From: a candidate division FCPU426 bacterium
Lineage (GTDB): Bacteria > Oederibacteriota > PGYV01 > Palsa-1178
Length of the DNA stretch: 64,000 nucleotides
Assembly (NCBI GenBank): GCA_963840035.1
Contig: CAWIXE010000002.1
Span: forward strand, 224,001 to 288,000
Reading direction: 5' to 3'
Positions 1 through 64,000 of the stretch are shown piece by piece (within the stretch, counting starts at the first letter, position 1; the number at the start of each line of letters is the position of its first letter). A model generated the notes under the pieces. The model saw only the letters and a list, made by a program, of their open reading frames with translations. It made no database searches and had not been told where the DNA came from. The position numbers and the translations under genes are program-made.

Positions 1-2
1 GA

Positions 3-188
3 AAACCGGAAAGGCGCGAAGTGACCACCGGTCTGACGGACGATGAAAATACGGAAATTACATCCGGTTTAAGCGGAGGGGAAACAATAGTTGTCATGAA
101 GCAGAACTACAAAGCGCCGCAGGCAGGAAGCCAGACAGTTAACCCGCTGATGCCGCAGAGGCCGAGGAACGCGGGAAGGGCGCATTAA
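3..188 (+). CDS. Efflux periplasmic adaptor (MacA-like), C-terminal fragment
   Basis: Manual translation from base 3: KPERREVTTGLTDDENTEITSGLSGGETIVV...RAH*, a typical membrane-fusion-protein C-terminus; lies directly before macB; start is outside the window. Confidence 0.75.
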   Translation, partial: KPERREVTTGLTDDENTEITSGLSGGETIVVMKQNYKAPQAGSQTVNPLMPQRPRNAGRAH

Positions 189-263
189 GGGCAATACGAC
201 TCATAGGACGATTCATAGGACAACTCAGATAGGACAATTTCACCTGAGTCCAAGGAGCATTGC

Positions 264-2219
264 ATGATCCAGATAAAAGACCTATCCAAAACCTACAAGA
301 CCGGCAAAGTCGCCTTTAAAGCGCTCGACAAGGTTTCTCTTACCATTGATTCCGGCGAGTTTGTCGCCATCATGGGGCCTTCAGGCTCCGGCAAGTCTAC
401 CCTCATGCACTTAATGGGCTTTCTTGATTCGCCTGATTCAGGGTCATATAAACTCAGCGGGAAAGAAACATCGCGGCTCTCCGATGATGATTACGCGGAG
501 CTGCGTTCAAAAAAGATAGGGTTTGTATTCCAGCAGTTCCATCTGCTGGCCAGGGAAAGCACCATAAAGAACGTGGAGCTTCCCCTTATATACGCCGGTA
601 TTACCGAATCAAACGGCCGCGGGTCCGCGTTATTAAAAGAAGTGGGGCTTGCGTCAAAGGAAAAGAACCTTCCGAACGAACTTTCCGGCGGCGAGAGGCA
701 GCGTGTGGCAGTGGCACGCTCGCTTATAAACAACCCCGGGTTAATCCTTGCCGATGAACCCACGGGAAACCTCGATTCAAAAAGCCAGAAAGACATACTG
801 GAATTATTGGCCGGATTAAACAGGAAGGGCAAGACCATAGTGGTCGTAACGCACGACCAGGAAGTTGCGGAATACGCGGGCAGGATAATAAGGATAAGGG
901 ACGGAAAGATAATTTCCGATACCATCAGGAAAGGCAAAAATTACAGGAAGCCTGAAGGGAACGGCAAGAACAAGGACGTGAAAGAAGAAAAGCCGGCCAT
1001 TACCACCATAGAGTTTGCCGATTATATCAGGCAGGCTTACAACGCTATTATAGGAAACAAACTCAGGTCAGCGCTGTCCATGCTGGGCATACTCATAGGA
1101 GTGGCTGCGGTCATAGCCATGCTCGCGTTAGTCGGCGGCGCCACGGATTCCATTAAAAAATCCCTTTCTTCGCTTGGTTCAAACATCCTGACCGTCATAC
1201 CCGGGAATTTCAGGATGGGCGGCGTTTCCATGGGCACGGGCAATGTCACGAGGTTTACGCTCCAGGATGTGGAGGCGCTTGGAAAGCTTTCAGGAGTTAA
1301 ATTCGCGTCAGGCTCCGTGAACGGAAGGGCACAGGCTGTTTTTCAGGATAAAAACTGGTCCACCAGGGTCCAGGGTACCGGTGAAAACTACCCTGAAATG
1401 AGAAACGCAGTGCCTGCGTTTGGCGCGTTTTTTACGGAGAATGATTTAAGGATACGGAACAGGGTGTGCGTGATTGGCCAGACAGTGGCGACGAACCTCT
1501 TTGGCGAAAGCGACCCGCTTGGTCAGGACATAAAGATAAACAGGGTGGCATTTAAGGTCGTGGGAGTTTTGCCTGTAAAAGGCGCGAGCGGTTTTCAGGA
1601 CCAGGATGACACAATCATAGTACCGCTTACCACCGCCATGTTCAGGCTGCTGGGCAAGGAATATGTGGACTCCATAGATGTGCAGGTAAAGGATTTTTCC
1701 ATGATGGACCAGGCGCAGGATGACATAATGGCGGCCATACGCAAAAAGCACAGAATATCAAACCCGGAAGACACATCTTTCCAGATAATGAATATGGCAG
1801 AACTCCAGAAGACATTCGCGGCCCAGTCAAATGTCATGGCAATGCTTTTGGGGTCGATTGCCGCCATTTCGCTTTTAGTCGGAGGCATCGGTATCATGAA
1901 CATAATGCTGGTTTCTGTTACTGAGCGCACCAGGGAAATAGGCCTGCGCAAGGCCATAGGCGCAAAGAAAAGGGATATTATGATACAGTTTATAATAGAA
2001 AGCGTGCTCATGACTTTTATAGGGGGCCTAGCCGGGATAATCCTGGGCGCATCTATTGCAGGGGCCATTACATTTTTCGCGAAGTGGGCGATAAACCTCT
2101 CGCCGCTGCTGGTCATAGGAGTTACGCTGTTTTCAGTGGCAGTTGGCATAATATTCGGCATAATGCCGGCTAAAAAGGCCTCGGAATTAAACCCGATAGA
2201 CGCTTTAAGGTATGAGTAA
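264..2219 (+). CDS. macB: MacB-family ABC transporter ATPase-permease fusion
   Basis: Walker A GPSGSGKST, LSGGERQRV, LADEPTGNLD, MacB periplasmic domain, GGIGIMNIMLVSVTERTREIG, C-terminal PIDALRYE. Confidence 0.95.
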   Translation: MIQIKDLSKTYKTGKVAFKALDKVSLTIDSGEFVAIMGPSGSGKSTLMHLMGFLDSPDSGSYKLSGKETSRLSDDDYAELRSKKIGFVFQQFHLLARESTIKNVELPLIYAGITESNGRGSALLKEVGLASKEKNLPNELSGGERQRVAVARSLINNPGLILADEPTGNLDSKSQKDILELLAGLNRKGKTIVVVTHDQEVAEYAGRIIRIRDGKIISDTIRKGKNYRKPEGNGKNKDVKEEKPAITTIEFADYIRQAYNAIIGNKLRSALSMLGILIGVAAVIAMLALVGGATDSIKKSLSSLGSNILTVIPGNFRMGGVSMGTGNVTRFTLQDVEALGKLSGVKFASGSVNGRAQAVFQDKNWSTRVQGTGENYPEMRNAVPAFGAFFTENDLRIRNRVCVIGQTVATNLFGESDPLGQDIKINRVAFKVVGVLPVKGASGFQDQDDTIIVPLTTAMFRLLGKEYVDSIDVQVKDFSMMDQAQDDIMAAIRKKHRISNPEDTSFQIMNMAELQKTFAAQSNVMAMLLGSIAAISLLVGGIGIMNIMLVSVTERTREIGLRKAIGAKKRDIMIQFIIESVLMTFIGGLAGIILGASIAGAITFFAKWAINLSPLLVIGVTLFSVAVGIIFGIMPAKKASELNPIDALRYE

Positions 2220-2222
2220 GAC

Positions 2223-2373
2223 GGATTTTGAATTTTAAATTTTCTATTTTCAATTAAAACCATTGTTTTTATGGAACTTATTCGAAATCACCTAAAAAAC
2301 CACATACAAATACCTCACGCCACCATGTTTTCATCCTTTAAATTGAAAATATCAAATTGAAAATTGAAAATCC
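2223..2373. repeat. Low-complexity heptamer inverted repeat (ATTTTGA.../...AAATTGAAAAT arms)
   Basis: Left arm GGATTTTGAATTTTAAATTTTCTATTTTCAATT is the imperfect reverse complement of right arm AATTGAAAATATCAAATTGAAAATTGAAAATCC. Confidence 0.6.
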
Positions 2374-2509
2374 CTTTTAATCAAAAAATACTTTACAAAA
2401 CCCCCTGTTTATGTAAAAATAGGGACATTGTTTTGTCAGTGAAAACTTAAAATAGCGGGCGGATATACCTCGTCCCTACATTTACACATTCTTTCAAGGA
2501 GGTAATAGC

Positions 2510-4913
2510 ATGACTGAAGTAGCAGCACAGGCAGTTACACAAACTGTCGCAGTCGCAGCCGAAGTTGTCACAAAGGCAGCCGAGCACATTAAACTTGCTC
2601 CGCTCACGTCTTTTGAGAACCTGGCGCTGTGGGTAGTCTGGGGCACGTCCTTACTCGCCCTGGTTTATGGTTTTTACTTGATGGCCGAGATCCTCGGCAA
2701 GTCAAGGGGAACCCAGAAAATGATCGAGATCAACGCGGAAATCAAGAAGGGCGCAAAAGCTTACTTGATCAGGCAGTTTTCAACCATCATCTGGCTCGTT
2801 CTCGGATTGATGGCGGTATTGTATTTCACCACGGTTGTAGACCCGTCACTCGGGTACTCGCCGGAACAGATGCTGAAGATCAAGATCGGAAGGGCGCTCG
2901 CGTTCTTCCTCGGAGCCCTGGCTTCGGCAGTAACAGGAACAGTCGGAATGCTCTTAGCCGTTGAAGGTAATGTAAGGGTAGCGGCAGGCGCGGTAGCAAA
3001 AGGAAAGAAAGAAGCTTTAACAATAGCGTTCAGGACAGGTTCCATCGCCGGAATGTTCACCATCGGCCTTGGCCTTCTCGGCGCAACTTCGATATTCTTA
3101 ATATTCCAGACTGAAGCTTCAGCCATCTCTGACGTTCTCGTCGGATTCGGCTTCGGCGGATGCCTGCTCGCTCTCTTTATGAGGGTCGGCGGCGGAATAT
3201 TCACAAAGGCAGCGGACGTTGGAGCTGACCTCGTAGGAAAAGTTGAAAAGAACATACCGGAAGATGATCCCCGCAATGCAGCGACGATCGCCGATAACGT
3301 TGGAGACAACGTGGGCGACTGCGCAGGCATGGCCGCGGACATTTTCGAGTCATACGAAGTAACGCTCGTTGCCGCCATGATACTCGGCGCGACAGTGTTT
3401 GGAAACATGGGAGTTATCTTCCCGCTGTTTGTCCGTGCCGTCGGAGTTATCGCTTCGATCATCGGAACATACGCAGTAGTTTCAAAGAGCGAAGAAGAGC
3501 ACGCGATGAAGCCGATTCAGAGGGGCTTCTGGCTTGCTTCAGTACTTTCCATCGTCGGCTTCGGTATCATCACGGTTATGTACCTGATACCCGCAATCGG
3601 CGAATGGATGGCCAAGAAACCGGAACTGTTCGCGGGCTCGCCTGCAAACGGCGCCACGATCCTCGGCTGGAAACTTTTCATCATCACCACGGTCGGTATT
3701 ATCCTCTCGTTCCTCATCTCACAGATGACGGAACACTTCACCACAACAGAGGCTAAGCCGGTCCAGGACATAGTAAAATCAACGCTCACAGGCCCTGCGA
3801 CAGTTATCCTCGCGGGAACCGCTGAAGGCTTAGAATCATCGGTATGGGCGATCATTTCAATCGCCGTATCGCTGGCGGTATCGATCCTGGTATTTGCCAT
3901 AATGCCGGTGGGAACAGCGGCGGCAATCACCATGCAGACCCTTTACGGAATAGCTTTAATCGGACTTGGAATGCTCACAGTTACAGGTATCATCGTTTCC
4001 GAAGACACATTCGGGCCGGTATCTGACAACGCGCAGGGCATCGGCGAGATGGCAAAGCTTCCGGAAAAAGGACGCAAAGTGCTTGATGAGCTCGACGCAG
4101 TAGGAAATTCCACAAAAGCAATCACCAAGGGATTCGCGATCGCGACAGCCGTTATCGCTGCCGTATCGCTTTTCGCTTCATTTAACGAAGTAACAGGCGT
4201 GCCGTTCATCAATCTTCTCAAGCCCGATAGTTTTCATCGGCTTGTTAATCGGCGGCGCGGTACCGTTCCTCTTCTCGTCACTTCTTATCCGTGCCGTTGG
4301 AAGGGCAGCGTTCCTGGTTGTTAACGAAGTAAGAAGGCAGTTCAAGGAAATCAAGGGCCTGATGTCCGGCAAAGCTAAACCTGAGTCGGCAAAGGTTGTT
4401 GATATCTGCACAGCAGCGGCGCTGAAAGAACTCGTTTCACCCGCATTGCTCGCGATCCTTATGCCTGTTGCGATTGGCTTCCTGTTCAAGGCTGAAGGCC
4501 TTGGCGGATACCTCGCGGGCGTAATCCTCGTGGGACAGCTTATGGCTGTATATCTCAGCAACGCCGGCGGCGCGTGGGATAATGCCAAGAAATCCGTCGA
4601 ACAGATGGGCTTCAAAGGCACAGACAGGCATAAAGCGGCGGTCATCGGCGACACAGTCGGCGACCCGTTCAAAGACACAGCAGGACCGGCGTTAAACCCG
4701 CTCATCAAGGTCATGAACCTTGTTGCGCTGCTTATCGCCCCGATACTCGTCAGCCCGGCTTTCACAGGCGCGAACGCGTACAGCTGGCCCGTTATTGCGG
4801 TGGTAGTTGTATGCCTCGGAGTTATTGCCTGGGGACTTATGATGTCAAAAAGGGAAGATGAGACATCGGAAAAGATAGCTGAAGAAGTAGCTGCGAAGAA
4901 TAAGAAGAAATAA
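2510..4913 (+). CDS. hppA: Membrane-bound H+-translocating pyrophosphatase, K+-independent type; split by a +1 frameshift near 4223-4226
   Basis: [38 protein letters not shown] and [14 protein letters not shown] motifs across ORFs 2510..4324 and 4242..4913; removing one base from AAGCCCGATA restores [22 protein letters not shown] carries the Lys of K+-independent enzymes. Confidence 0.92.
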
Positions 4914-4931
4914 GCTTTAAGTCACATACGC

Positions 4932-4965
4932 AAAGGGCCGGCGGAAACGCCGGCCTTTTGTTTTT
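4932..4965 (+). terminator. Intrinsic terminator after hppA
   Basis: AAAGGGCCGGCG-GAAA-CGCCGGCCTTTTGTTTTT. Confidence 0.85.
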
Positions 4966-4980
4966 AAAGCAGGATATTGT

Positions 4981-5891
4981 TGTCATTGCGAGGAGGCGTT
5001 CTAGACTTATGCCGACGAAGCAATCCCTGTTTTACTGATAAGCCGTAGAATTTGTTAAATGCAGGGTTTAATATTCATTCTTACGGAGGGTAAAAATGAA
5101 TAAACAGTGCTATATTTATATCATGACTTGTAACAGCAATAAGGCTTTATATATAGGGGTTACAAACGACCTTATCAGGCGTGTCCGGGAGCATAAAAAT
5201 AAAGTGGTAAAAGGTTTTACCAGCAGGTATAATGTTGACCGCCTAGTTTATTATGAGGTGTTTGAGGATATAGAAAACGCTATTATAAGGGAAAAGCAGC
5301 TTAAGGGCGGGAACCGCAGGAAAAAGGAAGCGCTGATTAACGGTTTTAACCCGCAATGGAAAGATTTATATGATAGTGTCATTATTTGAGATTGTCATTG
5401 CGAGGAGCCGTTTTAGCCTTGTGGTGACGAAGCAATCTCGGTTTCATCGATAAGACTTAAGCATAGTCCTGCATAAGAACAGAGATTGCTTCGTCGCTGA
5501 GGGGATTGCTCCTCGCAATGACAGGCAAACAAAGATAAGCTTCAAACTGTTTAAGATTGTCATTGATGGCTGATTCTGTCATTGCGAGGAGGCGTTCTTG
5601 ATTTATGCCGACGAAGCAATCCCAGTTCCACCGATAAGCCTTACAACAAAGTACCTGCATAAGAACAGAGATTGCTTCGTCGCTGAGGGGCGCGCTCCTC
5701 GCAATGACAGGCAAACAAAGATAAGCCTTACAACAAAGTGCCTGCATAAGAACAGAGATTGCTTCGTCGCTGAGGAGCTCGCTCCTCGCAATGACAGGCA
5801 AACAAAGATAAGCCTTACAACAAAGTGCCTGCATAAGAACAGAGATTGCTTCGTCGCTGAGGAGCTCGCTCCTCGCAATGACAGGCAAACA
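4981..5891. repeat. Cluster of 7 REP-like palindromes TGTCATTGCGAGG...CGACGAAGCAATC around the GIY-YIG gene, including a 3 x 87 bp tandem
   Basis: Forward copies at 4981, 5393, 5577; reverse copies at 5482, 5668, 5755, 5842; 87-bp units start at 5633, 5720, 5807. Confidence 0.9.
5096..5389 (+). CDS. Stand-alone GIY-YIG nuclease family protein (97 aa)
   Basis: YIYIM...LYIGVTNDLIRRVREH...FTSRY..LVYYE...AIIREKQLK...NPQW; GGAGG RBS upstream. Confidence 0.92.
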   Translation: MNKQCYIYIMTCNSNKALYIGVTNDLIRRVREHKNKVVKGFTSRYNVDRLVYYEVFEDIENAIIREKQLKGGNRRKKEALINGFNPQWKDLYDSVII

Positions 5892-5915
5892 TAAAAAAAC
5901 AACAGGAGAAAAACA

Positions 5916-7016
5916 ATGGAAGTAGGGATTGTAGGACTGCCTAATGTCGGAAAATCAACGACATTTAACGTATTAACAAAAACCAAAGGCGCGGCTGTCG
6001 CCAATTACGAGTTCTGTACCATAGAACCAAACGTGGGGATCGTGGCGGTACCTGATGAACGTCTTGATTTCCTATATAAGGTTTATAATGACGGTAAGAC
6101 AACTTATGTGCCTGCTTCTTTTAAGTTCGTGGACATCGCAGGCCTTGTTAAAGGCGCGTCAAAAGGCGAAGGCCTTGGCAATAAGTTCCTTGCCAATATC
6201 AGGGAAGTGGATACTATAGCGCATGTCGTCCGTGTGTTTACTGACGCCAATGTTATCAGGACGAAAGGCAAGTTAGATCCCATCAGCGACATTGAAACCA
6301 TTGAAACCGAACTCATGCTCGCCGACTTGGAGAGCGTTACAAAAGGATTTTCAAAGATTGAAAGGACAGCCAAGTCAGGAAACGACAAAGAAGCGCTTAT
6401 TAAATACAATGTGTTAAAGAAAGTAAAAGACACCCTTGAAAAAGGCATGCCCGCCACCGCGGCAGGGCTGACTAACGAGGAAAAACCCATGGTAAAAGAA
6501 CTCGGCCTGATGTCGCTAAAGCCTATGCTTTATGTTTTGAACACGGACGAGGATAAAATCGAGGGTTTTGAAAAGTTCTTTCCGGAACTGGTAGAGTATA
6601 TAAAGAAGAGAAACGCCGAATACGTAGTCATATCCGCGAAGATTGAGGGCGAGATGATGGAGTTAGGCGAGGATGAAAGAAAAGAATACTTAAAGGAACT
6701 CGGCTTTGAATACAAAGGTTTTGACGAATTCATACAGCACGCCTACAGGCTGCTGGACCTGATAACGTTCTTAACAGCAGGAGCGCAGGAAGTCCGCGCC
6801 TGGCCCATTAAACGCGGGTCAAAGGCTGAAGAAGCGGCCGGCAAAATTCACTCCGACATCCAGCGCGGGTTTATTAAGGCTGAGATAATGAAATTTGAGG
6901 AATTTAAGAACGTGAAAGACGAGCTTAAGATGAAGGAAATGGGGCTGATGCGCTCTGAAGGCAGGGATTACATAATGCAGGACGGGGATATGGTGCATTT
7001 TAAGTTTAACGTGTAG
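5916..7016 (+). CDS. ychF: Redox-regulated Obg-family ATPase YchF
   Basis: GIVGLPNVGKST, NYEFCTIEPN, DIAGLVKGASKGEGLGNKFL, TGS-like C-terminus GRDYIMQDGD. Confidence 0.96.
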   Translation: MEVGIVGLPNVGKSTTFNVLTKTKGAAVANYEFCTIEPNVGIVAVPDERLDFLYKVYNDGKTTYVPASFKFVDIAGLVKGASKGEGLGNKFLANIREVDTIAHVVRVFTDANVIRTKGKLDPISDIETIETELMLADLESVTKGFSKIERTAKSGNDKEALIKYNVLKKVKDTLEKGMPATAAGLTNEEKPMVKELGLMSLKPMLYVLNTDEDKIEGFEKFFPELVEYIKKRNAEYVVISAKIEGEMMELGEDERKEYLKELGFEYKGFDEFIQHAYRLLDLITFLTAGAQEVRAWPIKRGSKAEEAAGKIHSDIQRGFIKAEIMKFEEFKNVKDELKMKEMGLMRSEGRDYIMQDGDMVHFKFNV

Positions 7017-7021
7017 GCAGT

Positions 7022-7119
7022 ACCTTAACCCTTAACCTCATCCTTAATCTTAGATAGTAGCCCTTGCAGTTAAAGCAATGGCCAAGAGCTAAGGATAAGA
7101 ATTAAGGTTAAGGATAAGG
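7022..7119 (-). repeat. Solo degenerate copy of the CCTTAA/TTAAGG palindromic unit of the 19.9-20.5 kb array
   Basis: 7082..7107 CCAAGAGCTAAGGATAAGAATTAAGG is the exact reverse complement of the array arm CCTTAATTCTTATCCTTAGCTCTTGG. Confidence 0.8.
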
Positions 7120-7128
7120 AATGCGTTG

Positions 7129-7151
7129 GTAGCCGCAGCCTTCAGGCTGCG
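7129..7151 (+). repeat. GTAG-type REP-like hairpin
   Basis: GTAGCCGCAGCCTTCAGGCTGCG; near-identical copy at 8442..8464. Confidence 0.7.
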
Positions 7152-7199
7152 CAAGGCAGGAACTGGCTTTATATTTCAGGGGTTATCAGGGGATTTTTA

Positions 7200-8429
7200 A
7201 TGAAAAAATGGATGGCAATATTTATTTTTGTTTCCGCTGTTATTTTCCTTTTGCTTACCTTCCGGCCTACAATCGACAAGAAAAGCTACGATGACGCGGT
7301 TGACCTTGGGCTGATAAAGAAAGACCCGAATTTCATCATAAAAGGCGGCGGCGGGGATTCTTACTCAAAGACAAAACCATATCCCGGCACTACGGAGGTG
7401 GTAAGGGAAGCGCAGCCACAGCCGGATTGCTCAAATTATATGAATGCCGATGCTGTCCTTAAAGACCCCCAGGGCGCTTTTGAATGCGCCATATACCCAT
7501 ACTCTTTTGTGGACCCTGTTGAGGGCCGGATAAAACTGCTTGAAATAATGGCCGAAGCAGGACTGCCTGAGACACTTACATATAAAAAAGACCGTTTTCA
7601 ATTTTGCATGATGCCCAAAGTCTATGAACTGCTTGCCAGGGCTTATCTCAAAAAAGGGGAACTCCAAAAAGCTGTCATGTATTTTGACCGTATCATAGCC
7701 TCGGACTGTAAGGGATTTGAACAGCGCTCGCTTGACGGGCCCATAAGCGTTACCGCCACAGGCGAAGGATATGTCATGAAAATCGAGGCGTATAACGGCA
7801 TAAATGAAAACATGCGGAACCCGGACTATGTTAAAACTTATGAACCGGATTATGGAAAAGCCATATTGGCTGAAAAAGAGCTCATAACAAAACTTGACGG
7901 TGTTGAGCGCGGATGCTGGGAGTGCTGCGGTTCCGGTTTTGAGATCACTGCCATGTATTACATGAATAATTCTCTTGTTGGGAAAAAGGCCGGTTTTAAT
8001 GAATGGATGGGGGCTGCGGAGTGGCTGCAAAAGAACAGTAAAAACAAAAAGGAAATAGCCGGTTTCATGCTGCGAATGGGGGCCTATTTTATGTCCGCCG
8101 GGGATGAAGAGAGCGCTTTAAAGACATATGAGAAGCTGGCGGGTGATTACCCATATCTTTTCCAGGAGCAGGATGTGGCTTACTGTAAGGCGAAATTCTA
8201 CAGCCTGGAAGCTGTATTAAACATGATAAGGATATATGAAAAGAGAAAAGACGGGGAAGCGAAGATAAAGGGCTTGATGGGCAGGCTGAGGATTATTAGC
8301 GCGGAAATAGAAAAACATCTGGAGCTGCTGAAGAAAAACACGGCGTATGGAGATGAGGCTGAGTTTTCAAGGAAAGAAATGCATGATTTAATCAGCAAGG
8401 ATTACGGGATAGTTCTAACGGACAAATAG
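7200..8429 (+). CDS. Membrane-anchored or exported hypothetical protein with TPR-like helical repeats
   Basis: N-terminal hydrophobic segment; TPR-like LARAYLKKGELQKAVMYFDRII and MGAYFMSAGDEESALKTYEKLAGDYP. Confidence 0.6.
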   Translation: MKKWMAIFIFVSAVIFLLLTFRPTIDKKSYDDAVDLGLIKKDPNFIIKGGGGDSYSKTKPYPGTTEVVREAQPQPDCSNYMNADAVLKDPQGAFECAIYPYSFVDPVEGRIKLLEIMAEAGLPETLTYKKDRFQFCMMPKVYELLARAYLKKGELQKAVMYFDRIIASDCKGFEQRSLDGPISVTATGEGYVMKIEAYNGINENMRNPDYVKTYEPDYGKAILAEKELITKLDGVERGCWECCGSGFEITAMYYMNNSLVGKKAGFNEWMGAAEWLQKNSKNKKEIAGFMLRMGAYFMSAGDEESALKTYEKLAGDYPYLFQEQDVAYCKAKFYSLEAVLNMIRIYEKRKDGEAKIKGLMGRLRIISAEIEKHLELLKKNTAYGDEAEFSRKEMHDLISKDYGIVLTDK

Positions 8430-8441
8430 GTTCGCGGCCTT

Positions 8442-8464
8442 GTAGCCGCAGCCTTTAGGTTGCG
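8442..8464 (+). repeat. GTAG-type REP-like hairpin
   Basis: GTAGCCGCAGCCTTTAGGTTGCG. Confidence 0.7.
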
Positions 8465-8585
8465 AAATAATTGGCGTTGGATTATGAATGTTTGTCGTGA
8501 TTTTGGAAGAGGTTAAGAGACAGGAGTAAGGCGTAATGATTTGGTTTACTTTTGTCTCCAGTCTCTTGTCTCGTATTACCTAAAT

Positions 8586-8620
8586 AAAAAAGGCGGGCAT
8601 TTGGCCCGCCTTTTTGTTTT
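8586..8620. terminator. Bidirectional intrinsic terminator
   Basis: AAAAAAGGCGGGC-ATTTG-GCCCGCCTTTTT between convergent genes. Confidence 0.85.
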
Positions 8621-8683
8621 ATTTACACAACCCCATGTTGTATATAGCTTAAAATGGTCTACAAATATGCTTATGCTTTAAAA

Positions 8684-9433
8684 TCATGTGGTATAAAGTC
8701 TGAAATCATCGGCGAATATCGTGAATACCTTTATACCCAGCGCTGAGGTTGACAGGTAACGGAAGACTATTTCAATTTTTGTAACGGATGTCACGACTGA
8801 CGCGGCTGTGTATGAGGAACCGGCCGGAACAGCTGTGGAAGAGTCTGCCATGGAGCCGTAACTGTATGAAGTTAGAGCGGCAAATACAGGCGACACAGCC
8901 ATCCAGGCTGTGCTGTATGCTACCTGGCCTTTGGAATTGTAGAAGAATGTCTTGTGTTCCAGGCCGGAACTGTTTGTACAGCGCATGTTTCCGACGAACA
9001 TGTTGTTATTGGCCGAGAGGTCCGCTGGATTGTTCAGTGTCAAAACAAGCGTGACATAACCGCAGTTTGTGTAAGCCATATCGAGCGCGTGAATGCCGCT
9101 TGTAGCCGGGTAGGGCATGGCAGTGGTGACTGTCGCCGTCAGCGCCAGCATGTAACTGCCGTTTGTGCCGCCGTCAGTGCCGGTTAAGCCGATTTCCGGC
9201 ATAGGCGAGGTGCCGCCGTCAGCCGCGTCGTTTGAAGCTGAGAATGTTCCTGTTACTGTGCCGGTGGTGAAGGCAAGCGTGTTGCTTTCAAAACCCCCGA
9301 ATGTCGCGCCTGAAGCAAAAGCGTAAGGAGTGGCCTCGGGTTCCGGCGTGGACGGGTTGTTCTTTTTACAGCCGGTGGATGATACAAATAATGTCATGAC
9401 GAAAACAAGAAATAGAGCTAAGATTTTTTTCAT
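8684..9433 (-). CDS. Lipoprotein, Thr/Ser/Gly-rich, possibly a carbohydrate-binding-like beta-sandwich
   Basis: GGAGG RBS then MKKILALFLVFVMTLFVSSTGC lipobox; ends TIFADDFRLY. Confidence 0.7.
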   Translation of the reverse strand: MKKILALFLVFVMTLFVSSTGCKKNNPSTPEPEATPYAFASGATFGGFESNTLAFTTGTVTGTFSASNDAADGGTSPMPEIGLTGTDGGTNGSYMLALTATVTTAMPYPATSGIHALDMAYTNCGYVTLVLTLNNPADLSANNNMFVGNMRCTNSSGLEHKTFFYNSKGQVAYSTAWMAVSPVFAALTSYSYGSMADSSTAVPAGSSYTAASVVTSVTKIEIVFRYLSTSALGIKVFTIFADDFRLYTT

Positions 9434-9543
9434 TGTTCCTCCCCTTATTATTGATGAGTTGAATATATCATAAAAACCGCAGGACATAAAGCAAAATATC
9501 GACCGGCCGGCGGGTTTTACTTTTAGTTGTGACAAACGTTGAC

Positions 9544-9566
9544 GGGCGCATAATATGCGCCGCTAC
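9544..9566 (-). repeat. GTAG-type REP-like hairpin
   Basis: GGGCGCATAATATGCGCCGCTAC (reverse complement begins GTAG). Confidence 0.55.
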
Positions 9567-9771
9567 AAGAACGGCTGATTTTGCAGCGGCAGGATATTAT
9601 CCCGCCGACAGCAAGGCGTGTTATTACCCGGGAGAAGGGTTTCCGGGGTTGTTATCTCTCCAAACTTCCACGAATAAAGTCTATACAAAACGGATTTCCG
9701 GACTATATATACCTGTCTGCGGATGTTATCTTTCTTTTAAGGTAAAGTTCTTAAAAACCAAGGAGGATAAG

Positions 9772-10314
9772 ATGAAAAGATTGGTATTATTATCTGTATT
9801 TGCATTTGCAACATCCATGGCTTTTTGCGCGACGGACGAGGCTAAGGCTGAGGCTTCGGCTCAGGAGACGGTTACAGCGGGGCAGATAAAGGCCGTTAAG
9901 AACTTCTCACCTGAGGAAAAGGCTGAGGTAAAGGGCGTAATAGTAGAGAAAATCAAGGCTATAATTGACGAGAAAAAGGAAGTAAAGACAAAGAAAATAT
10001 CAAAAAAATACATCAAGATATCCAAAAAACTTTTTGAAAAATCAGCCCTTGAGCTGAAAAACGGCGAGACAGCACAGGCCACGGTAACAGCGGGCGAGGC
10101 GCAGGCTGAAGCGACAAAAGAAGCCGCGGCAGACTCTGTTACGGCAAAAGAAAAGAAGGCAAAGAGCGCCAAAATAGCAAAAGAAGAGATAAAACAGGAC
10201 TTAAAGGCAGTAAATGAGGAGATTCAGGAACGTAAGGATATAAATAAGGAAATTAAAGCGGGAACAATCGAAGATATGAGCGGAACGCCTCCGTCGGACG
10301 TAAAGAAAAAATAG
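9772..10314 (+). CDS. Secreted Lys/Glu/Ala-rich protein (paralog A)
   Basis: AAGGAGG RBS, signal peptide MKRLVLLSVFAFATSMAFCA, motif ELKNGETAQATVTAGEAQAEATKEA. Confidence 0.8.
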   Translation: MKRLVLLSVFAFATSMAFCATDEAKAEASAQETVTAGQIKAVKNFSPEEKAEVKGVIVEKIKAIIDEKKEVKTKKISKKYIKISKKLFEKSALELKNGETAQATVTAGEAQAEATKEAAADSVTAKEKKAKSAKIAKEEIKQDLKAVNEEIQERKDINKEIKAGTIEDMSGTPPSDVKKK

Positions 10315-10343
10315 CGTTTTAACAGATAACAGGGCTGCTTGTG

Positions 10344-10376
10344 GAAGCAGGCCCCTTAAAAGGGGCCTGCTTCTTT
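10344..10376 (+). terminator. Intrinsic terminator
   Basis: GAAGCAGGCCCCT-TAAA-AGGGGCCTGCTTC-TTT. Confidence 0.8.
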
Positions 10377-10673
10377 AATTTTTTCCTCCGGCAAATATTT
10401 TTTATCATTTCCATGCGATGACACCGCGCCGCGCCGGACTTGATTTTTCGCGGGGCATATGGTATATCATCTTTAAGGGTTGTGCAAAATGCCCGCCCGG
10501 ATGGCCGATGAAAAATTCCGGGCGCAGGGAACTCACTCAAACTGTCTAAAATTCTCCCTTAATAGCCTAAAATATACGTTTGCCTTGACTGCACAGCCCG
10601 GTTTTTGCCGTTTAAATTTATTGCGGGGAGGTGGGAATCTGTAAGGGCTGCAGTAAAAAAAAGGGAGGAAGAC

Positions 10674-11210
10674 ATGAAGAAAATTCCAATGCTTTTTTTT
10701 GTGTTTGTGCTGGTTTTATTTTGCGCTTCGGCATATGTCGCGGCGGCTGACAGGCAATGGGCGGACGCGTGGCAGGGAGTGCCGTGGAGTGATGATAAAA
10801 CGGACAGGATGATGGACAAAATGCGCGTGGATTTTGACTCGCTGTTAAAGGACTCCTTTAAGCCTGAGATGAACGCGCAGGCAGGTTTTCCGGTGAATGT
10901 CTGGGATGACAAGGAGAACATTTATGTGGAGGCAACAGTGCCTGGCCGGGAACTGAAGGATATATCGGTCAATGTCGAGGACGGGCGGGTGCTGACCATC
11001 GAGGCAAAAGGCAGGAACAAGGAAGAGGAAAAAAGCAGGAATTTTTACAGGGCGGAGTTTTTTGTGGGGGACCTGGTAAGGCAGGTGCAGCTTCCATATC
11101 TCGTGGATACAGCCGGGACAGCGGCGAAATACGAGAACGGAATACTCAAATTGACGCTGCCTAAAAAAGAGAAACTGGAAAAAAGCAAGATAAAAATTGA
11201 AATAAAATAA
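10674..11210 (+). CDS. Hsp20/alpha-crystallin small heat-shock protein with an N-terminal signal peptide
   Basis: GGAGG RBS; MKKIPMLFFVFVLVLFCASAYVAAA; alpha-crystallin core PVNVWDDKENIYVEATVPG...AKYENGILKLTLPK; C-terminal IEI motif. Confidence 0.88.
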   Translation: MKKIPMLFFVFVLVLFCASAYVAAADRQWADAWQGVPWSDDKTDRMMDKMRVDFDSLLKDSFKPEMNAQAGFPVNVWDDKENIYVEATVPGRELKDISVNVEDGRVLTIEAKGRNKEEEKSRNFYRAEFFVGDLVRQVQLPYLVDTAGTAAKYENGILKLTLPKKEKLEKSKIKIEIK

Positions 11211-11222
11211 AAGGGGGAATTC

Positions 11223-11774
11223 ATGAAAAAGATTATTGTGTTGCTGGCGCTGGTTTTCGTTTCAGCTTTAGGATTGCAGGCTGCCATGGAAACTAAGGCG
11301 GCTGAAAGCGCGGAAAAGGCTGTTGTGGCCGGGGATGTTAAGGAAGTAAAGACCGTGACCGCGGCGGAAAAGACGGAGATGAAGGCTGCCGCGCAGGAAA
11401 AGGCTTTGGCAGGGAAAGAAAAAAAGCAGGCTTTAAAAGACGAGGCTAAGGCAAAGATGGAAAAGAGGCTCTCCTCAAAACTTTTTAAGAAGTCGAAACT
11501 GGAGCTGAAAAAAGGCGAGACAGCGCAGGCTACTGTCACAGCCGGCGAAGCTCAGGCTGAAGCCACAAAGGAAGCCATAGAAGACTCCAAAGCCGCGGAG
11601 GAACTCAAGGTATCTGCGGAGGATAAGGTGAAATCCGCTGAAGACATGAAAGCCGCGGAAATGGAAAAAGCCGAGGCAAAGAAACTTAAAAAAGGGATAA
11701 AAGCCACTGAAACTGAGGAAGCGGGCGAAACAAAAGAACAGGAAATGAAGGAAAAGGACGAGTATAAAAAATAA
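11223..11774 (+). CDS. Secreted Lys/Glu/Ala-rich protein (paralog B)
   Basis: Signal peptide MKKIIVLLALVFVSALGLQA; motif ELKKGETAQATVTAGEAQAEATKEA. Confidence 0.8.
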   Translation: MKKIIVLLALVFVSALGLQAAMETKAAESAEKAVVAGDVKEVKTVTAAEKTEMKAAAQEKALAGKEKKQALKDEAKAKMEKRLSSKLFKKSKLELKKGETAQATVTAGEAQAEATKEAIEDSKAAEELKVSAEDKVKSAEDMKAAEMEKAEAKKLKKGIKATETEEAGETKEQEMKEKDEYKK

Positions 11775-11787
11775 GGCGTATTGGCCT

Positions 11788-11823
11788 ATAACGGGCTCCC
11801 CTGCGGGGAGCCCGTTATTTTTT
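11788..11823 (+). terminator. Intrinsic terminator
   Basis: ATAACGGGCTCCCC-TGC-GGGGAGCCCGTTAT-TTTTT. Confidence 0.85.
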
Positions 11824-11994
11824 AGGGCCGTTTGAACGGCCATAGTATCAAGGAAAATTTGAACAAACGGCCGGATATAAGCGTCTAATATCTGCATTTA
11901 TAAATATTCCATACATATCCGCCTGTATTGATTGTTGTCCGGGCCTGTGATATCATAATAAACGTTCTAAAAACCAATTAAGGCGGTATGAAAA

Positions 11995-13236
11995 GTGAAA
12001 AAAGTGACGGTAATCCTGGGATTTTTATTTCTGACAGCCGGACTTATGGCTGAGGAAGCGGCCCTTAAAGCCATTTCCTACGAAGACTGCGTAAAAACGG
12101 CACTTGCCAACAGTTTTGACTACAAGATACAGTCCGAAAAGCTAAATCAGGCGAATCTTGACAGGTTAAAAGCCGTCGGCGGGATACTGCCTGAGATCAC
12201 CTTGAACCACAACCGTTTTTATGATTACGGGTCCTCATTAAGCGACAACGGTTGGGACACATCCATATCAGCCACGCAGCCCGTCTTTTACGGGTTTTCA
12301 AAACTATTCACCATATCCCAGATGGACAGGACCGCGGTAAAAGAAGAGTGGAACCTGGCCGCGCTGAAAAAAACCATTGCGCAGGACACGGCTGACGCTT
12401 TTTTTGGGCTTGCTTCGGCTCAGGCTGACCTTTTAAATACCCGCGAGGCTTTTGACGTAATGACTGAGAGGGTGAAGGAACTAAAACAGCGGGAAGCGCT
12501 CGGCAAGACGCGCCTTTCCGAACTCTACTCCACGCAGGCAAGCGCCGCTGTCCTTGCGGCCCAGCTCAAACAGGCCGAGGCAGCTGTCGAAGCTGCGTCT
12601 GACAATCTTGCTTCCGTAATAAACGCGGACAATACCGTCATCATACAGCCTGTGGATACAGGCGCTGCGGCGCCGGACATGGACAGGGATAAGGCTGTAA
12701 ACGGCCAGCCTGAGATAAAGGCGGCAATTGCCGCCATAGAGGCGGAGTCGAGCAGGATTAACGCGCTCCACAGCGCGTTCCTTCCGCAGGTGGACCTTTC
12801 AGTTTCAAGGCAGCTTGGTCACAGCGGTATAAGCGCGCCGTCGCCGGCAAATTACAGCCTCACGCTCATGGCAAACTGGCCGCTTTTTGAAGGGGGCGCC
12901 AGGGTTTTTGAAGCCATGAAAGGCTACTCAGCAGAGGAAAGCTTAAAGCAGCAGAAACTGCAGATGTTAAAAACGGTATTATACGACCTGAAGGCAAAGG
13001 CGAGGAATTATGAGGCGTCAGCGGCGAGAGTTGTGGCTTTAAAGGAAGCATATGATAAATCCCAGGCAAGTTATAAACTCCAGGAAAAGGATTTCAGGTA
13101 CGGCATGGCGACAAACATAGAAGTCATGCAGGCCATGGCGGATTTGACGAACATAAAGACATCATACGACAGGGAAATAATAACGAAGGAAAAAAACAGG
13201 GCGCTGCTTGGCATAATGGCGGAAAACGGCAGATAA
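11995..13236 (+). CDS. TolC-family outer membrane efflux protein
   Basis: Signal peptide, two OEP repeats (LPEITL...QPVFYG; FLPQVDL...WPLFEGG), FRYGMATNIEVMQA. Confidence 0.9.
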   Translation: MKKVTVILGFLFLTAGLMAEEAALKAISYEDCVKTALANSFDYKIQSEKLNQANLDRLKAVGGILPEITLNHNRFYDYGSSLSDNGWDTSISATQPVFYGFSKLFTISQMDRTAVKEEWNLAALKKTIAQDTADAFFGLASAQADLLNTREAFDVMTERVKELKQREALGKTRLSELYSTQASAAVLAAQLKQAEAAVEAASDNLASVINADNTVIIQPVDTGAAAPDMDRDKAVNGQPEIKAAIAAIEAESSRINALHSAFLPQVDLSVSRQLGHSGISAPSPANYSLTLMANWPLFEGGARVFEAMKGYSAEESLKQQKLQMLKTVLYDLKAKARNYEASAARVVALKEAYDKSQASYKLQEKDFRYGMATNIEVMQAMADLTNIKTSYDREIITKEKNRALLGIMAENGR

Positions 13237-13394
13237 AATTTGAAATCTAAAATTTTAAATTTGAAATTGAGGGCGAAAAGAAGCTGCCTGAGAATACGTT
13301 GAAATGCGTTAAAATTTCTGCTCGGATGGATGGTTATCAAACGCGTGTACGCTTTATGTTTCAATTTTAAATCTTAAATTTTAAATCTTAAATT
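13237..13394. repeat. Low-complexity heptamer inverted repeat
   Basis: AATTTGAAATCTAAAATTTTAAATTTGAAATTGA ... TCAATTTTAAATCTTAAATTTTAAATCTTAAATT. Confidence 0.6.
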
Positions 13395-13408
13395 CACAAG
13401 GAGTTTAC

Positions 13409-16400
13409 ATGACCCTCTCAGACCTTTCAATAAAGAACCCGGTTTTAGCCTGGATGATCTTCATCGGCGTGCTGGTATTCGGCGCCATATCTTACTACGG
13501 CATGGGCGTATCACAGATGCCTGATGTGGATTTTCCTCAGTTGTCCGTTTCCACCAGCTGGCCGGGCGCTTCGCCTGAAGCAGTAGAGTCCACCATTACT
13601 GACTCGCTTGAGCAGTCCATTTTGGGCGTTGAAGGCGTTACTGAGATTACGTCCTCCTCGAGCAGGGGGCGCTCTTCCATTACCATTCAGTTTGACTTAA
13701 ACCGGAACATTGACGTGGCTTTGCAGGATCTGCAGGCAAAGCTGGCAAATGCCGCGCATGAACTGCCGGACGACGTGGAACTGCCGACGATCAGCAAGAG
13801 GAATTCGGACTCATCACCCATAATGTGGATTGCCATATCAGGCAACAAGACCCCCAAGTATATAATGGAATACACGCGCGACCACTTGAAGGACGCCTTT
13901 ACCACCATACCGGGAGTGGCGGAAATATTCATGGGCGGCTACCGCGAACCCGTGTTCCGCGTGTGGCTCGACCCGAAAGCCATGAAACAAAAGGAAATAC
14001 TTGTTGACGATATCGTCACAGCCATTAATACGGGCCATAAGGAAGTGCCAGCGGGCTATGTGGATACTGGCATAAAGGAAATAAACATAAGGGTCCCGGG
14101 CGAGGCCGGCACTGTCGAGGAATTCTCCTCCATTATAATACCCTCGCGCAAAGGCTCTTCCATGTGGAAGCCTTTCAAGATAGGCGATGTGGCCCTGGTA
14201 GAAGACGGGCTTGAGGATATAAGGGGCTACGCGCGTTCAAACGGCGACCCCGCGGTGGGCCTGGGAGTCTTAAAACAGCCCGGCACAAACTCCATAGAAG
14301 TGGCAAAAAATATAAAAAAGAAAATCGCCGCGCTGCAGAAAGAGCTGCCAGAGGGCATGAAAATGCAGGTGCGTTTTGACGCCACGCAGTTCGTGGAAGA
14401 GTCGTCAAAGGAAATGAACAACATCATAATCCTCTCTGTCATACTTACATCGCTGGTATGCTGGCTCTTTTTAGGGTCCTTTGGCTCGGCTGTTAATGTC
14501 TTTTTAACCATTCCCATGTCCATATTCGGCTCGTTTTTTGTCATGAGGATCATGGGCTTCACCTTAAATACGTTCACGTTCCTCGCGCTTACGCTAGTTA
14601 TAGGCATAGTAGTGGACGACGCCATCATGATGATTGAAAATATCACGAGGCACAGGGAAGCTGGCGAGAATAAAGTGCGCGCGGCCATCAAAGGCGCGCG
14701 GGAAATAACCTTCGCGGCAATTGCCGCCACCGTGGCCATACTTGCCATATTCATACCCGTTATATTCATGAAAGGCGTCATAGGCAGGTACTTCTTCCAG
14801 TTCGGCGTGACCATATCGGTTGCCGTGGTATTTTCACTGCTGGGCGCGCTGACCTTGACTCCCATGTACGCGGCTCAGTTCCTTCCTGCCCTTCATAAGA
14901 CCGGGAAAAAGCCGTTCATGGAAACGTTTATGGACAACTTCAGGGACTGGTATAAAAAAGTGCTGAAGGTCTGCCTTGAAAACAGGTGGAAAGTCGTTAT
15001 AGCCGCGCTTGTGTTTTTTGCCGTATCAATGGTATTTGCCGTGCTTGTTAAAAGGGAGTTCGTGCCGTCCATGGACGTGGGTGTCATAAACATAAACATC
15101 AGGACCGCGCCGGGTTCTTCCATAACTTACACAAATAACGTAATGCTTGAGGCGGAAAAAATTGTGTCGCAGAGGAAGGATATATCAGCGTATTTTGCCA
15201 ACGTGGGCGGCTGGTCCACCAGCGTTTCTGTCACCATGTTTGACTTAAATAAAAGGCCGAAGGACCCGAAGAAAAAAAGGCCGCTGACACAGCAGGAGAT
15301 ATCCACGGAACTCAGGAATTCGTTAAAGGCGGTAAAAGGCGTTGTGGCTGTTTCCATACAGGACATGTCACAGTCAGGCTTCACAGCCCGCCGCGGATTT
15401 CCCATAGAATTTACCCTGATGGGCCCCAACTGGGACAAGCTCATAGAATTAAGCGCCATGCTGACAACGGAAATGGAGAAGACAGGATATATGGTTGACG
15501 CTGACACGGATTACAGGCCGGGCGTTAATGAGGAAGTAGTAAAGCCTGACAGGAAAAAACTTTTTGAGCGCGGTCTGACCATAGACACGGTCTCAACCGC
15601 CATAAATGCCTTATACGGCGGCATCACAGCCGGAAAATTCACAAAAAACGGAAAGCGTTACGACATAAAAGTCCAGCTCGACCCGACAAAGAGGATGGAC
15701 TTAAACGACTTAAAAAATATAATGGTAAGGAACAGCCGCGGAGAGCTCATACGCTTAGGCGAGGTAATAACCATGTCAGAAGAGCCCACGGTTAACTCAA
15801 TAACCCGCCTTAACAGGCAGAGGGCTATCAGGATATCAGCCAATATCGCGCCGGGCAAGGCGCAGGGCGACGCCATGAAAGAAGTGGAAAAGCTGGCAAA
15901 GACGCTGCCTGAGGGTTATGTTACGGCATTCACCGGAAGCTCGCAGACATTCCAGGAGTCATTCAGCAGCCTGGGCATGGTGCTATTGCTGGGTATCTTT
16001 GTGGCGTACATGGTATTAGGCTCGCAGTTTAACAGTTTTGTCCATCCGATATCCGTATTAATGGCATTACCATTCTCCGCCTCAGGCGCGTTCATCGCGC
16101 TGTTTTTAAGCGGGAAGACATTAAATATTTACAGCGCCATAGGCCTGATACTTTTAATGGGCATAGTAAAAAAGAACTCGATTTTGCTTGTTGATTTTAC
16201 CAATCAACGAAGGGAAGAAGGGCTAAGTGTGAAGGATGCGCTATTATCAGCGTGCCCTGTAAGGCTGCGCCCCATCATAATGACCTCGGTGTCCACAATA
16301 GCCGCGGCCATCCCGCCCGCGCTTGCCATGGGAATGGGAGCGGAAACGCGCGTGCCCATGTCAATCGTGGTCATAGGCGGAGTGTTGTTCTCAACGTTCC

Positions 16401-16531
16401 TAACGCTCTTCGTGGTCCCGTGCGTTTACAGCCTGCTGTCAAACCTGGAAAGCAAAGCGCACCAGCAGGAAGTGCATGATGCGATGAAGGAACTGGCAGT
16501 AATCGAGGGGCCGGTAAAAAAGAAGAAGTGA
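13409..16531 (+). CDS. RND efflux permease, AcrB/MdtBC family (copy 1)
   Basis: 1040 aa; MPDVDFP, GIVVDDAI, GIVKKNSILLVDF, RLRPIIMTS. Confidence 0.95.
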   Translation: MTLSDLSIKNPVLAWMIFIGVLVFGAISYYGMGVSQMPDVDFPQLSVSTSWPGASPEAVESTITDSLEQSILGVEGVTEITSSSSRGRSSITIQFDLNRNIDVALQDLQAKLANAAHELPDDVELPTISKRNSDSSPIMWIAISGNKTPKYIMEYTRDHLKDAFTTIPGVAEIFMGGYREPVFRVWLDPKAMKQKEILVDDIVTAINTGHKEVPAGYVDTGIKEINIRVPGEAGTVEEFSSIIIPSRKGSSMWKPFKIGDVALVEDGLEDIRGYARSNGDPAVGLGVLKQPGTNSIEVAKNIKKKIAALQKELPEGMKMQVRFDATQFVEESSKEMNNIIILSVILTSLVCWLFLGSFGSAVNVFLTIPMSIFGSFFVMRIMGFTLNTFTFLALTLVIGIVVDDAIMMIENITRHREAGENKVRAAIKGAREITFAAIAATVAILAIFIPVIFMKGVIGRYFFQFGVTISVAVVFSLLGALTLTPMYAAQFLPALHKTGKKPFMETFMDNFRDWYKKVLKVCLENRWKVVIAALVFFAVSMVFAVLVKREFVPSMDVGVININIRTAPGSSITYTNNVMLEAEKIVSQRKDISAYFANVGGWSTSVSVTMFDLNKRPKDPKKKRPLTQQEISTELRNSLKAVKGVVAVSIQDMSQSGFTARRGFPIEFTLMGPNWDKLIELSAMLTTEMEKTGYMVDADTDYRPGVNEEVVKPDRKKLFERGLTIDTVSTAINALYGGITAGKFTKNGKRYDIKVQLDPTKRMDLNDLKNIMVRNSRGELIRLGEVITMSEEPTVNSITRLNRQRAIRISANIAPGKAQGDAMKEVEKLAKTLPEGYVTAFTGSSQTFQESFSSLGMVLLLGIFVAYMVLGSQFNSFVHPISVLMALPFSASGAFIALFLSGKTLNIYSAIGLILLMGIVKKNSILLVDFTNQRREEGLSVKDALLSACPVRLRPIIMTSVSTIAAAIPPALAMGMGAETRVPMSIVVIGGVLFSTFLTLFVVPCVYSLLSNLESKAHQQEVHDAMKELAVIEGPVKKKK

Positions 16532-16745
16532 ACGTTAGGCTCAAAGCTCAAGCGGAAGCAGGAAGCGTGCGGGCTCAAGCGCTCAAGGGGTTGTTTGGCT
16601 TTTGTAGGCTGCATCCCCTTAATCCGTTTTAAGGCCACGCTCAGTTGATTATTTGATATTAATCTGCTATATTTATATAAGCTAATCATACTTGTCCGAC
16701 AAAATCCGGCTAAAAAATACTATATTCCTTTAAAAAGGAGTTACC

Positions 16746-19700
16746 ATGACCTTATCCGATTCTTCCATCCGTAATCCCGTGATGGCGTGGATGATACTTA
16801 TCGGTATTATCGTATTCGGGGCCATATCTTACTCGGGGCTGGGAAAGTCGCAGATGCCTGACGTGGACTTTCCCGTGCTTACCGTCTCCATAGACTGGCC
16901 CGGCGCTTCGCCTGATGTCGTGGAGACCCAGGTAACGGACGCTGTTGAAGGCGCGGTCATAGGCATAGACGGGGTAAAAGAAATTACATCGTCGTCCACA
17001 AGGGGCAATTCCAGCGTCACCATCCAGTTCGGCCTGGACAAGAACATAGACGTGGCCCTCCAGGAAGTGCAGTCAAAGCTCGCCTCAGCCGCGCGCAACC
17101 TGCCCATAGATATTTTCCCGGCGATCATATCCAAATCAAACCCGGATGACGCGCCCATACTGTGGCTGGCGTTTTCCGGGAACCGGCCCGACCAGTTCCT
17201 CATGGAATACACGAAGAACTACTTAAGCGACGCGTTTGCATCTGTGCCGGGCGTGGCATCTGTCTTCCTCGGGGGATATTTGAATCCTTCGCTGCGGGTG
17301 TGGCTGGACCCGGTGAAAATGGACAAAGAGGAGATCACCACCGACGACGTTTTAAACGCCATATCCACGGGCCACGACGAGGTGCCTGCGGGGTTCCTGG
17401 ATAACGGGGTCAGGGAAACAAGCATCAGGCTGCTGGGGGAGGCGGCCACTGTGGATGAATTCAAGTCCATAGTGATACCTTTCAGGAAAGGCGCCATCAT
17501 ATACAAGAATATAAAGATAGGCGATGTGGCGCGAGTGGAAGAGGGGTTGGAGGATACGACCCGCATGGCAAGGACGCCCGAGGGCCGGGCAGTGGGGCTG
17601 GGCATCAGGAAGCAGCCGGGATCGAACGCGGTGGCGGTGGCGCACGCGGTAAAGGCCAGGGTAAAGGAACTCCAGAAAGGCCTTCCCGAGGGCACGCAGC
17701 TTGACGTGCGCTTTGACACCACAAAATTCATAGAAGACTCCTCTAACGATATGAACGGTGTCATCATTTTATCCGTCCTGCTTACGGCGCTCGTGTGCTG
17801 GCTCTTCCTGGGGACATTTACCACGGCCCTGAACGTGTCGCTGACCATACCCATGTCCATATTCGGCGCCTTTTTTGTCATTAAGGCGTTCGGTTTCACC
17901 CTCAATACATTTACGTTCCTGGGATTATCCCTTGTTATCGGCATAGTCGTGGACGACGCCATCATGATGGTGGAGAACATATCCAGGCACAGGGAAAATA
18001 AGGAGTCAAAGGTTAAAGCCGCGGTCAGGGGGGCACGCGAGATTACATTTGCCGCTGTGGCAGCGACCATGGCCATACTGGCGATATTTCTGCCGGTCAT
18101 ATTCATGCCCGGTGTCATAGGAAGGTATTTTTTCCAGTTCGGTGTGACCATATCCGCGGCAGTGCTCATATCCCTGCTGGGCGCGCTGACCATAACGCCG
18201 ATGTTCGCTTCGCTGTATATGCCGGCGCCGGCGCAGGGCGGCAAAAAGAAGCCGTTCATGGATGTGGCCATGGATAAGCTGAGGGCCGGATACCATGAGG
18301 TCCTGAAAGTATGCCTGAAAAACAGGTGGAAGGTGATATTCGCTTCGTTTCTGGTTTTTGCCGTGTCTATGACACTGTTTTTCTTCGTCAAAAAGGAATT
18401 CGTGCCCGCCCAGGACCAGGCGCGGCTTTCGGTGAATATTCAGACCCCGCCGGGGTCGGCTTTTAAGTTTACGGACGGGGTATTCAGGGAAGCGGAAAAA
18501 ATAGTGGCGGCCAGGCCCGAGGTGGACGGATATTTTTCCATCATCGGTTTCGGCAGCTCGAATTCCGGCGCCATAAATATAGTTTTCAAGGACAAAAAGG
18601 TCAGGCCAAAGGACCCCGCAACCGGCAGGGTGTTAAAACAGATGGAGATAGCAAATGTGCTAAGAAAAGAGCTTAAAAAGGTGCCCGGCTTAAAGACCGT
18701 GACCATGATAGACCCATCGCTGCAGGGCTTTACCGCGAAAAGGGGATATCCGGTGGAATTCATGCTCATGGGCCCGGACTGGGACAAGCTGGCGGAACTG
18801 GCGGCATCCATGACGGATGACATGGAAAAGTCGGGATACATGGTGGACGCTGACTCGGATTACAAGCTCGGCGTGACAGAGGCGCTGGTAAAGCCCGACA
18901 GAAAAAAGGCGGCGGTGCGGGGAGTCAACATGTCCACCATCGGCAATGCCCTTAATGCCTCGTACGGCGGGTTAAAATACGGCAAGTACACAAAGGAAGG
19001 CAAGCGCTTTGACGTGACTGTGGAGCTTGAAAAGCAGGACAGGACCGACATAAACAGCATACTTAATTCATACGTGAGGAACAACGACGGCGAGCTGGTA
19101 AAGCTCGCGCACGTGGTGAGCGTGGAGGAAAAGCCTTCGCTGACTTCGATTACAAGGGAGAACAGGGAAAGGGCGGTCAGGCTCTTTGCCAATGTCGCGC
19201 CCGGCAAGTCGCAGGGTGAGGCGCTCGACGAGGTGGAAAAGCTGGGGGCGAAACTTCCGGAGGGTTACAGGATATTCCTGGTAGGCTCGTCGCAGAGCTT
19301 CAAGGATTCAAACCTGACCCTTATCATCGCGCTGATACTCGGTATCTTTGTGTCATACATGGTCCTGGGCACGCAGTTTAACTCCTTTGTCCACCCCATA
19401 TCGGTGCTAATCGCGCTGCCCTTTTCCGTAACCGGCGCGTTCATAGCGCTTTACTTAAGCGGCCAGACCCTGAATATATACAGCATCATAGGGCTGATAC
19501 TGCTCATGGGCATAGTAAAAAAGAACTCCATACTTCTCGTGGATTTTACCAACCAGCGCCGGAGGGCAGGGATGAAAGTGGAGCAGGCGCTGCTCGAAGC
19601 CTGCCCCATAAGGCTAAGGCCCATACTCATGACATCGGCCGCGACGATTGCCGCGGCCATACCGCCGGCGCTCTCTTTGGGGCCGGGCGCGGAAACCAGG

Positions 19701-19859
19701 GTGCCCATGGCCGTGGTGGTCATAGGAGGAGTATTTTTCTCCACGCTGCTGACGCTCTTTGTGGTGCCATGCGTGTACAGTTTGTTATCAAGCATTGAAA
19801 GCAAGACACATGAAAAGGAAGTGCATGATGCAATGAAAGAGATAGAGGGGAGTCAGTAA
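16746..19859 (+). CDS. RND efflux permease, AcrB/MdtBC family (copy 2)
   Basis: 1037 aa; same motifs, clear paralog of copy 1. Confidence 0.95.
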   Translation: MTLSDSSIRNPVMAWMILIGIIVFGAISYSGLGKSQMPDVDFPVLTVSIDWPGASPDVVETQVTDAVEGAVIGIDGVKEITSSSTRGNSSVTIQFGLDKNIDVALQEVQSKLASAARNLPIDIFPAIISKSNPDDAPILWLAFSGNRPDQFLMEYTKNYLSDAFASVPGVASVFLGGYLNPSLRVWLDPVKMDKEEITTDDVLNAISTGHDEVPAGFLDNGVRETSIRLLGEAATVDEFKSIVIPFRKGAIIYKNIKIGDVARVEEGLEDTTRMARTPEGRAVGLGIRKQPGSNAVAVAHAVKARVKELQKGLPEGTQLDVRFDTTKFIEDSSNDMNGVIILSVLLTALVCWLFLGTFTTALNVSLTIPMSIFGAFFVIKAFGFTLNTFTFLGLSLVIGIVVDDAIMMVENISRHRENKESKVKAAVRGAREITFAAVAATMAILAIFLPVIFMPGVIGRYFFQFGVTISAAVLISLLGALTITPMFASLYMPAPAQGGKKKPFMDVAMDKLRAGYHEVLKVCLKNRWKVIFASFLVFAVSMTLFFFVKKEFVPAQDQARLSVNIQTPPGSAFKFTDGVFREAEKIVAARPEVDGYFSIIGFGSSNSGAINIVFKDKKVRPKDPATGRVLKQMEIANVLRKELKKVPGLKTVTMIDPSLQGFTAKRGYPVEFMLMGPDWDKLAELAASMTDDMEKSGYMVDADSDYKLGVTEALVKPDRKKAAVRGVNMSTIGNALNASYGGLKYGKYTKEGKRFDVTVELEKQDRTDINSILNSYVRNNDGELVKLAHVVSVEEKPSLTSITRENRERAVRLFANVAPGKSQGEALDEVEKLGAKLPEGYRIFLVGSSQSFKDSNLTLIIALILGIFVSYMVLGTQFNSFVHPISVLIALPFSVTGAFIALYLSGQTLNIYSIIGLILLMGIVKKNSILLVDFTNQRRRAGMKVEQALLEACPIRLRPILMTSAATIAAAIPPALSLGPGAETRVPMAVVVIGGVFFSTLLTLFVVPCVYSLLSSIESKTHEKEVHDAMKEIEGSQ

Positions 19860-19862
19860 TAA

Positions 19863-20549
19863 CCTTAACCCTTACCCTTAATTCTTATCCTTAGCTCTTG
19901 GACCTGGTTTTTAAGGTCCAAAGGCTAAGGGTAAGGGATAAGGATAAGGGTTAAGGCCGCCTTAACCCTTACCCTTAATTCTTATCCTTAGCTCTTGGAT
20001 CTGGTTTTTAAGGTCCAAAGGCTAAGGGTAAGGGATAAGGATAAGGGTTAAGGCCGCCTTAACCCTTACCCTTAATTCTTATCCTTAGCTCTTGGATCTG
20101 GTTTTTAAGGTCCAAAGGCTAAGGGTAAGGGATAAGGATAAGGATAAGGGTTAAGGCTGCCTTAACCCTTACCCTTAATTTTTATCCTTAGCTCTTGGAT
20201 CTGGTTTTTAAGGTCTAAAGGCTAAGGATAAGGGATAAGGATAAGGGTTAAGGCCGCCTTAACCCTTACCCTTAATTCTTATCCTTAGCTCTTGGACCTG
20301 GTTTTTAAGGTCCAAAGGCTAAGGGTAAGGGATAAGGATAAGGGTTAAGGCCGCCTTAACCCTTACCCTTAATTCTTATCCTTAGCTCTTGGACCTGGTT
20401 TTTAAGGTCCAAAGGCTAAGGCTAAGGGTAAGGGATAAAGATAAGGGTTAAGGCAGCCTTAACCCTTACCCTTAATTCTTATCCTTAGCTCTTGGATCTG
20501 GTTTTTAAGGTCCAAAGGCTAAGGATAAGGGATAAGGATAAGGGTTAAG
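19863..20549. repeat. Tandem array of 7 palindromic units of 97-103 bp
   Basis: Unit starts 19863, 19960, 20057, 20160, 20257, 20354, 20457; unit CCTTAACCCTTACCCTTAATTCTTATCCTTAGCTCTTGGACCTGGTTTTTAAGGTCCAAAGGCTAAGGGTAAGGGATAAGGATAAGGGTTAAGGCCG. Confidence 0.95.
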
Positions 20550-20570
20550 AAAAATCTTTAGGAGGTGTTC

Positions 20571-20960
20571 ATGGACAGGGTAACGCATTTTGAAATACCT
20601 TTTGACAACAAGGCACGCGCTTTAAAGTTTTACTCGGGGATCTTCGGCTGGGAAACCATGGACATACCTGAGATGAACTATGTCATGGTCCACGCGGCAA
20701 AGACCGACAAAAAGAACATGGTCGCTGAAAAAGGGGCGATAAACGGCGGGCTATTTCCCAGGGAGGACAAGGCGAAGAATCCCATCGTCGTCATAGGGGT
20801 GGATTCCATAGACGAGACGGTTAAAAAAGTCCTTGCCGGCGGCGGCAGGCTCATCATGCCAAAGCAGCCCATACCAAACGGCTCATACGCGCGCATAGCC
20901 GACAGCGAGGGGAATATTATAGGGCTCGCGGACATGTCAAAGACAGAAAACAAAAAATAA
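20571..20960 (+). CDS. VOC/glyoxalase family protein
   Basis: VTHFEIP...RALKFYSGIFGW...GAINGG...DSEGNIIGL; GGAGG RBS. Confidence 0.9.
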   Translation: MDRVTHFEIPFDNKARALKFYSGIFGWETMDIPEMNYVMVHAAKTDKKNMVAEKGAINGGLFPREDKAKNPIVVIGVDSIDETVKKVLAGGGRLIMPKQPIPNGSYARIADSEGNIIGLADMSKTENKK

Positions 20961-20970
20961 GGGGGAACAA

Positions 20971-21516
20971 ATGGGTAAATTCGCAGCAGCGGCAATTGCG
21001 GTAATCATCGCGGCATTTTTAATCTACGCCGCGACAAAGCCGGACACTTTCACTGTCCAGCGCTCCATCGTCATCAAGGCATCACCGGAAAAGATTTTTC
21101 CGCTTATCGAGGACTTCCACGCGTGGGCAGGCTGGTCGCCCTTTGAGAAGCTCGACCCGGCAATGACAAAGACTTTTACAGGCCCGGCAAAAGGCGTGGG
21201 CGCGGTCTATACGTGGGCAGGCAACAAAAAAGCGGGCGAAGGCAGGATGGAAATAACACAGGCCAAAGCCCCGGAAAAACTGGTAATCAAGCTGGACTTT
21301 ACCAAGCCCATGATGGCCAGCAACACCACGGAATACACCCTGGTTAAAAAAGGGGAAGAAACAGAAGTCACCTGGACAATGAACGGAAAGAACAACTACA
21401 TGTCCAAGCTCTTTCAGATAGTGGTAAGCATGGACGCCATGCTTGGCAATGACTTTACAGAAGGCTTAAATAACCTCAAAGCGCTGGCGGAAAAACAGGG
21501 AACCGCAAAGAAATAG
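20971..21516 (+). CDS. SRPBCC (polyketide cyclase-like) family protein
   Basis: VQRSIVIKASPEKIFPLIEDFHAWAGWSPF...GEGRMEI...GLNNLKALAE. Confidence 0.88.
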   Translation: MGKFAAAAIAVIIAAFLIYAATKPDTFTVQRSIVIKASPEKIFPLIEDFHAWAGWSPFEKLDPAMTKTFTGPAKGVGAVYTWAGNKKAGEGRMEITQAKAPEKLVIKLDFTKPMMASNTTEYTLVKKGEETEVTWTMNGKNNYMSKLFQIVVSMDAMLGNDFTEGLNNLKALAEKQGTAKK

Positions 21517-21542
21517 GGCAAAATATAAAATTAAAAGTCATT

Positions 21543-21567
21543 GTAGAGAGGGGGCTTGCCCCCTCTC
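21543..21567 (+). repeat. GTAG-type REP-like hairpin
   Basis: GTAGAGAGGGGGCTTGCCCCCTCTC; also at 30466 and 31983, degenerate at 45566. Confidence 0.8.
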
Positions 21568-21619
21568 AGACAATGGCTTTTTATGCTTAAGGATGTATAA
21601 AACACATACCGGAGGGGCC

Positions 21620-22276
21620 ATGAAAATACTGGTGCTCGGCGCAACAGGAAGGACAGGAAAGTATGTCATAGAAGAAGCATTAAGGAAGGGCCACAAGGTA
21701 TCGGCAATCGTGCGCGACCCGCAGAAGCTCAAGGGTTATGACGTAGAAATAACGGAAGGCACACCGTATGATTACGAGACTGTTAAAAAAGCCATGTCAG
21801 GCTGTGACGCGGTCATAAACGTTTTGAACGTCTCCAGGACGTCAGACAATTTCTGGGCGCCGCTCCGCTCGCCGAAAGACATGATATCAGCCTCGGCCGC
21901 AAACGCCGTCATGGCCATGGAAAAATGCGGGGTTACAAGATTCGTCGCGCTGGGTGCCATAGGCGCGGGCCGCTCATGGAAATCCATCCCGTGGATAATG
22001 AAGCTGGCGATAAACGGAAGCAACCTAAAATACGCCTTCGAAGACCACGGCAGGCAGGAAAAAATCCTTGAGGATTCAGCCGTGGATTACACAGTATGCC
22101 GCGCCCCCATGCTAGCCCCTGAAAACAATGACACAGGAGCCGAAGCAACTCCGGAAACCAAACCACCCGCAAGTATGAGTTTAAGCAGGAACTCCGCGGC
22201 GGAGTTTTTTATAAGGATAATAGAGAATAAGGAGTACATAAGACAGATGATAAACCTGGCGAATAAACCGAAATAA
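21620..22276 (+). CDS. NAD(P)H-binding oxidoreductase (flavin reductase/BVR-B-like)
   Basis: MKILVLGATGRTG Rossmann motif; YEDH-like AFEDHGRQE. Confidence 0.88.
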   Translation: MKILVLGATGRTGKYVIEEALRKGHKVSAIVRDPQKLKGYDVEITEGTPYDYETVKKAMSGCDAVINVLNVSRTSDNFWAPLRSPKDMISASAANAVMAMEKCGVTRFVALGAIGAGRSWKSIPWIMKLAINGSNLKYAFEDHGRQEKILEDSAVDYTVCRAPMLAPENNDTGAEATPETKPPASMSLSRNSAAEFFIRIIENKEYIRQMINLANKPK

Positions 22277-22309
22277 AAATGTTAGCACGTGTTCTTTTTG
22301 CTTTTTCAT

Positions 22310-22489
22310 CCCTCTCCCCCCGGGAGAGGGTAGGGTGAGGGGGCGTAAGAACAAAATTCACCTCACCCCAGCCCCTCTCTCCCCCGCAAGGGGGGACTAT
22401 AAATAGCTAAGAGGAGAGGGGCGTAATGTAACAAACATAAAGTTTTGTCCTTTTATCCCTCTCCCTCCGGGAGAGGGTAGGGTGAGGGG
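22310..22489. repeat. CCCTCTCC...GGAGAGGGTAGGGTGAGGG palindromic repeat cluster (3 copies)
   Basis: Forward at 22310 and 22457, reverse at 22359 (with a 27-bp loop insert); same family at 46479..46565. Confidence 0.85.
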
Positions 22490-22588
22490 ACGGCAGGGGA
22501 ATATTGCTTGCGGATGTTTAAAAATCAAAGTAAAATACTCCAATAGAGCTACGCAATCAGTCAATATCACATTTGTCTGCGGGGGAGT

Positions 22589-23338
22589 ATGAAAAAAATT
22601 ATATTTACGGCTCTGGCGCTTGCCTTATCCGTGAACATCACGGCCGGAGCGCTTTCCGAACCGAAATGGGAAAAAGTCAGCCTTGATAAAGGGCCGGTCA
22701 AAAAGAGCATAGAAAAGAAAATGGGGAAGATCAGAAAAACGGATGAAGTCTACGCCGACCTGACATGCTGCCAGGGCATAAACGCGTACATAGTGGACAG
22801 GCCGGAGAAAAAAAAGATACAACCGGATAAAAGCGAGCCATATTCGAGGATATTCCTCTTTAATAAAAAGAATGAACTGATCGCATGGTTTGAAAACTCA
22901 AGGACGGATACATTTTATACCTTCACGGTTGACAATAAGCAGCTTTACCTCTTCTCCCTCAGCGAAAACCCGTATGAGGCATTTTCTGAAGCCTACTATG
23001 AAATATTTTTCGTTTCTGATAATAAACTCACAAGCGTGCTAAAAGCCTTCGCGGGAAATTACGCGCTGAATGCCCCGTGCCTTGTAAATCTGGACCTTAA
23101 GAATTACGCCGCGCCCGGCATAGAACTGGCGTTTAAGGATAAAAACAGGGAGATATACTCCAGGATAAGCGTGACTGAAATAGCGGGAAGCAAGAGGACA
23201 AAGGAATTTGCAAAGAAGTATGATAAAAAGAAGGTTGTTTTCAGGTGGGACGGCAGTAAGTACGCAGCAAAATTGAAAGGTTTTGACGGTATAAGCGGGG
23301 AATTAAAGGAACTGGAAAAAACAGAACCGCTGCACTGA
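22589..23338 (+). CDS. Secreted hypothetical protein
   Basis: Signal peptide MKKIIFTALALALSVNITAGA; GGGGAG RBS. Confidence 0.65.
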   Translation: MKKIIFTALALALSVNITAGALSEPKWEKVSLDKGPVKKSIEKKMGKIRKTDEVYADLTCCQGINAYIVDRPEKKKIQPDKSEPYSRIFLFNKKNELIAWFENSRTDTFYTFTVDNKQLYLFSLSENPYEAFSEAYYEIFFVSDNKLTSVLKAFAGNYALNAPCLVNLDLKNYAAPGIELAFKDKNREIYSRISVTEIAGSKRTKEFAKKYDKKKVVFRWDGSKYAAKLKGFDGISGELKELEKTEPLH

Positions 23339-23467
23339 GCCGGCGATTTACCGGATTCCGGACGTTTGATCGGCTTCGGCAATCGCGATGTGAGGCCTGG
23401 CGGAAAAACCGCTTGACGATAAATCCGGGATGATATAATATGATCGAAATTTCACGGGGGGTATTAA

Positions 23468-24190
23468 ATGAAAAAAATAACAGTTTTGACGATTGCCGTA
23501 ATAATCGCTGCGGTTTTAATTTCCTGCAGCAAAGATTCTCCGACAGTCGTAAATCCGGTTGCCAACACCTATGTGGCGCAGTTCCAGCAGGGCGTGCTGC
23601 CTTCATCCGCTTATAACGGAATTAATGACACGCACATAACAAACGCGGCAGGGAAGACAGACCACTCATTTGCCACCTGCGATACGATTTCGCTCGGCAG
23701 GCAGACTACAAACGTATACAGGATTGCCATATCGTGCGCCATGAACTCCATACCTTCCTCGGCAAAAGTGACAAAGGCTTTTCTTACGCTCACCGGGCAG
23801 ACCATGGATACTACCGGGCTCACTGCCACGGCATACGCCCAGTCAGATTACTGGTTCCAGGGAAGCAACGGATGCGACATACTTTATACTAATCCGATGG
23901 ATGGCAGGTGGAACGGCCCGTGGACAGCCGGAGGCAGCCTCGTAAATCCGATGAGCAACTCGGCATTTATTTCCTATAACGCGCCCAACAGGCAGCTGAC
24001 ACTGGAACTTGATACAACCACGGTCCAGAACTGGGTCAAGTACGGCGTATCTTCATACCCGGACGCGAATAACGGGCTTGTCATAAAGGCCTCGGATGAA
24101 GTAGCAGGAGGCTATGCGGCGTTTATTTCGAGTGATAACAGCATATACCTGATGTACCGTCCAATATTTACAATATACTACCAGCTTTAA
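23468..24190 (+). CDS. Lipoprotein with a DNRLRE-like domain
   Basis: Lipobox LISC; FQQGVLP..AYNGINDTHI, VQNWV...NNGLVIK...RP pattern. Confidence 0.7.
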   Translation: MKKITVLTIAVIIAAVLISCSKDSPTVVNPVANTYVAQFQQGVLPSSAYNGINDTHITNAAGKTDHSFATCDTISLGRQTTNVYRIAISCAMNSIPSSAKVTKAFLTLTGQTMDTTGLTATAYAQSDYWFQGSNGCDILYTNPMDGRWNGPWTAGGSLVNPMSNSAFISYNAPNRQLTLELDTTTVQNWVKYGVSSYPDANNGLVIKASDEVAGGYAAFISSDNSIYLMYRPIFTIYYQL

Positions 24191-24310
24191 TAGCGGTTTT
24201 GCGGGGCGCGAATTGACAGTTTTATCGCTCGGGATTTGTCCGTTGTTTTTTTTGATTTTTGGCGGTGTTTGTAAATATTAAAATTCCAATAATAATAAGG
24301 GGAGGAATAC

Positions 24311-25006
24311 ATGAAGTCAAAATTTATTGTTTTTATTTCCATCGCTTTACTCTTGTTTTTCGCTTTCAGCTGTAAAAAAACAAACCCGGCAGCCTCAGAT
24401 GACCCGGCTGCCAATACCGCCACTGTGACATGCACAAAAACAACCACCGAGACCGCGACCGCTTCACCGACCGCGACGTCAAGTCCTACAGCGACAGCGA
24501 CCATAAAGATAGTTTTAGACCAGCATTTCGACTCAACCGTGGAAGGCTGGACGCTTGACCCGGCAAAGACAGGCGGCGTTTCCATAGCTTTCCATGACAC
24601 TGACCCGTACGGCGCGCTGGGAACTACGGGCTGCGCAAAGGTAAGCTGTAACTTTACCGGAGCCGGCGGTTATTCCACGGCAGCCTCATCACTGGCTATA
24701 GTTTATGACTTCCCGTCGCCTGTCGACCTGAAAAGGCACAGCGTGAGTTTTAACCTTTATATCCCGTCGAGCCTCTCAGCGCTGTCATACGGCATACAGC
24801 TGGAGTTTTCCACGGTAAATAACTCAACTTATCACGGTGTAGTCAGTTTTGGTCTTACAACGTCAGACTGGAACAGTTTCCAGATAAGTTATAACAGTGC
24901 GCCTTCTGACGCGGACCAGACGAATTCAGTAAGGTTTCTCATATGGATGCCGGCAAGCAGTACGCCATGGGCCGGGGATATTTATCTTGATGAGATATAC
25001 TGGTAA
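24311..25006 (+). CDS. Lipoprotein with a Thr-rich linker and probable beta-sandwich domain
   Basis: Lipobox AFSC; TATASPTATSSPTATAT; ends IYLDEIYW. Confidence 0.7.
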   Translation: MKSKFIVFISIALLLFFAFSCKKTNPAASDDPAANTATVTCTKTTTETATASPTATSSPTATATIKIVLDQHFDSTVEGWTLDPAKTGGVSIAFHDTDPYGALGTTGCAKVSCNFTGAGGYSTAASSLAIVYDFPSPVDLKRHSVSFNLYIPSSLSALSYGIQLEFSTVNNSTYHGVVSFGLTTSDWNSFQISYNSAPSDADQTNSVRFLIWMPASSTPWAGDIYLDEIYW

Positions 25007-25018
25007 AAAAGCATAGAA

Positions 25019-25048
25019 CAAAAGGGCGGGTGAAAACCCGCCCTTTTG
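25019..25048 (+). terminator. Intrinsic terminator
   Basis: CAAAAGGGCGGG-TGAAAA-CCCGCCCTTTTG. Confidence 0.8.
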
Positions 25049-25249
25049 CATTTTAGGCCGGAGTAAAGGGGAGATGGGATTGCTGATTTAGTAAGATAAA
25101 CCATCCCAAAACCAAAGATTTATTGTAATCATTACAGTTTTGTAATGCGGAAACGATTTAAATCTGTCTATGGATTTATTTCCCGCAGAGGTATATAATA
25201 TTTTCACGATACCTAATGGGACATACACAAACGGAAAAATGTTGAAGGC

Positions 25250-25514
25250 GAGACACAGCAAGCTGTGTCTCTACAAAAAACAATTGAGAAACCTCCCTTC
25301 GTAGAGCCGCTGCTTGCTGCGGCTCAGACGTTGAAGGGCGAATGATGTAAGCATTGTGTTCTCGTAGGGGCGATTTCCACGGGACTTCGCACGAATCGCC
25401 CAAACCAAGACAATTATTGATAACCACTGTAGAGACGCAGCTTGCCTGCGTCTCAGACGTTGAAGGGCGAGACACAGCATCCTTCGACATGCTCAGGATT
25501 AGGCTGTGTCTCTA
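25250..25514. repeat. Cluster of five GTAG/CTAC-tagged REP-like hairpins
   Basis: Hairpins at 25250, 25301, 25364, 25429, 25469; linker AGACGTTGAAGGGCGA repeated. Confidence 0.85.
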
Positions 25515-25536
25515 AAAAAAACACCAGGAGCAACCG

Positions 25537-26168
25537 TGACCGCACGCGACGCATCGTTAAAAACCACCCTCATCCTATTTCTGTTTTTATGTTTGTTCTT
25601 GTCCTCATCCTGCACTCATAACAAATCCACCGAAGTGGAAGCCACCTTCGGAAAAGAGGGGAAAATGTCCAAAAAAGTCCTGGTAGCCTACGCATCCTTC
25701 TCAGGCTCTACAGCTGAGACGGCGATGTTTATAGGGAAGAAGTTAGGGGAAAAAGGAATGGCAGTGGATGTAAAGCCGGTTGAAAAGACAAAAAGCGTGG
25801 AAGGCTACGACCGGGTAATAATAGGCTCAGCCGTCATGATGGGCAAGCTAAAGCCATCGGTTGTGGCCTTCACAGAAAAGAACAAAACCGCCTTAAACAA
25901 GGTCCCGGTCTCGCTCTTCATAGTCTGCCTGACCATGGCCAAAGACACGCCAGAGAATAGAAAAACAGCCTCAGGTTACCTGGACCCGTTAAAAGCGCAG
26001 GTTAAGCCGGTAGGTCCTGAAGGGTTATTTCCGGGGAGGGTACGTTTTAAGGATTTGCCATACCCACAGAAGTTTTTGACATGGCTGCCGGCGTTTAAAA
26101 AGGCTGTGCCGGAGATGGATAGTTTGGATTGGGTGGGGGTGGAGAAGTGGGTGGGGGAAGTGAAGTAG
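25537..26168 (+). CDS. Flavodoxin-domain protein (HemG-like); start uncertain (GTG 25537 or ATG 25664)
   Basis: VLVAYASFSGSTAE, YDRVIIGSAV, DW..V..W C-terminus; possible lipobox LSSSC in the longer form. Confidence 0.8.
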
Positions 26169-26199
26169 ATATGAAGTTAAAGAAACAAGTTAAAAAAAC

Positions 26200-27081
26200 A
26201 TGGTGAAGCAAAACGTAAATGAAATTTTAAAAGAGATTTTTAATAAAATTCGACCTCAAATAGATGGAAATAATAGTTTTAAGAGTATCGACCTGAGTGC
26301 GCTTACGGAAAAAGAAAAGAAAATATTTCAACAATATGCTGCGCAAGCAAAAAACACCATAGAACATTCATACCAAGACAGGAAAGGGAAAAAGCATTCA
26401 TTTGAATTTAATGGGCATATTAATTTGTTGTTTTGCCAAATTTTCAATGAAATGTTAATAATTGATTCGTATTTGAATTTTAGTGAAAAATACCATGTTG
26501 AAATATTTAGAAAGTTAGTTCGACAAATCGGAGGACGTAAAAGGAAATACGATTTTTATAATGATTTAGAAAATGATGTTCAACGCGACTCGTATTTCGC
26601 TTTAGGTTTTACATTTCCCGAAAAGTTAAGATATTCAATTTTTGTGTATTTGTGGAGTTTGTTTGAAAATTGGTTGTATAATATTTGTGATTATTTACAA
26701 AAGATGTATTCAAAAAAGACAATTTTTGATGAAATGAAAGGTAGCAAAATTGAAAATGCAAAGAAATACTTTAAGGATGTAATTGGTTTAAGGATTTCGT
26801 TGGATGGGAATTGGAACTTTTTACTCTCGTGTAATAAAATACGGCATGTATTAGTTCACAATAATGGGATAATTAGCGGAACAAAATATGAAAAAGAAAT
26901 TCGAAGATTTGTTGCTGCGAACAAGAAAAATGTTCGAATAACTATAAAATCAAATTGGCACAACGAAAGAAGTGATGCATTAGAGTTGAAGCGAGGTTTT
27001 AGTTTTGAGTGCACAAAGATAATGCGTGTTTTTTTGTACAAAATATACAAAAGTATTGAAAATTATGGAAGTGAAACATAA
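26200..27081 (+). CDS. AT-rich hypothetical protein with a HEPN-like Rx4H motif
   Basis: SIFVYLWSLFENWL and IRHVLVHNNG; visibly AT-rich relative to neighbours. Confidence 0.6.
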   Translation: MVKQNVNEILKEIFNKIRPQIDGNNSFKSIDLSALTEKEKKIFQQYAAQAKNTIEHSYQDRKGKKHSFEFNGHINLLFCQIFNEMLIIDSYLNFSEKYHVEIFRKLVRQIGGRKRKYDFYNDLENDVQRDSYFALGFTFPEKLRYSIFVYLWSLFENWLYNICDYLQKMYSKKTIFDEMKGSKIENAKKYFKDVIGLRISLDGNWNFLLSCNKIRHVLVHNNGIISGTKYEKEIRRFVAANKKNVRITIKSNWHNERSDALELKRGFSFECTKIMRVFLYKIYKSIENYGSET

Positions 27082-27147
27082 AAGTGTTGTTCGTGTTTGA
27101 AAATGCAATTTATTGAAAAGAAAACAAATATGAAGCGCGGAGGCTTT

Positions 27148-28107
27148 ATGCAAAACCGAAAACTCGGCTGGACCGGCCTTAACCTATCCACCATCGGTCT
27201 CGGCACCTGGGCCGCAGGCGGTGGGGATTGGAAGTTTGGGTGGGGGCCGCAGGATGATAATGATACAATCAGGACCATACATGAGGCTTTAGATACCGGA
27301 ATTAACTGGATTGATACCGCCGCTGTGTATGGACTTGGTCATTCTGAAGTTGTGGTGGGGAAGTCGATTAAAGTCATTCGTAATCAAGTCATTATCGCCA
27401 CTAAGTGTGAGCGGCATTGGAAGGCTGATGGGAGTGAGATATTTGGGGTTTTGAAGAAAGCTTCCATTAAAAAAGAATGCGAAGAATCGCTGGCTCGCCT
27501 TGGGACTGACCGGATTGACCTTTATCAGATACACTGGCCTCAGCCGGAAGAAGATATCGTAGAGGGTTGGGAAGCTATACAGGAACTTATAAAAGAGGGG
27601 AAAGTTCGGTTTGGCGGGGTTTCTAACTTTTCTACTTCTCAGATGAAAAACATCTGGCCTTCGGGGAAGATTGCTTCACTTCAGCCTCCTTACAGCATGT
27701 TCAGGCGGGGGGTGGAGGCGGAGCAGATGGGGTATTGTGCCGCTAATAACATCGGGATGATTGTTTATTCTCCTATGGAGAAGGGGCTTTTGACCGGGAA
27801 GGTGACGGCGGAGTGGGTGAAGAACCTGGATGAGAGCGACCACCGGAAGCGGGATGGGAATTTTAATGAACCTTTACTTTCGAAAAACCTGGCTATAATA
27901 GAAAAACTGAAGGCTGTGGCTTTGAAAGTCGGTATAACTTTGAGCCAGTTGGCTTTGGCGTGGGTGTTACGGCGGCCGGAAGTGACGGCGGCTATTGTGG
28001 GGGCGAGGAAACCAGGGCAGATAACGGAGACTGCGAAGGCGGGGGATTTGGTTTTGACGGGGGATGTGATTGCGGAGGTTGAGGGGATATTAAAAGAACG
28101 GGTATAA
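27148..28107 (+). CDS. Aldo/keto reductase
   Basis: IGLGTW, WIDTAAVYGLGHSE, IATK, IDLYQIHWP, GVSNF, LQPPYSM. Confidence 0.95.
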   Translation: MQNRKLGWTGLNLSTIGLGTWAAGGGDWKFGWGPQDDNDTIRTIHEALDTGINWIDTAAVYGLGHSEVVVGKSIKVIRNQVIIATKCERHWKADGSEIFGVLKKASIKKECEESLARLGTDRIDLYQIHWPQPEEDIVEGWEAIQELIKEGKVRFGGVSNFSTSQMKNIWPSGKIASLQPPYSMFRRGVEAEQMGYCAANNIGMIVYSPMEKGLLTGKVTAEWVKNLDESDHRKRDGNFNEPLLSKNLAIIEKLKAVALKVGITLSQLALAWVLRRPEVTAAIVGARKPGQITETAKAGDLVLTGDVIAEVEGILKERV

Positions 28108-28131
28108 TTGGCGATTATAAAGCCAGCGTCT

Positions 28132-28232
28132 GAGCCGCAGCATCCTTCGACAAGCTCAGGATTAGGCAGCGGCTCTACGAAGGCTAAATACAAAAGCCTG
28201 CGTTGCGGGCGGCCACATGGGGCCGCCCCTAC
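28132..28232. repeat. Two CTAC-ended REP-like hairpins, the first with a loop insert
   Basis: GAGCCGCAGC[ATCCTTCGACAAGCTCAGGATT]AGGCAGCGGCTCTAC and GGGCGGCCACATGGGGCCGCCCCTAC. Confidence 0.8.
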
Positions 28233-28252
28233 GGGGAGATATTGGTGGTTAA

Positions 28253-28585
28253 ATGAAAAAAATGATTTCAATATTATTGACTGCGGCGGTTTTGTTTAAT
28301 GTCTTTTCTGGATGCGCTACGGTCAGCCAGAGGACTGATACGGAACCTGTACAGCAGGATAAACCCGGTATTTTCGGAAAGAATACCTTGGGTAAATTTC
28401 TTGGCGGGCTTGCCGGGGGAGGGTTGGGGTTTTTGATTTCTTTACCTGTCTATGCCGCTCTGTCTAAAAACCAAGATTCATATGTGCAGGTAATGTTCAT
28501 TTTTTTAATACCGCTTATAACTGTGGTAGGTGCCGGAACAGGTGCCATTGCAGGGGATGTGGTTGAGGAAACCATTAAAAAATAA
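28253..28585 (+). CDS. Small lipoprotein with Gly-zipper-like hydrophobic helices
   Basis: Lipobox FSGC; GGLAGGGLG and GAGTGAIAG. Confidence 0.65.
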   Translation: MKKMISILLTAAVLFNVFSGCATVSQRTDTEPVQQDKPGIFGKNTLGKFLGGLAGGGLGFLISLPVYAALSKNQDSYVQVMFIFLIPLITVVGAGTGAIAGDVVEETIKK

Positions 28586-28672
28586 TACCTGCATACGCAC
28601 CCCGGTGGGGCGTAGATCCGTCTCCGCTAAAGCTTCGACGGACATGGGGGTGCGATTATTAAGGAGGAATAC

Positions 28673-29197
28673 ATGAAAAACATATTTCAGGCTTTGGCAA
28701 AGTACAACAGCAATGTTAACATGGAGATTGCGGGGATTTTGGAAGGCATGACGGCAGAGAAGCTGGAGGAAAAGACAAAAGCTTTTTATCCCACTGTTAA
28801 GGATTGTCTTTTCCATGTGTTTGCCAGCGATTTTGCCATGTGCAGGCGGTATAAGCTGGCTTTGCCCGGGAGCGGGGTGCTTTCATCCGCACTTCTTTTG
28901 GACGCGGATATTGAGAAGATAAAAAGCGAATCTTCGGCAGACATAAAGGCTTTCTTTAAGTACCGCAGGGAGCTCGACGGGCTTTTGGCTGGGTTTGTGG
29001 GGGAACTGACGGATGAACAGCTGATGATGCCTTTCCACTACACCAATTACAAAAAGGAAAAGGTCGAGACTGTAATGTGGAAAATGCTGCTGCATAATTT
29101 CAACCACCAGACCCATCATAGAGGCGGGCTTGCGGCCATGCTGGATATACTGGGGGTAAAGAATGATTTTTCGGGGACACTGAATAAGATAAATTGA
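28673..29197 (+). CDS. DinB family protein
   Basis: AKYN..N, LFHVF..D, HNFNHQTHHRG; AAGGAGG RBS. Confidence 0.9.
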   Translation: MKNIFQALAKYNSNVNMEIAGILEGMTAEKLEEKTKAFYPTVKDCLFHVFASDFAMCRRYKLALPGSGVLSSALLLDADIEKIKSESSADIKAFFKYRRELDGLLAGFVGELTDEQLMMPFHYTNYKKEKVETVMWKMLLHNFNHQTHHRGGLAAMLDILGVKNDFSGTLNKIN

Positions 29198-29229
29198 TAA
29201 TTGCCGATTAGAGGCAAAATCCGGCGTTT

Positions 29230-29515
29230 GAGCCGCAGCAAGCGGCGGCTCTACGGGGTTGTAAGGATTGTAAATTTTTGATTTTGTAGAGCCACCGCTT
29301 GCATATGTCATGAGCTCAATAATATACTCATGCCATATACATATCGAATGGCTGCGGCTCAGGGCAGGAATTCGTAGTCGCAGGCCTTCCGCCTTCGCTG
29401 AAGCTTCGGCGGACGAGTATCGGCCTGCGCCTACATACGGCATTGACGGACGCGAACGGACGACGGACCAAAGGCCCGCGTGCGCACCCCGGTGGGGCGT
29501 AGAGGGTGCGACTAC
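29230..29515. repeat. Cluster of REP-like hairpins
   Basis: 29230 GAGCCGCAGCAAGCGGCGGCTCTAC; 29374 GTAGTCGCAGGC..GCCTGCG with insert; 29483 CGCACCCCGGTGGGGCGTAGAGGGTGCGACTAC. Confidence 0.75.
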
Positions 29516-29525
29516 GAATACTTAG

Positions 29526-29600
29526 GGCTTTTATCCTTCTTATAGCGTTCGAGAATCGAGAATTGAAAATTGATCAGCAAGCTGGGAAGGGTATTATAAT
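29526..29600 (+). promoter_or_regulatory. Shared 75-bp upstream element, copy 1
   Basis: GCTTTTATCC...GCGTTCGAGAATCGAGAATTGAAAATTGATCAGCAAGCTGGGAAGG.TATTATAAT; homologous to copies at 32032 and 37345. Confidence 0.65.
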
Positions 29601-29621
29601 AAAACCTGCTTAGGAGAACAT

Positions 29622-30446
29622 ATGAAAAAATTTCTTGTAATCATCACTACCTTGATCCTGGTTCTTGTCGCCGGGATATTTGTTTTGTTGGCTCCTGCTA
29701 TTGGCAACTTGTCTAAGGCGGGGGTTGTGGATGTTAATGATAACCTTAAGGTCTTTACCGGCGGGGGGAATTCGGCGGTTTATGTTACTCCTTTTAAGTC
29801 AGCTATAATCATTGTTGATACTAAGTTCGGGGGGGCTTCAAAAACTCTTAAGCAATATACTGACAGTGTGAATCCTAAGGCTAAGGTTACCATTATAAAT
29901 ACACATTTGCACGCTGACCATGTGGGCGGGGATTCTCTTTATCCGGGGGCTGAAGTTATAATGGGCGGGGGGGATGGGGTAAAGACCGGGAATCTCGCGG
30001 ACAGGGTTATAAAACCCGGGGAATCTTATGTTATCAAAATTGACGGGGATGAAATAATAGTGCGCAATATGGGGGTCGGGCATTCTTTTGCCGATATGGT
30101 TGTTTATTTTAAAAATGAAAAACTTCTTATGACCGGGGACCTTGTCTTTAATGGGTGGCATCCTGTGCTGATAAAACAGGGTGGGGCTGATATTGGAAAA
30201 TGGGTGAAGGACCTGGAGTTTTTGCAGGCGAATTATGACGCGAAGACCGTGGTGCCGGGGCATGGGGAGGTTTCAGGGGGGAATATTTTACAGGAACAGA
30301 AGGAGTATTTTGAGGGCATAAAGGCGGCTTTGACGGATCCTGAAAAAATGAAGGCTTTGAAAGAGAAGTATAAGGGATATAACCAGATGCCGTTTTTCAC
30401 GGGAGTTGACAGGACGGCGGAGTTTATGAAAAGCACTGGCTATTGA
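29622..30446 (+). CDS. MBL-fold metallo-hydrolase (cyclase-like), N-terminally anchored or exported
   Basis: NTHLHADHVGG, GHS, TGDL, VPGHG. Confidence 0.92.
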   Translation: MKKFLVIITTLILVLVAGIFVLLAPAIGNLSKAGVVDVNDNLKVFTGGGNSAVYVTPFKSAIIIVDTKFGGASKTLKQYTDSVNPKAKVTIINTHLHADHVGGDSLYPGAEVIMGGGDGVKTGNLADRVIKPGESYVIKIDGDEIIVRNMGVGHSFADMVVYFKNEKLLMTGDLVFNGWHPVLIKQGGADIGKWVKDLEFLQANYDAKTVVPGHGEVSGGNILQEQKEYFEGIKAALTDPEKMKALKEKYKGYNQMPFFTGVDRTAEFMKSTGY

Positions 30447-30465
30447 GCCATAGTAATATGTAGTT

Positions 30466-30646
30466 GTAGAGAGGGGGCTTGCCCCCTCTCAAACCAGGTA
30501 TTAAAACCCAGTGTCTGAGCCGCAGCATCCTTCGACAAGCTCAGGATTAGGCAGCGGCTCTACGAAGAGCAATACAAGAACAAGGCGGTTTGTCTTCGTA
30601 GGGGCGAGCCGGTGGCTCGCCCGGGTTTAGATTTAAGAACGCAAAC
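30466..30646. repeat. Cluster of three REP-like hairpins
   Basis: At 30466, 30517 (with insert) and 30598. Confidence 0.8.
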
Positions 30647-30683
30647 GGATGATGGAACAAATACCAAAAACTAAGGATAAACC

Positions 30684-31031
30684 ATGGCCACTGATAAAAG
30701 CTTTGCTGATTTTGTCCTGGACCAGATGCGGGGCGCGGGCACGGCTACCTGCAAAAAGATGTTCGGCGAGTACGGGGTGTATTTGAATTCCGTTATTGTC
30801 GGGCTCATATGCGATAATCAGTTTTTTGCCAAACCTACTGCCGCGGGCAGGGCTTATATAGAGTCAAGCAGCCGCCTTTCAGAAGCGCCTCCTTATACCG
30901 GCGCTAAAAAATACTTCCTCATAGATGACAAACTCGACGACCCGGCGTGGATGAGCGGGCTGATGAAAGCTTCTTACGCGGAGCTGGCTGTTTTGGAAAA
31001 AGGGAAGAAGAAGGCAAAGAAGAGAAAGTAA
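30684..31031 (+). CDS. TfoX N-terminal domain protein
   Basis: KKMFGEYGVY...GLICDNQFFAKPT..GR...APPY.GAK. Confidence 0.9.
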   Translation: MATDKSFADFVLDQMRGAGTATCKKMFGEYGVYLNSVIVGLICDNQFFAKPTAAGRAYIESSSRLSEAPPYTGAKKYFLIDDKLDDPAWMSGLMKASYAELAVLEKGKKKAKKRK

Positions 31032-31084
31032 GGGGCCAAAGACCCGCGTGCGTACTAAAAACAAATACATAAAGCCGACGTTTC

Positions 31085-31180
31085 GGGCGAGCCACCGGCT
31101 CGCCCCTACGAAGGCAGAGCGGCTTGTTCTCGTAGGGGCGAGTCGGTGACTCGCCCGGGTTTAGATTTAAGAACGCAAAC
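31085..31180. repeat. Inverted pair of GTAGGGGCGAG REP-like hairpins
   Basis: 31085..31109 (CTAC end) and 31132..31156 (GTAG start). Confidence 0.8.
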
Positions 31181-31227
31181 CACACCGACCGAAAGTCTAT
31201 AAATCTTTCATTAAACCCATTGCTCCG

Positions 31228-31256
31228 TTGACATTGCTCGTGAATGCATTTAAAAT
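31228..31256 (+). promoter_or_regulatory. Sigma70-type promoter
   Basis: TTGACA-17 bp-TAAAAT shortly upstream of the ATG at 31292. Confidence 0.7.
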
Positions 31257-31291
31257 GTCATGTGTTTTATACTAAATAAACGGGGTGGAAA

Positions 31292-31969
31292 ATGAAAAAA
31301 GTTATTTCGATTTTGCTGGTTGTCCTTGTTTTTGTTTTTATCGGATGTAAAAAGGAAAATAAACCGTCAGACCCTTCGGCTGCGGTTAATACGAGTACCA
31401 TTACGCCGACTCACTCGGTCTCTCCGACCATAACTATTACACCGACTGCTACCACGACTGCCACTGGTACTTTTACAACGACGCCCACGGCTACCAGGAC
31501 CCCGGGATGCGTTTATAAAATCGGAAACAACAGCGAAGATACTTCAAATACCGCTAATTTGTCGCTGGTTTACGCCGAGCCATATACGCCGTCTTCAACC
31601 GTTATAATTAATACGCTTTCAATGACCGTGCAGTCAGCTACACGGTACTGGATAGCGTTGTATTCCGATAACAGCGGCGAGCCGGGAAGCATGATAACTT
31701 CGACCGGGATAAAGCCGGCTGCCGGAACCGGGGTGTTAAGCGGACAGATACCTGAACAGACACTCACAGGCGGCACGCAATACTGGCTGGTGGCACGTCC
31801 TGAAACCAACAGCGTCACTTATGATGTGATACCCGACTTCGCGCACAGGTACATAGAGTATGGCTTTAATACCATAGAAAGCGGCACCCCGCCTCCAAGC
31901 GGAGCCGCGTGGATTTACGAAACAGGCTTCAGCATGCATGTGAGCGCGTCGTACTGCAATAATTACTAA
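31292..31969 (+). CDS. Lipoprotein with a Thr/Pro-rich linker
   Basis: Lipobox FIGC; TPTATTTATGTFTTTPTATRTP; ALYSDNSGEPG...LTGGTQYWL. Confidence 0.75.
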   Translation: MKKVISILLVVLVFVFIGCKKENKPSDPSAAVNTSTITPTHSVSPTITITPTATTTATGTFTTTPTATRTPGCVYKIGNNSEDTSNTANLSLVYAEPYTPSSTVIINTLSMTVQSATRYWIALYSDNSGEPGSMITSTGIKPAAGTGVLSGQIPEQTLTGGTQYWLVARPETNSVTYDVIPDFAHRYIEYGFNTIESGTPPPSGAAWIYETGFSMHVSASYCNNY

Positions 31970-32031
31970 ATAATACGGTTTTGTAGAGAGGGGGCTTGCC
32001 CCCTCTAATACCGGGGATATGAAAGCGGAAA

Positions 32032-32106
32032 GCTTTTATCACTCCTGTGGCGTTAGATAATCGAAAATCGAAAATTGATCAGCAGGCTTGGAAGGCTGAT
32101 GATAAT
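32032..32106 (+). promoter_or_regulatory. Shared 75-bp upstream element, copy 2
   Basis: GCTTTTATC...GCGTTAGATAATCGAAAATCGAAAATTGATCAGCAGGCTTGGAAGG...GATAAT. Confidence 0.65.
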
Positions 32107-32120
32107 AGGAGATTTCACGC

Positions 32121-32462
32121 ATGGTATCACCTGAAAAAATACAGGAGTTAGAGGCGAAGTTTAAGGCGCTTAAGATACTTCCATCCGACATCATAGAAAA
32201 GTTCATGACCTCCGGCAATAAGGGAGGGCAGAAGGCAAATAAGACTTCCAACACCGTTTACTTAAAACACATCCCCACCGGCATAGAAGTCAAGTGCAAG
32301 GAATCGCGGGAGCGGGAACTTAACAGGTTTTTAGCGCGGCGGATACTGGCTTATAAAATCGAGGAAAAGCTTACCGGGTACTCGGACCGGATGAAGGAAT
32401 ATGAGAAGATACGAAAGCGTAAGGCGCGCTCGAAAAGGAAATCGAATCAAAAGTGGGAGTGA
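32121..32462 (+). CDS. Short class-I release-factor-like peptidyl-tRNA hydrolase (ArfB/C12orf65-like)
   Basis: SGNKGGQKANKTSNTVYLKHIPTGIEVKC..SR....NR..AR; basic tail KIRKRKARSKRK. Confidence 0.88.
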   Translation: MVSPEKIQELEAKFKALKILPSDIIEKFMTSGNKGGQKANKTSNTVYLKHIPTGIEVKCKESRERELNRFLARRILAYKIEEKLTGYSDRMKEYEKIRKRKARSKRKSNQKWE

Positions 32463-32480
32463 GGGCGGGGTGGGAATTGG

Positions 32481-32700
32481 GGCTCAAGTGGTTATAGGGC
32501 TATTGGGCTCAAGTGGTTATAGAACTTTTGGGATCAATGTTAAACTTCTTTTTAAACCTGGTTTTTAACAAACTAAATTTTTACTACTCCTTGAGCTTTG
32601 AGCCAACCACTTCACGACCACTTGAGCATTGAGCAACCCTCATCACAACCACTTGAGCTTTGAGCAACCAACCCACCAACATACCCACCTAATCCCAACA
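32481..32700. repeat. GCTCAAG/CTTGAGC inverted low-complexity element
   Basis: 2 x 25-bp GGCTCAAGTGGTTATAGGGCTATTG, centre CCTGGTTTTTAA, right arm of CTTGAGC units. Confidence 0.8.
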
Positions 32701-32805
32701 TCCAGCGCAAGGCGAAATAAGTCCACATAATGGGGCTTCTGCTTTTTCTGCCGGTGGTATACTTTTTATATAAGAGCTGTGTTGATGCTGTTTTGGAGAA
32801 TATAA

Positions 32806-34506
32806 ATGACTTATACTGAAAGTCCGGTAATGACCGCCAACCGTTTTGAAAAACGGTTCGTTTTGTTGAGTAAAATTTTTGCTTATTTGACCGTTATCGT
32901 CGGGTTGCTGGTGCTGATCGGATGGACATTCAATGACCGGATATTAAAGAGCATCGATATTTCTTCAATAACCATGAAGGTGAATACCGCCATAACCTTT
33001 ATGCTTGCCGGGCTGTCCCTTATGCTGCTCATGGACGGCGGTAAAAACACACCGCAGCACCGCGCGGGCATAATCCTTATATTAATCTTCCTGCTCATCA
33101 GCATGCTGACCCTTACTCAGGACATTTTCAGGCTTGACTTCAGGATCGATCAGCTTCTTTTTAAGGATAACGCAAACTTAGCCGGGACCGTAGCGCCCGG
33201 CAGGATGTCGCCGTCCACCGCGGTGTGCTTTATCTTGTTTGCCGTATCACTCCTGCTGCTGGACGCTGGCAAATCCCGGGTCTTTTTATTGGGGCGGTTA
33301 TGTGCTTTTGCCGCCGGTTTTATATCTTTCTTTCTTATGACCTGCCACTTATTCGGTGTTTCTGTTTTATTGGGAAGGCAGCAGTTTACAGGGATGTCGT
33401 TTTATGCTTCAGTGGCATTATTTATATTTTTTTTGGGGGTGGTTTTTGCCAGGCCGGGCAGAGGCGTCATTAAGGAACTTGCGGCAGACAACCCGGGCGG
33501 TATTGTGCTGAGGTATTCCATGCCTTCATTAACAGCCCTGATGTTATTTTTGGGGTGGCTGAAGGTTAACGGGGAAAATAGGGGTATTTTTGATTCCCAT
33601 TACGGCGATTCGATTTTCACTGTGATAAGGACGGTAATTGTGATATTCATCGCGTACCTGGTTTCAAAGTTTGTAAATAAATACTACAGGGAGCGGATAG
33701 AAAAGGACGATGCATTGTTTGAAATCCAGGTAAAATACACGGATATCGCGGAAGTTGACCGCCTTAAGTCCCAGTTCATAGCGGTCATATCCCATGAACT
33801 CCGTACGCCCCTTACCATCATAAAAGGATTCAGCGCGTTCCTGAATAACGGCAGCGCCGGGCTTCTGAATGAGCGGCAAAAAGAATATGTCGGCATCATA
33901 AAACATAACACGGAACGGCTCGGGAATATAATATCTGAAATGACGGATATTTCCAGGATAGAAACCGGAATCTTTACCATGGAGAAAGGGATGCACTCCA
34001 TGAAGCTCCTCGTTGACCGCTGCGTAAACGACATAGGGCACATAGCGCAGAGCGCAGGGGTTACGGTAAGCGGACTGACCCTGCCTGAAAATCTTGTCAT
34101 GAACATAGACGCGCCCCGGATGGAGCAGGTCGTTATGAACCTTCTTAATAACGCGGTCAAATTTTCAAATAAAGGCGGCAGGGTAACGGCGGCTGTTAAT
34201 TACCCGTATATGGGCCAGGGGCCTATGAATGAACCCGGATTTTTGCCGGATAAAGAAAAATACGCGCTCTTATCAGTGACTGATACCGGTTCAGGAGTTG
34301 ATCAGGCTGATGTGGGGAAAATATTCAGCAGGTTCTTTCAGGCTGAGGAGCATACGACAAGGCACTACCAGGGTATGGGCCTTGGTTTATACATAGCGAA
34401 AAATATTATCACAGGCCACGGCGGATTTATATGGGCGGAATCCCGGGGCAGGGACATGGGAACGACCATAAACGCGCTCATACCGGATACTGACTGTAAG
34501 CCATAG
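32806..34506 (+). CDS. Membrane sensor histidine kinase
   Basis: Multiple TM helices; SHELRTPL, NLLNNAVKFS, DTGSG, GMGLGL. Confidence 0.95.
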   Translation: MTYTESPVMTANRFEKRFVLLSKIFAYLTVIVGLLVLIGWTFNDRILKSIDISSITMKVNTAITFMLAGLSLMLLMDGGKNTPQHRAGIILILIFLLISMLTLTQDIFRLDFRIDQLLFKDNANLAGTVAPGRMSPSTAVCFILFAVSLLLLDAGKSRVFLLGRLCAFAAGFISFFLMTCHLFGVSVLLGRQQFTGMSFYASVALFIFFLGVVFARPGRGVIKELAADNPGGIVLRYSMPSLTALMLFLGWLKVNGENRGIFDSHYGDSIFTVIRTVIVIFIAYLVSKFVNKYYRERIEKDDALFEIQVKYTDIAEVDRLKSQFIAVISHELRTPLTIIKGFSAFLNNGSAGLLNERQKEYVGIIKHNTERLGNIISEMTDISRIETGIFTMEKGMHSMKLLVDRCVNDIGHIAQSAGVTVSGLTLPENLVMNIDAPRMEQVVMNLLNNAVKFSNKGGRVTAAVNYPYMGQGPMNEPGFLPDKEKYALLSVTDTGSGVDQADVGKIFSRFFQAEEHTTRHYQGMGLGLYIAKNIITGHGGFIWAESRGRDMGTTINALIPDTDCKP

Positions 34507-34638
34507 AGCCCGTATCACGCGGAAATAATAAGTCGGTTATTTGGGGAATCAGGGCATACCGGATAAAGCATCGCGGGTGTATCGTTAATGAGTGGGATAT
34601 ATAAGACAGTGGCGCGATGGCGCGGGCGATGGTGCGAT

Positions 34639-35052
34639 ATGTCAGATAAAAAAACAATAGTGATAGCGGATGATGAACCGAATATCCTTTCAGCGGTATA
34701 CGACACGCTTTCTGACGATTACGACGTAATAACGGCCACGGACGGAAAACTTGCCCTGGCGGCGATAAAGAAACACGTGCCGGATATGGTCATCCTTGAC
34801 GTTATGATGCCGGGAATCGACGGCGTGGATGTATGCAGGATGATGAAAAATGACAGCAAACTCTCATCAATACCGGTCATATTCCTTACGGCAAAGGGGC
34901 AGATGATGGATATAGAAAGGGGCTTTAAGTCGGGCATAGACGCATATATCATCAAACCTTTCTCGCCTGAAAAACTGATGGAAAAGATTGCGGGACTCTT
35001 TAAGTTGGCGGGTATGAACGAAAAACTTCAAAAAGCAAAAATGGGCCAGTGA
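34639..35052 (+). CDS. Single-domain response regulator
   Basis: IADDE, LDVMMPGIDG, FLTAK, YIIKPF. Confidence 0.93.
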   Translation: MSDKKTIVIADDEPNILSAVYDTLSDDYDVITATDGKLALAAIKKHVPDMVILDVMMPGIDGVDVCRMMKNDSKLSSIPVIFLTAKGQMMDIERGFKSGIDAYIIKPFSPEKLMEKIAGLFKLAGMNEKLQKAKMGQ

Positions 35053-35080
35053 ACAAATATCAATTATTAAGGGGGGAAAG

Positions 35081-35695
35081 ATGAGAAAGATACAGCTTGC
35101 AGTAATGGTTTTGATTGTGGTGCTTCTTGGTTTCGCGGCGGGAATTAAAGCGGAGTTCAGGATGGGATTTTCCGCCAATACCGCGGGGGAAAATGGCTTT
35201 TACCTTTCAATAGGCCAGTATAATAATGTGCCTGAACAGGAAGTTTATGTAGTGCGGCAGCAGGGAATACCGGATGACGAACTGGCTGTGGTGTTTTTCG
35301 TGGCTTCAAAAGCCGGCGTGCCTTACGGGCAGGTCGTGAAATTAAGGAAACAGGGATGGAACTGGATGAAGATAGCAAAAAAATACAGGCTCGACGCCTC
35401 TGTTTTCTACATGCCCATAAACGGGCACGCTAACGGCAGGGTATATGGAAAGCCCTACGGATACTTTCTGGTAACCCCCCGGAATAAATGGAATAAGATA
35501 AATCTCTCGGACGCGGAAGTATCGAACTTTGTGAACCTGCGTTTTGTGTCGGAGCATTATGGTTACGCGCCCGAGCAGGTCATAAAAATGAGGGAAGAGG
35601 GCAGGGATTTTAGTGCAATAAATAATGAAGTAAAGGCGATAAAGTCGAAAAACGGGAAATCATCAAAGATGAAAAAAGGCAAAGGGAACAAATAG
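35081..35695 (+). CDS. Secreted hypothetical protein
   Basis: Signal peptide; repeated VVKLRKQGWNW/VIKMREEGRDF motif; basic tail. Confidence 0.7.
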   Translation: MRKIQLAVMVLIVVLLGFAAGIKAEFRMGFSANTAGENGFYLSIGQYNNVPEQEVYVVRQQGIPDDELAVVFFVASKAGVPYGQVVKLRKQGWNWMKIAKKYRLDASVFYMPINGHANGRVYGKPYGYFLVTPRNKWNKINLSDAEVSNFVNLRFVSEHYGYAPEQVIKMREEGRDFSAINNEVKAIKSKNGKSSKMKKGKGNK

Positions 35696-36041
35696 GTATA
35701 AGGCGGAAGCAGGGCCCCGGCGGATTAAGGGCAATTAATAATTAACAATTTACAATTAACAATTATGGTGTGCTGTTGCACAGTTCATTATATTAAGGCA
35801 AGAAAAGAGGCCGCCTGTGGGCCTCTCAGGGCTGTACCTGAGCCGGGCGCGTTTGAGATGGGCACGGGTCCCATCTCAACGGATTTAATGAATAAAACAA
35901 ACAATCAAAAAAATCGCAATAAATACCCCTCAAGTTCCCCGCGTTTTATACGATGTATATATTACGGTTAAGCGATTTAAACAGGAACTTTTTGAGGGGC
36001 TGACTGTCATATATGTATAAGATAAAAACAAGGGGTGAGAA

Positions 36042-37334
36042 ATGAAAAGAACAATACCTGTACCCGCGGTCATTATTATCGCCTTTGTAATCGCCTTTAC
36101 CTCCCAGTCCTGCTCCAAAAAACACGGCGTCGGCTTAACTGAGCCCGCCAATAAATACACTGTCCAGTCGCTTGAGCCTAAAAAGGGAAATAATGTGTTT
36201 GCCGGGGATTTTTACACGGCGTGCAGGCCTGATGACACCAGCAATGTATTCTTCTCCCCGTATTCCATATTCTCAGCGCTTTCCATGACCTTTGAGGGGG
36301 CTAAAAATTCCACCGCGGATCAAATGGCGGCTGTACTTCACCTGCCTGCGGACGAGACAGCGCGCAGGAACGGCTTCGCGGAGCTTATGGGTACCATTAA
36401 CGCGCCGGGCAAGTCTTATTCCTTGAGCACGTCAAATAACCTCTGGCTTCAGAATGATTTTAATCTTTATCCATCCTATACATCGGTTCTGGGAGCATAT
36501 TATCAGGCTGCCATCACGAACCTGGATTTCGTTGGCGCGCCTGAGCCGTCAAGGCAGACCATAAACAATGCCGTCGCGGGCCAGACAAACAATAAAATAA
36601 CAAATCTCATCCCGCAGGGCGCCATAACCCTGGAGACCCGGCTGATACTAACCAACGCCATATATATGAAGGCTGACTGGGCGGTCAAGTTTGACGCCAA
36701 CCATACTTTCCCGGGCGATTTTTTTGTGGATGCCGGTACCACGGTCCAGCCGCAGTTAATGAACCAGGAAATGGGCGGGCATGTTGAGGACTATTATGGA
36801 AAAGCTCAGGTAATGGAACTTCCTTATGTCAATAACGAGCTTTCCATGTTTGTATTCCTCCCGCCGCAGGGCCAGATGGCCGCGCTGGAGGGCTTAATGA
36901 CCGGGGACAAACTTAACAGTTGGTTCGCGGACAGGGTTACAAATACCGCGGGGTTAATGAACAGGGTGGCGGTAACGCTCCCTAAATTTGAATTCACGGC
37001 AGACTATACGCTGACAACCATACTTGCGGGAATGGGAATGACAGACGCTTTCTCGCGGAATTCGGCGGATTTTTCCGGCATGGCGCCCATATCAGCGGAT
37101 AAAAGGCTCTTTATATCGGATGTTATACATAAAGCTTTTATCTCTGTAGGAGAGGACGGCACAGAGGCAGCGGCAACCACGGCGGTAATAATAGGGATTA
37201 CGACAAGCATATCCGTGCCCGAAATAATCCAGCCCGAGGTTTTCAGGGCTGACCATCCTTTCATATTTGTCATAAGGGAAAATACCACTAACGCCGTGCT
37301 CTTTATGGGACGGGTTATAGATCCTACTAGGTAG
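36042..37334 (+). CDS. Serpin family protease inhibitor, lipoprotein
   Basis: NVFFSPYSI, LTNAIY.KADW, LPKF, hinge EDGTEAAATT, FRADHPF, LFMGRV. Confidence 0.95.
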   Translation: MKRTIPVPAVIIIAFVIAFTSQSCSKKHGVGLTEPANKYTVQSLEPKKGNNVFAGDFYTACRPDDTSNVFFSPYSIFSALSMTFEGAKNSTADQMAAVLHLPADETARRNGFAELMGTINAPGKSYSLSTSNNLWLQNDFNLYPSYTSVLGAYYQAAITNLDFVGAPEPSRQTINNAVAGQTNNKITNLIPQGAITLETRLILTNAIYMKADWAVKFDANHTFPGDFFVDAGTTVQPQLMNQEMGGHVEDYYGKAQVMELPYVNNELSMFVFLPPQGQMAALEGLMTGDKLNSWFADRVTNTAGLMNRVAVTLPKFEFTADYTLTTILAGMGMTDAFSRNSADFSGMAPISADKRLFISDVIHKAFISVGEDGTEAAATTAVIIGITTSISVPEIIQPEVFRADHPFIFVIRENTTNAVLFMGRVIDPTR

Positions 37335-37344
37335 CAGAACTTAA

Positions 37345-37418
37345 GGCTTTATCCTTCTTGCGGCGTTCGATAATCGAAAATCGAGAATTGATCAGCAGGC
37401 TTGGATGGCCATAATAAT
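37345..37418 (+). promoter_or_regulatory. Shared 75-bp upstream element, copy 3
   Basis: GGCTTTATCC...GCGTTCGATAATCGAAAATCGAGAATTGATCAGCAGGCTTGGATGGCCATAATAAT. Confidence 0.65.
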
Positions 37419-37433
37419 TAAACCGGAGAAAAC

Positions 37434-37916
37434 ATGAAAAAAATATCTTTGATTGTTTCAGTTTTGTTGGCGGTTGTTTTGCTTGGGGGATGTTTGAAAG
37501 AATCTCCTACGGTGCCTTCGTTTGAACAAAAGGTAACGGCCGAGTATAACCATACCATTTACGGCATCGGCATAATTAAGTCCATTCACGCTTACACATA
37601 CGACGGGGCTGATTATAAACTTACGACAATGTCTTTGACCAGGGATGTTGAAACAACAACGGCCATAACAAAATCCGAGTTTGATTCGGCGGTATACGCA
37701 ACCGGCAGGATAACCGGGTTTACCGAGATCCCCGCGGCTGATTACCGGACGCTTAATCCGTCCATCGCGCACTGTTACAGAAGCCCGAACCTTGTCTGCA
37801 CCATATGCGGCGACGCTGCCGGGGTTATAGTGGTGGAAGGAAATGACAGGTCAAAGATAGGTTACGCAGACGCGAATGACGTAAGGGAGCTGGAGAGGTA
37901 TACGGAAGGATTTTAG
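37434..37916 (+). CDS. Lipoprotein, hypothetical
   Basis: Lipobox LGGC; GGAG RBS. Confidence 0.7.
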   Translation: MKKISLIVSVLLAVVLLGGCLKESPTVPSFEQKVTAEYNHTIYGIGIIKSIHAYTYDGADYKLTTMSLTRDVETTTAITKSEFDSAVYATGRITGFTEIPAADYRTLNPSIAHCYRSPNLVCTICGDAAGVIVVEGNDRSKIGYADANDVRELERYTEGF

Positions 37917-38202
37917 GCTCAAGTGGTTATAGGGCTATTAGGCTCAAGTGGTTATAGGGCTATTGGGCTCAAGTGGTTATGGAACTTGTGGGCTCAATGT
38001 TCAATGTTTTTTTAAACTTGGTTTTTAACAAGATAAATTTTTACAACTCCTTTCCTTGAGCCTTGAGCCAACCCGCGTCACAACTCCTTGAGCCTTGAGC
38101 CAACCCGCGTCACAACTCCTTGAGCCTTGAGCAAACCCGCGTCACAACTCCTTGAGCCTTGAGCAAACCCGCGTCACAACTCCTTGAGCCTTGAGCAAAC
38201 CC
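37916..38202. repeat. GCTCAAG/CTTGAGC inverted element with internally amplified arms
   Basis: 25-bp units at 37916, 37941, 37966; 32-bp units at 38054, 38086, 38118, 38150, 38182 (partial). Confidence 0.85.
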
Positions 38203-38239
38203 ACGCAAACCCCCGCCAACTCCTACAATCCGATAAAAA

Positions 38240-38268
38240 TTGACAAAAATCCTGCATAGCAGTATAAT
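38240..38268 (+). promoter_or_regulatory. Consensus sigma70 promoter of Ehr operon 1
   Basis: TTGACA-17 bp-TATAAT. Confidence 0.85.
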
Positions 38269-38403
38269 TTATTCTATTATCAACCGCAATAAATGGCTGT
38301 ATGGTTTTTGCGGCAGATTTAGGGGCAAAGTTTTTGGCCTTGAAAAAGGAGCGTTTATGAGGGATTTTGCGGCTTATTATATCCGATATTACGGGCGGCC
38401 ATT

Positions 38404-39072
38404 ATGGATTTGACGATAACGGATCTGGAAAAACTCCTTTTATTGTCCCGTTCCGAAATCAACAAATTCATCCATAAGAAGGAAATACCCTTTCAAAAAA
38501 TACGCGACGTGTTCTACTTCAATAAGCAGCAGGTTGTTGACTGGGCGCTGGGTCGGAACATGCCTTTAAACCTTTCTGAGAGCGTTAAAATGTCGGATTA
38601 CCGCGTGGAAACCCTCAAACCGCTGCTCGGGCCGGAATCATTTCATTATGGATGCGAACTTGCCGAAGGGGATTACATAGATAAAATTGTGGGCTTAATC
38701 AAGCTGGACAAGGGCGTGGATAAGGACATTGTAATAAAGCTTTTAAAGGGAAGGGAAGAGCTCATGAGCACAGCCATAGGAAACGGCATCAGCATACCGC
38801 ACCCGCGCGTGCCGCTCATGCTCGGCGGCAACCGGCCGATCATAAATTTCTTTTTCCCGGCGCGGCCACTTGACCTGAAATCCCTTGACGCCAGGCCCGT
38901 GCACACCATAATACTGCTTGTCTCACAGACCATCAAGCAGCACTTAAGCCTGCTCGCGCACATAAGCTTCCTGCTCTCAAAAACAGAGTTCAGGCAGGCC
39001 CTTGAAAACAGGATGGGATATGAAAAAATAATGGAAATGATATCCTCCATAGAAGGCTCCAGGCATGCTTAG
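38404..39072 (+). CDS. HTH (excisionase-like) - PTS EIIA(Fru/Ntr) fusion, copy 1
   Basis: N-terminal HTH_17-like ..EIPFQKI...YFNKQQVVDW; REELMSTAIGNGISIPHPR; HLSLLAHIS. Confidence 0.88.
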   Translation: MDLTITDLEKLLLLSRSEINKFIHKKEIPFQKIRDVFYFNKQQVVDWALGRNMPLNLSESVKMSDYRVETLKPLLGPESFHYGCELAEGDYIDKIVGLIKLDKGVDKDIVIKLLKGREELMSTAIGNGISIPHPRVPLMLGGNRPIINFFFPARPLDLKSLDARPVHTIILLVSQTIKQHLSLLAHISFLLSKTEFRQALENRMGYEKIMEMISSIEGSRHA

Positions 39073-41047
39073 CATCAGGGATATGTTCTTCACCGCCATA
39101 ATAATCCAGCTTCTGGCCGTTCTCGGCCCGGCTTTCATACGCTCCCAGGAAAAAGCTTCCGCGTTCGCGCACATCACGCTGGTAACGGGGCTTGCCCTTG
39201 GTTTTATCTCATCGCTGCTGGCGGTATTCTCGCCTTTGCAGGCGGCATCGCAGCTCAGCGTTTTCGGCCTTCCCCCGGAATATTTCAGGTTTGACCCGCT
39301 TGCGCTGTATTTTCTGTGCGTTATCCAGGCGGTGGCCATACCCACGGCCATATTCAGTTTTTCCTACCTGAAGCATTACATACAAAACGGGCGGCCGGTT
39401 AAAAGCCTGCTTGTCTTTTTTACCGGGATGATTATCTGCACGCAGATGGTGGTCACCATAAACCACAGCATAATATTCCTGGTATTCTGGGAAGCCACTT
39501 CCATGTCGGCTTATCTGGGCATGATATTTGAAAAGGAAAAAAAAGAGGTGCAGAAGGGCAGCTTCTACTACTTTGTCATGAACCATGTGGTCATATTCCT
39601 TCTGTACATATTCTTCTTCATCCTGCACGGCCAGACAGGCAGCTGGCTTTTAAGCGACTTCCGGCTGGCGCACGCCGACGCGAAACTTACCGCGCTTTTA
39701 TATATCCTCGCTTTGATGGCCTTCGGCATGAAAGCCGGGTTCATGCCTTTCCATTTCTGGCTGCCGCGCGCGCACCCCATCGCGCCTTCCACGATAAGCG
39801 CTTTTTTATCCGGTATCATCATAAAGATGGGGATATACGGCATGTTCAGGGCATTCCAGTTCTTAAGCCCGGCGCCGCTGTGGATAGGCTGGCTTGTGCT
39901 TGGCGTAAGCATGGTGACGGCCATATTCGGCGTATGGTACGCGCTGGCCCAGCATGACATAAAAAAACTGCTCGCTTACCATTCCGTTGAAAACATAGGC
40001 ATCATAGGCATAGGCATGGGCATAGGCTTCATAGGTTCGGCGTATGGCAATATCCCCATGCAGCTGCTGGGTTTCGGCGGGGCGCTACTGCATGTTTTGA
40101 ACCACGCCGTATTCAAAAGCCTGCTCTTCATGGGAAGCGGCGTCATAAATAACAACCTCGGGACGCGCGACATAGAACAGATGGGCGGGCTGGTGCACCG
40201 CGCGGGTTTCTTTGTGTTCCTGTTCCTCACAGGCTCGGTGGCCATATGCGGCATACCCCCGTTAAACGGCTTCATATCGGAATTCATCGTCTTTAAAAGT
40301 TTCTTTGTCGCGGCCAGGGAGTTAAAGGAATATTACCCGCTTTTCATGCTGGTCTCGGCAGTGGGCCTTGCTTTTGTAGGCGGCCTGGCTGTGGCGTGTT
40401 TTACCAAGATAAACGCGGTCATGTTCCTGGGCGCGCCGCGCGGCGTTGACAGGCCTTTTCATGTGAGCGTTTATGACTATGTTTCACTGGGGCTGCTGGC
40501 CTGCATCTGCGCGGCCATAGGGTTTTATCCGGCGCCCTTCATAAACGCCGTCAATAACGTGGTATATTCCATAGTGCCGGATTCCGCCGGCGGGCTCGAA
40601 CTGCTTGCCATAGACTGGGCCTATATCTCGGGCATATTCGCGCTGTTTATGCTGCTTGTCCTGGGGGCGTACTTTTTAAAGCGCGCAATTCAAAAAAAAT
40701 ACGGCAAAAGGGAAGCTGACGCGTGGGGCTGCGGTTATGACAGGCTTAATTCCAGGATGCAGTACACGGCCTCGTCTTTCGCGGACCAGATAAACGACAT
40801 AGCGCGGGCGCCGCTTGGCTACCATAAAAAAGGCAGGGCCGGCGAGGAAATAGTCCCGCCTCAGGCGTCCTTTGAGAGCCACTCTACCGACCTTGTGGAC
40901 GGCAGGGTCATAGCGCCCGGCTTCAGGACATTAAGCGGCTTCATATCCAGGATAAAACTTCCGGGAAATACGGACATACGTTATTACGTGGCATACATCT
41001 TAATCATGATAATAGTTTATTCCGTGGCGGGTTTCCTATGGCGCTGA
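39065..41047 (+). CDS. Ehr/Hyf antiporter-like subunit (HyfB-like), operon 1
   Basis: KAGFMPFHFWLPRAHP, LLAYHSVENIG, PPLNGFISE, WGCGY. Confidence 0.92.
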   Translation: MLSIRDMFFTAIIIQLLAVLGPAFIRSQEKASAFAHITLVTGLALGFISSLLAVFSPLQAASQLSVFGLPPEYFRFDPLALYFLCVIQAVAIPTAIFSFSYLKHYIQNGRPVKSLLVFFTGMIICTQMVVTINHSIIFLVFWEATSMSAYLGMIFEKEKKEVQKGSFYYFVMNHVVIFLLYIFFFILHGQTGSWLLSDFRLAHADAKLTALLYILALMAFGMKAGFMPFHFWLPRAHPIAPSTISAFLSGIIIKMGIYGMFRAFQFLSPAPLWIGWLVLGVSMVTAIFGVWYALAQHDIKKLLAYHSVENIGIIGIGMGIGFIGSAYGNIPMQLLGFGGALLHVLNHAVFKSLLFMGSGVINNNLGTRDIEQMGGLVHRAGFFVFLFLTGSVAICGIPPLNGFISEFIVFKSFFVAARELKEYYPLFMLVSAVGLAFVGGLAVACFTKINAVMFLGAPRGVDRPFHVSVYDYVSLGLLACICAAIGFYPAPFINAVNNVVYSIVPDSAGGLELLAIDWAYISGIFALFMLLVLGAYFLKRAIQKKYGKREADAWGCGYDRLNSRMQYTASSFADQINDIARAPLGYHKKGRAGEEIVPPQASFESHSTDLVDGRVIAPGFRTLSGFISRIKLPGNTDIRYYVAYILIMIIVYSVAGFLWR

Positions 41048-41964
41048 TGAGCATGCTTCAGGGCGCGGCTTCGCTTTTATTCATGCTGCTGGCGGCGCCG
41101 CTCATAGCGGGGCTGGTGAACAAGCAGAAAGCCTGGTTTACCGGCCGCGTGGGAGCGTCCGTATGGCAGCCATATTTTGAGCTATACAGGATATTCCGCA
41201 AGGAAACCATCAGGGCAAGGTCGGCTTCATTCATAAGCGGGCTCTCGCCCGTTGTAAACCTCGCCGCTGTCATTGTCGCCGCGGCCATGCTGCCCGTTTG
41301 CAATGCCCAGCCGCTAATCAGCTTCAAGGGCGACATCATACTTTTCGCGTACATACTCGGCACAGCCAGGTTCTTCCAGATACTCGCGGCCATGGACATA
41401 GGAAGTTCCTTTGAGGGCATGGGCGCTTCAAGGGAAGCCTCTTTCGCGGTCTTTGTGGAGCCCATATTTTTCTTCACGCTCGGCTCGATAGCTTTCATCA
41501 CGGGCTTCACCTCGTTAAACGACATATACCGCTCCATCGAGCTGGATAAGGCGTCATTCATCATCTTTATCGTGGTCTGTTCCATATCGTTTTTCATACT
41601 CGCGGTCACGGAGTGCTCGCGCATGCCGGTGGATGACCCGAACACGCACCTGGAACTTACCATGATACACGAGGTCATGATACTCGATAACTCGGGGATA
41701 GACCTTTTCCTGTACCAGTATTCGGGCTACATAAAACTGCTCATTTACATGGTGCTGGAGACGGCGTTTTACAACCCGCTGGGAGCCGGGCTCACCGCCG
41801 CCGGCATCAGCATATTCGCGGCGAACCTGCTGGCATTCACCACGGTGCTGGCCGTCGTGGAGACCCTGACAAGCCGCTTCAAGCTAAAGGACATACCGCA
41901 TTACCTGCTTTTTGCGGCAGCCATAGGAATATTAAATCTGCTTATATTTACATTTCATAAGTGA
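41038..41964 (+). CDS. Ehr/Hyf NuoH-like subunit (HyfC-like), operon 1
   Basis: GSSFEGMGASRE, RMPVDDPNTHLELTMIHE. Confidence 0.92.
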   Translation: MALMSMLQGAASLLFMLLAAPLIAGLVNKQKAWFTGRVGASVWQPYFELYRIFRKETIRARSASFISGLSPVVNLAAVIVAAAMLPVCNAQPLISFKGDIILFAYILGTARFFQILAAMDIGSSFEGMGASREASFAVFVEPIFFFTLGSIAFITGFTSLNDIYRSIELDKASFIIFIVVCSISFFILAVTECSRMPVDDPNTHLELTMIHEVMILDNSGIDLFLYQYSGYIKLLIYMVLETAFYNPLGAGLTAAGISIFAANLLAFTTVLAVVETLTSRFKLKDIPHYLLFAAAIGILNLLIFTFHK

Positions 41965-41974
41965 GGCGTTAATA

Positions 41975-42607
41975 ATGGAAAATGTGCTGAGTATCCTGTT
42001 TTGCCTGTCTTTGCTTTACCTGGCTTTGACGGCCAGGGTCAAAGACTGCGTGAATGTGCTCCAGGTGCAGGGGATAATACTCGCAATCATAACCTCACTG
42101 CCGCTTTTCCAGCATTTTAACCCGGCGGAACTCATACTGCCGTCGGCTTTGCTCGTGGTAAAGGGCATACTCGTGCCCACATATATAAGGAAGATAATAA
42201 CCGACCTGGACATCAAGGACCCCATAGAGCCGACCATACAGCAGTTTACCTTTATTATGCTGGTCATATCGCTTATGTCCGCGGTATTTGTGGCGGCGAG
42301 CATCCTCTCTAAGAGCACGGACATAAACATCATACCTTTTGCCGGAGGCTTCTCCGCCATAATCACGGGCATACTTGTCATAATCTTCAGGAGGAAACTG
42401 CTTGTGCATGTCATGGGGTTTCTGACGCTGGAAAACGGCATATTCCTTTTCGGCTCGTCGATTGCTTTCAAGCTGCCGGTCATAGTGGAGCTGGGCATGC
42501 TGCTTGATATCTTTGTCGTGGTATTCTTAATGGGCATAGCTTTGAACAGGATATCGACGACCCTGTCGGGTTTTGAAGCGGCCGCGCTCAGGAGGCTAAA
42601 AGACTGA
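41975..42607 (+). CDS. HyfE-like membrane subunit, operon 1
   Basis: GFLTLENGIF, VELGMLLD. Confidence 0.88.
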   Translation: MENVLSILFCLSLLYLALTARVKDCVNVLQVQGIILAIITSLPLFQHFNPAELILPSALLVVKGILVPTYIRKIITDLDIKDPIEPTIQQFTFIMLVISLMSAVFVAASILSKSTDINIIPFAGGFSAIITGILVIIFRRKLLVHVMGFLTLENGIFLFGSSIAFKLPVIVELGMLLDIFVVVFLMGIALNRISTTLSGFEAAALRRLKD

Positions 42608-44052
42608 TGGTTATCATACTCGCTTTAACGGGATTCATACTGCTGACATCGGCGGCGTGCTGGTTTGTTAAAAGCATTAAAGCCCAGTACTTCATGACCC
42701 TGGCCGCGGCCGCGGCGCATTTGATATTTTCTTTCACCCTCTTCGCGGGAATATACTCGCCGCAGCAGCATTTTTTAAGCACGGACGCCTTAAGCAGGCT
42801 TTTCCTCATGGTGGTCTCAAACGTCTACTTCTGGGTGGTGCTGGTGTCATATCAGTACTTAAAGCAGTCCACGGCGAAGGGGACCGGAAAGAAATATTAT
42901 TTCGTATTCCTGAATTTATACCTGCTGGCCAACAGCGCGGCCATACTCAGCAATAATTTCGCCATGTACTGGGTGGTCTCCGAGGCCACAACGCTCTCCG
43001 TGGCGCCGCTTATATACTACCTGCGCAATGAAGAGGCGCTGGAAGCCATGTGGAAATACCTGTTCCTGGTATCGGTCGGCATCGCCGCGGTTTTCATAGG
43101 CATCCTCTTTGTGGCCATGTCGGCCAACGGCACGCCGCTGGAAGGAAAGCAGCTTATATTCTCCGACTTCATAAAGAACGCGGCGCTGCTCAACCCGGTG
43201 TGGCTCAAAGCCGGATTCATATTTATTTTTGTGGGCATGTCGACCAAGATAGGCATCGCGCCCATGCACTCGGCAGATGTCGACGCCACAAGCACTTCGC
43301 CGGGGCCCATAGCCGCGCTCATGTCAGGGTCATTGCGTGTGACCGCGCTTGTGGGCCTGATGAGGATATTTCAGATAGTCAGGTGGACATCCGTTTATGA
43401 GTTCGCGCGGTTCATCATGATAATAGGCGGGCTGCTCTCCATATTCACCGCCTTTGTCTTCATATTCAGGGTGAAAAATTATAAAAGGCTTTTTGCCTAT
43501 TCCAGCGTGGAGCACCTGGGGCTCATCGTGCTCGGCGTGGCCACGGGAGGCCTGGCATTTGCGGGCGCCATGTACCACATCATTTACAATTCACTCAACA
43601 AGGTTGTCATATTCCTGTGCGCGGGCTCCATAAACCAGAAATACTCCACGACCGACTCTGAAAACGTAAGTTCTCTGCTTGAGAATATGCCCTGGACCGG
43701 CTGGATATTCATGTTCTCGTTTTTGGCCATATCCGCGGTCCCGCCTTTCGGGATATTTTTCAGCGAACTTAAGATATTTGAAGGCATGTTATTTTCAGAC
43801 AGGCCATGGGTGCTTTTTACGGTGCTCTTCCTCATGCTCTTTATTTTCATAAACATGGGACATCTGGTATTGCAGATGCTTTATAAAAAGGACGAGAATT
43901 CAAAAGTGGAGAAAGAGCCGGAAAAGCTGAACATAACCCACGCGGCCTCACTGATACTGCTGATAATGCTCATAGCGCTGGCATTATTCACCCCGGAAGC
44001 TGTGAAGTCTTCCGTGATGGAGATAGCCAGGGATTTTGGGGCCGCGTCATGA
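42607..44052 (+). CDS. HyfF-like antiporter subunit, operon 1
   Basis: EATTL, ALEAMWKY, TKIGIAPMH, KRLFAYSSVEH. Confidence 0.9.
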   Translation: MVIILALTGFILLTSAACWFVKSIKAQYFMTLAAAAAHLIFSFTLFAGIYSPQQHFLSTDALSRLFLMVVSNVYFWVVLVSYQYLKQSTAKGTGKKYYFVFLNLYLLANSAAILSNNFAMYWVVSEATTLSVAPLIYYLRNEEALEAMWKYLFLVSVGIAAVFIGILFVAMSANGTPLEGKQLIFSDFIKNAALLNPVWLKAGFIFIFVGMSTKIGIAPMHSADVDATSTSPGPIAALMSGSLRVTALVGLMRIFQIVRWTSVYEFARFIMIIGGLLSIFTAFVFIFRVKNYKRLFAYSSVEHLGLIVLGVATGGLAFAGAMYHIIYNSLNKVVIFLCAGSINQKYSTTDSENVSSLLENMPWTGWIFMFSFLAISAVPPFGIFFSELKIFEGMLFSDRPWVLFTVLFLMLFIFINMGHLVLQMLYKKDENSKVEKEPEKLNITHAASLILLIMLIALALFTPEAVKSSVMEIARDFGAAS

Positions 44053-45527
44053 CCATGCATAAAACAGCCAATGGGCAGGCGTTCCTGCTTGGGGATGTGC
44101 CGGTTTTAAATAAAGGGGAATTTTTCGCGTCCATACGCGCGGGGCTGAAAAAATCCATGAGAATCATCGCGCTTTTCCCGCAAAACAGCGCTGATAAAAA
44201 CAGGCTCATGTGCGTGCTCTCGGACCACGCAACATCTTCGTTAAATGTCCTCTCCTGCAACTTTGACGGGGAAAAACCATCGTTTGAGAGCATGGCAGGG
44301 GATTTTCCGCAGACCGCCGGGGTCGAGTGCGAACTTGCGGAAGAGCACGGATATGAAATACTGAATCAGCCGTGGCCACGTCCGGTCAGGAAGCAGGGCG
44401 TGCTGCCCGGCGGCAAACCGTATGAGCTTTATAAGCTCGCGGGCGAAGAAGTGCACGAAGTGGCGGTGGGGCCCATACACGCGGGCGTGATAGAGCCCGG
44501 GCATTTCAGGTTCCAGTGCCACGGCGAATATGTATTTAACCTTGAGATAAACCTGGGCTACCAGCGCAGGGGCGTCGAAGAAATGATCATAAGATCCGGC
44601 CTAAATAAGGGGATTATCCTTTCAGAGTCAGCGGCTGGCGATACGGTTATGGGCCACGCTCTGGCGCATGTGAGGGCCATGGAAAGTTTGTCGGGCGCGA
44701 ACGTTTCATTAAGGGCGCAGGTAATAAGGGCCATGGCCGAGGAACTCGAGCGCGTTGCCATGCATCTGTCGGGGTTGGGCGGCGTGGCCAATGACGTGGG
44801 TTTCTCCATGGTCGCCTCGTCATACGGCAGGATAAGGACCCTGATGATAAATTCGCTTGCCGCGCTTTCCGGTTCGAGGTTCGGAAGGGGGCTGCTGGCG
44901 TACGGCGGCGTGAATTACGACCTCAATGAGGAAGCCGCCAATTACATATTAAGGAACATAGAAACGGTCAGCAGGGATGTCATGGCCATAAATAAATGCC
45001 TCTTCTCCTCGTCGGGAGCCATGCTGAGGTTTGAAAAAACCGGCATTGTGGCTAAAAAACAGGCCAGGGAACTTGCCTTCACAGGGACCACGGCAAGGTC
45101 CTGCGGCATAGAAATGGACACAAGGTCTGACTTCCCGTACGGCGCTTACAAATATTTTCCCATAACGCCGATGACCATGGCTGAAGGCGATGTCTTTGCC
45201 AGGGCAAAGCTCCGGGCCATGGAAATAGAGGAATCATTAAGGTTCATCTTTGAACAATTAGAGAACCTGCCCGCGGGCGAATTGGCGGCGGAATACGGGA
45301 AGCCTGCCGCAAACAGCGCGGTAATATCGCTCACAGAAGGCTGGAGAGGCGAGATAGCGCACATCGCCGTGACGGACGCGAAAGGCAAGCTCGCGGCGTA
45401 TAAGATAAAGGACCCGTCATTTAACAACTGGTACGCATTAAGCCTGGCGGTCAGGAACGCGGCAATCTCGGATTTCCCGCTGTGCAACAAAAGCTTTGAC
45501 CTGTCATACGCGGGCCACGATTTGTAG
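44049..45527 (+). CDS. Ehr large subunit (NuoC/D-HyfG-like) lacking Ni-binding CxxC motifs, operon 1
   Basis: VGPIHAGVIEPGHFRF; ESAAGDTVMGH replaces RxCGxC; ends DFPLCNKSFDLSYAGHDL with no DPCxxC. Confidence 0.92.
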   Translation: MTMHKTANGQAFLLGDVPVLNKGEFFASIRAGLKKSMRIIALFPQNSADKNRLMCVLSDHATSSLNVLSCNFDGEKPSFESMAGDFPQTAGVECELAEEHGYEILNQPWPRPVRKQGVLPGGKPYELYKLAGEEVHEVAVGPIHAGVIEPGHFRFQCHGEYVFNLEINLGYQRRGVEEMIIRSGLNKGIILSESAAGDTVMGHALAHVRAMESLSGANVSLRAQVIRAMAEELERVAMHLSGLGGVANDVGFSMVASSYGRIRTLMINSLAALSGSRFGRGLLAYGGVNYDLNEEAANYILRNIETVSRDVMAINKCLFSSSGAMLRFEKTGIVAKKQARELAFTGTTARSCGIEMDTRSDFPYGAYKYFPITPMTMAEGDVFARAKLRAMEIEESLRFIFEQLENLPAGELAAEYGKPAANSAVISLTEGWRGEIAHIAVTDAKGKLAAYKIKDPSFNNWYALSLAVRNAAISDFPLCNKSFDLSYAGHDL

Positions 45528-45641
45528 TCCGGCGAAGGGTTACTGCTATTTTGATATTGATTTTTGTAGAGAGTGAGTTTGCTCCCTCTCGCATTTGAAC
45601 TTCGCTATTAACGGACACGGAAGTACGAAAAACGGAGGAAC

Positions 45642-46399
45642 ATGACATTTTTAGAGGCAATTAAACTCAGGATACTACAGGGAGACCCGATAGTGCACGA
45701 CGTGAAAAACGCCGCGCTGCCGCCGCGTTTCCGCGCATGCCCTGTTATCTCTGAGGCAGCCTGTGAAAAAGGCTGCGGTAAATGCGCCCAGGTGTGCCCG
45801 GTAGGGGCTATCACGCTGGATCCGCTTAGAATTGACCTGGGCAAATGCGTTTTCTGTCCGGCTTGCGAATTGGCCTGTCCGCAAAAATCCATAACCTTCA
45901 GCAAAAATTACCGCATCGCGGCGTCAAAAAGGGAAGACCTTATAATAAGCTCCGCTGCCAGGGCAATCACCCCTGAAAAGGCATCCAAAAAGATAAAGGA
46001 CTACTTCGGCCGCTCGCTGAAATTAAGGCAGGTTTCAGCCGGAGGCTGCAACGGGTGCGAACTCGAGCTTAACGCGCTCAATAATGTCAATTTTGACATG
46101 GGAAGGTACGGCATTGAATTCACCGCTTCCCCCAGGCACGCTGACGGGATTGTGATAACAGGCCCTGTAACAAAGAACATGGAAAAAGCGCTGAGGATCT
46201 GCTTCGAGGCTGTCCCGAACCCGAAAGTGGTTGTCTTAACCGGAAGCTGCGCCATATCAGGCGGAATATTTCAGGAGTCAAAGGAAATAGACAGGAAATT
46301 CCTGGAAGAAACAAACATAGACCTCTTCATCCCGGGCTGCCCCCGCATCCGCTGACGTTTATCAGCGGCATGCTTGATTATTTTGACAGAAAAGCATGA
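45642..46399 (+). CDS. Ehr small subunit (2x[4Fe-4S] ferredoxin plus NuoB-like), operon 1; -1 frameshift near 46340
   Basis: CGKCAQVCP, CVFCPACELACP, GGCNGCE, SPRHADG, GSCA; adding one C to TGCCCCCGCAT gives PGCPPHPLTFISGMLDYFDRKA* ending at 46399. Confidence 0.9.
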
Positions 46400-46478
46400 C
46401 CCCGGCCGGCGGACCCGGCGTTCTGGATTTTTTTCCGATACTGTCATTAATTGTGTGTAAATTGATTTGTTCTTTTTT

Positions 46479-46565
46479 CCCTCTCCCATTTGGGAGAGGG
46501 TAGGGTGAGGGGAATAAGACAATTGGTTTCACCTCACCCCAGCCCCTCTCCTAAGAGGAGAGGGG
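46479..46565. repeat. CCCTCTCC...GGAGAGGG palindromic repeat pair
   Basis: Forward 46479..46512, reverse 46530..46565. Confidence 0.85.
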
Positions 46566-46654
46566 AGAAAGCCGTTTATAATGAAAACAAAGATGTTTAA
46601 CGGCCAAAATGAATTTGCACACTATTATATACATTATCTTTTTTTCCGCTGATA

Positions 46655-46683
46655 TTGACAAAATAACATTGATGTTATATTAT
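46655..46683 (+). promoter_or_regulatory. Sigma70 promoter of Ehr operon 2 with a palindrome in the spacer
   Basis: TTGACA-17 bp-TATTAT; ATAACAT-TG-ATGTTAT at 46663..46678. Confidence 0.75.
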
Positions 46684-46750
46684 AATCCACATGCACGAGC
46701 GGTTTTTTTGCCGCCTACAAATATCTGACAAAAAAGGCTGACTAAAATTC

Positions 46751-47431
46751 ATGGAACTCAAAATGAAAGATGTAATGGATATTTTTGAACTGCCCGAAAA
46801 AGAAATCGTAAGGTTCATAAAATCCAAAGCCCTGCCTGTACACACGATTAACCACCAGGACCTGTTCAATAAGGAAGAGGTGAAGGTGTGGGCGATAAAA
46901 AACAACATACCCCTGTCTGAAAAAATCCTTTCTTTAGCCGGTTCCGATATTCCGGTAAGCCTGTCCGGCCTTATCAACAGAGGCGGAATCATTTACAATA
47001 TCCCGGGGAATAATACTGTGGAATTGTTAACCGGCGCCGTGAACCGGATGAAGCTTCCTTCTGAGGTAAATAAGACCGATGTACTGGCGTCCCTTATAGA
47101 ACGCGAAGAAATGATGCCCACAGGAGTGGGCCGGGGCATCGCGATACCGCACCCGCGTAACCCCATAATCGCGGATGTGGACCATGAATCCATAACTGTT
47201 TGCTCGCTGGCTTCGCCTGTGGATTACGGGTCTGTTGACGGAAAACCCGTGCATACCCTCTTTATAATACTCAGCGCCAATGCCAAGCGGCACCTGGAGA
47301 TACTCTCAAAACTCCTTTTTCTCTGCCAGCAGGCTGATTTTGTGAAAATGCTCTCAGTGGCCGCGCCCGTGGCGGCGGTCATGGATTATATCATCTCGGC
47401 AGAGGCTAAAATGCCGGTGCGCGGAAGATGA
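46751..47431 (+). CDS. HTH - PTS EIIA(Fru/Ntr) fusion, copy 2
   Basis: ALPVHTI...FNKEEVKVW; REEMMPTGVGRGIAIPHPR; HLEILSKL. Confidence 0.9.
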   Translation: MELKMKDVMDIFELPEKEIVRFIKSKALPVHTINHQDLFNKEEVKVWAIKNNIPLSEKILSLAGSDIPVSLSGLINRGGIIYNIPGNNTVELLTGAVNRMKLPSEVNKTDVLASLIEREEMMPTGVGRGIAIPHPRNPIIADVDHESITVCSLASPVDYGSVDGKPVHTLFIILSANAKRHLEILSKLLFLCQQADFVKMLSVAAPVAAVMDYIISAEAKMPVRGR

Positions 47432-49415
47432 ACTTACTCTTCCTCGGGGTGATGGCCATCCTTGGGGGGGAGCACTGTCACTGGGGGTTTCTGAAAAACA
47501 TAAATCATCCGTTGTAATCCTGTGTACCGCGCTCGGGTCCGCCCTGACTGCGTTCTTCTCGCTTAAAATCCTTGTTACCGGCATTGCCCGGGAAAGCATA
47601 GTATCCTTCAGCGCGCCCATAGGCGCGGCGGTGTTTCGGGCCGACGCTTTATCGGCGTTTTTTATCCTCATGATATCGGTAATGGGATTTTTGACAACCG
47701 TATACGCGAAAGGGTACATGTCCGCTTACCTGGGTCAGGGGCGCGCTTTCGGGGCGCATTTCTTTTTCCTTCCCGTGCTTATTGTCTCCATGATGATGGT
47801 CGCCGTATCCTCGCATGTAATAATATTCCTAATCATGTGGGAGATCATGTCCTTATCATCCTTCTTTTTGATGACATTTGAGAATGAGAAAAAGGAAGTG
47901 CTGGATGCGGGTGTTTACTACATAACGGCCATGCACGTATGCGTGGCCTTTTTAACCGCCGGTTTTGCCGTGCTTTCCTCAATGTCGGGCAGTTTTGATT
48001 TTGCCTCCTTTAAAACCGCGCTCGCAGCCGCCCGGCCCGCGGCAGGCATGGGTATTTTCGCGGTTCTTTTTACCGGGTTTGCCATAAAGGCGGGGCTTAT
48101 GCCTTTTCATACCTGGCTGCCGCTCGCGCATCCGGCGGCGCCCAGTCACGTATCGGCATTGATGTCGGGTGTCATGATAAAACTCGGGATATACGGCATA
48201 CTCAGGCTTATCACGTTTTACGCGAAAATCGGTTCCGGGATATCCTTTGCCATACTGGCCCTGGGCCTTGTGACGGGGCTGCTCGGAATATATTTTGCCA
48301 TGGCCCAGCGGGACATAAAAAGGCTGCTGGCTTATTCATCGATTGAAAATATCGGAATCATGACGACCGGCATCGGACTCGGCCTTTTAGGGCTTAGCAC
48401 CGGGAATAATTACATGGCTTACTTCGGGTTCGCGGGCGCTTTGCTCCACGCGCTGAACCATTCCTTATTCAAGGAACTCCTGTTCTTCGGGGCGGGGAGC
48501 GTTTACATGAAGGCGCACACGCGCGACATGGAGCACCTGGGAGGGCTTTCAAAGAGCATGCCATATACAGCCGGGTTCTTTTTTGCCGGGGCCGTTGCCA
48601 TCTCCGCGCTGCCGCCTTTAAACGGGTTTGTAGGCGAACTCATGCTTTATCTTTCCATGTTCTCAGGCATATCGCTCCGGTTAATGCCGGTTGTCGTGTC
48701 AGGGGTTTTGTCCCTGGCAGGCCTGAGTTTTATCGGCGCCATGGCCGTGGTGGTTTTTACCAAGACATACAGCGTGGTTTTCTCAGGAAACCCGCGCAAT
48801 GACAGCATACGCGTAAAACCCGGGGAAAACATTTACATGGTTTTATCCATGGGGGCGGCGGTATTTTTCTGCGTCGTCATCGGGATATTCCCGCAGTATT
48901 TTTTCCGGCTTGCGGCAGCGCCCGCAGGGTATATTATGGCCGCGGCAACCGCGGCTGTCCCGGATATCGGGCCGTTCTTAAACACTTTACGCAGCCTCTC
49001 AGTGCTGTTCATATCGGCCATTATTGCCGTATTTGCCTTATACCTTATAAAAAAAGCCGCGCTAAAGGGCAAAACCGCATCGGGGGATACGTGGGGCTGC
49101 GGGTATCAGGCGCCTTCCCCCAGGATACAGTACACTGCTTCGTCATTTGCCTCGGTTTTTTTAATGCCCAAAGGGCCGCTGATTAAAATAGAAGAGGATA
49201 CCGCTCAGACCGAAGGGCTCTTCCCGAAAAAGGCCTCATACATATCAAAGGCCCGCGACATCATTGCGGCGATGACTGTCAAACCGGCGATTAAGGCCGT
49301 CAGCTTTGTCATGAGGGGATTTTCATGGATACAAAGCGGCAACACCCAGCAGTACATACTATACGGGCTTGTCTTTCTGATAATAGCCATAGTATGGGCA
49401 ATGGGGGCTGTGTGA
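47428..49415 (+). CDS. HyfB-like subunit, operon 2; frameshift in a G7 run at 47464..47470
   Basis: ATG overlaps the EIIA stop (ATGA); one extra G joins MNLLFLGVMAILGG to GALSLGVSEKHK... and to ORF 47631..49415; KAGLMPFHTWLPLAHP. Confidence 0.9.
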
Positions 49416-50335
49416 TGGCCATTATAGCGAATGTTATTTTCATACTCATCATGCCGTTCCTTTTTATAGGCGTCATAAACCGCGTAAAGTCTTTCTGGGC
49501 GGGCAGGCAGGGGCCTTCCCTCGTCCAGCCGTTTTTTGATTTTTTCAGGCTTCTTAAAAAAGGCGCTGTCATAAGCAAAACAACCACGGCGCTTTTTTAC
49601 TGGGCACCTTTGTCCGCTTTCGCCGCCGTTCTCGCCGCGGCAGTCATCACACCCATGGCGGGAGGCATCCCCATCCTGGGTTTCCAGGGGGACATGATAG
49701 TATTCATATACCTGCTCGGTTTTTCCAAGTTCATCAATATCGCCTCGGCCATGGAAACAGGCTCCAGTTTTGAAGGCATGGGCGCGGCGCGCGAGGCTGC
49801 TTTTACATCGCTGGTTGAGCCCGCGTTTTTCATCATCATGGGGGCGGCAGCCGCGGCTTCGGGCGTGACGGATTTTTCCGGGGTAAAGGCCATGTTTGTG
49901 AGCCATGAGCCCGCGGGAGTGCTTGCGGCTTGTTTATGCGCCCTGGCGCTTTTCATAATCCTGCTTACGGAAGGTTCCCGCGTGCCTGTTGATGACCCGA
50001 ATACCCACCTGGAACTGACCATGATACATGAGGTGATGGTGCTGGATAACTCCGGGCCGGACCTCGCAGTCATTAACTATACCGCGGGCCTTAAAATGTT
50101 TGTAATCGCATCCGTGCTTGCGAGTTTTCTTGCGCCGGCAGGGCTTAACCCGGCCGTTGCCGGGCTGCTCTTCGCCGGGATAATATTCGCCTGCGCCGTT
50201 ATCGCCGGGTGCGTGGAGTCGCTGATGGCGCGCTTACGGATGTCGCATGTGCCGCAGTTTGTATTCTTCGCCATATCGATAGCGGTCGTGGCTTTTTCCA
50301 TCGTGCTGCTGAAAATCAACGGGGGTCTAAAATGA
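49415..50335 (+). CDS. HyfC-like (NuoH-like) subunit, operon 2
   Basis: GRQGPSLVQPF, GSSFEGMGAARE, RVPVDDPNTHLELTMIHE; TGATG coupling. Confidence 0.92.
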   Translation: MAIIANVIFILIMPFLFIGVINRVKSFWAGRQGPSLVQPFFDFFRLLKKGAVISKTTTALFYWAPLSAFAAVLAAAVITPMAGGIPILGFQGDMIVFIYLLGFSKFINIASAMETGSSFEGMGAAREAAFTSLVEPAFFIIMGAAAAASGVTDFSGVKAMFVSHEPAGVLAACLCALALFIILLTEGSRVPVDDPNTHLELTMIHEVMVLDNSGPDLAVINYTAGLKMFVIASVLASFLAPAGLNPAVAGLLFAGIIFACAVIAGCVESLMARLRMSHVPQFVFFAISIAVVAFSIVLLKINGGLK

Positions 50336-50967
50336 CGGAAGTGCTTATCGCCGTATTCGGCATGACCATGATATATGTTTCCTCCACATCGAGGCTGGAA
50401 GCTTATACGCGCGTGCTGGCGCTGCAGGGGCTGATTTTGTTCCTCATGGTCCTGCTTGACCATTCGGAGATGACGGCTTTTAACCTTGTTTTCCTCGGGG
50501 CTGAGACCCTGTTGTTCAAGGCCATAATAATCCCGGCATTCCTCATGTATACCGTGAGGAGGAATAACATACAGCGGGAAATACAGCCATACATGCCCAG
50601 TTTTTATTCCGTGCTCATCACAACCGTGATATTCGCCTTTGGCTTCATCATAGCTTACTGGGCCGTCTCATACGCCGCGAATGTGCGGCCGCTTTATTTC
50701 GGCGTGTCCATAGCCACCATGATAACGGGGCTGTTTATCATCATAAGCCGCAAGAAGATAATAACGCACGTGATGGGTTATATAATGATGGAAAACGGCA
50801 TATTCATGCTTGCCATGTCCGTGGTAAGCGAGATGCCCATGATAGTGAACCTGGGCGTGCTCCTGGACCTTTTCGCGGCCATATACCTGCTGGGCCTTTT
50901 TGTAACGAAAATAAACTCCACCTTCGACGAACTGCACATTGATTCGTTGAGCAACCTCCGGGATTAG
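50332..50967 (+). CDS. HyfE-like subunit, operon 2
   Basis: LALQG, GYIMMENGIF, VNLGVLLD; ATGA coupling. Confidence 0.88.
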   Translation: MTEVLIAVFGMTMIYVSSTSRLEAYTRVLALQGLILFLMVLLDHSEMTAFNLVFLGAETLLFKAIIIPAFLMYTVRRNNIQREIQPYMPSFYSVLITTVIFAFGFIIAYWAVSYAANVRPLYFGVSIATMITGLFIIISRKKIITHVMGYIMMENGIFMLAMSVVSEMPMIVNLGVLLDLFAAIYLLGLFVTKINSTFDELHIDSLSNLRD

Positions 50968-50970
50968 GCC

Positions 50971-52380
50971 ATGATACCCGCGATATTATTCTCGGCCCCG
51001 GCAGCGGCGCTCCTGCTTTTGATATTCAGGAATAAGAAACTCAACGCCGTTGTTGTGTGCCTGTATTCCGCCCTCCACCTGGCGTGCTCGATCGCACTCA
51101 TGCGCAAACCCGGGTCATACGGCCCTTATTTCCACACGGACGCCCTGAACATATTCTTTCTCATAGTGCTGAGCATTGTGTTAGCCGGGGTATCGGTTTA
51201 CAACTATGATTTTACACGCCGGTCCGAAGTCACCGGCCGCAAATCCACGTATTACACAGCGGTCATGCTTGTGTTCTCCGCCGCGATAAGCGGGGTGGTG
51301 CTGGGGACAAACCTGGGCATGATTTGGGTATGCCTGGAAACAACCACCATAACAGGCGCATACCTCATATACTACAAAGAGGGGAAAGAACCGCTTGAGG
51401 CCGCGTGGAAGTACATGTTCATATGCTCCATCGGCATTGCCATCGCCTTTGTGGGGCTCATATTCCTCTCCATGGCGTATACACACGGGGAGAATTCACT
51501 TTTTTTCACCGACCTATACAGCCATGCGCCGGGCCTGAACTTATTCTGGCTGAAGATGTCCTTTGTATTCATGGCCATAGGTTTCGGGACAAAGGCCGGG
51601 CTTGCGCCCGTGCACACTTGGCTGCCTGACGCGTATTCGGAAGCGCCCTCCCCGGTATCGGTGCTGCTATCGGCGGCGCTGCTTAACTCAGAACTGCTTA
51701 TCATCATAAAAATCCTGAAAATAATGAAGCTCGGGGGGCTGGGTGAATTCGCCTCCGCGTTCCTTATGGCCATGGGCGCGCTCTCTGTCTTTGTGGCGGC
51801 CGTGTACATAATAAGGGTGGGGAATTACAAGAGGATGCTGGCGTACTCTTCCATAGAGAACATGGGGTTAATAACCATCAGCGCGGCATTGGGCGGCCCG
51901 GCCGCGTTCGCGGCCATACTGCACATAGCCGCCCACGCTTTTTCAAAGGCGTCGCTTTTCATGACTTCGGGGAACATCCTTAAAAGGTACAACACCAGGG
52001 AAATAAACGGGGTCTCCGGGCTTTTAAAAGCCGACCCGAAGGCGGCATGGTCGTGGATAGCGGGTTTCATACTGCTGTGCGGCATACCGCCATCGCCGAT
52101 ATTTTTAAGCGAATTCATAATGATAAAGACGATGTTTGAAAAAGGGCTGTGGTGGATGGCTGTTCCAATAATGCTGCTTCTGACCATAGTAATATACGGC
52201 ATGGCATCGGCTATTTTCAGGATGAGCTTCGGGAACGCGCCGAAAGGCATATCAGACGAGAAATTTAACGCCTTTAATTACGCGGGGCAGTTCATATTTA
52301 TCGCGGCGCTGATATGGGCCGGCATCTATATGCCCAGGCAAATAAGCGCGTTTATAAGCGCCGCGGCCGGGCTGATGTAG
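50971..52380 (+). CDS. HyfF-like subunit, operon 2
   Basis: LEAAWKY, GFGTKAGLAPVHTWLPDAYSEAP, KRMLAYSSIEN. Confidence 0.92.
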   Translation: MIPAILFSAPAAALLLLIFRNKKLNAVVVCLYSALHLACSIALMRKPGSYGPYFHTDALNIFFLIVLSIVLAGVSVYNYDFTRRSEVTGRKSTYYTAVMLVFSAAISGVVLGTNLGMIWVCLETTTITGAYLIYYKEGKEPLEAAWKYMFICSIGIAIAFVGLIFLSMAYTHGENSLFFTDLYSHAPGLNLFWLKMSFVFMAIGFGTKAGLAPVHTWLPDAYSEAPSPVSVLLSAALLNSELLIIIKILKIMKLGGLGEFASAFLMAMGALSVFVAAVYIIRVGNYKRMLAYSSIENMGLITISAALGGPAAFAAILHIAAHAFSKASLFMTSGNILKRYNTREINGVSGLLKADPKAAWSWIAGFILLCGIPPSPIFLSEFIMIKTMFEKGLWWMAVPIMLLLTIVIYGMASAIFRMSFGNAPKGISDEKFNAFNYAGQFIFIAALIWAGIYMPRQISAFISAAAGLM

Positions 52381-52443
52381 AAGGAAATAAAATATTAAGC
52401 ATGAGTAAAGTCCGGTTTTTCCGGAATGAGGCGGAGTGGAACA

Positions 52444-53922
52444 ATGGGTTTCAAAGTAATTAAAAACAACAGGACAGCAAAGTTAAAAGAGATAACGGAA
52501 ATGGCCGTAGACGTCTTAAGGACGCGCGTTATAACTTCATGCAACAGGGGAAGGCGGCTGATAGGTTTTTTCGCGGGGCCTTCAAAGAAGCTTTTTGTCA
52601 TGCTGGCTGATGACGCCGCGTCAACCATACATGTTGCCTGCGCCCCGCTGGATGGAGTCACGTCGTATAAGTCCATGACACCTGAACTTCCGCAGGCACA
52701 TATGTTCGAGAGGGAGTTTTATGAGGAGACTGGCATAGAGCCGCTCGGGCATCCCTGGCTTAAGGGCGTAAGATTTCCGCACAGCCGGTTTGACACAGGG
52801 GCTGACATGGCGTCATACAGGTTTTTTAAAATGGACGGGGATGAAATACATGAAGTGGCTGTCGGCCCGGTCCACGCAGGGATAATTGAACCGGGACATT
52901 TCAGGTTCATGTGCCACGGGGAAAAGGTTTACCACCTTGAAATCCAGCTCGGTTATCAGCACAGGGGAGTGGAAGAACTTTTTGCAAAGCGCGGTGACAA
53001 GCCCGCGCCGCATCTGGCAGAGTCCATTGCCGGTGATTCCGCCATAGCGCATTCGCAGGTATACTGCGGAATAATAGAGGCGCTCTCATCAGCCCCGGTA
53101 TCCCGCCGCGCCCACGCGATACGCGGCGCGGCGCTGGAACTTGAACGCGCGGGCATGCACACCGGCGGATTATCAGCCATATGCGGGGACATAGCCTACC
53201 TCGTGGGAAGCGCGGTTTTTGGGGCGAACAGGACGACCATCATAAATACATCCATGCTTATTTCAGGCAGCAGGTTCGGCCGCGGGCTGCTGCGGCCGGG
53301 AGGGACGGCTTTTGATATAAGCGCTGAAAAAGCCGGGGTTGTGAAAAGCAATGTCATGAAGGCATATGAGAACATAAGGATAATGGCGGAAGAGATGTTT
53401 TCCGCTTCAAGCGTAATGTCCAGGCTGCAGCAGACAGGGGTGCTGGCCCAGCAGCAGGCAAAAGAAATAGGCGCCATAGGTCTTGCGGCAAAGGCGTCGG
53501 GCATTGCCATGGACTCGCGCTCGGACCACCCGTACGGTATTTACAACCACATGCCAGTGCATAAGCTTACCATGGACTCAGGCGACGCGTTTGCCAGGAG
53601 TTACCTCCGTTACATGGAAATAACCCAGTCAGTGGAAATGGTGAGGGAGATTATGGAGAACTTACCGGCAGGGGAAATCATGGAAAAGCCGGGACCGCTG
53701 GCGGAGGATTCATTCGCGGTATCCATAGCAGAAGGCTGGAGGGGCGCCGTGGTACACGCAGCCATAACGGATTCCAAAGGCAGGATAGCAAGGTATAAAG
53801 TCAAGGACCCGTCGTTTAATAACTGGTACGGGCTGGCGCTGGCGCTGAGGAATGAAGGTATTTCTGATTTTCCGTTAATAAATAAAAGTTTTGACCTTTC
53901 ATACTGCGGGAATGATTTGTAG
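52444..53922 (+). CDS. Ehr large subunit lacking Ni-binding CxxC motifs, operon 2
   Basis: VGPVHAGIIEPGHFRF; AESIAGDSAIAH; ends DFPLINKSFDLSYCGNDL. Confidence 0.92.
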   Translation: MGFKVIKNNRTAKLKEITEMAVDVLRTRVITSCNRGRRLIGFFAGPSKKLFVMLADDAASTIHVACAPLDGVTSYKSMTPELPQAHMFEREFYEETGIEPLGHPWLKGVRFPHSRFDTGADMASYRFFKMDGDEIHEVAVGPVHAGIIEPGHFRFMCHGEKVYHLEIQLGYQHRGVEELFAKRGDKPAPHLAESIAGDSAIAHSQVYCGIIEALSSAPVSRRAHAIRGAALELERAGMHTGGLSAICGDIAYLVGSAVFGANRTTIINTSMLISGSRFGRGLLRPGGTAFDISAEKAGVVKSNVMKAYENIRIMAEEMFSASSVMSRLQQTGVLAQQQAKEIGAIGLAAKASGIAMDSRSDHPYGIYNHMPVHKLTMDSGDAFARSYLRYMEITQSVEMVREIMENLPAGEIMEKPGPLAEDSFAVSIAEGWRGAVVHAAITDSKGRIARYKVKDPSFNNWYGLALALRNEGISDFPLINKSFDLSYCGNDL

Positions 53923-53927
53923 GTTGT

Positions 53928-54003
53928 AAATCACAAATCCCAAAGAAATGCGAATCGCGGGATTTGGATCTGAAATTCAATTTGGGATTTGTGATTTGTG
54001 ATT
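53928..54003. repeat. Heptamer inverted repeat inside operon 2
   Basis: AAATCACAAATCCCAAA ... TTTGGGATTTGTGATTT. Confidence 0.65.
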
Positions 54004-54022
54004 AAAACATACAGGAGAGCAA

Positions 54023-54778
54023 ATGTTCGACATTTTACGCATCAGGGCCCGTCAGGGCAATCAGGCAATACCCGACATAAAGAAGGCTGTAATAATCCCG
54101 GAGTTCCGCGGCCTGCCTGAGATTTCCGTTGCCGAAACCGGGGCTGATTTTATCGCTGATACTGTCTGTCCGGTATCGGCCATAGGGAAAGCGCCGCTTC
54201 GTATCGACCTGGGCAAATGCGTTTTTTGCGGGGATTGCGAGCGGGCATGCAAAAACAGCGAGATAAAATTCACCGCCCGGCATAAGATTTCCGCTGATTC
54301 CAGGGAAAAACTTGTCATAACTAAAGGCGCGGGAAAAGATGACTTTGAAAAATACGCGGTAAAATCGCGCCTTGAAATATCAAAAATATTCGGCCGCTCC
54401 CTGAAATTACGCCAGGTTTCAGCCGGCGGCTGCGGCGGCTGCGAACTGGAACTCAACGCATGCAGCAACGTAAATTTTGACATGGGAAGGTTCGGCATAG
54501 ATTTTGTGGCATCGCCGAGGCACGCCGACGGAATAGTGATTACAGGCCCCATAACCGAAAACATGTCATACGCGCTGGAAGAAACATATAACGCCGTCCC
54601 TGACCCGAAGATAATAATACTGGCCGGTTCCTGCGCCATATCAGGAGGGGTTTTTGAAGGTTCAAAATCGTTGAACAGGGGATTCCTTCAAAACCACAAG
54701 GTGGATCTTTATGTACCCGGATGCGCCATACATCCTCTTACCTTTATAAACGGGGTTTTGAAGTTAATAGGAAGGTAA
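54023..54778 (+). CDS. Ehr small subunit (ferredoxin plus NuoB-like), operon 2
   Basis: CVFCGDCERAC, GGCGGCE, SPRHADG, GSCA, PGCAIHP. Confidence 0.92.
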   Translation: MFDILRIRARQGNQAIPDIKKAVIIPEFRGLPEISVAETGADFIADTVCPVSAIGKAPLRIDLGKCVFCGDCERACKNSEIKFTARHKISADSREKLVITKGAGKDDFEKYAVKSRLEISKIFGRSLKLRQVSAGGCGGCELELNACSNVNFDMGRFGIDFVASPRHADGIVITGPITENMSYALEETYNAVPDPKIIILAGSCAISGGVFEGSKSLNRGFLQNHKVDLYVPGCAIHPLTFINGVLKLIGR

Positions 54779-54792
54779 ACTTAAAGTTTAAA

Positions 54793-54858
54793 ACTGAAAG
54801 CTGAAAGTTGAAACAATATCAAACCTGCTTTTCAACTTTCAGCTTTCAGTTTTCAGTT
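54793..54858. repeat. Heptamer inverted repeat, possible bidirectional terminator
   Basis: AACTGAAAGCTGAAAGTTGAAA ... TTTCAACTTTCAGCTTTCAGTT (perfect arms). Confidence 0.7.
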
Positions 54859-54862
54859 GCCT

Positions 54863-55060
54863 TTACTTTCTTTCCGTCCTCTCAAAATGCCCCAAATCAT
54901 CAAGCAATTTTGACATCAGTTCCAGGTCGAAACTTCCCATTACATTCCTGTTGCCCCTGTCCAGATAGTGCGAATGCATTTCTTCCCTGATATCAAGCCG
55001 CTCATGGAGGTATTTTGACTTGAGGTCTTCAGGCCTTAATTCGCCTTTTTTGTTTTTCAT
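54863..55060 (-). CDS. Small hypothetical protein (65 aa)
   Basis: GGAGGCGAGG upstream of MKNKKGELRPEDLKSKYLHERLDIREE... Confidence 0.5.
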   Translation of the reverse strand: MKNKKGELRPEDLKSKYLHERLDIREEMHSHYLDRGNRNVMGSFDLELMSKLLDDLGHFERTERK

Positions 55061-55383
55061 AAACCTCGCCTCCTCTTTTTTTACTTCTTCTCTCACTATA
55101 AGTATAGCACCGGAAGTTAAAAATGCCAAATTTGGGGGATTGGAACGGGGTTCCGCGAAAAAAATCTGTGCTTTAAAAATATGGCGGATTTTGGAATCAA
55201 AAGGCGTACGGGTGGATATAATCCGCCCGCTACAAAGGCAATCCAAAAACCGCGCCATTTATGATATAATAATTTTTGTTTATAACGAGGCAGGGGATCG
55301 CGGCCAAAAGTGATGATTCAATATCTGTCTCCAGTCTCCTGTCCCGTTATAACTCGAACGCGAATATAATCAGGGGGTGTTTT

Positions 55384-55632
55384 ATGGCGAATCTTGGAAG
55401 GTTAAAGAACATGTCCGACGAGGACATACAGGACTGGCTGCGCGGCGTCGGGGTGGAGGGCGCGGTAGGGCTCGGGCTGGCTATGCTTGAGGCAGATGAG
55501 GATACCAAAAAATGCGTATTCCGGAACATGTCAGAGCGCGCTGTGTCTGTACTAAAGGGCGATATGAAAAGGTACGAAGCCATGGGCCCTGATGAGCTGA
55601 ATATGATGAAAAAAGCCAATAAAATAAAGTAA
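55384..55632 (+). CDS. Stand-alone FliG C-terminal-domain-like protein
   Basis: MSDEDIQDWLR...LGLAM...VFRNMSERAVSVLKGDM matches the FliG_C pattern. Confidence 0.7.
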   Translation: MANLGRLKNMSDEDIQDWLRGVGVEGAVGLGLAMLEADEDTKKCVFRNMSERAVSVLKGDMKRYEAMGPDELNMMKKANKIK

Positions 55633-55735
55633 ACCTGAACCTTTGTTTTACCCCGCAAAATTGATTTGACTATATATTTTTAATATGATAAATTATTAAG
55701 ACATTCATGATGGGACTTGCATATTCCAGGAGGAA

Positions 55736-56251
55736 ATGATGAAAAAACTTAAGAAATTAATATGTACCATAGTTCTTATATGTTTTTCAGGGGTTTTATT
55801 CGCCCAGTCAGGCATGTCTGATGTTGTCATCGATGAAACCATACTTGAACCAAAAGACCCGATACTCGGCACAGTTGTAGCCATCGGGCCGGGGCTTTTA
55901 GCGCACGGCTGGGGTCAGTTTTACGCTGAGAATTACAAAATGGGGCTGGCGCTTTTCGGGCTTGAGCTTGTCTCCATAATAACCATAGGCGTCGGATATG
56001 TGGAATTCTCAAATCCCAATAACCTGACTGATTATGCCGCCGCTAATAACGTTAAAAGGGCCGGGGCTATTACGCTGGCGGCAGGGGTGCTGTTATTTGT
56101 CGCGACATGGGTCGCGGACATAGCGCTCGCGGGCAACGCGGCCATGCAGTATAACAAGGAACACAACCTGGAATTCAAAATGCAGCAGGAATCGCTGTTA
56201 AACGGCAATTACAATAATACATACGCGGCTATATATAATTTAAGGTTCTGA
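55736..56251 (+). CDS. Secreted or envelope hypothetical protein
   Basis: Signal peptide; PGLLAHGWGQFYA, hydrophobic helices, C-terminal YNLRF. Confidence 0.7.
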   Translation: MMKKLKKLICTIVLICFSGVLFAQSGMSDVVIDETILEPKDPILGTVVAIGPGLLAHGWGQFYAENYKMGLALFGLELVSIITIGVGYVEFSNPNNLTDYAAANNVKRAGAITLAAGVLLFVATWVADIALAGNAAMQYNKEHNLEFKMQQESLLNGNYNNTYAAIYNLRF

Positions 56252-56293
56252 TACAAGCCATGCATGGGCCGCATACATGCGCGGCCTGAGGAT

Positions 56294-56333
56294 AAAAAAA
56301 ACAGGCCGGATGGTAATCCGGCCTGTTTTTTTT
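56294..56333 (+). terminator. Intrinsic terminator
   Basis: AAAAAAAACAGGCCGGAT-GGTA-ATCCGGCCTGTTTTTTTT. Confidence 0.85.
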
Positions 56334-56334
56334 A

Positions 56335-56528
56335 GGCTCAAGGGGTTGTGTGAGTGTGTGGCTCAAGTGGATGTTGGGAGTGTGTGGGCTCAAGTGATAG
56401 TTGGAGTTGGTTGGTTCAAGGGTCGGTTTTTACATTAAACATTGAGCCCAAAGATTCCCACAATTACTTGAGCCCAAAAGATTCACACACCCACTTGAGC
56501 CATCAAAATTTCCACATCCACTTGAGCT
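56335..56528. repeat. Degenerate GCTCAAG/CTTGAGC inverted element
   Basis: Four GG(C/T)TCAAG units on the left, four TTGAGC units on the right, centre GGTTTTTA. Confidence 0.7.
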
Positions 56529-56567
56529 CTGCGTACCAGATTTTCACAAACACGGAGGTTTAAAAAC

Positions 56568-58331
56568 ATGTTAAAAAGAACCCACTACTGCGGTGAAGTA
56601 ACAGAGGCCTTGATCGGCCAGGAAGTATCCATTAACGGCTGGCTTGACACCAGGCGCGACCACGGCGGGCTTATATTCTTTGACGTCCGCGATAAGTTCG
56701 GAAAAGTGCAGGTGGTATTTGACCCTGAGATAAATAAAGGACTTCACGAGACCGCGCACAAACTGCGCAGCGAGTATGTCCTGGGTATTAAGGGAAAAGT
56801 CAGGAACAGGCCCGAGGGCACGACCAACTCAAAATTAAAAACAGGCATGATAGAAATAGTGGCCTCAGAGGTGGAAGTGTTCAACCAGTCACAGCCGCTT
56901 CCTTTCCCCATAGACGAATCAGCCGAGGTAAACGAGGACTTAAGGCTTAAGTACAGGTATCTGGACCTTCGCAGGCCGAAAATACTCAACAACCTTATCA
57001 TAAGGCACAAACTCACGCAGATAATCAGGAAGTACCTGGATGAGAACCATTTTGTGGACGTGGAAACCCCGGTGCTTTTTAAATCAACTCCGGAAGGCGC
57101 CCGCGATTACCTCGTGCCGTCGCGCGTAAACCCGGGGACTTTTTTCGCGCTCCCGCAGTCGCCCCAGATGTTAAAGCAGATACTCATGGTGGCCGGCTTG
57201 GACAGGTATTACCAGGTGGTAAAATGCTTCCGCGACGAGGATTTGCGCGCTGACAGGCAGCCTGAGTTCACGCAGATAGATATCGAGATGTCCTTCATTG
57301 ACGAGGACGACATAATGGGCCACTCAGAAAATTTCATCAGGGACGTATTTGAGCAGATACAGAGCACAAAGCTGCCCAAGCCGTTTCCGCGCATGACGTA
57401 TGACCAGGCCATGGAAGAGTACGGAAATGACAAACCGGACACAAGGTTCGCGATGAAATTAAAGACCGTCAGCGAAGTCTTTGACGGTTCTGATTTCAAA
57501 ATATTCTCCGAGACGGTAAAAAACGGCGGCGTGGTAAAAGCTTTAAACTTTAAAAATTCCGCCGAGAAACTTTCGCGCAAGGACATAGACGACCTCGTGG
57601 CGTACGCCATCAGGCAGGGCGCGGGAGGCATGGCGTGGATCAGGTTCGCCGAGAAGCCGGAGTCGCCGATAGTGAAGTTCTTAAGCGACGACCGCGTGAA
57701 CAAACTTAAGGAATTAATGGCCGTGGAAAAAGGGGACATAGTGTTCTTCATGGCCGACAAGAAGGATAAGGTAAACGACATATTAAGCAGGGTCAGGCTT
57801 CACATAGGCGGGAAGTACGAGCTTTACGACGAAAAGAAGCTTGAGTTCCTGTGGGTAGTGGATTTCCCGCTGATGAGCTATGACGCCGAGGAAAAACGCT
57901 ACGTGGCAAACCACCACCCGTTTACGGCCCCAAAAGCCTCTGACATCGCCATGCTTGACACAGACCCGCTTAAGGTAAAGGCAAGGGCGTATGACCTGGT
58001 ATTAAACGGCACGGAAATCGGCGGCGGTTCGATAAGGATACACGACAGCGGCCTTCAGAAAAAAATGTTCAACCTTATGAATATAGACGACGCGTCAGCG
58101 GAAATGAAGTTCGGATTCCTCCTTGAAGCCTTAAAATTCGGGGCGCCGCCTCACGGAGGCATAGCTTTCGGCCTCGACAGGATGGCCATGATTATTACGG
58201 GAAGCCAGTCCATCAGGGACGTAATCGCGTTCCCGAAGACCGCAAAGGCGCAGTGCCTGCTCTCAAACGCGCCCTCGCAGGTGGAAGACAAGCAGTTAAA
58301 AGAGTTGTATATAAAGATAAACCTGGATTAG
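56568..58331 (+). CDS. aspS: Aspartate-tRNA ligase, probably non-discriminating (Asp/Asn)
   Basis: RTHYCG, RRDHGG, STPEGARDYLVPSR, FRDEDLRADRQPEFTQ, GAPPHGGIAFGLDR. Confidence 0.97.
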   Translation: MLKRTHYCGEVTEALIGQEVSINGWLDTRRDHGGLIFFDVRDKFGKVQVVFDPEINKGLHETAHKLRSEYVLGIKGKVRNRPEGTTNSKLKTGMIEIVASEVEVFNQSQPLPFPIDESAEVNEDLRLKYRYLDLRRPKILNNLIIRHKLTQIIRKYLDENHFVDVETPVLFKSTPEGARDYLVPSRVNPGTFFALPQSPQMLKQILMVAGLDRYYQVVKCFRDEDLRADRQPEFTQIDIEMSFIDEDDIMGHSENFIRDVFEQIQSTKLPKPFPRMTYDQAMEEYGNDKPDTRFAMKLKTVSEVFDGSDFKIFSETVKNGGVVKALNFKNSAEKLSRKDIDDLVAYAIRQGAGGMAWIRFAEKPESPIVKFLSDDRVNKLKELMAVEKGDIVFFMADKKDKVNDILSRVRLHIGGKYELYDEKKLEFLWVVDFPLMSYDAEEKRYVANHHPFTAPKASDIAMLDTDPLKVKARAYDLVLNGTEIGGGSIRIHDSGLQKKMFNLMNIDDASAEMKFGFLLEALKFGAPPHGGIAFGLDRMAMIITGSQSIRDVIAFPKTAKAQCLLSNAPSQVEDKQLKELYIKINLD

Positions 58332-58384
58332 TATTAATATGATTCTGCAGGAAATATGTTTTTTTACTGACTCCGGTTGGTTTC

Positions 58385-58408
58385 GTAGGGGCGATTCATG
58401 AATCGCCC
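58385..58408 (+). repeat. GTAG-type REP-like hairpin
   Basis: GTAGGGGCGATTCATGAATCGCCC. Confidence 0.75.
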
Positions 58409-58426
58409 GCTCTAAATACAGGCTTT

Positions 58427-58468
58427 TAAATAATAAAACCCGCGTTAAAACGCGGGTTTTATTATTTA
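58427..58468. terminator. Bidirectional terminator between convergent genes
   Basis: TAAATAATAAAACCCGCGTT-AA-AACGCGGGTTTTATTATTTA. Confidence 0.85.
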
Positions 58469-58487
58469 TATGGCGTTTACGCGGGGT

Positions 58488-60377
58488 TTATTTATGATAA
58501 AAATAGAGGCCGTCAGTTTTTGCTGCTTTTAGGCCTTTTATGCCGAGAAGTATATCCGTCCCGTATATTGGCGAGTCTGTTACCAGGTAGTAACCGCTGT
58601 CAAAAAGGCCCTTTAAGAAATTTACGTACCCGGCCTTGTCATACCACGCGCTGGACGGCGTATAATATGAGACCGCCCTGTAGCCGCCGAGATAATACAG
58701 CAGAAATTCGTTTGTGAGGCTTGCTATATAAACCCTGGGGCTGTTTGATGTAATTTGTTTAATGGTTTCCACCATGGCCGGTATGTTTTTGGGCGCGGAT
58801 ACCTTTTTATACTGGCCTGAACGCAGGCGGGAAAGCTGGACCTGGAGCTTGTCGTTTATTTCATTCGGGTTTGACAGGGCTAAGGAGACAATCAGAAGAA
58901 CCGGTATAAGGTATACTGCCGCGGCGTTTGAGAGCCTGGACCGGACGGATGATTTTTCCGCGGGAGGACCAAAGGAAATAAGGTCTAATAGCATGAATAA
59001 GACAAACATCAGCGATGCGGAGATGACCAGTATGTTATTTTCGTGGCTTCTCCCGAAGAAATACAGCGAGTTGCCGGCTGCAAGCGTCAGCAGGTAAAAA
59101 CCGGAACAAAAATATTTTTCCCCGATCGCATTTCTTTTTATCAGAAGAACGGCTGCCGCGCCGGCAAAAACAGGGAAGAAGTGCCAGAAAAAAGAAACGC
59201 GGGAAATTTTCATAAAAGTGATACTAAGCGAGGTAATGGCTGAAGCGGCAGGGTTGCCGCCCGCTCCGAAGAGCGCGGGGTACACAAGCCAGGATACTGC
59301 TATGATGGCGGCGTTCATTAGCGCGGGTTTGAGGCGGTTTTTCACCGCGTTTGCGGCGCCCGCGCCCGCCAGCAGGTCAAAAATAAAAAGCAGGGCTATG
59401 AACTCCATATACGCGGCGGTGTATATAACCCCGAAAGTATTTGAAACAACCACAAAAAAACCTGTTAATATCCCGACGGCCGGAGAATATGGCCCGAGGA
59501 AATAAGCAATGGCCATGAGCGGAAACCACAGCTGCATGCGCAGCGCGGAGTTCTGCGGGCCGTATGTGGGATCTGCGCGTATGATATAAATGCTCATAAG
59601 CACGGTGGCTACAAGCATAAGGAACGGCAGTGTTTTATTCATAAAAAATTTCAGGCTGAAAAGGAGCAGCCCCGAGAGCGTTATGTAAAGGCATGCTTCG
59701 GCAAAAATATACATGTGGGTAAACTGCAGCCCGAGCTTCAGCCAGAGGGCGGCAACCGCGGATAAAAGCAGGTCGTACTGGAAAAATATCTCGTTTAGCC
59801 TGTATCCCTGCAGAAGTTTAAGCGCTGGCATGAAGATGAAGTTGTACTCGTAAGGGCTGAAGATAACTACCGGGATAAAACACGCGGGTATGAGCAGTAT
59901 AAGGAATACTGCTGCGCCGGTTATAGGTGAGTATCTGGCTGCCAGCATGAGAGCTGCGCTTATCCCCAGGAAAAATAAAACAACGCCGAATGACGGGCTG
60001 GAAAAAAAGGGGGCCCGGTTTTCGGAAAAGTACACCGGGACATGGTACCCGATCTTATAATAGAAATAAATAATGGGCAGGGCCATAGCCGCAAAAACAA
60101 GTGTATTTCTTATAAGCGGTTTATTCTTCATTATAACAACGGTAAAAACTGAGGCGGCGGAGATACAGGCGAGCAAAAGCGCGTAAAGGACGTATAATTC
60201 CACCCCGTCCCTGTCACTTAGCCAGATTATGCACCAGGAGGTATAGTCGTCCATATTTATGGGGCTGTTCCGCCAGATAAGGGGGGATAAAGCGAAGAAA
60301 ATAAAATATGCAACAGATGAAATAAAAGCGGAAAACAATAAGGCTCTTAAGAGTAATTTATCGTTTTTTTCAGGCAT
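58488..60377 (-). CDS. Polytopic membrane protein, possibly GT-C-like envelope modification enzyme
   Basis: 629 aa, many TM segments, QYDLL loop, YFFGRSHENN, soluble C-terminal domain. Confidence 0.65.
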   Translation of the reverse strand: MPEKNDKLLLRALLFSAFISSVAYFIFFALSPLIWRNSPINMDDYTSWCIIWLSDRDGVELYVLYALLLACISAASVFTVVIMKNKPLIRNTLVFAAMALPIIYFYYKIGYHVPVYFSENRAPFFSSPSFGVVLFFLGISAALMLAARYSPITGAAVFLILLIPACFIPVVIFSPYEYNFIFMPALKLLQGYRLNEIFFQYDLLLSAVAALWLKLGLQFTHMYIFAEACLYITLSGLLLFSLKFFMNKTLPFLMLVATVLMSIYIIRADPTYGPQNSALRMQLWFPLMAIAYFLGPYSPAVGILTGFFVVVSNTFGVIYTAAYMEFIALLFIFDLLAGAGAANAVKNRLKPALMNAAIIAVSWLVYPALFGAGGNPAASAITSLSITFMKISRVSFFWHFFPVFAGAAAVLLIKRNAIGEKYFCSGFYLLTLAAGNSLYFFGRSHENNILVISASLMFVLFMLLDLISFGPPAEKSSVRSRLSNAAAVYLIPVLLIVSLALSNPNEINDKLQVQLSRLRSGQYKKVSAPKNIPAMVETIKQITSNSPRVYIASLTNEFLLYYLGGYRAVSYYTPSSAWYDKAGYVNFLKGLFDSGYYLVTDSPIYGTDILLGIKGLKAAKTDGLYFYHK

Positions 60378-60551
60378 TCCGGCTCCTTTAAAACAAAAGC
60401 ATTATATTCCAAAGCAGGGGCCGGGTCAATTTGTATTTTACGCGATTATTAAATGGATGATTTATTTATTCATATTGAAATGGAGTTTTAAGCGGGATGT
60501 GATATAATTACAATATATTGGGGATTTAAAAGATGATTTAACGGGGTGTTA

Positions 60552-60934
60552 TTGGGCCTGAACCTGACAAAGCACATTGTGGAGGCTCACGGCGGGTGTA
60601 TATGGTCTGAATCAGGCGGGAAGGGAAAAGGCGCGTGTTTTTATTTCGCGATACCGTTGAAATAAATGGAAAATGCAAAAATAAAAGAAATACTGCTTGT
60701 TGATGATGAGCCGTCCATGGGCAAGGTGTTTTCGGCAATTTTTGAGGCTGATGCGGGGTACAAACTACTGTGGGTCCCCGGCGGTGAAGAATGCCTGAAA
60801 ACTATTTTTCGCCGCTTTTTGGGGATGAACTAAGGTCCAAAGCCGCGGCAACCGGGGCAGACGGATTCATACAAAAGGGAATTAATTTATTTGAGACTGT
60901 AAAGACAATAAAAAAGCTTTTGGAAGAAGGATAA
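60552..60934 (+). pseudogene. Two-component remnant: histidine kinase C-terminal tip plus internally deleted, frameshifted receiver
   Basis: 60552..60665 LGLNLTKHIVEAHGGCIWSESGGKGKGACFYFAIPLK*; 60666 MENAKIKEILLVDDEP...GGEECL, then in another frame AAATGADGFIQKG...*. Confidence 0.8.
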
Positions 60935-60998
60935 GGCGCCTGTATCACCGCGTTTTTTACATTTAAACGATTTTATAACGGCGTTTTCTGAAAACATC

Positions 60999-61026
60999 TT
61001 GACATAACAGCCATATATGGTAATAT
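60999..61026 (+). promoter_or_regulatory. Sigma70-type promoter
   Basis: TTGACA-16 bp-TAATAT with TG extension. Confidence 0.6.
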
Positions 61027-61069
61027 TATTGAAGTAATCAGGGAAAAAATAAAAATAGGTGGCGATAAT

Positions 61070-61816
61070 ATGAGAAAAATTACCGCAATAACGCTGGTTA
61101 TCAGCATATTAATTTCACCGTTAGCGTTCGCCGCTGACGCCCCGAAGCCATCAACTACACCCAGCAAAATGTCAATTATTGAGCAAAAAGTGCAGGAAAA
61201 ACTTGATGTTATAAACAGGGCCGGCACAACAGGCCAGAACGTTGAAAAAGAAATAACCTTTGATAAGTACAAAAAGAAAGCAGTCGAGGAGAAACCCCTT
61301 GCTGACATGTCAAACGCCCCTAAATTCGATATGATAACACTCGCCCAGCTTAATGTATTCGCCGGTTTCTTTGAAGGCGGCCTCATAGGAGCGGGCATCG
61401 GCCTTATCGGCTATTCCAAATCCATGAACACGGACAGGCGGCCGCTGGTTGCCGGGTCCATCGCAGGCTTATTTACAGGCGCCGGATTGGCAGCGGGGCT
61501 GTCGCTCTGGCAGTCAATTTCAAAAAGGTATTCATCGTCTGACGACTACGGTTATGACCTCATAGGAGGGACAGTAGTAGGCGCGTGCATAGGCGCGGCA
61601 GGCGGTCTCATATCATACGGAAAGACAAGGGACCTTGAGAATGTATCGGAAGGCATGGGATGGGGAGTGCTGGTAGGCGCTACGCTTGGCCTGGCCCTCG
61701 GCACCATTGAAACATTCATACCTGAGGAATACAGGGGTATGTCATTAAAACTTCGCGCGTTTAACATAGAGCAGAGAAATGATGCTACTGTGTTAAGCTG
61801 CAACATAAAGTACTGA
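61070..61816 (+). CDS. Secreted Gly-zipper-rich protein
   Basis: Signal peptide ...PLAFA; several GxxxG helices; ends LSCNIKY. Confidence 0.75.
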   Translation: MRKITAITLVISILISPLAFAADAPKPSTTPSKMSIIEQKVQEKLDVINRAGTTGQNVEKEITFDKYKKKAVEEKPLADMSNAPKFDMITLAQLNVFAGFFEGGLIGAGIGLIGYSKSMNTDRRPLVAGSIAGLFTGAGLAAGLSLWQSISKRYSSSDDYGYDLIGGTVVGACIGAAGGLISYGKTRDLENVSEGMGWGVLVGATLGLALGTIETFIPEEYRGMSLKLRAFNIEQRNDATVLSCNIKY

Positions 61817-61825
61817 GGTGGCCCG

Positions 61826-62191
61826 ATGAAAAAAACACTGATTGCTCTCATAATATCGGCCGTGCTCGCGTCATGCGCGATGGCCGGCGACATAGGAAAT
61901 ATAATCGGCGTTGACCTTCTGATCGGCGCCGCGGGCGGCGCTGCCATGGGCTGCGCGCTGGCCACTCCTTCGTATATGTCCGGCGACCAGAAAGACGCGA
62001 CGACATTTTTAGTCGGAGCCGGATGGGGCGCGCTTGCGGGTTCCATAGTGGGGCTGGCTTACGGGGTATACGGGGTCATAGAGCACGTTAACATGAGGTC
62101 AAAGTCGAAAACCGGCATGATAGAGCCTGACGGGGTATTCGTCGAATATAACACGCAAAAATGCGGGTTGCAGTTTACAAGGGTATTCTAA
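61826..62191 (+). CDS. Secreted Gly-zipper-rich small protein
   Basis: Signal peptide; GAAGGAAMG, GAGWGALAG; ends LQFTRVF. Confidence 0.75.
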   Translation: MKKTLIALIISAVLASCAMAGDIGNIIGVDLLIGAAGGAAMGCALATPSYMSGDQKDATTFLVGAGWGALAGSIVGLAYGVYGVIEHVNMRSKSKTGMIEPDGVFVEYNTQKCGLQFTRVF

Positions 62192-62220
62192 AAAAACATA
62201 TTTTGAAAGGGAGGCAGATC

Positions 62221-62649
62221 ATGAAAAAGACTAAAGTTCTATTGCTTGTAGTTGTAGCTTTATCTGTTGTTTTTACTATCGGCTGCGCGGCAAGGCAGAC
62301 GGTAAAGCCGGACGTAACACCGGAGCCGACACAGAACGCGGCAGTGGAAGAACCCACGCCGGTAGCTACGGCTGTTCCGGGAGTAAAGTATGTTGTAAAA
62401 AAAGGCGATACTCTCTGGGGAATATCTTCACTCGGAAAGATCTATCAGGACCCGTTCCAGTGGCCGCTCATTTTTAAATCAAACAGGGACCAGATAAATG
62501 ACCCGGATATCATCGAAATCGGCCAGCAGCTTGAGGTAAACAAAGGCCTTTCATCAGAGGAAATATCTGACGCGGTCCAGAAAGCCAAAGACACCCCTCC
62601 GTATAAGCCGCACACGGCGCCGAGGAAGGCTCTTCCGCTTAAGTATTAA
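62221..62649 (+). CDS. LysM-domain lipoprotein
   Basis: Lipobox TIGC; YVVKKGDTLWGIS...WPLIFKSNRDQINDPDIIEIGQQL. Confidence 0.9.
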   Translation: MKKTKVLLLVVVALSVVFTIGCAARQTVKPDVTPEPTQNAAVEEPTPVATAVPGVKYVVKKGDTLWGISSLGKIYQDPFQWPLIFKSNRDQINDPDIIEIGQQLEVNKGLSSEEISDAVQKAKDTPPYKPHTAPRKALPLKY

Positions 62650-62679
62650 TTAGCCATAAGCCATAAAGTGTTATATAAT

Positions 62680-62714
62680 GCAGGGGCCGGTGAAAGCCGG
62701 CCCTTGCTCTTTTT
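62680..62714 (+). terminator. Intrinsic terminator
   Basis: GCAGGGGCCGG-TGAAAG-CCGGCCCTTGC-TCTTTTT. Confidence 0.7.
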
Positions 62715-62820
62715 AATGCGTTCGGAGGGTGGAGTGAGGCGTAAAGCGTTCGGAGTTGAACTGCTTACGGTCCAAACTTCGAACCCCGAACTCCGAACCC
62801 CGAACAATACAGGCGGTTTT

Positions 62821-63234
62821 ATGAAACAAAACACAGTGAACACAACCTACAGAAAGCATTTCACCCCGGGCATAGACCCGGCTGCTGTTATATCCCTTAT
62901 TTTACAGGGGGAAAGAAAGCAGGGGCTTGAAATTAACCTTGTTTTTGTGGATAATAGGGAGATAAAGGCCATAAACCTGGAGTATCGGCTGAAGAACCGG
63001 GAAACTGACGTTATTTCCTTTGAGTCAAAGAGCGGCGGGGATATATTTATTTCCGTGGATAAGGCACGGCAACAGGCTAAGGAGTACGGCGCGGGATTAA
63101 GCGAAGAAATAATAAGGCTCACGGTGCACGGGACGCTGCACGTGCTCGGGTATGACCACATAAAAAAGGCGGATGAGAAAAAGATGAAACCGAAAGAGAA
63201 TAAGTACATGAAAAAAGCGATGGCGGGCCTGTAA
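62821..63234 (+). CDS. ybeY: rRNA maturation endoribonuclease YbeY
   Basis: INLEYR..NRETDVISF, GDIFIS, HGTLHVLGYDH. Confidence 0.92.
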   Translation: MKQNTVNTTYRKHFTPGIDPAAVISLILQGERKQGLEINLVFVDNREIKAINLEYRLKNRETDVISFESKSGGDIFISVDKARQQAKEYGAGLSEEIIRLTVHGTLHVLGYDHIKKADEKKMKPKENKYMKKAMAGL

Positions 63235-64000
63235 TGGATTTTATGATGCAGTTGCAGCTTTACATACTAGCGGCGCTTTTCATACTTGCCGCGCTCCTGT
63301 CAGCGGCGGAGACGGCCATCATAGGCATGAACAGGATCAAGATAATGGCCAACATAAAGGAAAACCATCCGAAATCAAAATACCTGAAAGTGTGGATGTC
63401 CGAGCCTAACAAGCTGCTCGCTACGCTTTCCATCTGCATAAATGTGGTGGCGATTTCCTCATCCACGATAGGCGCTTTCATATCCATCGACATAGCATCG
63501 ATGACAGGCATAGACCCGGCAATCACCGCTACTGCCATGGCCGCGCTGATAACCATTATCATAATAGTCTTTGGCGAAATATCGCCGAAGATTTTCGCGA
63601 TACATAACACGGAAAAACTCGGGCTGGCCCTGATCGGCCCGGTCGTCATGATATACAGGATGATCAGGCCCTTAACCGAGCTGTTTGTAAAGATAAGCAG
63701 CGCCACAATAAAACTTTTTGGCGGGCAGGCGTCTTCGAGCATACCCGTAATATCCGCGAAGGATATTACGGCGGTGCTAAGCGCGAGCGAGGAACAGGGG
63801 TATATAGACGAGCAGGAAAAGGAAATGATGTCGTCGATTTTGAGTTTTACGGACATGCAGGTTAAGCAGGCCATGGTGCCCAGGACGTCGATTACGGCTG
63901 TCGACATAGCGTGGAGCGAGGATAAAATCCTGGACATGATAATGGAAGCCGGCTATTCCAGGATGCCGGTTTATAAAGGAAGCCTGGATAATATCGTGGG
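63234..64000 (+). CDS. CNNM(DUF21)/CBS hemolysin-family membrane protein, 3-prime truncated
   Basis: Not in the ORF track; manual translation from the TAATG overlap: MDFMMQLQLYILAALFILAALLSAAETA...FGEISPK...AMVPRT...GYSRMPVY. Confidence 0.9.
   Translation, partial: MDFMMQLQLYILAALFILAALLSAAETAIIGMNRIKIMANIKENHPKSKYLKVWMSEPNKLLATLSICINVVAISSSTIGAFISIDIASMTGIDPAITATAMAALITIIIIVFGEISPKIFAIHNTEKLGLALIGPVVMIYRMIRPLTELFVKISSATIKLFGGQASSSIPVISAKDITAVLSASEEQGYIDEQEKEMMSSILSFTDMQVKQAMVPRTSITAVDIAWSEDKILDMIMEAGYSRMPVYKGSLDNIV

Follow-up and report, generated by a model that had tools for sequence, protein, structure and literature searches.

I2, I1 and I4, three families of short DNA hairpins in this genome, have been inserted independently and with sharp edges into multiple unrelated hosts. 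Hairpins of the I1 and I2 types are more numerous than chance predicts, a structure-based scan having returned 35 I2-type and 41 I1-type hairpins, and only 2 and 1 when the genome was reversed. We regard the inserts as likely non-autonomous elements of single-stranded DNA; their ends are probably defined by small GIY-YIG nucleases, each specific for one hairpin type. The best model, to which we give about an even chance, is that nuclease-released single-stranded hairpins are captured at single-stranded breaks.

Every pair of filled and empty repeats proposed by an earlier sequence-only reading of the window (the whole 64,000-nt stretch of DNA analysed here) proved real on exact sequence comparison. 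The inserts are non-coding hairpins of 14-50 nt, devoid of the GTAG tag carried by their hosts, and most of them begin with a short leader at the 5' end and finish with a hairpin flush with the 3' junction. A de novo scan for empty and filled sites was noisy (821 candidates, 153 after filters) and served as a lead list only. Searches of the window returned no Rfam match and no tRNA gene, and in place of the terminal inverted repeats and target-site duplication of MITEs we found asymmetric ends and a junction overlap of 0-1 nt.

The I2 family is represented in the window by the following features:

28617..28647, minus strand: I2, a 31-nt insert (5-nt leader and 26-nt hairpin whose internal loop is 3x3) in an H9 REP (host from 28596), at the edge of the loop
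29483..29515, minus strand: empty H9 REP matching the filled one at 28596
29388..29417, minus strand: loop content of an H10 REP (host 29374-29434), made up of the I2 hairpin (29388-29413) and 4 further nt

Relative to the empty REP at 29483, the insert at 28617-28647 is an exact 31-nt gain with neither duplication nor overlap. The second site claimed for this insert was only partly confirmed: 29388-29413 carries the same 26-nt hairpin as the host copy at 28596, but the H10 loop, 11 nt long in 41 other matches of the family, provides no exact empty twin, so that some loop bases have been lost at 29374. Genome-wide, 34 I2 copies (36 pattern matches minus C1:907419 and C2:1055434, which are probable chance matches) occupy 11 host-site classes. 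At least three empty twins are available for 27 of them; in these the insert measures 31 nt (21 copies), 30 nt (three) or 32 nt (three), and junction microhomology amounts to 0 nt in 20 and 1 nt in seven. The search for target duplications at I2 junctions, suggested by the sequence-only reading, thus found none. Among the 28 distinct 26-mers the outer stem covaries and the inner two pairs are invariant. Loops hold 27 of the 34 copies, compared with 19.4% of random intergenic positions in this genome, and also 27 of all 36 pattern matches when the edges are fixed. The I2 core was found in about 980 GTDB stretches belonging to many phyla, and in 114 of 117 copies a purine directly precedes the stem on its 5' side; BLAST against plasmids gave weak partial matches only.

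The I1 family and its empty hosts in the window are:

25480..25502, minus strand: I1, a 23-nt insert (4-nt leader and 19-nt hairpin with a purine-rich internal loop) in an H1 loop (host 25469-25515)
25250..25274, minus strand: empty GTAG-type REP of family H1 (32 short copies)
28143..28165, minus strand: I1 filling an H3 REP loop (host 28132-28178)
30528..30550, minus strand: I1 filling an H3 REP loop (host 30517-30563)
25301..25325, plus strand: empty GTAG-type REP of family H3 (exact comparison)
29230..29254, minus strand: empty H3 REP (comparison with the filled copies)

That I1 fills the loops of two stems is borne out by exact comparison with these empties. The insert at 25480-25502 takes the place of one A in the empty loop at 25250 (net gain of 22 nt), and those at 28143-28165 and 30528-30550 show an identical junction against 25301 and 29230. 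The H1 and H3 stems being related REPs, with equal loop-side bases and an equal 1-nt loss, these copies do not constitute independent evidence. In the genome as a whole I1 occupies several hosts, among them a stem and tandem repeats of 7 nt (heptamer arrays). Double I1 hairpins occupy a stem position of an Ssn-type repeat at 14 true filled sites versus 96 empty ones (a fifteenth, C2:956596, was a false match), and 10 of the 18 monomers outside long ORFs lie in loops, a weaker preference than that of I2. The loop-directed insertion previously proposed is therefore only partly right: it holds for I2 in this genome, but not for the stem and heptamer placements of I1, and in other genomes an outer stem of at least 6 bp surrounds only 15 of 117 I2 copies (control 4.7%). 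I1 matches occur in 71 plasmid records, mostly proteobacterial. Two in-frame I1 candidates, in what we take to be carbohydrate-binding-module genes, were rejected as chance matches on their gap-free alignment to paralogs; a third in-frame candidate lies in a Thr-rich region.

GTAG-type REPs constitute most of the hosts, and the inserts could be cargo of the RAYT enzymes of this genome (TnpA-REP, HUH/Y1), which would move them by cutting and transferring single strands at REPs. Such transfer leaves no target duplication and provides a joining step, I2 sits almost always on the GTAG strand of its host (by inspection), and five of the eight Y1 matches in the genome are flanked by host families, H1 also flanking the RAYT gene at G000:C3:356779. 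This explanation nevertheless appears doubtful. In the available part of one report (PMC8266576), TnpA-REP is described as cutting outside the hairpin, between C and T and, for one enzyme, at CA as well, whereas on neither strand do I2 junctions read as such C-T cuts at both ends. Inserts are also present in hosts unrelated to RAYT (the Ssn-type repeat, the DUF559 repeat and the heptamer arrays), and guide-like pairing between leader and target flank gave no signal at -3/+1 over 113 loci; 70 tests yielded a few low p values, which do not hold up given so many tests.

The remaining inserts of the window are:

22380..22406, minus strand: I3, a 27-nt insert (10-nt leader and 6-bp hairpin) in a DUF559-associated repeat
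22360..22421: filled DUF559-associated host repeat (exact comparison)
46531..46565: empty DUF559-associated repeat (exact comparison)
25376..25389, minus strand: I6, a 14-nt insert in a REP of family H7 (host 25364-25401)
58385..58408, plus strand: empty H7 REP (exact comparison)
29302..29351: I4, 50 nt inserted into an H3 REP (host 29286-29360), with 1-2 nt of ambiguity at the edges

The I3 insert is an exact 27-nt gain relative to 46531-46565, as had been claimed, and the 14-bp segment said to distinguish 25364 from 58385 is likewise present, together with a one-base difference in the host loop. The mobility across stem families attributed to all inserts applies to I1 and to I2, with its 11 host-site classes. 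Confinement to a single host lineage, which the sequence-only reading had set against mobility, is what we observed for the other two: I3 is found only in the DUF559-type family, both in this genome and in G002, and the seven copies of I6 share a single H7 site, the exact 14-mer occurring in one of the 99 genomes of the phylum. I3 and I6 may consequently be inherited long alleles. The same reading is plausible for the three I1 copies of the window, which have a common junction within 5 kb. As a general explanation, in which the empty copies would be deletions or sister alleles, it is very improbable: filled copies are a minority within each host family, I4 (20 copies genome-wide, all in REP hosts) is found in H3 at two sites and in two orientations, and for I2 it is refuted by an identical 31-mer at G000:C2:571969 and C2:1581303, within different REPs that mismatch at 11 of 18 flanking bases. 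The I4 insert near 29302-29351 had been overlooked in the sequence-only reading.

The window also encodes one small GIY-YIG protein:

5096..5389, plus strand: Ssn-like GIY-YIG gene, 97 aa (PF01541, E 4e-18), with TGTC-tagged repeats on its flanks

The repeat family of this gene hosts the double I1 hairpins elsewhere in the genome, and its relatives display such repeats at 27 of 30 loci; the gene is outside the subfamilies that pair with I1 or I2. With one scanner applied to all gene types over at most 350 nt, L086-type genes (GIY-YIG of about 85 aa, in other genomes) had I2 at 30 of 80 loci and I1 at one, L356-type genes (also about 85 aa, in other genomes) had I1 at eight of 23 and I2 at two, and Ssn-like genes had CGTC-class repeats at 26 of 30, I1 at one and I2 at none. 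Reversed controls for I1 and I2 were zero (Fisher p 3e-6 and 9e-6, among kin that are not independent), and 50 of the 80 L086-type and 15 of the 23 L356-type genes had no cognate hairpin detected by this scanner. The pairing was replicated in the phylum of this genome, where I2 flanks six of the eight closest genes, and at L326, from the same family, the order is tRNA-Gln, I1, I1, GIY-YIG gene. I2-linked genes mostly adjoin tRNA genes. In alignment A1, which omits L239 (stop codons), the Tyr/Gly of the GIY-YIG motif, Arg, His and Glu are invariant; the nearest solved structures to the partner proteins are UPF0213 proteins (E 3e-4). The co-occurrence of inserts and GIY-YIG genes, another suggested check, is modest: I2 is present in 17 of the 29 genomes that have an A1 match versus 25 of the 70 that do not (p 0.045, hand tally), the match is absent from three of the eight genomes with at least 10 I2 copies, and such a gene lies within 700 nt of only one of 118 I2 loci. 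Small GIY-YIG nucleases likely help to move I1 and I2.

Searches of this genome (G000, 98% complete) recovered no member of either cognate subfamily, only the two other small GIY-YIG genes at 34-44% identity. This would suit a process with no dedicated enzyme, in which a short hairpin from elsewhere is copied into a loop when a polymerase switches template, or a break is repaired, at stalled hairpins, as would the diversity of the fold-prone targets and the loss of at least 1 nt at some junctions. We nonetheless consider it unlikely, given the near absence of microhomology, the ends fixed across the 11 contexts of I2, the conservation of the same I2 core across phyla and the correspondence of one nuclease subfamily to each hairpin type. 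A dedicated insertion activity is inferred. Movement through an RNA copy and a reverse transcriptase, reportedly proposed for the cyanobacterial SDRs, would agree with the flush 3' and slightly variable 5' junctions, which suit primed copying, and with a tRNA gene within 700 nt of 18 of 118 I2 loci. It is quite improbable here, since the genome has no match to PF00078 (reverse transcriptase), the transcript strand shows no clear bias (15 sense and seven antisense I2) and there is no asymmetry between G-T and A-C pairs (4:5 in this genome). As indicators of the folding strand, orientation to genes and GC skew were mixed.

In the favoured model of hairpin release and capture, the nuclease would bind a folded hairpin in single-stranded DNA and, by analogy with SsnA, cut 4-5 nt 5' of it, while further cutting or trimming would bring the 3' end to the base of the stem. 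The resulting stable oligonucleotide would be joined into a break at another single-stranded site, mostly a hairpin loop but possibly also a repeat stem, tandem heptamers or a tRNA end, and filled REPs would later be copied together with their host family. The inserts of this genome could then have been left behind by a cognate gene that was later lost, or be made by one that cross-reacts. GIY-YIG nucleases are not known for any DNA-joining activity, which counts against the model, as does the failure to find either cognate subfamily in this genome. More tentatively, several uncharacterised subfamilies of about 85 aa that lie outside the Ssn clade and reside at the 3' ends of tRNAs might each release their own 20-50 nt single-stranded hairpin and drive its insertion into other hairpins. 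If true, this would be a class of mobile DNA that needs no transposase and ranks among the smallest known, parasitising REPs, Ssn repeats and tRNA genes across phyla; it would also reveal new sequence-specific single-strand nucleases beyond Ssn and account for new structure in REP loops and tRNA neighbourhoods. For the question of how repeats of less than 50 bases spread, this genome offers dozens of exact junctions in several insert families, and a one-to-one pairing of hairpin type and nuclease subfamily makes it directly assayable with a predicted cut site.

Several known systems share part of these characteristics. REP-targeting insertion sequences (IS1397; Tobes and Pareja 2006) are full transposase-coding elements that reportedly insert into palindromic units; the inserts described here share this type of target and are non-coding. 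The closest likenesses are with Ssn/SRM, treated below, and with the SDR1-8 of Nostocaceae reportedly described by Elhai et al. in 2008 (Genome Res 18:1484), especially SDR4-6, which are said to be 21-27 nt long, to nest and to be placed in heptamer arrays. Both groups are very small mobile repeats inserted precisely into other repeated motifs, with similar sizes for I1 (22-24 nt) and I3 (27 nt) and a slightly longer one for I2 (30-32 nt). The likeness is drawn from descriptions of SDRs; in one N. punctiforme plasmid no I1-type match was found and the I2-type count was not above control. In the available parts of two reports, SDR5 insertion splits HIP1 after its third base and SDRs are described as restricted to Nostocaceae (PMC4390886, PMC5861425), whereas our inserts target REP loops and not HIP1, I2 is present in many phyla, I1 is carried by mostly proteobacterial plasmids, and a nuclease partner is proposed.

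The hosts are akin to GTAG-type REP/REPIN/BIME with RAYT and to CGTC-type REPs. REPs inside other palindromes and REPINs inserted in or beside REPINs have been noted, in the parts available, by earlier studies (PMC3733652, PMC3116915, PMC8266576), but the present inserts are single hairpins lacking the GTAG tag and do not follow the C-T cleavage rule. In the Ssn system, as presented in the available part of its description, a single-domain GIY-YIG gene of about 90 aa is flanked by short directional NTS/SRM hairpins that are also scattered in the genome (Chenal et al. 2025, PMC11893778); the effects reported there are cleavage and an effect on transformation, with insertion or nesting not among them. 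I1 and I2 differ from SRMs in missing the SRM search sequence (CGTC-type tag), none of whose 16 matches in the genome is an insert, as do the long TGTC-tagged repeats, which likewise miss the published pattern. The genes that partner I1 and I2 have only 34-44% identity to the Ssn-like gene of the window. In other genomes, though not in this one, both resemble Ssn repeats in flanking small GIY-YIG genes. Moreover, SsnA is reported in that same part to cut single-stranded DNA a few nt upstream of its own hairpin, with an offset that varies among homologs (PMC11893778), a geometry that would be consistent with the 4-5 nt leader of the inserts.

All four filled/empty repeat pairs reported in the sequence-only reading of the window (G000:C2:224001-288000, in a genome of 3.46 Mb, 3 contigs, 98% complete) were present upon exact comparison, with sharp insert edges, and one more insert, I4 (50 nt), was located in addition to them. 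The features concerned are the following.

5096-5389, Ssn-like GIY-YIG gene, within an array of TGTC-tagged repeats
22380-22406, I3, 27-nt insert (exact comparison)
25376-25389, I6, 14-nt insert (exact comparison)
25480-25502, I1, 23-nt segment substituting one loop base (exact comparison)
28617-28647, I2, 31-nt insert (exact comparison)
about 29302-29351, I4, 50-nt insert additional to the four pairs

The I1 copies at 28143 and 30528 share the junction of the 25480-25502 copy, and no exact empty twin was found for the filled copy at 29374. A structure-based scan retrieved 35 I2-type and 41 I1-type hairpins in the genome, versus 2 and 1, respectively, in the reversed genome.

The repeats hosting the inserts are GTAG-type REPs, TGTC-tagged repeats and a DUF559-associated repeat (23-214 matches per family). 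Five of the genes behind the eight Y1 transposase matches are bordered by GTAG-type REP families, and one of the three DUF559 matches by the family present at window 22360. Three GIY-YIG matches (two short genes and a long one) were also found. Among relatives of the 5096-5389 gene in its own phylum, TGTC-tagged-type repeats occur at 27 of 30 loci; the long ones at this gene fail to match the published pattern of SRM, the Ssn-associated hairpin repeat. Repeated 16-mers of the genome derive mostly from at least 10 families of 7-nt tandem repeats and from long Thr-rich 12-nt coding repeats. Three Y1 genes of about 330 aa (G000:C3:278123, C3:318423 and C2:583921) end in terminal inverted repeats, not REPs, and the I1 copies at C2:940232 and C2:947121 adjoin copies of one such terminal repeat. 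A 293-aa ORF without Pfam match lies in AT-rich DNA between flavodoxin and aldo-keto reductase genes (window 26200-27081).

I1, I2, I3, I6 and several 20-23 nt inserts share a common plan, in which one strand reads as a 5' leader followed by a hairpin extending exactly to the 3' junction. The leader measures 4-5 nt (10 in I3), usually starts with C and ends with a purine. Among 28 distinct I2 26-mers, the outer stem displays compensatory changes at several pairs, pairing being partly built in since the scan demanded a stem, while the two inner pairs, separated from it by a 3x3 purine-rich internal loop, are invariant. The I2 core was retrieved in about 980 stored GTDB stretches, with titles including Proteobacteria, Bacteroidota, Acidobacteriota, Patescibacteria, Planctomycetota and others.

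Of the proposal of ultra-short mobile hairpins, independent entry into several hosts is shown for I2, I4 and I1; I3 and I6 are each confined to one host family. The I2 pattern gave 36 hits, two of them left out as probable chance matches; 27 of the 34 retained copies have at least three empty twins, with insert lengths of 30-32 nt and a junction overlap of 0 in 20 copies and 1 nt in 7. Template switching as the source of the inserts is opposed by this lack of junction microhomology. I2 occupies 11 host-site classes. One and the same 31-mer stands in two REP families with 11/18 flanking bases different, and a third family has a hairpin identical to that at 28617; a single long allele passed on by inheritance is thereby excluded for I2. 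All 20 copies of I4 lie in REPs of several families and, within family H3, at two sites in opposite orientations. I1 is found as a monomer in REPs of three families, in arrays of 7-nt tandem repeats, next to repeats resembling transposon ends and at sites outside these classes; as a double hairpin of 38-39 nt it occupies a single position in the stem of the TGTC-tagged repeat, where 14 sites are truly filled, one is a false match and 96 are empty. Conversely, I3 is restricted to the DUF559-type family, in this genome and one relative, and I6 to one site of one family (its exact 14-mer was retrieved from a single genome out of 99); for both, one ancient insertion that was then copied with its host would suffice.

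Transfer by RAYT, the TnpA-REP Y1 enzyme, would provide a joining step for these insertions, but their junctions break the C|T rule, as given in PMC8266576, and non-RAYT hosts are also used. An RNA route by reverse transcription is disfavoured by the lack of any PF00078 match in the genome and of a clear strand bias.

Of the suggested loop-directed activity, a preference for loops is borne out for I2 in this genome, with junctions in loops for 27/34 copies versus 19.4% of random intergenic positions under a lenient rule (27/36 over all hits with fixed edges), and for 10 of 11 host-site classes (p 7e-7). It is weaker for I1 (10 of 18 monomers outside long ORFs), does not extend to the stem site of the TGTC-tagged repeat, and in other genomes an outer stem of at least 6 bp surrounds only 15 of 117 I2 copies (control 4.7%). 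Fold-prone or single-stranded DNA describes the target better, loops being favoured where REPs are plentiful. Observations at L249, L016, L038 and L096, loci of other genomes, include a different insert in the TGTC-tagged repeat of genome G025, at the stem site that I1 fills in G000, I2 within TGTC-tagged-type repeats of Bradyrhizobium records and, at L016, I2 inside what we take to be an RNase P RNA gene.

A tRNA gene lies nearby at 18/118 I2 loci of other genomes. The I2 arm seen most often has the sequence of the tRNA-Ser 3' end, from which it may derive. At L086, L164-L225 and L326, tRNA-Ser or tRNA-Gln genes share their final bases with an I2 or I1 hairpin. Small GIY-YIG genes at L282, L284 and L299 adjoin copies of tRNA genes in which short GC-rich hairpins break up the anticodon or T loop. 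Second tRNA-Thr and tRNA-Arg copies (G000:C2:1422150-1422440 and G000:C3:180560-180830) carry mutually related D-loop inserts of about 80-90 nt containing small hairpins. In a raw, control-free count, 21 of 45 tRNA genes of the genome have, no more than 50 nt downstream, an inverted repeat of their 3' end and of a few further bases, giving a fold-back that takes in CCA.

The pairing of inserts with small GIY-YIG genes is specific to gene set. One of the 118 I2 loci, L086, presents in order tRNA-Ser, I2, a GIY-YIG gene of 83 aa and an I2-type hairpin in inverted orientation; among 80 metagenome relatives of this gene, a tRNA gene occurs at 68 loci and an I2-type hairpin at 32 (reversed controls 0). 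L326, in a genome of the same taxonomic family as G000, reads tRNA-Gln, I1, I1, GIY-YIG gene; I1 lies near only 3 of 31 relatives (control 1), all three sharing a C-terminal Trp motif, and in a sample built around a Bacteroidales genome (L356-type) the count was 8 of 23. With one scanner applied within 350 nt to three gene sets, and reversed sequence as control, L086-type genes gave I2 at 30/80 and I1 at 1/80, L356-type genes I1 at 8/23 and I2 at 2/23, and Ssn-like genes the CGTC class at 26/30, I1 at 1/30 and I2 at 0/30; the controls gave no I1 or I2 and 0-3 CGTC matches. In the phylum of the genome studied, I2 flanks 6 of the 8 closest L086-type genes and is present in 8/8 of their genomes versus 12/23 others of that family (p 0.028, partly circular because a flanking copy can by itself score a genome as positive). 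Against the pairing, co-occurrence across the phylum is modest (I2 in 17/29 genomes with a matching gene versus 25/70 without), and a search of the 98% complete G000 found no cognate I1- or I2-linked GIY-YIG gene. Another small GIY-YIG subfamily (L290, L292, L293) has upstream hairpins whose stem resembles a 28-nt insert of REP family H11 in G000.

PMC11893778 describes SsnA, a single-domain GIY-YIG nuclease, as recognising its hairpin in ssDNA alone and in a single polarity, with the cut placed a few nucleotides upstream. A similar nuclease would leave a short 5' leader on the hairpin. We accordingly propose that an oligonucleotide of leader and hairpin would be released, its 3' side being cut or trimmed at the stem base, and captured at a single-strand break. 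The sharp edges, the range of hosts and the pairing with genes are established by the comparisons; cutting, release and joining are putative steps of this model.

In the mainly open-access literature consulted, partly as excerpts (including PMC11893778, PMC3733652, PMC8266576, PMC6006769, PMC3184786, PMC3116915 and PMC1564403), we found no link of these hairpins to non-Ssn GIY-YIG genes and no description of such nesting outside SDRs. These cyanobacterial small dispersed repeats (Elhai 2008, as related in PMC4390886 and PMC5861425) are the nearest described class. The inserts are a real feature, SDR-like micro-elements nested in REPs, and two types, I1 and I2, appear from gene neighbourhoods to have a specific, testable candidate nuclease partner.
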